Shown here: positions 1 to 64,000 of the stretch, in pieces
Position numbering within the stretch: the stretch's first letter is position 1
Layout: each line of letters begins with the position of its first letter
NCBI RefSeq assembly: GCF_006345805.1
Contig: NC_043005.1
Span: forward strand, 86,490,001-86,554,000
Reading direction: 5' to 3'
From: Octopus sinensis
Lineage: Eukaryota
Length of the DNA stretch: 64,000 nt
The notes under the pieces: generated by a model
What the model saw: only the letters and a program-made list of their open reading frames with translations
Told to the model about the DNA's origin: nothing
Database searches by the model: none
Program-made: the position numbers and the translations under genes

Positions 1-940
1 ATAGGTTTGTTATAGAGTTTAGCAAGGGAGATTTTATCGTTATATGTTTTAAGAGTTTTGGTTTATCATGGGTTTTTTTAGGGAATTCGTGGTAATTTGT
101 CTATTTTCGATGTTGGTTGTTTTATTACATTGTTTCATTCATAATTTTTGAGTGGTGTTCGTTTTGCCACGTGAATATTATTTTTAATTCCATTTATTCC
201 ATTTCTCCATTCATTATTTTAAAAGATGTTCGTTTCCAGAGCGGTTATACTTTTTATACATATGTTAAGTTCCTTGGTAAAGTAATTTTGTTTGGTGTAT
301 ATGTTGAGGCTTATATGTACTTGTGGGTGTGTGTGAGTGGGGTGGGTGTTTGTATTTGTATGGGTGTGTGGTTTACGTGTGTGTATTTGTGTGTGAATGT
401 ATAGGTTAAAGGGATTGCTATATAAGTATGTTATAGTGTTTAGTAAAGGGAGGTTTTATCATTTATGTTTTGTGAGTTTTAGCTTATCATGGTAGTTTTA
501 TAAAAGAATCCATTCATAATTTTTGTGTTTATTTGTCTGTGTGGGGTTGAGTGGGTTTTTGGAGTATATGTTGAGGTTTATATGTATGTATAGGTATGTG
601 TAAGTGGTGTGGGTATTTGTATATGTCGTGGGTGTGTGGTTTACGTGTGTGTTTGTGTGTGAATGTTTAGGTTAGGGGGATTGCTATATAGGTATGTTAT
701 AGAGTTTAGTAAAGGGAGATTTTATCAGTATATGTTTTTATGAGTTTTGGTTCATCATGGTAGGTTTGTAAGGAATCGTAGTAATTGTTGGTTCTCTTTG
801 CGATGTCTGTTGTTTTATTGCATTGTTTCATTCATAATTTTTAAGTCGTGTTCGTTTTACCAAGTGAATATAATTTTTAATTCCATGTATTCCATTTCTC
901 CGTTCATAATTTTAAGTGATGTCCGTTTTCTAGAGCGTGA
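1..940. repeat. Diverged tandem repeat, unclassified (three copies of one motif at about 1, 422 and 688; middle unit internally deleted)
   Basis: ATAGGTWTGTTATAGWGTTTAGYAAAGGGAG-like motif recurs at 1, 422 and 688; 1-244 aligns to 688-935 and about 290-420 aligns to about 555-690, with many substitutions. Confidence 0.75.
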
Positions 941-1344
941 ATGAGGGTTGTATGTGTGTGTGTGTGTGGGAGTATGAATAAGTATTGTGTTGAAGTATTT
1001 AGCTATTTTATTTATAGTTGCCTAGACGTTTTTATGTGTATGTATAGGGATATATATATAGGGGTGTGATTTAGTGTATGTAGTTAGATATGGTTATATA
1101 TAATTAGGTATATGTGTATGGGTGTATATATAGTTAATTATTATATTATTATTATTTTTTTGTTTTGTTTTATATTTTATATTTTATATTTTATATTTTA
1201 TATTAATTGTTGATAGGTTATTTTAGTTTATATATTGTTTATATATTGATATATGGATTATATATAGGTTATATATGGATTATATATTTATATTTTTTCA
1301 TTCATACTTTAATTATTTTAAAATTATTATTTTTATATTTTAAA

Positions 1345-1590
1345 ATATTGATATTTTAGATTGGAAGTCCACCTGAAGATGTCGATCAAGACAAGAAACA
1401 ATTGTAGTGGCGGTTTTTTTGACTATTTATTAAATTTTATGTATTGATTAAGTCTTTCCTTGTTTGTTTTGCAAAATAGTGGTTTTGTCTCTAATAATAT
1501 TTTATAATATTTTACTATAAAATTGGATTTAATCCTAAATCTGATTTTTCCCTGTAAATTTGGATTTATTCCCTAATATTTATTATTATA
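1345..1590 (+). mobile_element. Penelope-like element terminal fragment (HHR-bearing)
   Basis: HHR followed by an about 84-bp motif (1507-1590) that recurs inverted and nearly identical at 55353-55437; both copies abut (TA)n. Confidence 0.5.
1369..1410 (+). ncRNA. Minimal type I hammerhead ribozyme motif (PLE-type)
   Basis: CCAC-CTGAAGA-TGTC gatcaa GACA-A-GAAAC-AATT-GTA-GTGG: stem I CCAC/GTGG, canonical core, stem II, palindromic stem III ACAATTGT, GUA site; one extra A before GAAA. Confidence 0.65.
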
Positions 1591-1943
1591 TATATATATA
1601 TAATTATATATATATATATTATATATATATATATTATATATATACATATATATAATATATATATATATGCTTATATATATATATGTATGTGTATATATGT
1701 ATATTTAGATATGTATACATATATATATATATGTATATATATAACATATATACATATATATATATTATATATACAATATATATATATGTATATATATATG
1801 TATATTATATATATAGATATGTATACATATATATATATATATTATATATATATAACATATATATACGTATATATATATCTGTATATATATATATGTATAT
1901 ATATATGTATATATATATATATATAGATATGTATACATATATA

Positions 1944-1986
<43 letters not shown>

Positions 1987-2061
1987 CATACATATATATA
2001 CGTATATATATATCTGTATATATATAGATATATTAACATATATATATTTTATATATGTATG

Positions 2062-2115
<54 letters not shown>

Positions 2116-2170
2116 AATATATATATATATACTAAATATATATATATATATATATATACGTACGTATGTA
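1583..2170. repeat. (TA)n microsatellite, interrupted
   Basis: Direct reading; the overlapping Y/I-rich ORFs are artefacts. Confidence 0.97.
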
Positions 2171-2751
2171 AAAATGCGCAGGTATATATTTGTATACACA
2201 CATGCTCTACAGAAGTATATTGTACATTTTGGGAATGGAAAAATACATTAAGAATATAAAAATCTATAAATGGAATGTCTGAAACAGTTCAGTATATATG
2301 TATACATAACGGGAGAATGGTAGTACGCAAAATGTTACTATACACCTGCATACTGGCACGCACACACGCCCAAAGTCATATGACTACAAACAACTGTGAG
2401 TGTGTGTGTGTGTGAACCTTTTGATTGTATGCGTCTGTGTACATGTATGATTCTAGGCACAATAAAATGTAACTAAAGAGAATCTAAAGAGAAATATAAT
2501 AATACGACCGACTATAAATATCCATGATATTTTCTAACTGTTCAGAAAGTTTCAACTTTCGTCACAATGAAATCTCCGACATATTTAAGATATTTCTGAT
2601 ATGATTGTGAAGCAATGAAAATAATATTGATTTCCATCGGAAGAAAAAAAAATGTGGCACTTAGAGAATACCTCTTTATGCTATTACGTTCACCTGACCC
2701 AAAATGTGACGTTAAATAATATTACTATAGAGAGATTATTTTTACGTAAGT

Positions 2752-2756
2752 GAATA

Positions 2757-2796
<40 letters not shown>

Positions 2797-2935
2797 ATAT
2801 ATATATATATTATATATATATATATTATATATATATATATATACATATGCATATATTATATATATATGCATACATATACGTATGTATGTGTATAGATGTA
2901 CGCATTTTATATGTACATATGTGTATAGATGTATG

Positions 2936-2970
<35 letters not shown>

Positions 2971-3055
2971 TATATATATGTATATATATACGTATATATA
3001 TATATGTATATATAACTATATATATGCATATGTAAATATATACATCCTAATATAT
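2752..3055. repeat. (TA)n microsatellite, interrupted
   Basis: Direct reading. Confidence 0.95.
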
Positions 3056-3338
3056 ATTCATGCGACGACTAACATCTATATTCCTTCTATTTGAACACAT
3101 ATAAATGTGCTTGAGTGTATATGTGTTTGTGTGTGCGTATATGTTTGTTGCGATTTATTAGACACAGTACCCTCCAATTACTTGCATACAAATGAAACCA
3201 GCCAACTAACATAAATGCATATTTCACCTGCTAAACGGGTAGATGCGGGGTTCACTTTCGCCAATTTTGGCTGCTTCATTACTCTTGTGTATTCAAACAT
3301 CATGCGTTTACACACACACACACATACACACACATATC

Positions 3339-3824
3339 CAGTGGCGGACTAGGTCTAACAATATTGATTGCTAGGAGCCTAAGGGGGCCACCCACAACTA
3401 CAAGGGGGCCTACCCACAAATATACAAGGGGTCCACCCGCAACTACAAGGGGGCCCACCCACAACTACAAGGAAGCTCAGCCACAAATACAAGGGACCCA
3501 CCCACAAATACAAGGGGGCCCTCCCACAAATACAAGGGGGCCCACCTGCACCTACAAGGAGGCCCACCCACAACTGGAAGGGGGCCCATCCGCAACTACA
3601 ATGCCATCATTTCACTTTTCTTTGTTAAGTGTATTCTTTCCAACCGTCTACAAACACAGCCAGGCTGAAATAATTAATGCATTCTTCCAGGAGTGAATAA
3701 AAAATTCTCAAACTTGAGGGGATAGGCCCCTTAAGTACTAACATGGACCTCCATATATGGATTCTAATTGCGCAGGGACCCACTTGCCATTGGGCATGCT
3801 GGCAAACTGACGACTCCGCCACTG
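3339..3824. mobile_element. Non-autonomous hAT-like DNA transposon (MITE) with internal 22-bp minisatellite
   Basis: 10-bp TIRs CAGTGGCGGA (3339-3348) and TCCGCCACTG (3815-3824); flanks CACATATC and CACACATT match 6/8, consistent with a decayed 8-bp TSD; about 10 copies of CCCACCCACAACTACAAGGGGG at about 3377-3600. Confidence 0.65.
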
Positions 3825-4931
3825 CACACATTTATATAGAGGAGGTACATGCTGCGCTCACGAACGCAAGTTCATGTTTTCGAGCCTCGGACAAGGCGGC
3901 CCTCCTGAGCAAGCTCCAACCCCCCCCCTTTAGATCAAGGTAGAATGTTGACCTGCTCACCTTGCCAGCGAGATGGTTTCATTGGAACACTAAAACGGTG
4001 CAAACGCATCGTGACCAACATCTCATAATCCGGTCGATCATGTGATCACATGATAAATACATATATGTGTCTGTTTGTTTATGTGTACGTAAACATATAT
4101 ATATATATAGTATTAGCAGAGTTTATATTATATACTCTGCAAATATCGAACGGGAAGAACGAGTGCTCAACACCGATGTTTTTTGTTAACACGGCTACAA
4201 ATATCTTCATGTAGAGAGAAAACTCTCTAGAATTATGAAGTATGATACATAGGAACGTTGGTATTCGTCTGTCTTGGAGACGTGCAGCACGTTTCCATGT
4301 TTCAAGGTTGTTAAATGTTGAAAGATTTCTATCTTCATTCAAATGATGGCAGCCTGTGTTATGTCTCACGTGTTATTTACTCAACTCCACTCTACCCGCT
4401 ACTCAACTCTGACGTCTAGACTTCTCCCTTTATATCTAGATATTTGGTTAGACTTCTTCATCGTCTGGGGGCGACCACACAACACCTTGTTTACCCACAA
4501 AGTGTGCGTGTGTGTGTATGTGTGAGTTTCTGTATTTGTGGGCAATATTACTAGAAATGTATCCGGTATGAGGCGACCTATAACGTTATGTAAATTGCTA
4601 ATCGATAATGCGAGAAGTGTTCATGGATGTGTACTTGGTATTCCTCTATCTCTTTCATGTTTCGATATTCGGTAACCCGTAACGTTACTCTATAAATGCA
4701 ATCGTTAGATTTACCTCGTAAGTGCAGCATGCCTAGTCAGGCCGAACGCTTCGTCAGAATCTTTAGAGACATTTTTAGTAGAGGCAGTTATAAAGTTTAC
4801 TTGGTAATTTTAATTTTAGTCTATCATTTGTAAATGGTTATATAAGGTAGTGTATAAGCTGCCAACATTTTATTTTTGATGCAAGGAGATCCTACTAAAA
4901 CCTGCTTGTCAAAGTTGACTTTTTCGATTTT

Positions 4932-5813
4932 CACCGTGCGATAAAGTTTTGTGTTGTAGTAGGGAAACACGCAACAGAAACGTAGGAAATGTTACAGATC
5001 GCTGATGGATTCAGTTGTATAAGGCGGGCATCTGTCTTTCGCCGGGACAATGTGGCCAGGCAAAGAATGTCCACTGGGAAACTCAGGATATTCTACCTAT
5101 TTCTTTACTACCCACAAGGGGATTAACACAGAGGGGACAAACAAGGACAGACGAACGGATTAAGTCGGTATACCAGTGCGTAACTGGTACTTATTTAATC
5201 GACCCCGAAAGGATGAAAGGCAAAGTCGACCTCGGCAGAATTTGAACTCAGAACGTAACCGCAGGCGAAATACCACTGAGCATTTCGCCCGGCGTGCTAG
5301 CCATTCTGCCAGATTGACAGCAAGGATTAAATCTATTTGGTTCCCATAAGCAGACGGTCAATGGAGACTATTTTGTGTAGGTTTTGAGAGAATTCAAGAA
5401 AAAATTATGTCCCAAAGAGCCAGAGATCGGAGATAGCTGCTCCAGAATAATGCACCAGTACAAAATACGATCTTAGCAACAAAAGGATCGACAGATTTGG
5501 GCATAAAAACTCTCCCTCATTCTTCTTTCAGTTCCAGCCTTGTTCCTAGTGACTTTTGATTGTTCTCCAGCCTGAAAGAGACATCATGAGGCAGTTGTTT
5601 TTAAGACATTGAGAAAATGATGGTGGCTGTGACAGGAAAGCTGGACATCTTGATTTTCATGGATTTCCATGCGGCCATCACAAAGTGAGTGGTGCCTCAC
5701 AACAAGCAAATAAAATTTAGAAGATCCTACCTTGAAGGTTAATTATCTACTTCTTTGGACTGAATTTATTTCTCTACAGAATATTTCTCAGAACTTTTGG
5801 AATATACTTTGTA
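4932..5813 (+). pseudogene. Fossil mariner (Tc1/mariner) transposase, internally deleted and split by a SINE
   Basis: N-terminal HRAIKFCVVVGKHATET*EMLQ at 4932; after the SINE TVNGDYFV*VLREF...LLQNNAP...TLPHSSFSSSLVPSDF*LFSSLKE...SYLEG*; TIR-like end ...GAACTTTTGGAATATACTTTGTA at 5813. Confidence 0.8.
5094..5312 (-). mobile_element. tRNA-derived SINE family A (abundant; central domain GCCTTTCATCCTTTCGGGGTCGATAAATTAAGTACCAG)
   Basis: Reverse complement matches the copies at 14064 and 17465; B-box-like GAGTTCAAATTC. The central domain resembles the MetaSINE domain from recall (unverified). Confidence 0.9.
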
Positions 5814-6079
5814 CACACACGCACACAAATGAAATTTAGATTCAATTGAAGTAGGTACCTAAATTGAGGCACCTTGCTAGGACGAGGTAATATGCACACT
5901 CAGACAATATAAGGTGAGAATCAAACCCTACATAAAATCTATTCCACCCAGTATTCATGCAGTGTATGCAGATGGCACTAAACAACTTCGTGAATAAATA
6001 CGCTCTGATTTTTTAAGACATGTACTTTATATAAAGATACTTTCCAAATACTAGATCTGAATCATAAAGCACAATTTAG

Positions 6080-6246
6080 ATATTTAACCATATTCATATC
6101 ATCAATCGAGAGCAAATATTTACAATGATTCTGCTGCTGCATGTTTTGGCAGAATTCCGCAATGATTCCGCTGCTAAATCTTTTGTCAAAAGCGGAATCA
6201 TTGTAAATATTTGCTCTGAATTTATGATATGAATATATTTAAATGT
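6080..6246. mobile_element. Short palindromic MITE-like element
   Basis: Left arm CATATTCATATCAT..GAGCAAATATTTACAATGATTC is the reverse complement of right arm GAATCATTGTAAATATTTGCTC..ATGATATGAATAT. Confidence 0.6.
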
Positions 6247-6418
6247 CCAACTTAACCTTTATGCTTGAGGTCTATGCGATCATCTGATGAGATCGGTTTC
6301 TTTCTAATGATGTAATGCTTTCATTGATCAATTAAAAGAGTCGTTCGAAACGGCCGTAATGAATTGACACTTATATAACTTTGTTACTCATTTATGTGTA
6401 GCATGGTCAGTCACGGTG

Positions 6419-6475
<57 letters not shown>

Positions 6476-7709
6476 AAGATGGATAGAGAGAGAGAGAGGA
6501 GACCTTTTCTCCGCAGTTAAAATATGTCTCTGACGTATTTTCACTATCCTAAAGTTCACTTATGCTTAAATATGTTTTGGTGCTGATATTACCGTAATTT
6601 TCACGACCTCGACGGCTACTACTGGCAAAGGCCAGTCATTGTTGTTCACTGTACTTTAGTTCAAGTGACGGCTTGAATAGGTCTGTCCAGAGTTGCTTCT
6701 CTTCAATGATTCCCATTGATAACTTCCAAACAGTTACAAACATCACCGGACAGACATGGTGTTTTTACATCTTTTTACCATAAGAGAGAATTGCTTTTGC
6801 ACGGTAACTACAGTGAGATTGCTTTTAGCAGCTGAAATATGTCACAAGAATATTCTAACTAACCCTAAGTCCGTTTATGCCTAAACATTCTTGGTGTTAC
6901 AAATAACTGCTATATATAATCTGTGCTGATGAAGAAGAACAAACCAGAAATCACGATACACAGATATTATTTTGAGCTGAGTGGGGGTGCTAGATTCTCT
7001 TGTTCGAAAATATAAGGACAGATCGTGTCGTATAGCCAACAGGAGACGATGTCTCCTGGGGCTAAATTACAGCAACATTAGTCCTAAACCAAGACTGCCA
7101 TGTTATGTTGGAAAACAATCTTTACTACAAACACACACACACACACACCCCACACCATACACACCCACACACACACACACACACAACACACACATATATA
7201 TATATATATATATATTATAATATATATTATATATATATATGTGTATATATTTATATCGGATTTCTGACTAACTTTGGAGTACCAAATTCGCAGCAGTTCT
7301 TCTACCTTCGGATTACTGTTCCTCTTCATTCGGATTACGTCATTTATGCACCTTGATTGGAAATCCTTACGATTTGTCCGTGACTCTTACACTTTATCTC
7401 GTCCTCCTTCTACCTATCTTATGCTCTACATCCACTCTCCTCCTCTTTTCTCTTTCTCTTCTCTTTTTTGTCGTCATTAATAGCCCCTACACCGACATCC
7501 CCGTGTGTACCGTTGGCGATTTTCTTCTTCCGTCATCCCCTCCGTTTGACTTTTTTCTATTTCTGACGAATAACTTGGCTCGAAAGATTGAAACGTTTGT
7601 CTTTCTTTTCCTGAGCGTCTGATAATACAGTACTTGTACTACATCTTCGCGTTATTGTTTTTTCTCATTTGTTCTTCTTTCTTTGGATTCACTATATATA
7701 TACATATAT

Positions 7710-9559
7710 ATATATATATATGAGTGTGTGTGTGTGTGTGTTTGTGTAAGTATGTATGTATATATACAAACATATATGTGTTTCTGTATGTGTGTGTGTG
7801 TGTCTGTGTGTTTGCATGTCTGTGTGCGTACGTGTATGGTTGGACGGATGGATAGATGCATGGGTGGATTAATGGTGTGCATGTGAATTATATACGCGTA
7901 TGTGTTGCTCTTATACATACGGTGTACATACTCACGGTATGCCTATCCATTAAGCATTGATTCATGGATATGAAACCATCAGGACAATTTTAGAATGTTG
8001 CTGATTGATAACGATTTATTTACTCGCCAGGTTTATATGACACGTATTTGCTCCAGTGAAATCTAAGTGACTGCCTAATATATAATGTGCCAGATCATAG
8101 GGATTTCGTTACTTCCATAATGATGCAGTTCCTGGAATGATCGGAGAGAGTGGTGCACTTGGTTTTATCAATGGACCTAAAGAATTGAGTGTTGTAATGG
8201 TTTGAATGATTGTGATATCCAAAAGCCATATTGATGCATTAATAACATCAGTAACAGTCATATTTTTCAGTGCTCCAACATCTGATACAAAATTCTAACT
8301 GATCTTTGTGTCAGTATTTCGAACCCCATTCTAAAAAGTAACTTTAAGAATAGTCATTCTTATTGTAACTTATTTATTTTCTTGAAATATTTGAGGTGTA
8401 TGAATCCGTTGAGCTTTCGTTTCTTATTTCTATCTAACTACATATTTAGGGCCTTTTAATATCCCCTTAAAAGGGGTTGTGAATGGTTTCATGTTCATAA
8501 TGTATCTATGCATAATTTTCTTTACCACTAGCTGTCTGTCTCTCTCCTTCGCGCTGCCTCTCTTCTTTCTTTCTCTTTAGATGTATAATATATATGTATA
8601 ATATAAAATATATATATATATATATATATATATAACACCAACACAATATATATATATCATATATATATATATATATGAGTGTGTGTGTGTGTGTGTTTGT
8701 GTAAGTATGTATGTATATATACAAACATATATGTGTTTCTGTATGTGTGTGTGTGTGTCTGTGTGTTTGCATGTCTGTGTGCGTACGTGTATGGTTGGAC
8801 GGATGGATAGATGCATGGGTGGATTAATGGATGTGCATGTGAATTATATACGCGTATGTGTTGCTCTTATACATACGGTGTACATACTCACGGTATGCCT
8901 ATCCATTAAGCATTGATTCATGGATATGAAACCATCAGGACAATTTTAGAATGTTGCTGCTTTGAATAACGATTTATTTACTCGCCAGGTTTATATGACA
9001 CGTATTTGCTCCAGTGAAATCTAAGTGACTGCCTAATATATAATGTGCCAGATCATAGGGATTTCGTTACTTCCATAATGATGCAGTTTCCTGGAATGAT
9101 CGGAGAGAGTGGTGCACTTGGTTTTATCAATGGACCTAAAGAATTGAGTGTTGTAATGGTTTGAATGATTTGTGATATCCAAAAGCCATATTGATGCATT
9201 TAATAACATCAGTAACAGTCATATTTTTCAGTGCTCCAACATCTGATACAAAATTCTAACTGATCTTTGTGTCAGTATTTCGAACCCCATTCTAAAAAGT
9301 AACTTTAAGAATAGTCATTCTTATTGTAACTTATTTATTTTCTTGAAATATTTGAGGTGTATGAATCCGTTGAGCTTTCGTTTCTTATTTCTATCTAACT
9401 ACATATTTAGGGCCTTTTAATATCCCCTTTAAAAGGGGTTGTGAATGGTTTCATGTTTCATAATGTATCTATGCATAATTTTCTTTACCACTAGCTGTCT
9501 GTCTCTCTCCTCTCTCGCTGCCTCTCTCTTCTTTCTCTTTAGATGTATATATATATATG

Positions 9560-9609
<50 letters not shown>

Positions 9610-9640
9610 TAATATATATATCATATATATTATATATGAG
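7710..9640. repeat. Direct tandem duplication of about 960 bp (7725-8679 and 8680-9640)
   Basis: Near-identical copies differing mainly by 1-nt homopolymer indels and microsatellite length. Confidence 0.95.
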
Positions 9641-10273
9641 CATATGCAGATTAGCATACACTAAAATACCCCCACATACATGCATACACATATGTATGTA
9701 TATATATATATATATATATATAAATTTAAAACATATATAGATGCAGTCATATAGAGCTAGACGCGCACACACACGCACAAGCGTGCACACACATATATAT
9801 TCATATTCATAGCCGGTAAGTATACTCATATACAACGGCGTATATCTAAACGTACTAACACACAAGGTATGTTTCCATGCCTATTCAAAATTCGGAGGTG
9901 TGTGTGTGTGTGTATTTTAGTATGTGTGTGTGTGTGTGTGCGTGCGTGCGTGTTTATATACAATTTATGCTTATTCCATTGTACCGGTATGTTTATTCAA
10001 GGAAATAAGGATTACGTAACTTTAAAATTCTGTAGAATATTTTCACTGCAATACAAATCGATATTACTTCGCGAATGGTAATATTTTCTTTTATTCTTTC
10101 TTTGTCCACCACATCTAGATTCTTCAGGCAATTCTCTTGTTACATAAACCTCTAAGCACATTTAACAATAATTATATCACATGCATTCAAGAGCTGTAAA
10201 TTGCGCTTTATTTACCAGAGGAAGTTCGTGCAACTAAACAGAGAATGCATGTATACACGGGTAAGTGTGTGTT

Positions 10274-10344
<71 letters not shown>

Positions 10345-11811
10345 CTTTTTATCAAATTATCAAAGGTACCTCCTGAGCCACAGGCTCATGCGGCTGGTGT
10401 TCCCAGTTCTGTGGCGTCTATATGATCTCCCATCTCAATCCCCGCACCAAACTCCAATTTCTCATTTTTGCTACTTGAATGTACTAGAGCAACCTCAAAA
10501 TGAAGTGCTTTTCCTCGAGAGAACACATTCGTCGCCCGATGCAACACTCAAACCACTTGATCGTGTGACAGTGCTGGTATCTGTGATCAAGTAGTTCTCT
10601 ATATATTGGACACATGAGGATGTTTTTCGGCATGTCTCATAAATGAAATGGAGATAACCTCGATAAATTTAGGAAATAAAAATTTCCTATACACCTGCTG
10701 ACAGTTAGACTTCGAAATTATTACTATAGCAGCTAATCCCTACAAATTTGATTTCTTGTTAATTCTTACAGATAAATGCCTGCTCTTATAAGCCCTATCA
10801 TAAACTGAATGAGAAGCGTACTTAAATACATAAACAGTCCTGTCACTCTCTATAGTTTTAAAAACCTTGTGGCCAGGATATCTAATCTCTGTTCTTCAAT
10901 TGTCCTTTAGATGTAAGCCAACAAAGGTACTTCGAGAGCCTTCAAGGCTTTCTAGAAACAGTAGCTACAGTGGCAAATGTAGTTTTGGAAATACAAATAT
11001 ATGCATGAACATTCATTTCATCGTATTTGTCACGTTCTATTGGAGTCGACCTGAAAAATAACATCTCCAAGAACATCGTCTCCTCACATCATTGAACCCG
11101 GAACCATATGGTTCGGAAGCAAACTTGTTACTAAACAGCCAAGCCTGCTCCTATATATGCATTCATATATGCAAATCTATCTATCCATCTCTTTGTGTCT
11201 GTGTGTACGTGCACACTCGCAGAGACACATACGCATGTACATACATACATACATACATAAACACACATGCATATATACAGACATATATATATATGTGTGT
11301 ACAGACATGCGCGCAGGCACCTTCTATACACATATTTATAATTTTTATTATATTTTCTCCAAATTACACCTCCTCAATATGTAAATATTTAATGTCATTT
11401 TAATTTTAATTTAGGCCGAAATTACATTGCACATCGGTTTATCGACCTTGCAAATATCCTAAATTATAGAAATGCCCAACAAAAATACACAAAATACCTC
11501 TTCCCTATCTGGCGATTTATTAGTATTTCATCTCATTTTGTCCCTGTTTGTATTTTCTCTGCGTTAAGGATTGAAGTAGTTTGGAGTTTGGAACATCATT
11601 AATTTGTGTGTTGTTTTTGTAATTAAATTTAATTAAATTTATTAACAGATGCATTTGCAATTTCAAAATATTTGATATTTCATGCCTTCTTGGGATTTGC
11701 GAGAGGAAATTAGAAATTTACAAGCAAAGTAAAAGGAAATAATATTCGAAAATGACTTTTGCGTTTGGGATTACTCCTGCAATAAATGTTCCCTTTCTCT
11801 CTCTCTCTCTC

Positions 11812-11819
<8 letters not shown>

Positions 11820-11899
<80 letters not shown>

Positions 11900-12052
11900 T
11901 GATAAATAAAATATATGCATACATACAAACATATATGTACGTACCTACATCTACACGTATATATACATGCATATATAAAATTATACATATATATATATAT
12001 GTATGTATGCATGTATATATATATATATATGTATATATAATATATATGTATA

Positions 12053-12115
<63 letters not shown>

Positions 12116-12229
12116 ATATTATATATATTAAATACATGTATGCGTTATGCTTCATACATATGCATATATATATAATATACATGCAGGATTTATACATTCA
12201 TGCATACATACATACATACATACTTATAT

Positions 12230-12280
<51 letters not shown>

Positions 12281-12360
12281 TATATATATTATATGTACAT
12301 ATATACATACACGCCCAGGTATATATACATAAATATAAAAATATATATATATAAATATGC
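11820..12360. repeat. (TA)n-rich microsatellite, preceded by (CT)n
   Basis: Direct reading. Confidence 0.95.
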
Positions 12361-12629
12361 GTATGTGTTTATTTGTAGTATGAATATATATATATATACA
12401 TTATCTACGTACAGAAATTAATGAAAATGTAAGCCTAACCTTTTTACTGACTGAGACAGACGGTTCACATTTCATATTGGCAGTGCAATTCTACTTTTAT
12501 ATTATGTTCCTATCAAACTGTCTCTCCTCTAAAAGCGATACGTTTTCACCGTTTTTCCCCAACTCTGATCCTCATTAAAAAAACAAATCTTTACGTCCAA
12601 TTTACCTTGTTCGTGTCGTGAAATTATTG

Positions 12630-12870
12630 TCCCTAAAGACTGTGCACCATTGAAGCGAACGGGTCCAAAAGTGATGGCATTATGGTAAATGCAGCACTAA
12701 TCATCACCCCCAGTCTCCCGATTCGTTGAGAATGATGTGGGTAGTTGTACATGGTCGTGAATGTAGACATGTTGCAGATGCTTATTCAGTCTCTTCGTAA
12801 TAAAGCATTTCGTTGTTTATGATAGCGCTGCATTCCAGAAGATCGAGAATGAAGCCCTTATCGTCCCCAC
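12630..12870 (+). pseudogene. Possible Tc1/mariner-superfamily transposase C-terminal remnant
   Basis: Frameshifted translation DCAP..RVQK*W...PQSPDSLRMMWVVV resembles the DxAPxH and PxSPDL motifs; heavily decayed. Confidence 0.35.
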
Positions 12871-12939
12871 CACACACACACACGTCACAAAATAGCAGTT
12901 AGCATTACCTTATATACCGAAATTTGCTTCATGAATTTC

Positions 12940-14400
12940 TTAGGCCTCGTAATGGAGGTCATTCCGGGTGCTAAGCCTTCGCTTCTGGGCCATAAAGAGG
13001 TTATAACTGGGCACTGAAACAACAGTTCAACCATTCACAAGTGGAAGTTTAATATTTCGACTTTTGCCAAGGCCTTCAACAAAGTTCATTCCAGGGTCAC
13101 CAACTAAGTGACATTCGTGTTGCTGCAAAATTAGGAAAATGGATGCATGGCTTTTTATAAAGCAGCAGTCAATGGTGGTATGTCTGCGGAGGGATCAATT
13201 TTGAGCAGAGTCCCAGTTTCTGGTGACTCTCTCAGGTTCTCCCAACTATACAGTCAAGATGGCTCACAATCTATGTCAATGATAGAGAATTATTACAGGC
13301 GGTCAGAAAGATTTGAGTGCAATATCCAAGTGAACTAATGAAAATAACAAGCAGTTCAATGCTGAGATGTTTTAATCACTGCACTCTCGACCCACAGACA
13401 GACTACAATCGGAATTCATAGAACCATGGGATTGGGCAATTCCAGGATCAGTGTGTGACCTGGGAATCCATATCAGAAACGATGCAACGTCCCATGTGCT
13501 TATTGTCAAGATTACCTCTCTACAGGCGAGAAGGTGGATGGATTCTGAGAATATATAAAAGCATATACAAGGATATACCATGCCGCTTTTATGGAGAAGT
13601 TTCGCCCTCAGCCGTCTGGATTATTGTTCCCAACTGCAGAGCGTCATAATGGTGATGGAATTTGAGGCAATCCGGCACTACTACACAAAAAGACTAACTC
13701 GGTGAAACGGAAGAGCTACAGGGAGAGGCTTAGGGAACTGGACTTCTGCTCCTTGGAAGGAAGATGCAAAAGCTAAGCAATGATATACATATCGAGGATT
13801 GTCGAATGTCTTGCTCCCAACTTTGAAAACGAAAGATATAACAACCACCAAAACGGACGGCACTGTATAGTAACACAAACCACGTTTTCTCCATCTAGAA
13901 TAAAGACCCAGTTATGTAACAGATTTGATTTCAAGGGTCCACAACTATTCACACACTCTGCCAAACAATCTCTAAGATCTGTGAGGGGCAGATGTAGAGA
14001 TTGTCAAAGAACGTCTGGACAAACTTTTATGCAAAATAACACATGAAGCGGTATTGCATCAATAAGGCGGCGAGCTGGCAGAAACGTTAGCACGCCGGGC
14101 GAAATGCTTAACGGTATTTCACTTGTCGTTACGTTGTGAGTTCAAATTCCGCCGAGGTTGAGTTTGTCTTTCATCCTTTCGGGGTCGATAAATTAAGTAC
14201 CAGTTACGCACTGGGATCGACGTAATCGACTTAATACCTAGGTCTGTCCTTGTTTGTCCCCTCTATATTTAGCCCCTTGTGGGTAATAAAGAAATAGGTA
14301 TTGCATCAATGGATACAAAGAGGAGGAACTCCACTCAATTCGCTATTTCAGCAGAAACAGCAAAGTAGAGGGACCCGAACACGCTGAATGGCAGCAGTGC
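12940..14400 (+). mobile_element. Fossil LINE reverse transcriptase C-terminal region (CR1/L2/Jockey-group), split by a SINE
   Basis: Frameshifted motifs DFAKAFNKVH, GKWMHGF, DLGI, GWILRI, LAPNFENERYNNHQNGRHCIV..IKTQLCNRFDFKGPQLF; related to 22290-22620. Confidence 0.8.
14064..14300 (+). mobile_element. SINE family A, full length, with 13-bp TSD
   Basis: Head AAGGCGGCGAGCTGGCAGAAACG, tail AAAGAAATAGG; TSD GTATTGCATCAAT at 14051-14063 and 14298-14310. Confidence 0.95.
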
Positions 14401-14704
14401 TGCAGCATTCACTCAGCCTCAGGCCGCAACATATCTGTCTCATCTAAGTTATGTATATGCTTGTGTATGTTTAATATATATTCTTATACGTGATGTATTT
14501 ATATATTTATATATATACATAGGCTTCTTCGTTTTGAATCCAAAAGACTTTTACATCGATGGGATTAAAAAGCTTGTAAATAGCTGGAAGCCATAGATAA
14601 TCAGGGAAAGCTCATTGATTATTAAATTTCAATTAAATACATTTGACTACTTGTTTTCTTTATTCAAAATTCGAACAGAACTGATGGACAGAACATACAT
14701 ACAT

Positions 14705-14865
<161 letters not shown>

Positions 14866-14879
14866 CAACAGATGCTGAG

Positions 14880-15083
14880 ATGCAGCACGGACTTTGTCAG
14901 GGAACAGGTCGCGGATTTTAGCGACGAAAATATTTTGACAAATTGAACTTAAATGTTGAAGTGAATCGAACGGCTTTTGTGTGTTTCTTAAATGGCTTAT
15001 AAACACCTTCCACGCTGCAATTGTTTTCGTTTCAGCACACGATCTCAGATCAAATTACTTGCTATGCGAGTACATCTCCGTAA
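14880..15083. mobile_element. Half copy of the long-TIR MITE found at 58089-58393
   Basis: Aligns to the reverse complement of 58089-58293; terminus ATCTCCGTAA followed by TA. Confidence 0.7.
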
Positions 15084-16149
15084 TATATGTATATATATAT
15101 ATACATATATAGCCCAGTGTATAGGGTGTTGCACTCTGATAATAGCAAGATCGCAGTTTCAATTTCTAGACTGGATGGCGTATTGGGTTCTTGAGCAAAG
15201 CACTTCATCTCATCACGCTGCTCTGCGATCAATTTAACGCCTGACGTGTGGTACATCGTACACCTATTCAGGTAACGTCGATATGATGGAGAGAGTGAAC
15301 TAATCGGCAGCACGAACACTTTTCACCTTACATAAATACTTCGTGGCTGACCGTTCGGCAAAATTTAAATACTCATATGCCGTCTTCGAGGGAAGAGTTC
15401 ATCATTATTATATAAACAAATATCTATATACATTTTGAGGGTACAGATGGATACGTACGGCACACACATACACACACATACCTATCTATTATAACTGCAT
15501 CACAATTATTCACAATAATCTTATTCACCTTTTTCAATGCAGATCCTGTCTAAGCTACAAGAGCATAAAACAGTATATTGCGCATGCAGACTACAGCACA
15601 AACACCACAGTTCCAGTAAATCTATATGATGTGCTGTTCTATCTGAATGAGAAATGCACTTCAGGCTAACAATTTTCACTGCTACATGGAATGATAATCG
15701 CTAAATAAGAATTGTTTCTTTGAATTAAATTGCTAATCTCATAATCAAGAGAATTTCTTACCGAGAGTGGTATATTTTAAGAGTTATGTTCATTAACCGA
15801 CATGTTGAGACGTCGGAACAGAGCAATTAAGCTCGTGATAAACGTGAACAACTTACTTGTATATGCATAAATTTCCCTGGAAACTATACCGGGAATAATA
15901 ATGCAAATGTATTGTGAAGGTGTACACTTAATCGCAAGGATACAGAGACAAACTTGTCAATTATTTTACGTAATACTGGTGGAAAGTAAATGGAATTAAT
16001 GCGAGTAGGATTTGGAATATAAGCGAGAAGGAAGATTGCTTATATTACGAAATAAATAGTTTTATTCTCTACTTCCATAACTGTTTATTTACAGTTTGAC
16101 TTCATTTGACTAAATATTGAAAAGCCACCATTACGCACGTGCATTTAAT

Positions 16150-16578
16150 CTTTTATTCGTTTATTTGCTTCAGTCCTTTGACTGCAGCCATGCTGGAGCA
16201 ACGACTTGAAGGGTTTTATTCGAACAAATCGACATGAAGAATTATTATTTAAAGCTTAGTACTTATCCTTTCGGTGTATTTTGCCGAACTCCTATGTTAC
16301 GGGGATGCAAACACACTAGTACCGGTTGTCAAGCAATGATAGAGGACAAACGCATGCACAAACAAACATGTACATACATACATACACACACATATATGTA
16401 TATTGCATATACATATACGACGGTATTCTTTCAGTTTCCTCTACCAAATCCTCTCACAAGGCTTCGGTCCGCCCGAGGCTATGGTAGAAGACACTTGCCT
16501 AAGCTATCCAGAAGTGGGACTGAACTCGCCACCATGTGGCTGGGGAGCAAGCTGCTAACCACAAGGTTACACCTGCAC
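16150..16578 (-). mobile_element. SINE family C (tRNA-like head, central TA/TG microsatellite)
   Basis: Reverse complement matches the intact copy at 52115-52510. Confidence 0.85.
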
Positions 16579-16639
16579 TTATGTAGATTTATCAGTATAT
16601 ATGCATGCATATATACACATAAATGATAGAAAATAGAAT

Positions 16640-16821
16640 GAGCGACATTCTTCATTTAAAATGGCTACAAATGTTTCGACGCATTTTTACAACTTTACTA
16701 CGTTGACAATACGTATCCAAAAATAGGAGCATTCTCAGTGTAGGATGACATCAAGTAACCAATGATTGGAGAAGAAATTCTCAAAATACACTACAAAATT
16801 TAACCGAATCTTATTTCATTA

Positions 16822-16902
<81 letters not shown>

Positions 16903-17115
16903 TATATAATACATATATATATATATATATATATAATACATATATATATATATATGCATATCCAACAACAATTAAAAGGTTGCAAGATGCAACGATAATT
17001 TTAGAAAAATAAATATATAAATGAGAAGAAATTATACCGGTGAGTGTGTTAAATTAAATGGCACTAAGAGAGAATGACTCTCCCCAGACATAACAAATTA
17101 TGCTTCAACACACAA
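16640..17115 (-). mobile_element. Probable PLE-derived repeat with degenerate HHR (16665-16743); 16978-17100 is shared with 54490-54610
   Basis: Minus strand CTACA-CTGAGAA-..long stem II..-GAAAC-ATT-TGTAG; shared block TTGCAAGAYGCAACG...AATGACTCTCCC.AGACATAAC. Confidence 0.4.
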
Positions 17116-17319
17116 ACTCACATAAAGAATCTTCGAAACCAAATCCAAAAACGTTTGTGTGAATGTTTGTGTGCGTGCGTGTGTGTGTGTACATATGTAC
17201 ATACATATACATATATGTATAGAACGGTGACACTGCTCGTGCTCGGATTTGGTTTATCCGTTCCCTTAATGATGTTTAAATCTGACGCGACTCGGAAGGC
17301 GAAGTCGGGAATGGAACAG

Positions 17320-18110
17320 TCTCGTGCTATAATTGCATGGCAGGGCGGGTCGTATTATTGATGAGAATTGACTTCTTTTTACTTCTTCATGTTTTCTCCT
17401 CTCCTTGAAATGAATTCCTGTTCGCCAGGATGGACGGTCGGCGGCATCTGTTTCCCAGGTGTTAGGGCGGCGAGCTGGCAGAATCGTTAGCACGTCGGGC
17501 GAAATGCTTAGCGGTATTTCGGCTGCCGTTACGTTGTGAGTTCAAATTCTGCCGAGGTCGACTTTGCCTTTCATCCTTTCGGGGTCGATAAAATTAAGTA
17601 CCAGTTAAGCAGTGGGGTCGATATAATCGACTTAATACCTATGTCTGTCCATGTTTGTCCCCTCTATGTTTAGCCCCTTGTGGGTAATAAAGAAATAGTT
17701 GTTAGGGATGATTCTGGCTTGAAGGCGGGAAGACTTCAGTTACACTTTGAATCTGCGTTTTGGGTCTCCTCGATGCCGTTTGCTGTTCATGAGCTTCCTG
17801 TTTCAGGATTGTCTGCAGGTGTTGTGGCGTGGTCATTCAGAGGTCATGTTCTCCCCAGCCGAGGTGATACTTGAGGAGGGCAACATCAATGCCCAACATC
17901 TTAGATCGATTGAGGATTTTGTGGAACGTCGGTTTTTCGTGCGATGGTTCTGCCATTTGATATGGAGGATGCACCGAAGTTTGGCTTCTTGGAAATGCTC
18001 AAACTTTTTCGATATAGGATCCATATCTAGCAAGCGTGTATTCATCAACCATAGGCTCACCTTTCCTACCAAAACCCATGGTGCTCCACCCTGTTGTCAT
18101 TTCCACATTT
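17320..18110 (-). mobile_element. Fossil RTE-clade LINE, RT C-terminal region
   Basis: KKFEHFQEAKLRCILHIKWQNHRTKNRR...SIDLRCWALML resembles the RTE pattern LERFHQRxLRxILxIxWQD..TN..VL; split by a SINE A copy. Confidence 0.75.
17465..17699 (+). mobile_element. SINE family A with 8-bp TSD
   Basis: Full head and tail; TSD TGTTAGGG at 17460-17467 and 17700-17707. Confidence 0.95.
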
Positions 18111-18284
18111 GCATCTCTGTCTCTCTCTCTCTCTATCTCTCTGTCTCTCTCTTTCTGTCTCTCTGTCTCTCTCTCTCTCTGTCTCTCTGTCTCTCTTTAT
18201 TTATATATATATATTTATATATCCCCTAACCAGGACTCTTATTCTACGTTGGTAAATAAACTATATATATATATATATATATAT

Positions 18285-18321
<37 letters not shown>

Positions 18322-18389
18322 TATGTGTATATGTATATGTATATGTATATATATATATGCCTACATACATATTCATATATATATTCGTA

Positions 18390-19200
18390 TACAAGTGAGT
18401 GTCAAAATTTATATTCACTTGTTTTTTCAGAGTATTTATACAAAAGCAGGGGATTTTCTATATAGTCATTTTTCTATATAGTCTCCTTCCTTTCCAAGGT
18501 TCTTCGTCCAGCGGTCCACAAGCTTGCGTATTCCCTCCTAAGAAGAAGGTTTTCGGTTGGTCGTGCAACCATTTATGCACCGCTTCCTTCATTCGTAAGA
18601 AATCGACGACGTCGTAAAGCATTTTTGAGCGGTCTAAAGATATGATAAACGGGGTGAGATTTGGAGTGAACGCAGGATGTTCCAGCACCTCAAAACCGAA
18701 TTAGTTAATCGTTTCAACAGTCTGGGCGGCCGTCTGTGTTTGTGCACTGTCATGCAACAGCAAAGCATTTTTCGACCGCAAACTTCGGCGTTTGGTACGA
18801 ATTGCTGGCTTCAGTTTATTGGCCAGAAAAGAATTAATCTTTGCACTGATGATCGTACATCCCTTTTCGAGATTGTATTCCAGTATAAGCCTTTTTGAGT
18901 CCCCAAGATGAGTTCGCATTACCCTTCCCAGGGAAGGCTGAGCCTTAAATTTCTTCGTCGCTGTCGAGCCAGAATGTTTCCTCTCCATAATCTGTATTTT
19001 AGGTTCTGCCACGTAATGATGAATCCACGTTCCATCTCCTGTGACTGCTGTTTTTCTTTTGTTTTTTCTTTGGTGCACACTGCTTGCGGAGCAGCCATAC
19101 TTACACTGTAATGCCAGAAAGAAAATTGGCGCGATCAGGCTCAACCTTCGATCAGTAACAACAATATCAGCAGTAAATGTCGAACGACGAGAATGAGTGC
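18390..19200 (-). pseudogene. Fossil mariner transposase (mariner/Mos1-like catalytic domain)
   Basis: VTGDGTWIHHY..EPK..KKFKAQPSLGRVM..LLLHDSAQTQTA and LEHPAFTPNLTP..KEAVHKWLHDQPKTFF; TIR-like TACAAGTGAGTGTCAAAATTT at 18390; stops, frameshifts and an internal deletion. Confidence 0.9.
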
Positions 19201-19519
19201 TCAAAACCATATTAGTGTACAGATTCTCTTTATTATAGTGTTAAAGCTACCATTGGTTTCTTGTTAAGAAAAATATTTTAATACCTTAAAAAATTTTCAC
19301 GCTTATCACAAGAAGGACTGGTGCTTGTCTCCTTTTCGGATGAAAACATGAATTCTCGAGAATTTGCAGAAAGTCTCGTAAAGAAAACGATAAACCCAGA
19401 GTTACTACCCTTGGATATGTATATCCGACAATGTATTCTTTTATGATTTCAATTGCTTCCGTCATTAGATTGAAGAATTTTAGTGGGATAAAATGACACC
19501 ATTACTTCTCTAAATTTTT

Positions 19520-19775
19520 AACCCAATAACTTATTCTGCTGATCTTTTCCGAATCAGTAGGATACGTGGACGTAAACACAGTGACACTGGTTGCCATAGA
19601 TGGCGGATAAACACACACACACACACCGGTACGAATGCCACCTCTCAGCTGCGGTCTACGATATCTGTCCACAAAGTATTGGTCGGCCTCGGGCTATACT
19701 AGAAGACATTTGGTGAAGCTGCCACGCAATGGTATTGAACTCGGAACCATATGGTCTGGAACCATGCTTCTTACG
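19520..19775 (-). mobile_element. SINE family C, degenerate
   Basis: Similarity to 52115-52510. Confidence 0.7.
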
Positions 19776-19982
19776 ATGCTGAATCTCGGCTTTTGATTCA
19801 CTCTGTTGCTTCTATCAAATATTAGTGATAATAATACATGTACTTATATATCTTAAGTTCTATATGTAAATATGCGTTTGTTTGTGTGTGTATATATATA
19901 TATGTATGTATGCGTTTGTGTGTGTGTGTATGTACGACTATATGTATCTATGTATATATGCATATATAAATAAATATACATA

Positions 19983-20025
<43 letters not shown>

Positions 20026-20114
20026 GTATATATATATTAATATATGAATCTACACATATATGTATAATATACGTGGGTACTTATGTAAATATATACATAC
20101 ATACATACAGACAG

Positions 20115-20157
<43 letters not shown>

Positions 20158-20696
20158 CATACATACCTATACATACACTCTCACACACACCCATATGTAT
20201 ATATAAAGATATAACGTGTCAAAGTGTTAGTAGCCTGTGGGGATTCATTCGTTGAAATTGTGTTAACAAAACCAATGGGAGAAGTTTTTTTGATTTATTT
20301 CAGCTGCACAACTTTTTCTTTTGATTCTTTTTGCTAAACTTTAAAATAAATGTAGTTCTTGAAACTAAACTGAAGTTTCTAGAGCTTTCATGTTATCTGT
20401 AGGGAGGCCGACATTCAAAATCATTAAAACAGATATATATCACATAAATTACATACGCAAATAGAACATAAATAAATGAAACCACTTTTTTTCCATTTGG
20501 CACAAGACCATACGCTGTGGTGGTGGTGGTGGTGGTTAGATACTGTTTTATAGACAGAAGTGGAGAAGTAGCGCGTATAAATAATACAACTGGCCTATCG
20601 AAGATTTACTTAAACCAATCAATTGGGATGGCTCCTTACACTAAATGCTTCGAGGTGTTATCCACGTCTCTCATCTAATCTATTTATCTGCCAGAC

Positions 20697-20736
20697 TAAT
20701 AATAATAACAACAATAATAATAACAACAATAATAAT

Positions 20737-20794
<58 letters not shown>

Positions 20795-20825
20795 TTAATA
20801 ATAATAATAATAATATTAATAATTA
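20697..20825. repeat. (AAT)n microsatellite
   Basis: Direct reading. Confidence 0.97.
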
Positions 20826-21000
20826 AAGGGAGGTTATGCAGTTGTGCTCGATGCAAAAGGTGTTAGTAGTACTAATAATTGTCGGAGCCCTGGTAACAGT
20901 GAGCAAAAATATGGAGATGTACAGGGAACAAATAGGAGCTGCAATGTTATGGAGAGTATTGTCTTCACAACTCTTTATCCGGAACTTCTGTTACCCTAGA
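20826..21000 (+). mobile_element. R4/Dong-like LINE 3' fragment (RLE domain)
   Basis: REVMQLCSMQKVLVVLIIVGALVTVSKNMEMYREQIGAA aligns to the 51366-51722 ORF; starts right after (AAT)n. Confidence 0.7.
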
Positions 21001-21606
21001 CTAACTGCTGGCTGACTGTTTTACGTGGGCACGTCTTTACTTTTATCTGTATCACAGAAATGAGATAAATTGCTCGAAGAAAAATATGAAATTCATTTAT
21101 TGAAGTAAATAACTCTCAGCGGAAATTATAAATTAAAATATATAATAATGTCACAAAGTTGAAGGAAAATTTGGGTAAACAATTTTGGTAAAGTATATAC
21201 TTACCGTTTATAGAAGTTAAAGCTATCAAAATCTTCAACATAAACAAGTCACAGCATGCTTTTGAAAAATACGTTTAGTAACAACGCCCAAAAAAGAAGA
21301 TATTCCAAAAGGCAGCATCAGAAATGCAAGTCATAATTATACAAGTGAAAATGCAAAGCTAATAAAATTAAAGATGGCCGCAAGCGCAAACAGCAACACT
21401 ACAGGAATAAACTACAGAAATATGGAAGGAATTAAATGACATAAAAATCAGAAAATCGCGTAATCCGAAAACCAGCAGTAAAAGTGTTTATAACATAATT
21501 AGCTGCACGAGACTCTAGAATCACCGACAGCAAATAAATGTTGAAATAAAACGTAAAGGAGCACACAGGCAACACACAGGCATTAAACATATTTCCTTTT
21601 CTAAAG

Positions 21607-21693
21607 TTAGTCGCAAATGCAAAACAGCAATAGAAGATATAAAGGCGCCGATAAACGACCCTTTTCAAAATAACCACAATTTCCTCCAAGAAG
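21607..21693 (+). other. Candidate isolated 87-nt exon (phase 1-1)
   Basis: Acceptor ATATTTCCTTTTCTAAAG, donor AAG/GTAAGA, open frame xSRKCKTAIEDIKAPINDPFQNNHNFLQE; no recognisable homology. Confidence 0.25.
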
Positions 21694-22289
21694 GTAAGAA
21701 AATTAGGGAAATGCAGTCGTTCTTCTCTACCACAATGTTAAACGATCATTACGATCATGGCTTGCAAGTATTGACTGAAGCTCCATTGATCTGAGATGCA
21801 CAGGAAAAATAATCCCGCCTAAAAGATATTTTACCAGTCTTTCTTGATTTTGCGAAAAGCCAGAAAGACTGAGTAAAACTAAATGGCGTCGTGATCTCAC
21901 TAAATAATTAAAACTATAAAAGACCAATATAACTTGTTAGTGCTGTTGCAAATATCAATATTTGAAACAGTATTAACAGAATACAATAAAAAGGAAAGTA
22001 GGCCAAAATATAACAGTTCAATAAAACCAAGAAAAACCAATCATACTAGTATTAAACAAAGCCACCAGTGTTCTCTGTTCGATATGGTTTATCAACGATA
22101 TTGCCAGTTCACATATCCATTGTAGGACTTGTAATATAGTTCGGACAGCTACACAGAAATAGTTTGTTTACTGTTCTCAGCTGTGGTTGCCGTAGGGTGT
22201 AGAGTTGGTGGCTGAATTTGAGGTGATTCTGTGCCACTATGCAGGGAAAATTGATGCGATGCAAAAGAATAGCAACCGGTAGAAGCTAA

Positions 22290-22620
22290 AGTAATTGAAG
22301 CTCATCTCTCTAGAGAGAAGGTGCAAAAGATACGCAGTGATACACATATTGAAGATTTTCGGATGTCTTTCTCATAATTATCAAATTGAAAGCTATAACA
22401 ACCATCGACCTGGACGGAACTGCATAGTAACAAAGATCGCGTCTTCTCCATCTAGAATAAGGATCCTGCATTGTAACAGATTAGGTTTCAAGGGATCATA
22501 TCTATTCAGCACTCTACCAAACAATCTCAGTGATCAGCGATTTGTAGATGCGGAGGTTGTCAAAGAACGTCTCGGAAACATTTTATATATGAGATACCAG
22601 GTGAAAATCCTCGTGGCAGG
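22290..22620 (+). mobile_element. Fossil LINE 3' fragment, same group as 12940-14400
   Basis: LISLERRCKRYAVIHILKI...YNNHRPGRNCIV...IRILHCNRLGFKGSYLFSTLP. Confidence 0.8.
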
Positions 22621-23494
22621 AGGCACAACCAAGTGCAAATCCGTCCATCTCGCTATTTCACCTGAGAGAGTAAAAAAGAACCCAACCACACTGAAAGGCG
22701 GTGTTGTGGTTAAAACCAGTGACAGATATAACACAAAAGACTCTCTGTTCATACTTCAATTTTGGTTATTATCCAAAATGACCAATATTTTTGTTGATAA
22801 CTGTTGTTTCTGCTTCCATTTCCTAACCTTTAAGTTTTTTCATATTTAATATGTTTTCTATAGGCTATTGTTTTCTATAGGCTTCCCTATAATTTAAAAT
22901 TATTACTTCTAAACACACCCACATGGATCTGAAAACGATTATCACCCTTACAATAACTGGCCACCAGAGGACAGCAGTTGCCTGATTATACCCTGATTTA
23001 TAAAAGTTAGTGCTTCGATACTATTGGAATGTGTTGTAGCGGAATATCCGCAAGCTCTTATTGCCAGGTTTCAGCCCAAAGAGTTATAATATTTTATTAA
23101 TGGGTCTAGTGATCTTCAGTCTCTTCTACTCTTTCTCTTTTCCTACGCTGAGACTGCTTATCTAATTTTTTGAGGCATTGTAGGGGGACGTAACTCATGT
23201 TAGCAAACTTACGGATTTCACTGACGTACAAATTGGTAAAAGTTATGGTTGAAAAGCTATTTTTACCGCTATCCTGGGGTGCCTCGAGGGAAAAATAATT
23301 TGAAAAAAGGACAGCGATGATCGTGACCAATGTCCTCCTAAAATTGGAGCGACATGCGTGCTAATTTGTGAATCTGCATAAAGTACATTCACGTACACAC
23401 ACACACACACACACACAAACACACACATCCTGCCTTTTATAGATATACATTTAGGTCATAAAATTAACATTCATCAAAGTGCTATATTTTACGT

Positions 23495-23948
23495 TTTATC
23501 CTTTACTCGCTTCTGTCACTAGACTGCGGCCATACTGGGGCAGAGTCTTGAAGAAATTTGACAGGAGGAATCGACTCCAGTACTTAACTGTTTTAAACCT
23601 GGTACTTATTTTATCTACAGTTTTTACCCGAACTATTTTATGAGGACGTAAACATATCAACACCGGTTGTCAGTTCGTGTTGTGAAATAAACTTGGAAGC
23701 TATTAAATTAGATGATAAATGAAACGTAAAAGAGAAAACGACATGTATTTATATATGTAAATATTATATATATGTATACATATATATGTGTGTATGTAAG
23801 TATGCATGTATATGTATATGTATAAACATATATAAGTACAGACACAAATACAATGCAATAATGGAAGGCACGTGTCCAGGCACCACGCTGTAGGACTGAA
23901 CCTAGAACGATGTAGCTGGGGAGCAAACTTCTTACCACCAAGCCTCGA
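23495..23948 (-). mobile_element. SINE family C, degenerate
   Basis: 3' half at 23495-23690 and head at 23860-23948 around a TA/TG tract. Confidence 0.6.
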
Positions 23949-24131
23949 CTAGTTATACCTACGAATCCTTTTCAGACGACCGCTTTTGGTGGTTTTACTC
24001 ACTCCAGACACCAAGCCGTTATTTGTATTAGAGACACGAAATTTATATTGGACCACAGAATGTTTACTGGAATCTATTGGACTCTCTATGTATATTTTCA
24101 ACAAAATGATGGGAAGAATACATGACATCAT
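23949..24131 (-). pseudogene. Possible Penelope GIY-YIG endonuclease N-terminal remnant
   Basis: SKHSVVQYKFRVS..KTTKSGRLKRIRRY loosely resembles the PLE pattern SxVVYxFxC..YxGxT..LxxRIxxH; weak. Confidence 0.3.
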
Positions 24132-25138
24132 CTCATTATATTCATGTCAATGATACGCACTACCGGAATTCAGTAGAAAATATATTTGTGTTGAGTGTTC
24201 CTAATACCAAGTTAAAAAATTATGTGTGAAATAAGATAAACTAAAACATAAAATTCAACGTTCAACATAGAACAGGTGATGGTTTCATATGCTTGCTTGA
24301 TATCACGCGTTCTACTCAGAATGAGTTGATTTTTCGGTTCTTCAAGAGAGAAGCAAAACGAGATATCATTATACGTCACATTCTTCACGCGGACAGCCAC
24401 AGAGTAGTATCAACGAAAATTAAAATGGGAAAGAGAGAAATAATACGAATGCAATACAGAAAGAGAGAGAGAGAGAGGGGGGGAGAGATAAGGTGGGAAA
24501 ACGGGAAGGAGAGAGAGAGAGGAAATGCAAAGAGACATACAGAAAGAAAGGAAGCGAAAGAAAAGCGCGACGCGAAAAGCAGGAAGCAAATGACAGAGTG
24601 TATCCATTACGATCTGCTATTCTACAAATCGCAAATGGAAGTTGGTTATGTCTACTTTTTACTAGAACAGAGAGAGAGAGGCAGCGAGAGAGAGAGGCAG
24701 CGAGAGAGAGAGAGAGAAGGCATATATGTTTTACGCTTTTAAACCGAATTACACTTTTCCATATATTTCTATAATGTGTTAGCCTTATATTCTAGTTATC
24801 TGCCACAACACAACACCAAGTCCCACGCAGACATGTGCACTGATAGAAATATTGAGATAAAAAGGTTTATAAAATATATGAAATCCTAATAAACAAATAC
24901 GTATTTTAAAGGTACAAATACAATATTATTTTATTATATAGCAACCTATTTATCATACTGATCAATACCTTATCGATATATCAATACTAAATAAATAACA
25001 CAAACTCACAGAATGTATAATACAAAAGAATGCAAGCCACGCAAAATAGATACCAAAGTAAAAAAAAGGAATATAACTAAAATTATGGAGATATCGATGG
25101 TGATGAAACCGATAATAATAATAATAATAATAATAATG

Positions 25139-25523
25139 GTTTCAAATCTTGGCACAAGGCCAGCCAGTGCGGAAAATCGATCAAATCGATTACGCCGACC
25201 TCCAATGTTATTTTATGTACCCTGATAGGATGAAAGGCAAAGTTGATCTCGGCGGAATTTGAACTCAGAACGTAAAAACATACGATATACCTATTTCTTT
25301 ACTACCTACAAGGGGCTAAACACAAAAGAAACAAACAAGGACAGACAAACGAATTAAGTCGATTACATCGACCCCAGTGCGTAACTGGTACTTATTTAAT
25401 CGACCCCGAAAGGATGAAACGCAAAGTCAACCTCGGTGGTATGTGAACTCAGAACGTAGCGACAGACGAAATACTGCTAAGCATTTCGCCCAGCGTGCTT
25501 ACGTTTCTGCCAGCTCGCCGCGT
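25139..25523 (-). mobile_element. Composite SINE (family A fused to a headless second SINE body)
   Basis: Junction AAAGAAATAGG/TAT..CG..TGT..TTACGTTCTGAGTTCAAATTCCG near 25290; same junction at 43955 and 63790. Confidence 0.85.
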
Positions 25524-25524
25524 T

Positions 25525-25810
25525 GAAGAACATAGATATTACCATACACAGGGATACACACGTGCACCACAAAAAAACTGGAAAAGATGGAGAAATACAG
25601 AATGATAAAAGACGAAATAGCTAGAATGTAGACAATAAGAATAGTAGCTGTTATCACATTAGTTGTAGGGGCGTTCGGAGCACTAACAACCACCTTTGAG
25701 AAATATGTTGGAGAAATTGGAATTGGTATGAGAGCGGAGCAGACCCCCAAAATACTAACCTCTTAGGGAAAACCATGATTTTGCTAGTGGTCTTTGGGTG
25801 TTAGGTGCCT
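25525..25810 (+). mobile_element. R4/Dong-like LINE RLE fragment
   Basis: IDIT...KLEKMEKYRMIKDEIARM*TIRIVAVITLVVGAFGALTTTFEKYVGEIGI. Confidence 0.75.
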
Positions 25811-25833
25811 GCCATGTTACCGTCCAAGTTAAC

Positions 25834-25910
25834 AAAGCCCGTGGGCATAGTCGTTAAGAGCGCGGGCTACTAACCCCAAGATACCGAGTTCGATTCCAGG
25901 CAATGACCTG
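25834..25910 (+). mobile_element. tRNA-like SINE head followed by (AAT)n
   Basis: GGCATAGTCGTTAAGAGCG (A box/D arm-like) and GAGTTCGATTCC (B box); acceptor stem does not pair; related to 36801-36855. Confidence 0.7.
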
Positions 25911-26117
25911 CATAATAATAATAATAATAGTAATAATAATAATAATAATAATAATATATAATTAAATAGAAGGATAAAGTCTATGTAAGAATTTATCAAG
26001 TAGTCAGCGTGAAAAAGCAGTTAAGGGATAAATTTATACAAAATATAATTACTTTATTCCCTCTTAGACACCATTATTATATTAAGGACCATACTACACG
26101 TAAATGCCTCACGCTAT

Positions 26118-26180
<63 letters not shown>

Positions 26181-27174
26181 GAAAGAGAGAGAGAGAGATG
26201 AGTGCGTCTCTGAGTCTTTATCTCTGTGTTTATACGCTACCACCGCTTTACAACCGGTGTCGGTATGATTACGTCCCGTAAATTAGCACTTCAGCAAAAG
26301 TAATTACAGGGTAAATACTTTGGTCGATTTATTCTACTAAATTTGTTCAAGCCGGTGCCCCAGCATGGCCAGTGTCTAATGTCTGAAACAAGTGATAGAT
26401 AAGAAATTGTAATTCATAAATCAAAAATTCCTACTGATAGAAAGAAAAAAAATGTACGTCAAATCGTAAGGTAGATTCGAGACACTGACCAACAAATCTG
26501 AATTGAGAACATTATGTAAAACGGAATAAAGCTTAATATGAGAAAATGAAATGGTCAATCAATGATAATGATGCAATGTCTGAAAAAGACAATAATTTCT
26601 AGGTGAAAGTAAGTAGTCAAAAGAAATATACAGACGTTTAGACCAGAAATTAGTTAGAAATTTAATTTTGAAATATTTGCCAGCATAATGTCGGAGCGAG
26701 GGAATAAAATCCACGAATATGTTGTTATATAAAGATGCAGAGAAAAACAGAATTCGTCCAGACAATGAGTTAGAAATAATCAGAAATAAGCAAACTAATC
26801 AGAAAATATTACGTAAATGAGAGAATACACTGCGAAGGAATATTGTAGACGTATTCGATTAATACTTAAAACGAAGCTAAATGCCCCAAATATATTAATA
26901 AGTATAAGTGATTTTGTTGTATTGATTTAGATTTTTAATATTCCTGGCACGAGAGACTACAGACTTCACACCAGCAGCAAGCAAAGGCTTGTAATGAACC
27001 AAATTTAATTACACAATATATGGAGACTGTAAAGAGCCAATTGATCATATTATTTCTGTTTGCTAGTGTTAGGCAAAATAATGTATATAAACAGACATTA
27101 CTTAGAGGTTTTGATCAACTAAAATCTATGACAGCATTATTTGATTTCAATACACAGACACACGGACACGCACG

Positions 27175-27243
<69 letters not shown>

Positions 27244-27774
27244 GCACGCGGGAAAGCACATATATTTACATCATATGGCAGAAATACAAGAAAAGTGTTT
27301 TAAAATATGCTGCAGAAATCCTGGTACGACATGACAGTTCATACAAAGAAATAATTTACGATTTTATAAGAGGAGAAAAAATAATTTCTATTAAGGTGCC
27401 GTAAGACTTGTAGAAACGGGAGAAATTATCCTGAGAAATATCTGGGCCGATTGTGTGTAACAAACTTCACTGCACTCACAGCAATTAATAATGAGGGTAT
27501 AGTGTTGTTAAACGGTAATGATTGAAATCTACCAAATATGAAGATGGGTGATCCCTTCTACGAGCTTTCACACATTTTCGGTAATGCAAACTATTTACTG
27601 CTTTAAAGTAAAAAATAACCGGTAATTAAGAACTATGCGAGAGTCTTTCATAGTAATAATAACAACAACAACTCCTACTACAACAGCAACAACAACAAAA
27701 ACAACAAAAACGACAACAACAAAAAAAAAATAATAATAATAATAATAATGATGATGATGATGTTGATGATAAGA

Positions 27775-28140
27775 GCACTTAGAGAGCGTAAACTTCCTCC
27801 AAAGCAACACCAACTTCCTCTCAACGATTAGCCAGGGATGAGTCTTAAATTGAGAAATTTTGAAATAGACTCGCCTGCTCTCACAAACGAGAATACTAAA
27901 AGTGAACCCGACCACACTCAAAAATTAAGTAAAAGAATAGGAAAAATTATCCAGAATCCTTGACCTGCACCGGATCGATCTCAAACTTCGTGTCAGTCAC
28001 GAGGCCAAACATCCATGAAAGTTTCATCCGAATTCATCCAGCGGTTCTTGTGATATCTTGTCCACGGTCAAGCAAACAAACAAAGGAATAAACACGACTG
28101 AAAACAATATTTCTGCTTTTGCTAAGACAGAGGTGATAAT
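27775..28140 (+). mobile_element. Non-autonomous Helentron/HINE-like element
   Basis: AAGTTTCATCCGAATTCATCCAGCGGTTCTTGTGATATC..AAACAAACAAA..GAAAACAAT followed by a subterminal hairpin remnant; pattern recalled from DINE-1/HINE-type elements. Confidence 0.45.
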
Positions 28141-28164
28141 AATTAGTGACGGTGACAAATAGAC

Positions 28165-28310
28165 AACACTACCGACAGCGACAAACGCCGAATGTGTGGT
28201 GAGAGGGGTGAAACGGTATGGCCCATCGTTAGCGAATGCCCGAAATTAGCACAACGCGAATGCAAATGACACCATTACAATGTAGCAAGAATGATCCATT
28301 GGGTGCTCTG
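28165..28310 (+). mobile_element. R4/Dong-like LINE zinc-knuckle fragment
   Basis: TTDSDKRRMCGERGETVWPIVSECPKLAQRECK*HHYNVARMIHWVL (CCHC knuckle plus RHD-like motif). Confidence 0.75.
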
Positions 28311-28544
28311 ATATTTATTTCATCGATCCCGAAAGATGACCTCGAGGTAAAGACGACCGCGGCAGAATTTGAACTCACAACATGCAAGAGGACGAAGAGT
28401 TGCTAAACATTTTGCCTGGTGTGCTAACGATTCTGCCAGGTGGCCGCCACAACAGATACAACAACAACCATAATAATTTGCTTAATGATCATAAACACTT
28501 CCTAAATAGTATTTTCTAAACACATACGACGTAGTAAAAGACAG

Positions 28545-28930
28545 GGGAGGCGCAATGGACCAGTGGTTAGAGCAGCGGACTCGCGGTCGTAGGATCGCGG
28601 TTTCGATTCCCAGACAGGGCGTTGTGAGTGTTTATTGAGCGAAAACACCTAAAAGCTCCACGAGGCTCCGGCAGGGATGGTGGTGATCCCTACTGTACTC
28701 TTTCACCACAACTTTCTCTCACTCTTACTTCCTGTTTCTGTTGTACCTGTATTTCAAAGGGCCAGCCTTGTCACTCTCTGTGTCACGCTGAATATCCCCG
28801 AGAACTACGTTAAGGGTACACGTTTTTGTGGAGTGCTCAGCCACTTGTACGTTAACTTCACGAGCAGGCTGTTCCGTTGATCGGATCAACCGGAACCCTC
28901 GTCCTCGTAACCGACGGAGTGCTTCCATCC
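28545..28930 (+). mobile_element. tRNA-derived SINE family D, full length, with 12-bp TSD
   Basis: Head GGAGGCGCAATGGACCAGTGGTTAGAGC..GGTTTCGATTCCC; TSD AGTAAAAGACAG at 28533-28544 and 28931-28942; partial copies at 44691 and 46300. Confidence 0.92.
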
Positions 28931-28959
28931 AGTAAAAGACAGTATATCGCACCCATTAT

Positions 28960-29385
28960 ATTCTAAGTTTGAAAATCATACGATATCACGCATATACGCG
29001 TTAGTCACATCACAAGCATATGTGCGTGAATTGGTAACCTTATATCAAGAGAAATAGCACATGACCTTGCAGGTCGGGCACGGTTAGAATTTTCTTCCGG
29101 TCAAGTAGCCCATCCTGATCAAAAGTCCATGAATGAGGTTTGCTTAAGAATGTTGAACGAAACACCCATGTTTCCAGAGGTGAATTATCCAAATCCCAAA
29201 GAATTCCTCTCAACACATGGCTTTGATGCTCCCCCACTACTTCTGCTCATGATCAGAGATGCATATGTTGTCAGCTACTAAGAGACATGCTCAACTGGTT
29301 ACGGTCAAACAACTGACGAGCAAATCTGTGGTATTGAGCAGAATATTTGCCGTAGCCCATCTTTTATACCAAGACAAAATAATGG
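28960..29385. repeat. Unclassified interspersed repeat
   Basis: GC-richer block ending at an (ATT)n(AGT)n tract; recognised from recall as a common cephalopod repeat, single copy in this window. Confidence 0.4.
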
Positions 29386-29434
29386 ACATAATAACACTTC
29401 CAATCATCACTATTATTATTATTATTATTATTAT

Positions 29435-29478
<44 letters not shown>

Positions 29479-31579
29479 TTACTATCATTATCCACTCATT
29501 TCAATTATGTTTCCATTTCTTGCCGAGTGTCTTCCCGACACCTAGCACAAAGGCACTCACCGTATACATTAGTAGGCCATTAAAGTAAACGGCGGGTTAT
29601 TCATTTACAATGTCTTGTGATAGAAAAAGAGAGAAGGGGAAGAAAATCTAAAGACATATTTTTTTAAGATAGGAAAAAACGAAAAAAGGAAACCAAAGAA
29701 GTTAAAATATCACTACCATCATCATCATCATCATCCTCATCACCATCACCATCATCATCATCATCATCATCATCATCGTCATCATTATCATCATCATCAT
29801 CATCATCATCGTCATTATTACTATTATTATTCACATCCCATGAATGTCTTCACTTATTTTCCATCTATAAGAAACATTTTGCTTCGTACAATGTTTTATT
29901 TATACTCCGATTTATTTACTTCGGATTATATCATGCTGACGATTTCTAACAAGAATGAAATGATGCAATACATGATTACATCAGACTAAAAATCAATATA
30001 TCTTCATAATATATAATTCACCCCAGAAAAAAAGAACTAGATACGTATATTTCATACATCTTCATGTTACTCGGTTTTAAATTTCGAATTTACTAAACCA
30101 CCAAATATGTAAAAAATGTTTAACTGCCGTAGAGTAACTGAACATCTGGGAGCGCTACGTACTATACAAACAGTTGTATTCAATTTACATAACGCAACAT
30201 ACAGTAATAGCAAGCAATGCTAGCATGCTTCAAATAAAAATAATGTGTCGGTTTGAAGTAAACGCTAATTACAGTAAAAACGAAATTATTTATATGTTAA
30301 TCAATAAAACAAACGTGAGAACAATATCCACCAGTAACGTTATTTTGATGAAAGCTACAGAGGTAGCCGAATGTTAGGCCAAAGTGATGTGAGATGTGAC
30401 CAAATAACTGTTTAATCGCATATACACTTTTTCTGTACATAAAGCAAACGGACATTATAAAAAGAGTTTGTGTTAGTGAGTGGAATCAACGGACATGCAT
30501 GACTGAAGTTATACTCCAGCTGCGTAGTGGATGTAGTAAGAGTTTGGTAAAAGCTCGTGGTCTGGTAGTTAGCGTGTTGAATTCACAATCGTACGATCAC
30601 GGTTTCGACTCTCAGACCAAGCGGTATTTGAATTGTTAACCAAATCACTTAATTTCACGATGCACCAGTCCACTGAGCTGTAAACGGGTAAGCACCAACG
30701 GACTGAGGAGCTCCTCATGTGGGAATATTGTGATCTCAGGAGGTTACGTATACACTACGGAGACCCATTAAAGGGCATTATGAGTGGTAGGACTTGAGAT
30801 ACTAATCATATATGAGATTCATGTTACATATTTGGAAGGTCCTGAAAATATAATGAAATTAAATCCTACATAGAATTAACACCGAAAATAAAATATACTA
30901 ACAGAGGAGAAACAACAAACATCCGATAGCTAAAGAAACAAACGAAAACAAACAAAAAATGAAAAAGTTTTGTAATATTTTGATGAAGTCATGTACAGTC
31001 GGTGAGACATCAAGAACGATGGAAGTATCAGAACTCGAAAGAAAATGCAAGGAAGTATTATAGCTAAACAAAACAAAAATAAACTACATAAAATATTCAA
31101 AATAATAGAAGGAATTTATTATACAAAGATTTTAAAGAATTTATAAAAAATAACAGCCAGCCAGGCGGCCAATGAAATTGTATAAATGACGTATAAGTCG
31201 TTATACAAAGAACGGATATAATGACAGAGAAATGAGTCTAAGCTACTCTAAGAACTGTTAACTTGATTAAAATTGACAATATTTAATTATAGTCCGGCAC
31301 TTAAATCAGAGAATTAGAAGAAAACATCAGTACATACATGTAGACGCAACTGAGAATTTTAAAATACTGAATTGAGAAATAATGAGGAATAATAGAAAAG
31401 ATTAATTCAGCAGAGTCGGACGAAATTCTAACATCTTACTGCAATGACAGGAATAATGTTTTTCATAGATATTGAGAAATTAAATTTTTCTAGTCATAAA
31501 GTAAGACATTGATATAAAAACTTGGAAGAAACTTAATCACTGCATTAACGCTGGTGTAGATAGGATATACAAGCGCCTT

Positions 31580-31640
31580 AAACAGGTGGGCCACGTGATG
31601 TGACGAAAGTTGGACATAAAAGTAACATGACGTCATCCAT
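31580..31640. promoter_or_regulatory. Candidate regulatory cluster: E-box, half CRE and full CRE
   Basis: CACGTG 31592-31597, TGACG 31601-31605, TGACGTCA 31628-31635 in non-repetitive DNA. Confidence 0.3.
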
Positions 31641-33261
31641 ATTTTAATGGATTAGCTTCGTAAGGGAGCATTAGTATTTAATATGATATATACGCACAGA
31701 CATTCATAACCACAGAACTATAAATGGTTTGTATTTCCTTGTTATTTTGTTTTTATTTATTGAAAGGGAGAAAGTTCGTGGCTTAGTGGCTTGGCTGTTA
31801 CACTCAGGATTGCAAGATTGTAGTTTCGATTCCTGAAGCGGTAGGTGCATTCTGCTATTTAACCAAAAAATTCACTTCACTTTGTTTCAGACTACGCATT
31901 TGTTAGTGTAAGCCTACAACGGATTGGGCCCTGTTTTGGGCCAATACTGTAATTTCGGTCACTTACAAGCCATAGAAGTCTTTTGAGTCCTTGGGGTTGA
32001 GACATTAGAAAATTATTTTTTAAAAATTCACCCAGAAATACTGAGGTGGCATTTAACGCTGAAACAAGGTGACTTGTAGTCCGCAGGTTTCACTCGGTGT
32101 TCACTGTATTTTTAATCAGTCGCATTTGGCTGATATCATCTATTTCGACACAACCAGCACGAATCGGGGTTAGTCACAGCCACTCCAAGTGCTAGATCAT
32201 TCTATAAATTAAAATTATCTTCTGGTAAAAGCACAACTTTAACACAACTAAATCTATATTCAAAAGCCTTAGCATTTCACTTCGGACCGAGAACTTCAGC
32301 TCCTCCCCCGATGATTGTTGATCCAATTCGAAATTCAGATGAGGCATACAGTGGAATAATTACGCTGACATTTCGAATGGTGGTGCGGCTGTTGTATACA
32401 ATGAATTCCTTAACGGCCGTAAAACTAACGGATATGACTTCGTTGGTGCATGCGGTCCACGCATATATGTTGTTCCTCGAACCTAGCTTGTTACGTGCTC
32501 ACATATACGCTTTTCCACCACATTTCGGTAGTGAATAACTACAGCAATCTAGCACCACCACAACACCCAGGTTATTAATCTTCGTCGCCGTGCAACGTTT
32601 GGAACCAAAAGGTAAGAGTCATCTCATCAATTCTGTAAAGCGAATGGCGCAGACTGACTTTAACCCTAGATGTTGCAAAAAGAGATGCAAGCAAATATAA
32701 TCTGCACTTTCATATTTAATTTGCTTCCACATACTTTAATAACCTATTAAAAATTTGCTTGTTTGGTTGGCTATTTGGTTAGTTGGTTGGCTGATTTCTT
32801 CAGTCACGCTTTACAACGTTTAGAGAAATAGAGAGAGGTTTTATAGAATAACTTAACATAAGTGATACAAGAAGAGAGCGTATACTAGGCTCTGTGGCAG
32901 GAACACTACGCGCACGCGATTACAGGGAATGACTCATAAGGACGAAAGAAGCAAACGACGTTGTAGTCATGGGAGGATTTATATAATTAAGGAATTGAGT
33001 CATATTGTTCGTTAAGGGAATACATATTTTCTTTCGGGAATGAGTTCATTGTGTAAGGAATTTGATAAAAGATAAACTGATAGGCGTAGGCGTGGCTGTA
33101 TGGTAAGAAATTTGCTTCCCAGCCACATGGTTTCGCGTTCAGACCCACCGCAAACCACCTTGGGAAAGCGTTTATTGGCCTTTTTCTTTCCTTTAAAAAT
33201 CGGCACGAACTTTCCGGAGAAAGCAATATATAGTTTCATATCTAGACATGCTCATATATGT

Positions 33262-33585
33262 TTAAATGATAAACTTCTGGAAAGTTTTACAGATTTTTAC
33301 AGTTCCAGTGATGGTTTTGATCTGTAGTCCTCGAATTAGCTTTCTGGTTCCTGGTTTTGAGAAGCCTAATTTCTCAAAATAGTTATTTAGGCTGCGTGTT
33401 ACATATCTCAGGGCCCTAATAATTACAGGTATAAACCTGAACTTGCATTCTGGATAGAGTTGCTGTACATTCCTCAGCAGTTCAGCGTAGGTGTTTTCTT
33501 TTTCGCTGCTCTTCAGCTTTATGTTTTACATCTGCTGGGCAGCTGATTTCCTAAACTGTACACAGTTTCTCTTGTATATGTCAAA
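33262..33585 (-). mobile_element. RLE-type LINE 3' fragment (second family)
   Basis: EKENTYAELLRNVQQLYPECKFRFIPVIIRALRYV...LGFSK..LIRGLQIKTITGTVKICKTF*: typical C-terminus of the restriction-like endonuclease domain. Confidence 0.75.
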
Positions 33586-33684
33586 TAACTATGTCAGGTC
33601 TATTGTGTTTACATTTTATTGAGGTTTCCACTGGAACGTTCCGCCAGAACTCATTATTATTCAGACAACGATCTACCAAAGGCG

Positions 33685-33888
33685 TTAGCACGCCAGGCAA
33701 AAAGCTTAGCTGCATTTCGTCCGATTTTACATTGAGTTCAAATTCCGCCGTGGTCAACTTTGTCTTTCGGATCGATGAAATAAGTACTATTTACACGCTA
33801 GGGTCGATGTCATCGACCATCACCTACCCTCAAATTTCAGGCCTTGTGCCTTTATCAGAAAGGATTTATTATTATTATTATTATTATC

Positions 33889-33967
<79 letters not shown>

Positions 33968-33985
33968 ATAGTAGTAGTAGTAATA
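33685..33985 (+). mobile_element. Degenerate SINE (A/B type) with (ATT)n(AGT)n tail
   Basis: GAGTTCAAATTCCGCCGTGGTCAACTTTG..GGCCTTGTGCC followed by triplet repeats. Confidence 0.7.
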
Positions 33986-35169
33986 TTTTCATATACACTC
34001 AACAGATTAGCTTTTTGGAAAAGAAAAATCGTAACACAAGGCTACAACATGAAACCTTAGATGCCAAGAACCCTCGTTGGTATCCTAACTGACCCTAATA
34101 ACACTGTTTTCTACGCCTGTACTAAACTGGGTTTTATGCCTATTTCCTCTATCCATCTGTTCAGATATTTAGGGATAGTTCGCAATGCACTTATAACAAC
34201 TGGGATACATTTTACTCTCACTTTTCATAGTTTCTATAATTCAATAGCTTGGTCCTGGTACTTATTATTATTATTATTGTTGTTGTTGTTACGTATAGCC
34301 ACCAACTGGCAGGATCGTTAGATGTTTACCTTCTAGCAACATCTTTCATTCATTTCGAGTTCGATAAAGCAAAGTACAATTCGAACCCTAGGCCCGATGT
34401 AATCGGTTAACATCCCGCCCCCCACCCTTTAAATTTAAAGGCCTTGGATCAAAATTAGAAACAACTCCTATTTTTAGTATTTCATTGATGATGAACGTCA
34501 AAACAGAAAATCTTCCACTTGCCAAATGAGGGTCCTACCTGTGGTATTAAATTGTATTTAATGTGGTTCTTTTGAATAATTTATTGTCGAAGATATTGGC
34601 AAACATATGGATGTTTGCTGATGTCGAGAAGACTTACGAACGATCATAGTAACTCTGCTGTGATCACTATTTCACATTTTCATCGTGAAATGGTGATCAT
34701 ACATGTAACTTCTTTGAAAGCCTGAAGAATGTGGTTTGGGCATGATTTGACTGATATTTATTTTTGAAATTCGTGTCAGGCATTAGCTTCCAAATTTATC
34801 GCTTTATCTAGTGATTGCAACTGGTTGAATATTCAAATATTTCCTTGAAGGATTTTCATTCGATATCACATCCGTTTATGCACTGCTAACTCGTTTTGTA
34901 TCTAAAAACGTGTTACTAATTAAAAGCAATTTGCAAAACGGTCAGACATCAACAGGAAGATACAAAGAATTCAATAAATAACAGCAAAAAAAACGGCAAT
35001 AACAATAAAGTGTAGACAATAAAATGGAGGAAGAAGAAAGCATGGCAAAAAAGAAAAGAAACATAGAAACAATATTAAAGAGTGTTAGTGATGTGAATTC
35101 TCTTTAAAATATTGCAGATAAAACCTAATTTAACGGTGTCATCAGCATACTTGTTTATGATGATCAGAA

Positions 35170-35855
35170 GCATTTATTACTGTCATCTCACGTTCGTCAC
35201 CGTTCTTGTCGCCATCTTTATCCTCCTCATCCTCATCCTCATCCTCATCATCATCATCATCATCCTCATCATCATCATCATCATCATCAGCATCGACGTT
35301 GTTGTCGCCGTCGTTGTTGTCGTCGTCCTCCTGCCAACGTCACCATTACCACCATCAACACCACTACCACCACCAGCACCATCACCAACACCACTACCAT
35401 CGTCGCCGCTACCACCCTCAACAGCACCGTCGCTGCCCTCGTCCTCCACAAATTTATTGATATCATCAGCTTTTACAACTACAGCATCCATCTCAGCTAT
35501 CTCCACAACCATCATCATCATCATCATCATCTTGCTCATCATCATCATCATCGTTATCAACAGCATCGCAATCATCATCATAACCGTCGTCACCACCACT
35601 ATTACCGTTGCCGTCGTCATCATCGTCATCGCCAATATCATCATCACCATCATCATCATCCTCATCATCATCATCATCATCAACGCCGTCGTTGACGTCG
35701 TCGTCATCATCATCATCATTACCATTATCACCATCATCTTCATCACCATCATCACCATCATCATCATCATCATCGTCGTCGTCGTCGTCATCATCATCAT
35801 CATCATTGTCGTCATCACCATCATCATCATCGCCATCGTCAATATCGTCATTACC

Positions 35856-35889
<34 letters not shown>

Positions 35890-36310
35890 TCGCTGTCGTC
35901 GTTGTCCTCATCATCCCCATTATCACCATCGTTTTCGTCACCATCAACATTATCATCCTCTTCATCATCATCACTGTAGCCGTCGTCGTCGTCGCCTTCC
36001 TCGTCGCCATTATTCTAGCCTTCGTCTTCCTCCTCTCCTTCCTCTCCTTCCTCTTCTTCCTCCCAGCTCCCACCTTCTTCCTTCTTACCAGAAGCATCAG
36101 TACCATAACCACTGCTAGTATTATCAATTCAGCATCAAATAAGCATTAACTTCCAATCACATACTCATTAGAATCACCACTACGCTCCGTTACCACCAAA
36201 CTAATCATCGATGCCATTACCTTCTTCATCATCATATTCTTAGATCTGCTGGTCGCCACCATTATCATCACCAACATCACCTTCAACGCCACCTACACTA
36301 CGATATTCGT
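35170..36310. repeat. Cryptic triplet repeat (CAT/CAC/CGT mosaic), about 1.1 kb
   Basis: Direct reading; produces the 345-aa and 314-aa low-complexity ORFs. Confidence 0.95.
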
Positions 36311-36492
36311 TACTTCTTTTTCTTTTTATTCCTGTTAACACCAACTAGTAATATTAGCAAGACGAACCGATGACAGGATCGCTACGTGAGCACACATAGA
36401 TTTGCTAGAAATAACAGGTTCACTTTGCGCCTATTATTCGATTTTCTCTACAATAAAGGAAGGGAAGTATACAGCTGTATATATAAGAGATG

Positions 36493-36646
36493 AGGAATTA
36501 TTTAAATTATTTACATTATTTACATTTGACGGATATTTGTCCTCATCTTGTTTGTTAATACGACGTTTTGACTGATATACCCTCCATCAGCTGACTTGGG
36601 GAAATTTCGAACCTGGCTTCTCATTCTTAATGTATTTTTTGATGTT

Positions 36647-36681
<35 letters not shown>

Positions 36682-36717
36682 TATTATTATTATTATTGTT
36701 ATTGTTATTATTATTAC

Positions 36718-36804
<87 letters not shown>

Positions 36805-36851
36805 ATTACAGCGTGGAATCGAACTCAGAATCTTGAGGTTATTATTAGTGA

Positions 36852-36925
<74 letters not shown>

Positions 36926-37095
36926 TAATAATAATAATAACAACAACATCGGAAAATACCTTAGGAATGAGAACTCAGGTTCGAAATCTCCCCTAGACAC
37001 CTGAAGAATGCTGAAGGGTATATCAGCCGAAACGTTGTGTTAAGAACAAACAAAATGAGGACAAATATTCGTCAAATGTAAATAATGTAAATAAT
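36493..37095. mobile_element. Head-to-head pair of a SINE with tRNA-like head, (AAT)n linker and HHR-bearing tail
   Basis: 36493-36646 is the reverse complement of 36945-37095; head remnants at 36801-36840 (-) and 36846-36855 (+) match 25875-25910. Confidence 0.7.
36997..37040 (+). ncRNA. Minimal type I hammerhead ribozyme motif
   Basis: ACAC-CTGAAGA-A-TGCTG aagggtatat CAGCC-GAAAC-GTT-GTGT; palindromic AACGTT stem III; first stem II pair mismatched. Confidence 0.6.
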
Positions 37096-37212
37096 GAAAG
37101 GGAAAATGTTTAGAGTACTTTGTTTAGAGAAACTCAGAATATATGATACCATGAAGGACAATATTTTCAAGACTGGGTATCTGTAATCGTGGGTGTGATG
37201 TAAGAAAAAATA

Positions 37213-37302
37213 CTATAAATATGATGCTGATGGCGGTGATGCTGAGGGCGATGATGCTGATGACGACGATGATGATGGCGATGATAGCGATGTTGGCGAT
37301 GA

Positions 37303-37333
<31 letters not shown>

Positions 37334-37550
37334 GGCGATGTTGTGATGATGATGATGATGATGATGATGAAGTTGATGGTGAAGATGACGATGAGGAAGA
37401 TTATTACGATGATAAGGACGATGATGGTAATGACGGCTGTGAGGTTGCTGATGACGATGGCTATGAGATCGGTGATGATGGTAAACATCATTATCATCAT
37501 GGTCACCATCATGAACATCATCATCAGCTTCATCCTCATCATCACAACTT
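37213..37550. repeat. Cryptic (GAT)n triplet repeat
   Basis: Direct reading. Confidence 0.9.
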
Positions 37551-37914
37551 TTCACGTTAATGAGAATAAAATAAAGCCGTATAGGGTTCCATAATAAGAA
37601 AAGAATGAGCAAAAAATGGAGGTGAAAACAGAGTATAGTAATAGAAAAGTAAAAAGGATGCCAATTAATAGTAAATTAAATTCAACACAACTGAAGACAT
37701 GTCTGTTGAATTAAATATCCAGTGAGTGTTTTGTAATCTCTGAGAAAATATTCCGGTCCATTAAGGAATTCAATATGTCAGGACTGATTAAATAGTATTT
37801 AATCAAAATTTCGCTTTCCTTGAAACATTAATTTGAGTAAACTACAACGAAATCAGCAGACGTCTACACCGCACTTGTCCGAGAATTCTAACACATAATT
37901 TTGTTCATGTCATA

Positions 37915-38068
37915 CTGATGCATTGACAAAAGGATGAAATGGTGCTATACATCTTTTGCTTGCCTGATACTTATTCATTATGTTTCTTTTACCAAATCGC
38001 TTACTTGTAAGGGCATAAACACACCAACACCGGTTGTCAAGTGGTGATGGCTGACAAATAGACACAAA

Positions 38069-38117
<49 letters not shown>

Positions 38118-38155
38118 CATAACAAAATAATAAATAAAGCATATGCATATGTATA

Positions 38156-38186
<31 letters not shown>

Positions 38187-38519
38187 CATATATGTACATA
38201 CCTACATCTATATGTATATATACATGCATATATGGGTACAGGGCGCCAAAACAACGTAGAACACAATGAGAAACGAAAACATAAAAACAAAAACAGGGAA
38301 ACGCCCTTTTTTTAAACAGCGAAAAGAACAGAGTACAAGACATACAACACAAGGAACATTCCTTTTACGAGAAGCTTCTTTCAGTTGCCGTCTACCAAAT
38401 TCATCCCAAAGCCCGGGATTATTGTAGAAGTCAGTTGGCCAAGTTTTCATGTATTAGGGACTGAACTCGGAATCATGGATCGACTGCGAACTTCTTCCCG
38501 CACAGCTACCCCTGCACCT
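37915..38519 (-). mobile_element. SINE family C with an extra about 140-bp insert (about 38230-38370) next to its central microsatellite
   Basis: Both SINE halves match 52115-52510; the insert is absent from that copy. Confidence 0.7.
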
Positions 38520-39408
38520 ATTTGTATAAAAGTATTTAAGATCTAAGCTATGAGTAGAAAAATTATTAAATAACTTTAATTCTGTACATCTTCGTATTTC
38601 TTCGTTTAAAAATCCAGACTTCTGATCTCACCAAAATAGACTATGTGCTCTAATCTTTATTAGTTATCTGCGAATTGTGATCACTGTGCTTCCATTGTGT
38701 CGAGTCATTTTCATCCGGTCCATACCATATTACTAACAGGAAGATAGTTTTTTATTAAATAATTAGAAATGTCTTCGACTGAAGAACAATAAGACAATGT
38801 GTCAAAACTGCTCTCCTGCTTTCAGAGAATTTCGTCTGACGTGCAAGAAAATAGTTTATTTCTAGTGATAGATTTGTTGAACAAAACATAAAACAATAAT
38901 AGCAGGCTGGCCACAAATGAAATACTTCTTAGCAGGCTTGGTCAAATAAAGCCAGGCTGAAGCGATACAGTAACACAAACAAGATTTATTGAGTAACTGA
39001 TAACATATATATAGAAATACTGCAGACAGTACTGTTGAACATTATTTCGTCTACACTAAACACAGCGAAAACGTCGAGGTTTTCTTTTTAATTTTTTTTT
39101 ACGAAAGCACAGGAACAATACATTTGGTTTGTGTGAGATCAGTGATTCTATTGTTAGAGACTTATATTTGCAGAACGAAATAAAGAATGCATACGTTTGA
39201 ACTTGTTTTGCATATTATTTTGTTTCGTATTTGTTGTTTAAATAGTCTTTTGTAATATTATTTCTGCGGTTTTCAATTTTAGAATAGTCTACTGCAGAAA
39301 TATCAGCATTTGCAAATTTTAAAATTTGTATCAATTGGGAGAGACCAACTTCTGAGTGTATCCACAGGCATATATGCGCTTCTGCACACAGATACACATA
39401 CGCACACG

Positions 39409-39467
<59 letters not shown>

Positions 39468-41149
39468 ACACTCTATATATATATATATACCTATATATGT
39501 ATGTATGTATATATATATATATATATATAAAACTCATTTGATATACAAAATTTACAAAACAGCTACTAATATTTTCATGTTTAGAGACACAATAGATTGA
39601 TATATTTATATACCATGTTATTTATCTCCAGGGAATCTTTCGGGCTCAGGGAATGTCGTTAGATATTTATTTAAAAATCTGAACGTTGGTCTATGAAGAA
39701 GCATGAGAAAAAAATCAAGAAGAAAATAACGGGAAGAAGTCTGAGGCAAAGAGTGGAACGTGAAGAAATGAACGAAGACCAAGATCTTCTTCCTGTTAGT
39801 ATACAGAAATCATAATATACCTAATGTAGAATAACATACAAGAAAGGAGACAAATGTTTGTGAGATAACTACTCAATACGGAGCGAGTGGTTTCCTCGAA
39901 ACTTATTTATGTGCTTGCATTTTCTAAAAATTTAGGATCTGGCACTAAGATGTGTGATAGAATTCTTGGGACTAAAAAGGATGTGCAGTTTCAGCTACAC
40001 ATGATTTTCCTCACTTTAGTCTATTTATATAAAGCGTAGATTACTCCACGCTTTTCCACTTGTATGCGGTGTACAGTGGGTCTTCAGACACCAGAAAAAT
40101 GATATGATTCTTTATTCTGTTCATGTGTCACGCCTCTACAATTGAGGCATGAGTTCGCCGAGATTGCTGAGCTTCTTTTCTCACGTATACATATCTACAC
40201 GAGATACACAGACGTACTTTCCAAAGGGTGGTTTCCTTCCCACAAGAGATGCCTTCGAAATAAGGACGCAAATGTCTACGAAATAAAAAAATATAAAAAT
40301 TACTTAAGCCAGACATTTTATTGTGCCGGTAAAATAATTGCTACATTCGTCTCGACCCTTAATTATATTTATTTTATCAAGCACTGAATTTTAAATACTT
40401 CAGTTTGGCTTTGAAGTGTTTCACAGATAATACCAAGTAATACTTGCCAATGATGGTGATGTGGAGATTTGAACCTTGATCCCCACTCTCTGCTGAAGAC
40501 CTTCCTCCTGGCTCGTATGCATCAGGCATTCAATGGAGTATGTTCGACCATCTCAGAATGAGAACGGTGAGATCAAAGTTGCAAAGGAATGGTTGGACTA
40601 CAAGACGGGATTAATTACTTTTAAATGCGAAGGAACAGGCCGTAATCTGGAGTACTGCCTTGTCTGACCTCCATCACTCAATCCCTGCAACTCAAAAGAC
40701 CTTTCCAGAGTTCAATAAAATTTTTTAAATGCGTAAACAAGTGGGAAACAGGAATATAACCATTACGCTCCGAAGGGTCGAAAGAAGAAGAATTATGAAT
40801 GTTAAAGATGTCATCAAGTAATTCGAAATATGAGCGTAAAAGTCTTGATTTTAAACATTAGCGCATGGGAACAAATTTTATCGGAAAGGCTACGCAATTA
40901 AATGTCCTGCAGTTCTTCAATGGCACTTGATATTGACAGAACAGGGAAATCAAAGTCAAAGTTGATTCTTTAATCAGAGATGAATGGAATGTAACAAAAC
41001 TGAATTTTTAAACAAGCCATATTCTAAGGAGTCTTAATGAATCCGTCAATATTTTTTTCTTTTTCTTGTTATCATTATTATCATTAATTATAATAATAAT
41101 AGTAATAATAATAATAACAACAACAACAATATCAATAATAATAATAATG

Positions 41150-41204
<55 letters not shown>

Positions 41205-41208
41205 TGAC

Positions 41209-41264
<56 letters not shown>

Positions 41265-41699
41265 TAATAATAATAAAAAGACCTTTCCATATTAGGTACA
41301 AGGTTATTTAAATTTTTAGAAAGGGTTCTGGACGATTACAACAACGCCATTGCTCAACTGGTAATTATTCAATGACCCCTATGAGATGAAAAGGAAAGTT
41401 TACCTTGGCGTAATATTCTTTCAAGTATAAGCACAAAGCGTGAAATATTTAGGGGAGGGGACTAGTTGATTATACAGAAAACACTGTTGAGCTGGTAATT
41501 ATTTTATTGAACCCGAAACGATGTTGAAAGGCGGACGAAATGTCGCTAAACATTTTGTCCGGCCAGTCAGCTCAATAGCTTGGTATTAAGATATGAACAT
41601 TTAAAACCGTGCTCTGTATCGCAGTGCCCAAATTTGCATTTATCATGTCGTTCCCCATTTTTGAAAAAAATATCAATTAAGGGTCAGATTAACCACGCT

Positions 41700-42088
41700 G
41701 ATTATTATCAAGGCTGCGAGCTGAGCGGTACTTCGTCTGTCTTTATGTTCTGAGTTCAAATTCCACCGAGGAGGACTTTGCCTTTCATCTTTACGGAGTT
41801 GATAAATTAAGTACCAGTTGCGTTCTAGGGTCGATCTAATCGACTGGCCCCCTCCCCACAAAATTCAGGTCTTGTGCCTAGAGTAGAAAAGAATAATCAT
41901 ACCAGATCAATGTGGCGATCATAGCGGTATTTTGTCTGTCTTTACGTTCTGAGTTCAAATTCCGCTGAGGTCGACTTTGCCTTTCATCCTTACGGTGTTG
42001 ATAAATTAAGTACCAGTTGCGTACTAGAGTCGATCTAATCGACCATTCCCCTCCCCCTAAATTTCGAGCCTTGTGCCTAGAGTAGAAA
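41700..42088 (+). mobile_element. Two tandem SINE family B copies (tail ..CTTGTGCCTAGAGTAGAAAA)
   Basis: About 41715-41893 and 41925-42088 are similar to each other and share the central domain of family A. Confidence 0.88.
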
Positions 42089-42749
42089 ATATTGTTCATT
42101 TGAGATCAATTGTAACTTCTTCTACAATTAAATTATTGAAATGAAAAATGCAACTATTTCCTACGGCCACATGTTTGTACGAATGTATATATGTATGTAT
42201 GTAAGCATGCATGCATGTATATATGTATATATGTCCTCACAAACATCCAGCGGCAAAATATTAACTGCAAATCATCAAGCTCACTAATGCTATTGTCTGA
42301 GGCAAACTTATTGCTTTTCTATGCTAAATAAATCAATATAAATTAACAAGTGATCGTTGCATTTTATGAGAAAAAATCTGATAGAATTCAATCAAAGAGA
42401 ACGCGCTGAGCAGAGAAAATATTCCTCATAAAAATGAAAATATTGATCCCCTCAAATAAAAACTGGTCGTTGTGGATTGTGGAAAATGAAAGCGATGTAT
42501 TGATTCCTTTAGTTTGTATGAATGTAGTAATCTCAGTAGATTAAGCCATTAAACCAGTCAGTAATTTCCTGTTGAGATTAGTCGGAACCGCTCAAAGTGA
42601 TTTTCTTTTACTTTGCACCTGTGTGTATGTGTGTGTGTGTGTGTGAAATGGGGCACGAAATATCACGGACCCGGGGACAACTCGTGTCGAATTGTAAATC
42701 ACCAGAAGTTAACATGTTGTGGAATTGGTCACGATCGTAATACAGGTGT

Positions 42750-42770
42750 TGACAGTGGTTATGATGATGT

Positions 42771-42801
<31 letters not shown>

Positions 42802-42963
42802 GTGAAAGCGAGAAGGAGGAAGAGGAAGAGTAGTAGGAGGAGGAAGGCGAGGAGATGCAGGAGGCGGTCGAGAATAGGAAGAGGTACAAAATGATGATGC
42901 GGTGGAGGAGGAAGAATAGGGGGAAAAGAGGTGGAGGAGGATAAGTAGAATCAGGCATATGGC

Positions 42964-43019
<56 letters not shown>

Positions 43020-43619
43020 CGATGATGATGAGTTGAAGGAGAGGTGGAGGAAGAGTAGCAGGAGGCGAAAGGCGAGGGGATGCAGAAGAGGGTCGAGTAG
43101 GAGGAGATACAAAATGATGGTGTGGTGGAGTAAGAAAAATAGTGGGGGAAATAGAGGCGCAGAGGGACGAGTAGAAGCAGGCATCTGATGTTGATGATGA
43201 TCACGATGATGATGATGACGAGGTGGAGGAGGAGGAGGTGTTGGAGATGGAGATACAAGAGAAGGAGGATGCGTAGAAGGAGGTTCATTATGCTGATTAT
43301 GTTGATGATCATGATGATTGGTGAGGAAGTAGGAAGTGAAAGGGGAGTAGAAGGAAGGTGGTGATGATGCTAATGAGAATGAGAAGGTGGGAGACGGTGA
43401 GGATAACGATCATGACAACGATGACGGCAACAATGATGATGATGGCGGTGATTACGGAAATTTACATTACGTTGCAAATGTTGATGTCGGTGATTAAGAG
43501 GACGATACTGTTAATCACAATGATGGAAATCATGCTACAATACATTTAGCCGATGATGATGTTGATGATGATGATGATGATGATGATGGTGGTGATGATG
43601 ATGATGGTGGTGGTGGTGG

Positions 43620-43651
<32 letters not shown>

Positions 43652-43740
43652 ATGATAATGGTGATGATGACAACGACAACGACGGCGACGATGACTATAA
43701 TGATGATGGTGATGGTTGTTCTGATGATGATGAAGGATTC
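42750..43740. repeat. Cryptic (GAT/GAG/GGT)n triplet repeat with internal duplication
   Basis: 42800-42960 resembles 43030-43190 (GGTCGAG..TACAAAATGATG..GGTGGAG). Confidence 0.9.
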
Positions 43741-43795
43741 CAGCGAAGGTGTTTCACGAGACATACCATGGAAAAATATCTAACAAGATATATCC

Positions 43796-44190
43796 TTTTC
43801 TACTCTAGGCACAAGGTCTGAAATTTTATTTTTGTGGGGAGAGGGGCCAGTCGATTAGGTCGGCCGCAGTAGGCAACTGGTATTTAATTTATCGAACCCG
43901 AAAGGATGAAAGGAAAAAGTCGGAATTTGAACTCAGTACGTAAAGACACAAAATGCCTATTTCTTTACTACCTACAAGGGGCTAAACACAGAGAGGACAA
44001 ACAAGGACAGACAAACGGATTAAGTCGATTATATCGACTCCAGTGCGTAACTGGTACTTATTTAATCGACCCTGAAAGGATGAAAGGCAAAGTCGATATC
44101 GTTGGAATTTGAACTCCGAACTTAAAGACAGACGAAATACTGCTAATCAATTCGCCCGGTGTGCTAACGTTTCTGCCAGCTCACTGCGTT
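43796..44190 (-). mobile_element. Composite SINE A plus headless B
   Basis: Junction at 43955/43956, same position as at 25290 and 63790. Confidence 0.88.
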
Positions 44191-44690
44191 CTCTAACAAC
44201 ATATACTGAGGCGAAAAAGGCGTATTTAAAAGTAGAAATACTAACAAAAACAAAAACGAGTCGTTGAGTGACGAAGCAGGTGGAACATTTCATAAATTCA
44301 CTGTTTACCAATAAAGCAATCATTAGAAAAAAAAAAGAATCTTGCTAGGAATGTTACTTAAAGTTTTGTGGAGGCGAAAGGACGTCCGTTGCGGCGGATA
44401 TCCAGATGCAAAGGAAGATAAAATGTCCGTCGTTGGTAAGTTCAAACCACGTTGACGTTGTCATAATTCAACCACAGAAGTAACTGGAAGGATGCACGAT
44501 GCATTTTAAAGCTAACAGGTTATTAATGTGGTCGAATCATTATTAGACCTAATTAGACTTAATTATCACTTATTACCACTTAGGCGCCACACATATCACA
44601 CACACGCACACATACATACACACATACACACACGCACGCACACATATATATATACATGTATATAATGCATGTATATATTTGTGGGTGTTT

Positions 44691-44860
44691 GGAGGCGCGA
44701 TGGCCTAGTGTTCAGGATAGCGAACTCGCGGTCGTAGGGTCGCGGTTTCGATATCCAGGCCGGGCATTGTGAGTGTTTATTGAGTGAAAGCCCCTAAAGC
44801 TCCACGATGCTCCGATAGAGGGTGAACGCCGTCACCACTCACTGTCCCTTTCACTCACTC
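44691..44860 (+). mobile_element. SINE family D 5' half
   Basis: Matches 28545-28720. Confidence 0.8.
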
Positions 44861-45184
44861 TGTTTCTCACTCACTTTTCTCTCTCTCTCTTTCTGTCTTA
44901 CTTCTCTGAAACATTTAAAAAGACAAAATGAATGCCTTCACCACTCACTGTTTTACTCTCTCTCTCATTCTCTCTCTTTTTTCTCTTCTCTGAAGCATTT
45001 AAAAAGACAAAACGAACGCCGTCCCAACTCACGGTCTCTTTCACTCTCTCTGTCTTTCTCTCTCATTCTCTCTCTCCCTCTTTCACTCTTACTTCCTCTC
45101 TGTCCTCCTCTCTCGCTTTGCCACTTCTTCGAAGTGCGACACACGCCACAGGTACGTACAAAACAAAAAAAATTTATACTTTTG

Positions 45185-45398
45185 TTCTTTTATTTGTTTC
45201 AGTCGTTTGAGAGCAGCCATGCTGGAGCAACGCCTTTTAGTCGAGCAAATCGACCCCAATAATTATTTTTTCTAAGCTTAGTTCTTATTCTATCGTTCTC
45301 TTCGTCGAACCGCTAAGCTGCGGGAACCTAAATACACCAGCATCGGTTATCAAGCGATGGTGGGGGGACAAAGAAAAACACGCGCACACGCACGCACG

Positions 45399-45447
<49 letters not shown>

Positions 45448-45583
45448 CCAAATCCATTCTCAAGGCTTTGGTTGGCCCGAGGCAATAGTTGAAGACACTT
45501 GCTCATGGTGCCACGCAGTGGGACTGCACCAGGAACCATGTGGTTGGTAAGTAAGCTACTTGTCGCAAGCCACTGCTGCGCCT
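45185..45583 (-). mobile_element. SINE family C
   Basis: Reverse complement matches 52115-52510. Confidence 0.9.
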
Positions 45584-45926
45584 ATGCATACTCCGTGCAT
45601 ATTTCATACTTTATGCATATTTCGAGTCCATGTCTTTTAACATTATTGACATAAACATCAAACTACAAAAGAACTCAGGTCAACTGCACCAATAAGGAAG
45701 AATCGAGGGTCTAAAATTTGGCAGAATCGTTTCGACAATCTACGATCTGAGTTCAAATACTGGCGACGTCAACTTTGTAGCTGCCTTGCGATATTCGTTT
45801 CGATGCTCAGCTTTTAGAGTTCATTTCCATCGAGGAAGCCGCAAGGACATCGGGGTTGCTGCTTTACGTTATTTCTTCCCAGTCCAAATCTTATCATATT
45901 GTACTCAGGTGATAGACATGAGTGAA

Positions 45927-46252
45927 GGCGAGCGGCTTAGTGGTTAGGGCATTCAACTCACGATTGTAATGTTGTGAGTTCAATTCCCGGCGACGCGTTG
46001 TTTTCTTGAGCAAGACACTTTATATCACGTTGCTCCAGATCACTCATCTGTAGAAATGAGTTGCGATGTCACTGGTGCCAAGCTGTATCAACCTTTGCCT
46101 TTCCTTTGGACAACGTCGGAGGCGTTGAGGGGGGAGTCAGTTATGCATGAGCGACTGCTGATCTTCCATTAAGAACCTTGGCCGGATTTGTACATTGGAA
46201 GGGTACAGTCTAGGTGCAATCCAATGGTCATTCATGACCGTAGGGCCTCCTT
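45927..46252 (+). mobile_element. tRNA-derived SINE with CORE-like domain
   Basis: GGCTTAGTGGTTAGG, GAGTTCAATTCCC, TTCTTGAGCAAGACACTTTA..TTGCTCCAG; related to 62448-62691 and decayed copies near 15115, 30550 and 31770. Confidence 0.75.
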
Positions 46253-46299
46253 ATATATGTTTATGTATGTATACATACACACACACACACACATATTTG

Positions 46300-46534
46300 T
46301 GACACTCCGCAGGTGGTGACGATGGGGGTTCGAGTTGATCTGCTCAATGGAACAACCTACTAGTGAAATTCACGTGCAAGTGGCTGAGTACTCCACAGAC
46401 ACGTGTACCCTCAATGTAATCCTCAGGGAGATTCGGCGTGACACAGATAGTGACAAGGCTGATCCCTTTGAAATACAGGCACAACAGAAACAGGAAGAAA
46501 GAGTGAGAGAAAGTTGTTATGGAGTACAGCAGGG
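46300..46534 (-). mobile_element. SINE family D 3' half
   Basis: Reverse complement matches 28690-28920. Confidence 0.85.
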
Positions 46535-46850
46535 TTCTTCTTTCTTCCTTACCGCATAACTTTTTGTCAGCTGGGCATGCTATATCTATGATTCTGCATA
46601 GTTTGTTATCTTTCTCAATTAAGACTATGTCTGGCTTCCTATTCTCTATCTCATGGTCACAGGGAATCAAAAAATCCCACAGGATCTTTGCATTATCATT
46701 TCCGATGATGCCTTCGGGTTTGTGGTCGTACCAATTCTTTGCTCTGTCATGTCCATGCTTATTGCAGAGCGTCCAATGGACAAGCCTGGCTATAATGTAG
46801 GGGTGTCTCTTATATTCCTTCTGGGCTAGTGGCGTACATTGGCTGGTAAC
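46535..46850 (-). mobile_element. R4/Dong-like LINE fragment
   Basis: SQCTPLAQKEYKRH..IARLVHWTLCNK..NAKILWDF.IPCDHEIENRKPDIVLIEKDNKLCRIIDIACPAD (PD-(D/E)xK type RLE). Confidence 0.85.
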
Positions 46851-46876
46851 ATGAAAATTACGATTTCAATTTATTA

Positions 46877-46973
<97 letters not shown>

Positions 46974-47378
46974 AAAACGCATCTCGCATTTGTATAGAAT
47001 TTATCAAAATCCTTGTTTTAAGTTTTCCTTTTCTATTACTTTTCGAATTATTACTGGATGATCCCTGCTATTTTACGAGATTGCAAAATTAATTTGCAGT
47101 TTTACAAATTAGAAATTTTTAATTAAATTAAATATAATTTAATTTAAGAGAGGAAAACCTGTTATTATATTTCTTTCAAAATATTCTCTCTTCACTATAG
47201 TCCTGCTGAAATAACATCAAACAGGAAAGACAACCACCATCACCGTTGATATACTCGCATCGAATTTTCATCAGAAATAACGAAATCGTCGTCACCTTCC
47301 GCAGCAGCAGCAGCAGCAGCAGTAGCTGCAGCGTCAGCACTGCCACCATCGTCATCGTCATCATCATCGTCATCGTCG

Positions 47379-47415
<37 letters not shown>

Positions 47416-47499
47416 TATCACCACCGTCATCATCATCACCATCATCGTCATCAAAAACACCACTACCACCACCACCATTGTCGTCAACGTCGTAATCAC

Positions 47500-47677
47500 C
47501 ATGGATTGGCTCTGCGGTAAGTAGCTTGCTTACCAGCCATATGGTTCCTGGTTAAGTCCCACTGCGTGGCACCTTCGGCAAGTGTCTTCTACTATAGCCT
47601 CGGGCCGACCAAAACATTGTGAGTGGATTTGATAGACGGAAACTTAAAGAAGTCCTTCGTATATATATATATATATA
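47500..47677 (+). mobile_element. SINE family C 5' half (3' half at 49984-50238)
   Basis: Matches 52120-52290; ends in the central (TA)n. Confidence 0.85.
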
Positions 47678-47744
47678 TTGATAAAACGGTAAGATAACAA
47701 AAGAAAGAAAGAGACCTCAATATTATGTAAATAGAGGAAATAGA

Positions 47745-47937
47745 TTTTTGGCCAGATGTAAGCCCTATACTAAGGGCAGCCGGAAGGTGCGGTCTATGCG
47801 ACATGGAGAGATGGCTTATCTGGAAAAGCAGCTTAGACCCTACTACATGCATAAATACAAGGACAGAGCTTTTCGGATCATGCCCACATGTGACTAAATT
47901 TCTGTTACGTTTTTGGTCCCCTAAAGAAAATAGATAG
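47745..47937 (+). pseudogene. Penelope-like element GIY-YIG endonuclease C-terminus
   Basis: FLARCKPYTKGSRK/(+1 frameshift)CGLCDMERWLIWKSSLDPTTCINTRTELFGSCPHVTKFLL* matches the PLE pattern PY..GSKRCxLCxxEK..I..LNxRxEl..CxH.xKFLL. Confidence 0.8.
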
Positions 47938-48131
47938 AACATGCTTTCTATGTTATGTCCCAAGAAGAATTTATATATTTTTATATATTTTTTTAAATAT
48001 TTTTTATGTATTTTTATATAATTTTTATGACGAAAAATGCGAGCGATGTATAAGTACGCAGGCAAGCAGAGTTATAACAGAGTAATTTCCCCTTATTTAA
48101 CGGTATTTTTTCATAACGTTTTCAAATAGCC

Positions 48132-48194
48132 AGATAACCGAAGAGATGATGTTGTGGATTTCCACTTCGGCATCTGAAACTCAGAGTTTTATCT
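48132..48194 (+). ncRNA. Type I hammerhead-like motif in PLE 3' region (U4C core)
   Basis: AGATAA-CCGAAGA-GATG..CATC-T-GAAAC-TC A GA-GTT-TTATCT; 6-bp stem I, stem III ACTC/GAGT. Confidence 0.55.
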
Positions 48195-48216
48195 TGACTA
48201 CCGAGTAATGTAACAT

Positions 48217-48269
<53 letters not shown>

Positions 48270-48498
48270 ATATATATATTAAAATTACTAAGTCTCTCTA
48301 AAAGAGAACAACGGCAGCGTTCCCGGAAAATATTAGTTATCGCCATACTAATATGGCATTCTTATAAAAATAAGAATAAAGCTGTCCGCTTATTAGCTCC
48401 ATGAGGCCATCGCCTTAAGTTAACTATTTGATACACAAACTGTATCCATATAACCTTTGAACAAGGGAGGTCAGTCGCTCCACACTACTTGGCCGGCA

Positions 48499-48540
48499 GC
48501 TACAGACGCGTTTCGGGGTATTGCCCCTTTTCAATGCAGC
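48499..48540 (-). ncRNA. Type I hammerhead ribozyme (U3-A8 core), inverted copy
   Basis: Exact reverse complement of 49016-49057. Confidence 0.8.
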
Positions 48541-49015
48541 GTAGCCAGACCAGTAGGTGTCGCTTCTGACAATCTCTGTTCAAAGGTTTTATTTACCTAG
48601 CTTCGGTGGAATACATCCACTTGTTTTCAATAATATAAATATTAAAATTACTAAGTCTCTCTAAAAGAGAACAACGGCAGCGTTCCCGGAAAATATTAGT
48701 TATCGCCATATTAATATGGCATTCTTATAAAAATAAGAATAAAGCTGTCCGCTTATTAGCTCCAAATAGCTAACTTAAGGCGATGGCCTCATGGAGCTAA
48801 TAAGCGGACAGCTTTATTCTTATTTTTATAAGAATGCCATATTAGTATGGCGATAACTAATATTTTCCGGGAACGCTGCCGTTGTTCTCTTTTAGAGAGA
48901 CTTAGTAATTTTAATATTTATATTATTGAAAACAAGTGGATGTATTCCACCGAAGCTAGGTAAATAAAACCTTTGAACAGAGATTGTCAGAAGCGACACC
49001 TACTGGTCTGGCTAC

Positions 49016-49057
49016 GCTGCATTGAAAAGGGGCAATACCCCGAAACGCGTCTGTAGC
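49016..49057 (+). ncRNA. Type I hammerhead ribozyme (U3-A8 core)
   Basis: GCTGCA-TTGAAAA-GGGG caata CCCC-GAAAC-GC-GTC-TGTAGC; 6-bp stem I, 4-bp stem II, palindromic ACGCGT stem III, predicted cleavage after C49051. Confidence 0.8.
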
Positions 49058-49378
49058 TGCCGGCCAAGTAGTGTGGAGCGACTGACCTCCCTTGTTCAAA
49101 GGTTATATGGATACAGTTTGTGTATCAAATAGCTAACTTAAGGCGATGGCCTCATGGAGCTAATAAGCGGACAGCTTTATTCTTATTTTTATAAGAATGC
49201 CATACTAGTATGGCGATAACTAATATTTTCCGGGAACCCTGCCGTTGTTCTCTTTTAGAGAGACTTAGTAATTTTGATATTTATATTATTGAAAACAAGT
49301 GGATGTATTCCACCGAAGCTAGGTAAATAAAACCTTTGAACAGAGATTGTCAGAAGCGACACCTACTGGTCTGGCTAC

Positions 49379-49420
49379 GCTGCATTGAAAAGGGGCAATA
49401 CCCCGAAACGCGTCTGTAGC
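49379..49420 (+). ncRNA. Type I hammerhead ribozyme (U3-A8 core)
   Basis: Identical to 49016-49057. Confidence 0.8.
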
Positions 49421-49741
49421 TGCCGGCCAAGTAGTGTGGAGCGACTGACCTCCCTTGTTCAAAGGTTATATGGATACAGTTTGTGTATCAAATAGCTAAC
49501 TTAAGGCGATGGCCTCATGGAGCTAATAAGCGGACAGCTTTATTCTTATTTTTATAAGAATGCCATATTAGTATGGCGATAACTAATATTTTCCGGGAAC
49601 CCTGCCGTTGTTCTCTTTTAGAGAGACTTAGTAATTTTAATATTTATATTATTGAAAACAAGTGGATGTATTCCACCGAAGCTAGGTAAATAAAACCTTT
49701 GAACAGAGATTGTCAGAAGCGACACCTATTGGTCTGACTAC

Positions 49742-49783
49742 GCTGCATTGAAAAGGGGCAATACCCCGAAACGCGTCTGTAGC
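49742..49783 (+). ncRNA. Type I hammerhead ribozyme (U3-A8 core)
   Basis: Identical to 49016-49057. Confidence 0.8.
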
Positions 49784-49945
49784 TGCCGGCCAAGTAGTGT
49801 GGAGCGACTGACCTCCCTTGTTCAAAGGTTATATGGATACAGTTTGTGTATCAAATAGCTAACTTAAGGCGATGGCCTCATGGAGCTAATAAGCGGACAG
49901 CTTTATTCTTATTTTTATAAGAATGCCATATTAGTATGGCGATAA

Positions 49946-49983
<38 letters not shown>

Positions 49984-50020
<37 letters not shown>

Positions 50021-50238
50021 TTGTGTGACTGTTTTTCCCCCCACATCGCTTGACAACAGATGCTGGTGAGTTTACGACGTCGTCACTTAGTGATTCGACA
50101 AAAGATACCGATAGCATGAGTACAAGGCTTACAAAGAATAAGCCCTGTGGTAGATTTGCTCGAATATCGGCGGTGCTCCAGCATGGTCGCAGTCAAATAA
50201 ATGAAACAAATAAAAGAAAAGAAAAGAAAAGTAAAGAG
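49984..50238 (+). mobile_element. SINE family C 3' half
   Basis: (TG)n then CGCTTGACAACAGATGCTGGTG..GGCGGTGCTCCAGCATGG..GAAACAAATAAAAGA matches 52300-52510. Confidence 0.85.
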
Positions 50239-50477
50239 TTAACTCCATCAGAGTTACTTCTGTCTCTCTAATAACTCCCAGTGCCATCATCCTCATTGTC
50301 ATCTTTATCATCTTCTTTAATATCATCATTTTCATACTCATCCTTCTAACCACCATCATCATCATCGTCTATGTCCTCCTCCTCATTCTCATTCTCACCA
50401 TCATGATCACTATCACCTTCCCCGTCGTCATCAGAGTTATTATCGTCAACACCACCACCACCATAACCATCACCACC

Positions 50478-50509
<32 letters not shown>

Positions 50510-51235
50510 AAAAATAGCAATAAAATAAAGTTTTCATTGTCTTCGTCATTAGCTACTCCCACCTTTTTCGAAATCAAAATTGCAGTCATCACTTCCATAG
50601 TTAACAGCATCGCTTGTATTATTCAAACCACTCCAACAAAAGCCTTTATTGATATCATCATCTTCAGCACCATTATCAACACCACCACCACCACCATCAT
50701 CATCATCGTCACCGACACCACCACCTCCATCATATATCCGCAATAAGCCAGGACTTTTATTTTTTTTTTGTTTTTTGTCTCTGCGTTTGTTGCAATCATT
50801 TTTAAAAGAAGTCTTCATTAAAAGATATAATTAGGTGAGTGTTTTTAGCTTCTTTTCTTGTTTTTTTTTTGTTAAAGTTTGGCGTTAGTTTAAGGACCTA
50901 TTTTTTCATAACCACTCACACACGTATTACACACACGTTAATACGTATGCGTGTATTATAACATACATATATGTGCGTGTTTGTGTGCATATGTGTGCGC
51001 GTGTACATACACACATACCTATATACGCTTCCAAACATGCCGCATATATACTCAAACACATACATACACGTATGTCCTACGCAATCATTTCTTTTAAATA
51101 AACTTTTAATTCCTTGTTAATATTTTATTTTTTCTTTGTTGGAAACAAGGTTTTTTTTATATATTTCTTCCAAACTGGAGATACGCATTGATTGGTTACA
51201 AGGATGACACTGCGAATATGAAAATATCATTGTTA

Positions 51236-51309
<74 letters not shown>

Positions 51310-52005
51310 GCACAGCTTCTAATGCTGGAGATGTACTACAGTGTCAGCTGTTCAATACCAGTAGACTAAAGTATTATTTTTCGAGGATTCCTGTGTATTC
51401 GAACTGTTCCAAGCAGTGTTGTTTTCTGCAAGTGCTCCACCCTTATTGCAGCCCCTATATGTTCCATGTACTTATTAAGATTTTTACTCTCTATTCCCAG
51501 TGCTCTGACAATTATTGGTACTACTACCGCCTGTTTCAACGACCACAACTGCTGAACCTCCCGAGCTAACCTGTCATATCTCACGACTTTTCTTTCTTCC
51601 TTATCGCATACCTTGTTGTCAGCTGGGTTTGTTGTATCTATGATCCAGTATAGTTTGTTTTCTTTCTCAATTAAGACTATATCTGGCTTCCTATTCTCTG
51701 TCTCATGGTCGCACTGAATCATAAAATCCCATAGGATCTTTGCATTTTTATTTTTGACAATGTCTTCAGGTTTGTGTACGTACTAATTTTTAGCTCTGTT
51801 AAATCCATACTTGTTGCAAAGTGTTCAATGGACAAACCTGGCTATGTTGTCGTGGCGTCTCTTATATTCCTTCTGGGCTAGTGGCGTACATTGGCTGGTA
51901 ATATGCCATACGGCTTCACCGTTTTGTCCACAGATTCTGTATTTATCACTTTCTGCTGTGTTGTCTATTCTGTATTTTATGTAGTATGTTCAGGGAAATT
52001 GCTCT
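51310..52005 (-). mobile_element. 5'-truncated R4/Dong-like LINE (zinc knuckle, RLE, 3' UTR) flanked by (TAA)n on both sides
   Basis: ICGQNGEAVWHITSQCTPLAQKEYKRRHDNIARFVH..ILWDFMIQCDHETENRKPDIVLIEKENK..LGTVRI; (ATT)n at 51232-51309 and 52006-52098. Confidence 0.9.
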
Positions 52006-52054
52006 ATTATTAATATTATTAATATTATTATTATTAATATTATTATTATTATTA

Positions 52055-52099
<45 letters not shown>

Positions 52100-52114
52100 C
52101 ATCATCATCGTCAT

Positions 52115-52510
52115 AGGCGCAGGAGTGGCTGTGTGGTAAGTAGCTTGCTAACCAATCACATGGTTCCAGGTTCAGTCCCACTGCGTGGCATCTTGGGCAA
52201 GTGTCTTCTGCTATAGCCCCGGGCCGACCAATGCCTTGTGAGTGGATCTGGTAGACGGAAACTGAAAGAAGCCTGTCGTATATATGTATATATATATATG
52301 TGTGTGTCTGTGTTTGTCCCCCTAGCATTGCTTGACAACCGATGCTGGTGTGTTTACATCCCTGTTACTTAGCGGTTCGGCAAAAGAGACCGATAAAATA
52401 AGTACTGGGCTTACAAAAAATAAGTCTCGGGGTCGATTTGCTCGACTAAAAGGCGGTGCTCCAGCATGGCCGCAGTCAAATGACTGAAACAAGTAAAAGA
52501 GTAAAAGAGT
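52115..52510 (+). mobile_element. SINE family C, intact reference copy
   Basis: Head GGCGCAGGAGTGGCTGTGTGGTAAG, GGTTCAGTCCC box, central TA/TG tract, tail GAAACAAGTAAAAGAGTAAAAGA. Confidence 0.92.
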
Positions 52511-52519
52511 AAGAGTAAA

Positions 52520-53430
52520 GAGTATCATCATCACCATCATCATCACCATCACTACCACCACCACCACAACCACCACTACCACCACCACCACCACCACCGT
52601 CATCCTCCACCCCTCCCCTCCCCCTCCTCCTCCCCCTCCCCCTCCTCCTCCTCCTCCTCAGCATCATTATTATTATTGTTGTTATTGATAATTTCGTTGT
52701 GTCGATAACAATATTGATGATGACTATTACGATCGCCACCAACGTCATGTGGGGTAAGAAACTGCCTTCTGGACCATGTGGTCTTTAGTTCAGCCCCTCT
52801 GTGCGATATTTTGGTGAAATGTAATATCTTGAAGTCCCAGGCCGACCGAATCTTCGTAATGAGTGGATTTTTGCTTCACAGAAACTGAAAGAAGTCCATC
52901 GTATATGCGTGTGTGTGTGTGTGTTTGTATGAGTGTTCGTCACACTATAGCCCTTGACAACCTGTGTTGGTTTGTTTACGTCCTTCGACAGTTAAAAGTA
53001 ACCAACAGAATAAGTATCAGAGTTAAAAATTAAGTACAGGAGGCGTTTTGTTTACGTAAACCATTGTGAAAGGTGGTACAGCATGTCCGCATTCTAAAGA
53101 CTAAAACACATATCATGATCATGATCATCATCATCATCATCGTCATCATCATCATCATCATCACCATCAACATCTTCATCATTATCTTCATCATCACCAT
53201 CATCATTATCAACATCACCACCATCATCATCACTACCAGCACCACCATCATCATCATCACCACCACTGCCATCACCATCATCTTCATCATCATCATCACC
53301 AGCATCACAATTATCATCATCATCATCATCACCTCCACCACCACCAACACCACCACCACCACCACCACAACCACCACCACCACCACCATCACCACCATCA
53401 TCATCATCATCGACGGCACCATCACTCACA
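52520..53430. repeat. Cryptic (CAT/CAC)n triplet repeats around a degenerate SINE C (52750-53040)
   Basis: Direct reading. Confidence 0.85.
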
Positions 53431-54444
53431 ATCTTGTCAGGAAGTGTTATTCCGCATTGGATGGACAAACTATTCGTTCACATCCTTCGCCTTACACCGA
53501 AGGCGTTTTCTTCTGTATTACCCATACTTGCAATCAATGGTGAACGATGGAGAACCGCGAATATATCGCTGTCTAGAAACTCTGAGGTCCGAATGTAAAC
53601 GTCCCATACTGGGGCCATTTAGCAAACACACACCTCTGTTTCCAACGACATAGAGGTCTACATCCTTTGTTGTTCCATGCTGATATGTCGTCTTTTATGC
53701 TCCCTTGGTGTACCACTACTAAGTTTCTAAAGGCACACCAAGTTTTTTTGAAAAGCAGTTGTATTACGGTAGCATAGGCTTAGTTGTACTTCTCATACTG
53801 ACTTACTTAAAAGCACTATAGATGTGTGTGCGCGCGTGCGTGTGTGTTATATATGAGTGTGTGTAAAATAGGCACATTTGAATGCAAAATTCTACATGCA
53901 GGACAACGCTGAGCAATAACATAATTCCAAATCTAATCAATAAAATGTCTTAGTTAGTTCCGTGAGAACTAACATGCACCGTAATTGACATTCCACGACG
54001 CTCTACTAACAGCAGACAAATGAAACTAAGCAAAGATTATAAAAAGGAAAAGATGAACCGGAACGCTCAACAGTTCGCTGAAGTCTAAGTAAGCCGAAAT
54101 TTTCAAGTTACTGTTTACTCAACTCTTGTTGAAGAATGAATTCGTACTTAACAAAACGTATTGGGTACATAGAAACATATATCAATATATATATGTGTGT
54201 GTGTGTGTGAGTGTGTGTGACAGTTTGTTTGTGTGTGTGTATATACTCTTACAAAATACCGTGTATACAATATGGTGCAGTGTACAAATGACGCAGAGTG
54301 AAAATTGCACCAAAATATGGTCGCCAAAAATATTCTTGTAATCTCTGTCTCTCTGTTTCACCCTCTCTCAATGTCTTTCTTTTAAACTCTACCTCTTTCG
54401 CTCTCTTTCTCTCGCTATAGTTTTTTTGTGAATTCCCCATATGG

Positions 54445-54481
<37 letters not shown>

Positions 54482-54762
54482 CTATTGAAAAGGTTGCAAG
54501 ACGCAACGAAAAGTTTAGAAAACTAAAATAGTAACAAGTGGGAATTTTACTGGTAAGTGTGTTACATAATAAGGTACAAAAAGAAAATGACTCTCCCTAG
54601 ACATAACAGTATATATAAACCATGCGCACCAAAAAATATATATATAAAGTAACAAAGTGAGGAAATGAGAGGGTATGTTAAGCATCCAATTCACTGGTAC
54701 ATCAGTTGGATACCGTATAAATATTGGTATAATGCAATTATAAAGATATAATAAATATAGGG

Positions 54763-55091
54763 ATATTCTATTGACAATCCAATAATTTATTTATATTACA
54801 ATATTACATTGAATACGATGAATATATTATATAACATAACAAAATATTATATTATGGAAATAATATTAAAAACCATAAACGGTCGACAAATTGTTTCGAC
54901 TTTATATATATTTTTAATGGGACTGTGATTACGCGTATCAGAAAATAAAAATATAAGACGAAAGGAGTTTTGGCATTCTATGGTTTTCAGTTATTTAGGT
55001 TATATAATATTATGTTAAGTTATATATCATATTCACCGCACTTAATGTAATATTGTAATATAAATAAATTATTGGATTGTCAAAAGAATAT
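54763..55091. repeat. Inverted repeat, about 115-bp arms (54763-54877 and 54979-55091)
   Basis: GACAATCCAATAATTTATTTATATTACAATATTACATT is perfectly mirrored; remainder of arms moderately diverged. Confidence 0.8.
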
Positions 55092-55167
55092 ATCGATATT
55101 TAATTTTTCTTTATATATATATATTGTCACACATTCTTTTCTTCTCCCCTTGTTTTATTCTGTGTTC

Positions 55168-55203
55168 CTTTCTGTAGAAGAGCGTAGGCTCGAAACATAA
55201 AGA
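55168..55203 (+). ncRNA. Hammerhead-like motif with A6U core
   Basis: CTTT-CTGTAGA-A-GAGC gtag GCTC-GAAAC-ATA-AAG; same family as 56081-56114 and 59422-59457. Confidence 0.45.
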
Positions 55204-55295
55204 ACTTTTTTCAATTCCTGAGCGTTATACTAATACAACTGTTTGTTTTTGTACACCACCAGTCTTCGTCTTTTGATTTTTTCGTGAACTCTCCC

Positions 55296-55352
<57 letters not shown>

Positions 55353-55360
<8 letters not shown>

Positions 55361-55437
55361 ATAAATATTAGGGAATGAATCCAAATTTACAGGGAAAAAA
55401 TCAGATTTAGGATTAATCCAATTTTATAGTAAAATAT
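55353..55437 (-). mobile_element. PLE terminal motif, copy of 1507-1590
   Basis: Reverse complement differs from 1507-1590 at only about 3 positions. Confidence 0.75.
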
Positions 55438-56080
55438 ATATATATATATAAATGTATATGTGTGTGTGTGTATGTATGTATATAAACGCGTTTAAAGAAC
55501 GCGTTTATCATTGCAAACATTGGCAAAAAACATACGTTTAGTTCGTATACGTAATTTCTACAAGCCTATAAAATTAGACCTTAAACTGTCTTCTTACATT
55601 TCACTTCCAGTAAATATATCTATTTCCACGTCTTTCACCTTTATTCCTATTCACCTATCGCACTATATTTTTCCACTTTTAATTTACTGTTAATATCGTT
55701 CCTCGTCCTTCCCTTTCTATAAATTCCCTTTCATGTCAAATCGATTAACGTTTTTTTTAAATAACGTACCCGCAGTCTCTTCATCATATATGCAGTAATC
55801 ACATTCCATTAAAATCTCTTATTGTTGCGTTTTGCTTCTCTTCTTTTCCCCTGATGAAAAGATTGCAATGTTTTGCAACTTTTTATTTCTTCTGTAATAA
55901 TACTAATGTTTTCATCGAAACATATGTCGGAAGTATAAAGATTTGAATAACACTTGCGTTTAACTCCATATATATATATATATACATAACATTGAAATTT
56001 ACAGAAAAGCAAAAGTCTAAGGCAGGTGTATAACCAAGAAGCAGGTATATTAGTCTGACGTTCGGGAAGGTAAGAAAGTG

Positions 56081-56114
56081 TTTTACGTTTCAAACATATG
56101 ATGTTCAACAAAAA
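56081..56114 (-). ncRNA. Degenerate hammerhead-like motif (A6U family)
   Basis: TTT-TTGTTGA-A-..-GAAAC-GTA-AAA; stem II decayed. Confidence 0.3.
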
Positions 56115-56819
56115 AGAACACAGTGTAATAAACGGAGGGAATAAAAAACTTATGGATTTAGCAATCACTCTTATATTTTTTATATACTATATATTATTTA
56201 TTACTTATTATTTAATTGAACGCTACCCATACATTTCCAAGAAAGTTTATCTTCACCTTTTTTATACGACTCACTCCTCTATACTGTTTTCTTCCTCCAT
56301 CCTTTTCTAATTCCCTATTTCTCCCCTACCCCCTTCACAGCTTTCTATCTGTCTCTCTCTCTCTCCAACTTTCTCTTTCTCTCTCTCGTTGCCCACACAT
56401 GACCATCGTCCATCTTTCATTTCTTCACGTGACCAACTTTCTTTTCCTGCACGGACATTTAAAAGAACGACGTGTTCTCTCGCTTCTATATTTTCTTTTT
56501 AAAAAAATGTTTCTCCTAGCGTTCAAAATTTTCCCCTCGTTCAGGTCTAACGACGCTTCATGTATGTTTTCGTAAGGTTTCCTTGTATGTCTCCACTGAC
56601 ATTTTTTTTATTTCCATCTTTGATCCTCCATAAATCCTAAATTTTATTTTAGAATTTATGGGAGCAACTCATAATGTCATTTAATGCTCAAAGCGAGGAG
56701 TAGGTAGACAGCGGATAATTGCTTACATATTTCACTCATTTTTCCTCGCTTGTTTACGCATTTCATGTTATTTGCATCGTTGGTGTCATCCTGTACCCAT
56801 ATATTTATGTATATGGGTG

Positions 56820-57145
56820 GGAGAAAGGAAAAGGGAGAGATATGAAGAGGAAGAATGAGAGGGAGAAAGAAAGAGGAAGAGGGACAGAGAGAAAGAGGGC
56901 GAGGGAGGGAGAGAGAGGTGGGAAATAGGAGAGAGAGTTGGGAAATGGGAGAGAGAGTGGGAGAGAAAGAAAGGAAGAAGGAGAGAGAGGGAGAGAGGGA
57001 GGAAGTGGGAGAGAAAGGGAGAGATGGAGAGAGGAAGAGGGAGAGAGGAAGAGGGAGAGAGGAAGAGGGAGAGAGAAAGAGGGGTTGCGAGACGAAGAGG
57101 GAGAGAGAGAGGAAAAGGGAGAGAGAAAGGAAGAGGGAGAGAGAT
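56820..57145. repeat. GA-rich low-complexity repeat
   Basis: Direct reading. Confidence 0.9.
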
Positions 57146-57559
57146 GCACAAGCAGTCTGTTGGTACAGATTTTGAGCTGAGAAAACCAGAGCAACATCAA
57201 AGTGTATGCTTTGATTAAAGACAATGATCCTCGCTCACTGGGAGGGTAAATGTTGACTGCCTCGACCCTGGTGCTCAACTGGTACTCATTTTATCGAACC
57301 CTAAACGATGAAAGGCTGAATTTGAACTAAACATGACAAAACGGACGAAATGCCAGTAAGCATTTTGCGTAGCGTGTTAACAATTCTGCCCGTTCGCTGC
57401 CATACTAAATGAATTATATTATGATCACCAACCAATGAGACTTGCAACTTACTGTTTTATGCTATTAATTATCACGATAAATCTCTTGAATTTCACTCTA
57501 ACATCTTTAAAATTTCGTTTTTTCTATTTGTTTTTTAAGACACAGAGACACAGAGGCAC

Positions 57560-57850
57560 AGCCACATAGACATCTAAACACACGTGCGTACACAATGATA
57601 CACAATCTCGCAGAGCTTTTAAACAAAAACCTTACCTGTGAATGTGGTTTTGCGGCACGGAGCAAAGCAGGCCTTGCCGTCCACTCCAGAAAACATGTAG
57701 TAAATGATCCACAAACACTCAAACTAACTGAGTCCTCAACTTGTTCTATTTGCGAAAAGATATGCATGGCACCAGCAGACTTGTCCTATTTCGAAAATGG
57801 TTTGTAAAGCATCGGCAGACTTCAAGAAACACGTTCATGTCCAGAGAACA
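57560..57850 (+). mobile_element. Probable RTE-clade LINE C-terminal zinc-finger remnant
   Basis: CECGFAARSKAGLAVHSRKH..CSICEKIC resembles the CxxCxxxxxSxxGLxxH motif at RTE ORF ends. Confidence 0.5.
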
Positions 57851-58088
57851 AAATTAACACTTTATTTTACTGAACCCTCATTTATTGTTCACGGCGAGAA
57901 AATCTATCATATATATGTATCTACACGATGAGCTTCCATACAATTTCCATCTACCAAATTTAATAAACAATCGGTCGTTTCGAGACTACAATAATTCCAC
58001 GCCATGTCGCGGTTCACATATCGCGGTTTATTATTCAAGCTTACGTCGATTCGTCTGTGGTGTTGTTTTGCATTTATCATAAAATAAA

Positions 58089-58393
58089 TTACGGAGATAT
58101 ACTTGCATAGCAAGTGAGCTGCTCTGATATCATGTGGTAGAGTGAAAACAATTGCTGCGTGGAAGGTGTTTATAAGCCATTTAAAACACACAATGAAGTT
58201 AGATTCACTTCAACCTTTAAATTTAATTTGCCAAAATATTTTCGTCGCTTTAAGACCTCAACCTGTTTACTGACAAAATAACGTACGGCATCTAAAAGCG
58301 ACGAAAATATTTTGGCAAATTAAATTTAAATGTTGAAGTGAATCTAACGGATTTTGCGTTTTAAATGACTTATAAAAACCTTCCACGCTGCAA
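58089..58393. mobile_element. Long-TIR palindromic MITE
   Basis: TTGC.GCGTGGAAGG..AGATTCACTTCAAC.TTTAAATTTAATTTGCCAAAATATTTTCGTCGCTT is mirrored around a about 45-bp centre; half copy at 14880. Confidence 0.8.
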
Positions 58394-59139
58394 ATAAAAT
58401 AAATATATACTGATTTTAAAAAAATTATTTTTATAATGTAGAGAACATTACTGCCTCTACTTCGCGAATGTTCACCTGTCGCGGTGGGTTTTGGAAGGCA
58501 ACATCCGAGATAGTTGAGGGATCACCATATATTATAAAGTGCCTATCAGGGGATTTGAACATGAAACCCCTTGGTTGAAAAGAAAACTTCTCAACGAGAC
58601 CACCAAGACGGCGGCTATGAAGAAAGTAGCATTGAATAACAAACAGTCAATAAATGAAACCGTCACAGATTAATTTTGGAAATGCTTCATGAGTCGCCTC
58701 AATCTCGTATTTCTATGGCACGGCATGTCATCTTTATATTACTTCCTTCAGTCGTGTATAATTTTCAGCAAAAAATGTTGAACATACATATCGGTGCACA
58801 TGGACGGATGCATGATTTGTACATAAGACTAAACAGATAGGTCAAACACAAATGCACAGCCACATGCACCAAAATAAACACTTGCAAAAGACATGTCTGT
58901 ATACATACGTGTATATATTTAGAGAGAGTGAGACAAAAGGAAAGAATAGAGTGGTGCGCGAACGAGTGTGGTATGTGTGTGTGCGTGTAGTGTGTATTTT
59001 GTGGGGGGAACGTGGATACACGTATATTTGCTTCTTGGCAACTGCACACATGTGTACGTATGATTGTATGTAACTGGATTTTATAGGTTTATATGTACGT
59101 ACGTATGTATTTATGAATGTATGTATGTAAGTGTGTATG

Positions 59140-59180
59140 TATATATATATACATATATATATATACATACAGATATATAT

Positions 59181-59212
<32 letters not shown>

Positions 59213-59247
59213 GATAGATAGATAGATAGATATATAGATAGATAGAT

Positions 59248-59291
<44 letters not shown>

Positions 59292-59300
59292 TACATATAC
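59140..59300. repeat. (TA)n/(GATA)n microsatellite
   Basis: Direct reading. Confidence 0.95.
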
Positions 59301-59421
59301 ATACAGAGACACACATATATAGTTGAAATATATAGAAAAACAAAAGACGAAGAGAGGTGTATGAACAAGCAAGTGTATTAGTTTGACGCTCTGCAAAAAA
59401 AAAAAAGAAAAAAGAAAATGT

Positions 59422-59457
59422 CTTTTATGTTTCGAGCCTACGCTCTTCAACAGAAAG
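59422..59457 (-). ncRNA. Hammerhead-like motif with A6U core
   Basis: CTTT-CTGTTGA-A-GAGC gtag GCTC-GAAAC-ATA-AAAG. Confidence 0.5.
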
Positions 59458-59965
59458 GAATATGAGAAAATAAACACAGAAAGAGTGAAAAAAAGTTATA
59501 GATTTCGGCGGTCCAGCATGGCGAATGATTGGAAAAAAGAGATGTTGCATGAAAGGGAGATAATAAGGTGATAGTCATCCCAACAAGAGAAGGTGCATGT
59601 GAGTATATGTCCATGTGAGAATGGTGTGTGTGTGTGTGTGTGTGTGTGAATAGAGTCGAGTGACTCTAGGTGGGCGAATGTGTGCGTGTGTAATGTGTGT
59701 GTGTGTCTGTGTTTGTTGTTTGTAGTAATTGACTATTGCTGTATCCCGTGGTGTGTGCACATGTGGGTGTGTGTCTGTGACCAAGCGGTGTGCGTGGGTA
59801 TGGTGTACATAAGGGGGCGAAATTTACCCTTATCTATGTACGTTGCATGTGTTAATACATGTAGTGTGTGAATATAAACATATATATATAATATATATAT
59901 AATATATATATATGTTTATATTCATATATATATATTCATATATATATATATATATTCATATATAT

Positions 59966-59997
<32 letters not shown>

Positions 59998-60496
59998 GCC
60001 TGCGTTCAAGTATTATGTGCGCTTGTGTTAGTGAGGAAGTGTACATGATAGTGTTTGGTGTGTGTACTGACTTAAAGTGTGTGTGGCTGCTCATATAGTG
60101 GAATATGTGGTGATGCTATTGAAGCTTGAGTATGGGTGTGTGGATAATGGTGTGTGGTGTGGGTGGTGGGAAGTGGTCATTGCTAGTGTGTGTGGAGTGA
60201 TGTGGGGTGGGTATCAAATGAAGAGAGGAGGTGAGACTGGTGTCAGATGAAGAGAGGAGGTGCGTTGAGGTCATGTGGGGCAAAGAAACGAAGAGAGAAG
60301 ATTAATTTCTGTTATATTATTCTATTATTTTACATGTTGCATTCAATTTACTGCCGCCATGCTGGAGCAACGTCTTAATTTTGCGAATAAAGGGTTCAAC
60401 GTTGGTTCTATGTCAGCATGTGTATATAAGAAATTTTGCGGAATAAGATAAAAAAAACCAAGGCTGTGTAGATACTAGAGCATTTATAGATAAAAT

Positions 60497-60547
60497 GTCT
60501 TACAGCTGTTTCTAGGATATTTTGTTAAATATTCCTTCATCGGAGAC
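60497..60547 (-). ncRNA. Type I hammerhead-like motif with U4C core
   Basis: GTCT-CCGATGA-A-GGAATATTT aac AAAATATCC-TA-GAAAC-AGCT-GTA-AGAC; palindromic ACAGCTGT stem III. Confidence 0.5.
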
Positions 60548-60859
60548 GGTGTGAGAAGATGGTTAAGTCATAGTTCGTTTAGATGTGATACAAAATAGAC
60601 ATGTTTCTATAAATTTGCTACCCAAATGTTGATATATAGTATTTAGAATAAACATACAGCGATGAATTCTATACCAATAACAAAATATATTATTTTCCTG
60701 CATACTTTCAATCGGGAGTTTAAACGTTCATATTGTCCTGCTTTTTGCGAGGAATGCATTTATGACTTTGGAGTGGTATGGTGGTTGAAGCAATGTTATG
60801 TTCATCGTAGGTTTTTTTTTTTGTAAAATTTTCGGTAATATTAATATATTTTACTGTCT

Positions 60860-61310
60860 TAGGACGGCGAGCGAGCAGAATCGTAAGTACGCCGGTTAAA
60901 CTGCATAGCGTCATTTCGTTCGACTTTACGTTCAGAACTGAAATTCCACCGAGGTCGACTTTGCCTTTCGAGATCGATAAAATAATTACCTACTAAGCAT
61001 TGGGTTCCATGTAATCGACTTACCCATTTACCCAAAATTACAGACGTTGTGCCAAATATGAAACCTATATCTTTTACTGCGTTTTACAATCGGTAATAGA
61101 TTGAAAATGCGGCGAGCTGGCAGCGTCGTTAGTAGATCGGATAAATTGCTTTGTAGCGTTTGTTTCCTATCCTTTTAATCGTGCCATTAAGTCTCATGAA
61201 TGGCAGCTTTGTATTTCCTCCTTTCGTACTCGATAAAAATAAGGTACTGGAGTCAATGTATTCGACTTTTACTCTCCTCTCAAATGTGTAGGCCTTGAAG
61301 CTGCAACAGA
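60860..61310 (+). mobile_element. Two degenerate SINE A/B-type copies
   Basis: GGCGGCGAGC heads near 60865 and 61109; GAGGTCGACTTTGCCTTT and CGATAAAAATAAGGTAC remnants. Confidence 0.6.
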
Positions 61311-61653
61311 CCAGCATACCTTTCAGAGTGGATGTTATATCCCCAATATGTATGCTAATGAAATCTAGTAACCGCGGTAATGGGACATCGAACAATGATA
61401 ACGTTTTTAAAAGAGATTGGTGAAATTAGAATTTGCTTCATGACTTTTCATTTAACTTTATAATAAATTTGCTTTAGCGGAGGGGAGAGTTATGTTATAA
61501 TATTTCTTTTTTCTCTGGTCGATTTTACAAGTGAACTGTTTGACTCTGGTCGTGTCTATTTGTCCTTTAAATCTTGTAGTTCCCAAAACGCAAGTTATAA
61601 AAATGAATTGCAGAGCGATCACTTGCATCGAAACTACAATGTTTTTTCCGTAG

Positions 61654-61698
61654 ATCAGCTGATGATAACAACTGCAATAAAAAAAAAATAACCATTTG
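61654..61698 (+). other. Candidate 45-nt microexon (phase 2-2)
   Basis: Acceptor GTTTTTTCCGTAG, donor TTG/GTAAGT, one open frame xSADDNNCNKKKITI; no homology recognised. Confidence 0.2.
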
Positions 61699-62447
61699 GT
61701 AAGTGTATCGAAGAGTAATATTATATTTTTACGCTGTGTTAGCAAACGCATCAATGAATATATTCATATTCACAGTTCTGATATATTGATATATAAAAAC
61801 GACGAATGCGTAATATCAGGGAAGAGTATTTGCTGCCTATAAATTTTAACAACTCATTTCAACTCTTCATCCGTCCTCTGTTGAATATCAACGAAGCCAG
61901 AGGACATGAAAATCCTTACTACAATATGAAAAAGCCAAGCCTATGAAAATTTTTGAATATATCAACAATTACACACACACATACCTGCAGAAAAATGTAT
62001 TTTCACTATACTCAGGAAATATATATTTGAATTATTAATATAACACTCCATTTTCTCAGTTGATATTAAATGTCATTTTTTTTACTACAAATATAAGCGA
62101 TTCGATAAATATTGTAAAGGAATTTTTATATATTTTCAGTTTTCCGAACCAGCTTTGCAGCTCCGTAGATAATATGTCAACCAGAAAACCTTAAAATTAT
62201 ATTCCCCATTGAAGAAAATATCACTTCTTTTAATTTTAATGTTTCAGTGGTGTTAGAAACATGAACATATCTCAGAGATAATAGATGAAAACTATTAAAC
62301 AATATATATTTTCAAATGTAGGATAGTCTTAAACCTATTATCAAATTCATTGAGAAAGCTCTGTAAAAGTATCACATGTAAGTACACATATATATGCATA
62401 TACGTATATATGTATATATATACATATATATAATGCATAAATACATG

Positions 62448-62691
62448 CGTCCTTTTAAAGCCTAACCAGGCTCATGGGCCCTGTTTCCCAGTTTCTATGG
62501 CGAATGTGTTCCCCAGCTGGACGGGACGCCAGTCCATCGCAGCGTCACTCATTTTTGCCAGCTGAGTGGACTGGAGCAACGTGAAATGAAGTGTTTTGCT
62601 CAAGAACACAACTCGTCGCCCAGTCCAGAAATTGAAACCACAATCTTACAATCATAATGCTGACGTCCTAACCACTAAGCCACGCGCCTCC
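62448..62691 (-). mobile_element. CORE-like tRNA-derived SINE
   Basis: Reverse complement GGAGGCGCGTGGCTTAGTGGTTAGG..TTCTTGAGCAAAACACTTCATTTCACGTTGCTCCAGTCCACTCAGCTG. Confidence 0.85.
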
Positions 62692-62706
62692 ACTTTATAT
62701 ATATAT

Positions 62707-62790
<84 letters not shown>
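62707..62790. repeat. (GATA)n microsatellite
   Basis: Direct reading. Confidence 0.97.
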
Positions 62791-63666
62791 TTAATACAAA
62801 ATGGGACAAGAATGCAAAATATCCAGATAGACGATACGAAGAAAACAGGGACGAGTCATTCGAGTTTTCTTTCCTCAGTCGAGTTCCAGATTATCTTTGC
62901 AATTTCGGCAAGTATATAAGCAAAGTAGCCAGTTGGAAAATTTAAATAAGAGAGCAGTAACTATATTTATCAGTAAAGTTAATCGCCATATCAGCATGGC
63001 TGTTCGATGCTACCACCGTTTTAATCCGAAGCAGACATTCCGCGAACTGGGGATAGATACAAACTACAGCCTTCATATATGGCTAGCAGGGGAAGGAACA
63101 ACTACCATCCATTAGCAGGCGAAGGGATCGCATCACGAGACCAGCTCGGTTCTGGGCTATTTCTGAAATTCTCGAACCACGCGCATATAGCTGTATATAA
63201 CAGCATTTAAATTTGCCATATCCCGTTATTTTATATACATACATATATATATCTACCCACACGCACAATTACACACATACATATCTAAACATATATTTAT
63301 GTGTGTGCGTATATACCGGAGTAAGCATAAAAATGTGAAACAAGGTGGGAAAAAAAGAGTACTCATATACCAAAGGTAGAGTAATATGCTTTATTTAAAA
63401 GCTGCAAAAATATAACAAAACCTGTTACTCAGAGTTTCACTTTCCCGTTCGTCGTATATATATGTCTGTGTGTGTGTGTGTGTGAATGTATTCATACATG
63501 GATGGATCGATAGATAGATAGACATGGGTCGGATAGAGTAACTTGAGGCTGAGTTTTTATGTTCACATACCCTTCCTGTCGTCCAGTCGGCATCACCCAC
63601 AGAGTGCAAGTAAAGTAGTAATATTTCCGCTTTCACAAACGATTCGTAACAAACGCCGCCTTCTAA

Positions 63667-63957
63667 CCTTTCGGGTTCGATTAGATAAGTACCCATAACG
63701 CACTAGAGTCGATATAATCGACTTAATCCGTTTGTCTGTCCTTGTTTGTCCCCTCTGTGTTTAGCCCCCTGTGGGTAGTAAAGAAATAGGTATTTCGTCT
63801 GTCTTTACGTTCTCAGTTCAAATTTCGCCGAGGTTGACTTTGACTTTCATCCTTTCGGGGTCGATAAATTAATTACCAGTTGCGTACTGGGGATTGATTT
63901 AATCGACTATCTCCCTCCCCTCTAAATTTCGGGCCTTGTGCCTAGAGTAGAAAAGAG
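63667..63957 (+). mobile_element. Composite SINE (A tail plus headless B)
   Basis: Junction AAGAAATAGG/TATTTCGTCTG at 63790/63791. Confidence 0.85.
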
Positions 63958-64000
63958 TATTATTATAGTGACTGGTGTTGTTAGTATCAAATGTTAAGTA

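Follow-up and report, generated by a model that had tools for sequence, protein, structure and literature searches.

What is the 363-bp repeat that occupies positions 48267 to 49952 of a 64-kb stretch of the Octopus sinensis genome (64,000 nucleotides, hereafter the window), and how did it come to lie between two microsatellite tracts? Its features point to a probable answer: a non-LTR retrozyme that inserted recently, that is, a non-coding, non-autonomous retroelement with a 363-nt unit carrying one type I hammerhead.

Architecture of the array and its insertion site

The 363-bp repeat is organised as two head-to-head arms of 1.37 and 3.28 units, with 99% identity. The plus arm (48763-49952, plus strand), delimited by TRF, repeat families, phase and variants, contains 3.28 units running from monomer position 75 to 175, with three ribozymes and two complete cleavage-to-cleavage units; TRF assigns it a period of 363, 3.3 copies and 99% matches. 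The minus arm (48267-48764, minus strand), recognised as an inverted repeat and placed by its phase, contains 1.37 units, running from monomer position 104 to 363 and then from 1 to about 238; it is 5'-truncated and has one ribozyme. Its left boundary can be placed only within about 48263-48279, the monomer being AT-rich in this part. Comparison of repeat families gives the same 363-bp spacing in this left part, so the exact period claimed in an earlier, sequence-only reading holds. The 4.6 head-to-tail monomers of that reading do not, the array being made up of arms of opposite orientation (1.37 units minus, 3.28 units plus).

The two arms meet at their 5' ends and together form an inverted repeat, of which the 498-nt arms are 99% complementary and separated by a 27-nt spacer. 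From the sequence and the arm coordinates, the inversion junction (48763-48791) consists of a 2-nt microhomology, CA, common to both arms (48763-48764) and 27 nt belonging to the plus arm only (48765-48791). When the minus arm is compared with the mirrored plus arm, five mismatches are found in 485 nt. Eight monomer positions are variable overall (82, 154, 157, 187, 225, 230, 315 and 323), in keeping with the few substitutions between copies reported before. Three units have G at position 187 and two neighbouring ones have C, unit 2 differs at positions 154 and 225, and variants at positions 82 and 157 are private to the minus arm. The G/C difference at 187 is not expected of monomers copied from one homogeneous circle; if the units are circle-derived, this position, together with 154 and 225 in unit 2, would imply mutation after copying, switching between templates or a mixed set of templates. 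Apart from the 363-bp units themselves there are no terminal repeats, and no second copy of the monomer was found elsewhere within the 64-kb window. Classical satellite DNA was considered and rejected, as there are only 4.65 units, in two orientations and inside a SINE, without a large homogeneous head-to-tail block.

On the left, a (TA)n tract (48221-48266; TRF and sequence) abuts the 3' end of the minus arm, with a boundary that is ambiguous up to 48279. On the right, an (AT)18(TG)22 tract (49953-50027; TRF) abuts the 3' end of the plus arm. The (TA)n tracts on both sides of the array, also seen in the initial reading, are thus recovered by TRF (48221-48279 and 49949-49984, the latter continuing into (TG)22). 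Further out lie the two halves of a SINE-like repeat, which we take to be an abundant octopus repeat. The left half of this disrupted target (47503-47679, plus strand) ends in an internal (TA)n tract (47652-47679) and is 87% identical to 52122-52297, while the right half (50028-50240, plus strand) is 81% identical to 52311-52523. The complete SINE-like copy at 52122-52523 (plus strand) has an uninterrupted (TA)n(TG)n and is collinear with the joined flanks, forming a paralogous empty site. The joined flanks align with it end to end, with 82% identity over 417 columns, and the sole large gap corresponds to microsatellite length. Collinearity is also present upstream, where 46538-46853 resembles 51590-51905 (85%).

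Because uninterrupted paralogous copies of the SINE exist, the comparison supports the array being an insertion into the internal (TA)n(TG)n of the SINE, as previously proposed. The insertion also appears recent, again in agreement with that proposal, because its arms are 99% identical compared to 82% for the paralogous target copies; target-site duplications are not readable in a microsatellite. Both outer ends of the array are 3' ends of the element and are located in AU runs, with above-average predicted unpaired probabilities of 0.86 and 0.51 (mean 0.38). For the 541-bp block between the left SINE half and the (TA)n tract (47680-48220), neither a Pfam family nor a homologue was found, and it resembles neither the monomer nor any other part of the window. 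As ARAGORN detects no tRNA anywhere in the window, a tRNA origin of the SINE's tRNA-like head is not confirmed. The window also contains a mariner-like remnant, whose matches reach only 45-69% and come from JGI and Logan contigs, a spider and one Octopus sinensis protein (45%); its ORF has no exact match in an assembly index.

The hammerhead and the predicted RNA

Each unit contains one type I hammerhead with the layout of the Schistosoma/newt type. Helix I has 6 bp, a UAC/U internal loop and a distal stem; helix II has 4 bp, begins with G-C and is closed by the loop CAAUA; helix III is formed by the palindrome ACGCGU, giving 2 bp alone and 6 bp in a dimer. The cleavage triplet is GUC. In the first plus-arm hammerhead (49005-49065, plus strand), identified by a descriptor, comparison with the Schistosoma mansoni N79 hammerhead and folding, the UAC bulge is at 49013-49015 and helix I pairs 49016-49021 with 49052-49057. 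The core UUGAAAA (49022-49028) is followed by helix II (49029-49032 with 49038-49041, enclosing CAAUA), GAA (49042-49044), the palindrome (49045-49050) and C17 (49051), with cleavage predicted between 49051 and 49052. The second (49368-49428, plus strand; exact string and descriptor) is identical to the first, with cleavage predicted between 49414 and 49415. The third (49731-49791, plus strand; variants, exact string and descriptor) has an identical core and a predicted cleavage between 49777 and 49778; it has a G to A change at 49737, by which one pair of the distal stem I is lost, and a C to T change at 49729. The sole ribozyme of the minus arm (48491-48551, minus strand; exact string and descriptor) extends from core to C17 over 48534-48505. 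As the minus arm has only this one hammerhead, it cannot release unit-length RNA.

The core sequence (U3 U4 G5 A6 A7 A8 A9) differs from the canonical CUGANGA (C3 U4 G5 A6 N7 G8 A9). When compared to the strict core consensus, including G12 A13 A14, A15.1-U16.1 and H17, all positions fit except C3, replaced by U, and G8, replaced by A. Since the two replaced nucleotides pair with each other, U3-A8 is a covariant of C3-G8, and the core agrees with the covariant consensus. U3-A8 is a natural covariation that is active in vitro (Perreault et al. 2011, PMC3088659), and about 1,300 U3-A8 motifs are tied to Penelope-like elements (PLEs) in S. mansoni (PMC4209133). Poor in vitro cleavage is described for PLE-associated variant hammerheads (PMC4209133). 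The type I assignment made earlier stands as regards architecture; that the core is the U3-A8 variant had gone unnoticed.

The 30-nt string from core to cleavage site is present exactly at 49022-49051, 49385-49414 and 49748-49777 (plus strand) and at 48505-48534 (minus strand), and nowhere else in the 64 kb, bearing out the claim of one type I hammerhead-like motif per unit. In the window, these four sites are the only matches to a generic type I descriptor that permits either core, and the descriptor search places the ribozyme in one polarity only of the element. On controls, the descriptor, composed after the motif was already known, matched none of 200 random 64-kb windows and none of 20,000 random 726-nt sequences with the composition of the monomer. 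The four copies count as one event, not as four independent ones. Rfam hammerhead models give no match at gathering score in the whole window, or at E<=10 in the 1.8 kb from 48200 to 50000; standard models miss the ribozyme because its core is the U3-A8 covariant. The best of the other Rfam matches, to mir-965 (34.3 bits, below the cutoff of 43), was dismissed together with further sRNA and miRNA matches as an artefact on the inversion-junction hairpin or on (TA)n. A minimal-hammerhead look-alike at 54485 (plus strand) was set aside as a chance occurrence, having no room for U16.1 and H17.

For two hammerhead segments, the predicted energy of the dimer is -56.9 kcal/mol, compared to twice -25.4 kcal/mol, and the unconstrained MFE structure of the 451-nt transcript 48990-49440, which covers two units, is a double hammerhead. 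The successive GUC sites predict unit-length RNAs of 363 nt on the plus strand, one at 49052-49414, as had been anticipated, and a second at 49415-49777. The monomer has a GC content of 41.3%. The linear 363-nt RNA has an MFE of -123.8 kcal/mol (z -6.45; 0 of 100 shuffles as good), and the circular form one of -118.8 kcal/mol. The absence of an ORF, already remarked on, is also borne out: no frame of a trimer stays open for more than 51 amino acids. No homologue was retrieved in a homology search for the monomer's seven longest stop-free translations, concatenated, and the pseudo-ORFs of the array (47 and 38 amino acids) have no exact match in an assembly index. With loop 2 left free, the ribozyme core had 0 matches in metagenome, viral and prokaryotic genome collections, which contain no animal genomes; a second metagenome DNA scan, with the 5' core left free, gave 0 matches. 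The GUC/UGUAGC junction is already present in the genomic tandem, so reads across it cannot separate circles from multimeric transcripts.

Relation to known elements and alternative readings

Cervera & de la Pena 2020 (PMC7229834) characterise non-LTR retrozymes by features that are also found here: tandem units of 150-450 bp, a type I hammerhead in each, a GC content below 45%, no coding capacity and a highly self-paired RNA. Like the metazoan members from coral, mussel and axolotl or newt satellite 2 (PMC7229834), the octopus repeat has tandem units of a few hundred bp with one type I hammerhead each, low GC, no ORF, no apparent LTR and a highly self-paired predicted RNA. As in the newt and axolotl retrozymes, helix III is weak and palindromic, so that cleavage is predicted to require a dimer. 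These metazoan retrozymes have a C3-G8 core, whereas the octopus core is U3-A8; the octopus locus also differs in its twin arms, clearly arranged head to head, and in having (TA)n as a defined target. The sequence-only proposal of a non-LTR retrozyme is upheld for size, hammerhead, low GC, lack of coding capacity, self-pairing and a dimer-competent palindromic helix III, but not for a plain tandem. The retrozyme literature examined mentions no cephalopod non-LTR retrozyme.

The closeness to the S. mansoni Sm-alpha/Sm1 hammerhead (N79; PMC12550524) extends to the 6-bp helix I, the UAC/U internal loop placed six pairs away from the core, the 4-bp helix II, the loop 2 sequence CAA(A)UA, and GAAAC...GUC with C17. 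The sequences of helices I and II differ, with pairing kept in both; the octopus hammerhead also differs in its U3-A8 pair, a loop 2 one nucleotide shorter and another carrier element. PLE hammerheads, including the U3-A8 family of S. mansoni Cercyon, have the U3-A8 covariation, the dimeric mode and the tandem or inverted insertions in common with it (PMC4209133), but are mostly minimal, without helix III or loop-loop contacts, and are located in pseudo-LTRs of RT-encoding elements. The octopus hammerhead, in contrast, is full-size and lies within a non-coding 363-bp repeat. Insertions of PLEs as described by Craig et al. 2021 (PMC8557442) resemble the array in having a partial tandem with an adjacent inverted, 5'-truncated copy, a (TA)n target and no discernible target-site duplication; they differ in that no RT/EN ORF is present here and no 30-40-bp tail was recognised.

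There is a small chance that the locus is a fossil, a retrozyme- or PLE-derived repeat with a U3/A8 core that is dead or nearly so, and now a small minisatellite with a hammerhead look-alike. Its core is indeed off-consensus at two normally invariant positions and matches no Rfam model, the in vitro cleavage of PLE-associated variants is poor (PMC4209133), the third copy already has its distal stem I mismatch, and the identity of four copies stemming from one event is uninformative on selection. Against this, the two changes are an exact compensatory pair, with the other core positions and the three helices intact, U3-A8 cores are active in vitro and recurrent in nature (PMC3088659), and a young, more-than-unit, twin-armed insertion implies a recently active RNA template. 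It is distinctly unlikely that the array, rather than representing a separate retrozyme family, is a solo terminal piece of an autonomous PLE, i.e., a pseudo-LTR with its hammerhead in a heavily 5'-truncated tandem and inverted copy. More than three equal-length units, each with a full-size hammerhead of canonical architecture, are the retrozyme pattern, PLE hammerheads being mostly minimal, without helix III and loop-loop contacts (PMC7761336), and no RT/EN ORF adjoins the array, both ends of which abut microsatellite. Such an origin would nevertheless agree with the highly 5'-truncated, tandem and inverted PLE insertions, which prefer (TA)n (PMC8557442), with the type I hammerheads, U3-A8 variants included, of pseudo-LTRs (PMC4209133), and with a 2026 preprint that traces retrozymes to pseudo-LTRs.

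The head-to-head arm might also be an assembly artefact, caused by a palindromic chimeric long read over a simple tandem. Such a read would look much like the inverted repeat seen here, which is near-perfect over 498 nt and has a short spacer, and Craig et al. (PMC8557442) note that structures of this kind trouble assembly. We consider this very improbable: 5 of 485 positions distinguish the arms, and the minus arm has its private variants (82 and 157) and at its outer end runs into a (TA)n tract that is continuous with unique flank. An artefact would in any case touch the architecture only, not the identity of the element. Small size, one hammerhead, a compact fold and a multimeric cDNA would suit a viroid-like or delta-like circular RNA replicon of exogenous origin that was endogenised as cDNA, a reading to which we give almost no credence, given a ribozyme in one polarity only, a hammerhead architecture typical of animal genomic repeats and 0 matches in viral or metagenome collections.

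Proposed mechanism and significance

For the preferred reading, a young non-LTR retrozyme insertion, a route from RNA to DNA can be proposed. The plus strand would be transcribed through at least two units, and the hammerheads of adjacent units may pair via the palindromic ACGCGU to give the double hammerhead, a fold obtained in silico. This would cleave after GUC (C49051, C49414 and C49777), as the documented activity of U3-A8 cores suggests. From the architecture of the insertion, the RT and GIY-YIG endonuclease of a PLE would then copy the RNA into the (TA)n target, with the two DNA ends priming on AU-rich RNA stretches at monomer positions of about 170-178 and 226-239. More-than-unit cDNAs would be made, and two of them joined head to head at the 2-nt microhomology. 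A single rolling-circle cDNA, as first envisaged, does not account for head-to-head arms, which need twin priming or fold-back; the inverted arm could alternatively stem from fold-back synthesis or misassembly. The array itself contains no RT or GIY-YIG ORF, and a scan of 16 ORFs or stop-free translations gave no RT/EN family match; an autonomous Penelope-like element was rejected for want of an RT plus GIY-YIG ORF in that set. Tentatively, the locus may be a fresh integration showing how retrozyme RNA returns to DNA, with the ends of a (TA)n break twin-priming on accessible AU-rich loops of a circular RNA via a Penelope-like RT/GIY-YIG, and may at the same time represent a lineage of full-size U3-A8 hammerhead retrozymes missed by standard detectors (Rfam and canonical descriptors), possibly the first in cephalopods.

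The locus adds a good example to an animal family already described and is not a new kind, and knowledge of the kind of element is unchanged. According to a review, the repeats of non-LTR retrozymes carry no motif indicating which element mobilises them (PMC7761336). Here, the junctions of a young insertion are readable, and the (TA)n target, the inverted 5'-truncated arm and the 3' ends in AU-rich stretches correspond to the published PLE signature, supporting the link to PLEs independently of phylogeny. A full-size animal hammerhead of canonical architecture can carry a U3-A8 core and so escape Rfam and canonical descriptors; retrozyme surveys may therefore under-count such families. A cephalopod host, if true, would add a clade to the known distribution of retrozymes.

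Two inverted arms of a 363-bp repeat

The candidate retrozyme consists of two arms built from the same 363-bp unit. In the plus arm (48763-49952, + strand), Tandem Repeats Finder detects a 363-bp period with 3.3 copies, 99% matches and no indels. To its left, at about 48267-48764 (- strand), lies the reverse complement of the repeat; a repeat search finds the 363-bp spacing here too, and returns an inverted repeat of 498 nt (48267-48764 versus 48792-49289, 99% complementary, 27-nt spacer). With monomer position 1 placed at the predicted cleavage site (49052-49414 being positions 1-363), the plus arm begins at position 75, ends at 175 and contains 3.28 units and three ribozymes; the minus arm, on its own strand, runs from 104 to about 238, with 1.37 units and one ribozyme. 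The arms are thus oriented head to head. Their 5' ends join at 48763/48764, sharing the dinucleotide CA, and their 3' ends point outward into (TA)n tracts (left, 48221-48279; right, 49949-49984, directly followed by (TG)22).

Eight monomer positions vary across the copies, and of the 485 positions compared between the minus arm and its mirror image, 5 differ. The monomer has a GC content of 41.3%, and its trimer has no open frame of more than 51 codons in any reading frame. The sequence-only reading had proposed a simple 4.6-unit tandem of near-identical 363-nt copies, lacking an ORF and placed between (TA)n tracts; all of this is borne out except the simple tandem, which is replaced by the two inverted arms. 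Read-through over the inversion junction (48267-49289) would yield a hairpin RNA with a nearly perfect stem of about 498 bp, on which small-RNA or editing pathways targeting the 363-bp element family could plausibly act.

A hammerhead with a U3-A8 core

The ribozyme elements were identified by hand reading and afterwards by descriptor. They are present in every unit; in the coordinates of the first plus copy (+ strand), helix I pairs GCUGCA (49016-21) with UGUAGC (49052-57). Between these strands lie the core UUGAAAA (49022-28), helix II (GGGG/CCCC closing the loop CAAUA, 49029-41), GAA (49042-44), ACGCGU (49045-50) and C17 (49051), next to the predicted cleavage site. Relative to the consensus CUGANGA, the core is changed only at positions 3 and 8. 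The consensus C3 is paired with G8 in the active hammerhead structure, which makes U3/A8 the compensatory version. This covariation occurs in several natural hammerheads, and such cores were earlier shown to be active in vitro (Perreault et al. 2011, PMC3088659); in Schistosoma mansoni, about 1,300 U3-A8 motifs are tied to Penelope-like elements (PLEs) (Cervera and de la Pena 2014, PMC4209133). Core positions 3 and 8 apart, the hammerhead conforms to the canonical metazoan type I layout of a 6-bp helix I, a 4-bp helix II and a 1-2-bp helix III with a small palindromic loop (PMC4209133). N79, an engineered derivative of the S. mansoni Sm1 hammerhead (sequence in PMC12550524), shares with the element GAAAC...GUC and, at a distance of exactly six pairs from the core, a UAC bulge in the 5' strand and one U in the 3' strand. 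The two differ in loop 2 (CAAAUA in N79, CAAUA here) and in their unrelated helix sequences, with pairing preserved in the element.

Rfam hammerhead models gave no match at the gathering score in the whole 64-kb window, nor at E<=10 in 1.8 kb around the array. The Rfam matches listed at E<=10 are hairpin artefacts from the inversion junction and (TA)n, and a sub-threshold 'mir-965' at 48729-48827 is the tip of the junction hairpin. A generic descriptor, accepting either core pair (C3-G8 or U3-A8) and composed after the motif had been seen, matches exactly four sites in the window, three in the plus arm and one in the minus arm, in agreement with the proposed one hammerhead per unit; these are copies from a single event. 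It has no match in 200 random 64-kb sequences or in 20,000 random 726-nt sequences with the dinucleotide statistics of the monomer. A U3-A8 minimal-hammerhead look-alike at 54477-54521 (+; GTAAACTATTGAAAAGGTTGCAAGACGCAACGAAAAGTTTAG), containing TTGAAAA, a 5-bp hairpin, GAAA and a 6-bp helix I-like complement, has no space for U16.1/H17 and is attributed to chance. The third plus hammerhead carries two private substitutions, 49729 C->T and 49737 G->A; the latter disrupts a distal stem I pair (G-C), so that this copy may act less well as a ribozyme than the first two plus copies.

Intramolecular pairing cannot produce a helix III of 2 bp closed by a 2-nt loop. ACGCGU is, however, a palindrome, a feature shared with those newt, axolotl and PLE hammerheads that act as dimers (PMC4209133, PMC7229834). 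In silico, co-folding of two 64-nt hammerhead segments gives a textbook double hammerhead in which helix III is intermolecular (6 bp), helix I forms in trans and helix II locally; its energy is -56.9 kcal/mol, versus -50.8 kcal/mol for the two monomers folded separately. In a transcript with two consecutive ribozymes (48990-49440, 451 nt), the MFE structure obtained without constraints pairs one palindrome with the other. For the unit-length RNA, a fold of -123.8 kcal/mol is predicted (z = -6.45 versus shuffles; -118.8 kcal/mol as a circle), preserving helices I and II; its complement gives z = -6.19.

The integration site

The array is flanked by a SINE-like repeat with an internal (TA)n(TG)n microsatellite, a tRNA-like-looking head (ARAGORN called no tRNA in the repeat) and a conserved right half (…GGCGGTGCTCCAGCATGG(C/T)CGCAGTCAAAT…); the family may resemble an abundant octopus repeat. 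The microsatellite is uninterrupted in copies at 52110-52530 (+; 52122-52523), about 45179-45586 (-) and about 16156-16400 (-); a further copy lies at 60320-60372 (-). The copy at the array is split into halves 2.35 kb apart (47503-47679 and 50028-50240, +). Joined in silico, the flanks align end to end with 52110-52530 (82% over 417 columns), the sole large gap being microsatellite length, and further upstream 46538-46853 is collinear with 51590-51905 (85%). Given this collinearity, the 52-kb locus is probably an old segmental duplicate, usable as a paralogous empty site. Two related ORF remnants (46347-46865 and 51369-51782, both -) each lie upstream of a SINE-like copy, and on this pattern an old segmental duplication would link 46.5-50.2 kb with 51.6-52.5 kb. 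They are 85% identical in DNA over 316 bp, without a significant Pfam family, and their motif (…NAKILWDF…CDHE.ENRKPDIVLIEK.NKL..IID…PAD…) is presumably similar to the C-terminal part of certain invertebrate retroelement ORFs. On this comparison, the array is an insertion into the SINE-like microsatellite, and one much younger than the duplication, since the arms are 99% identical and the target copies 82%; this supports the recent insertion proposed earlier.

A 541-bp block (47680-48220, 35% GC) has a (TA)n tract on either side, the one towards the array being 59 bp long. It is missing from the paralogous SINE-like copies, resembles neither the monomer nor anything else in the window, and has neither a Pfam family nor a homologous protein. 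The block looks like a second, independent insertion in the same microsatellite, suggesting that the (TA)n tract is an insertion hotspot. The window (36% GC) is very rich in microsatellites and low-complexity sequence, (TA)n, (TG)n, (CAT)n, (TTA)n and (TAG)n, and its long ORFs are mostly translations of these. A mariner/SETMAR-like transposase remnant lies at 18704-19240 (-); its homologues carry PF01359 (Transposase_1), its top matches (JGI metagenome, Logan contig) are 63-69% identical, and spider and Octopus sinensis proteins 43-45%.

Origin and classification of the element

PLE insertions are highly 5'-truncated partial tandems, often with an adjoining inverted 5'-truncated copy, and favour microsatellites, particularly (TA)n, so that target-site duplications are indiscernible (Craig et al. 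2021, PMC8557442). The locus has all of these features, and no reverse transcriptase or endonuclease ORF was found among the ORFs examined there, as would be expected of a non-autonomous passenger. The two outer junctions are element 3' ends and fall within two AU runs containing alternating UA, UAAUAUUUU (monomer 170-178) and AUAUUUAUAUUAUU (226-239), of above-average accessibility in the predicted circle (unpaired probability 0.86 and 0.51, respectively; mean 0.38). The simplest reading of the architecture would be twin priming: target-primed reverse transcription would have started at either end of a (TA)n break, and the resulting more-than-unit cDNAs would have been joined centrally at the CA microhomology. 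An inverted repeat with a short spacer would also result if one cDNA folded back on itself, but that route predicts that the minus arm exactly mirrors plus units 1-2, and unit 2 differs at four positions. A single rolling-circle cDNA, as proposed earlier, does not explain the head-to-head structure. Nor does rolling-circle copying of one homogeneous circle by itself account for the variants: position 187 is G in both minus-arm units and plus unit 1 and C in plus units 2 and 3. Mutation after insertion, switching between templates or a mixed template pool would be needed, and mussels are reported to have heterogeneous retrozyme RNA populations (PMC7229834).

In monomer size, a type I hammerhead per unit, low GC, absence of coding capacity and predicted self-pairing, the element shows the characteristics of the non-LTR retrozyme family (PMC7229834) and, as the sequence-only reading proposed, is filed as a probable member of it on these grounds. 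That it is a catalytically dead fossil seems unlikely, and derivation as a solo pseudo-LTR piece from an autonomous PLE somewhat more so. Misassembly of the inverted arm, which would concern the architecture only, is very improbable, and an endogenised exogenous viroid-like RNA can hardly be entertained. The published range of retrozyme-like repeats is 'from molluscs to arthropods', and cephalopods are not mentioned in the retrozyme literature examined. Two aspects of this member are notable: a U3-A8 core within a full-size canonical hammerhead, which hides the element from Rfam and probably from canonical descriptors, and an unusually legible, young integration site bearing the PLE signature.
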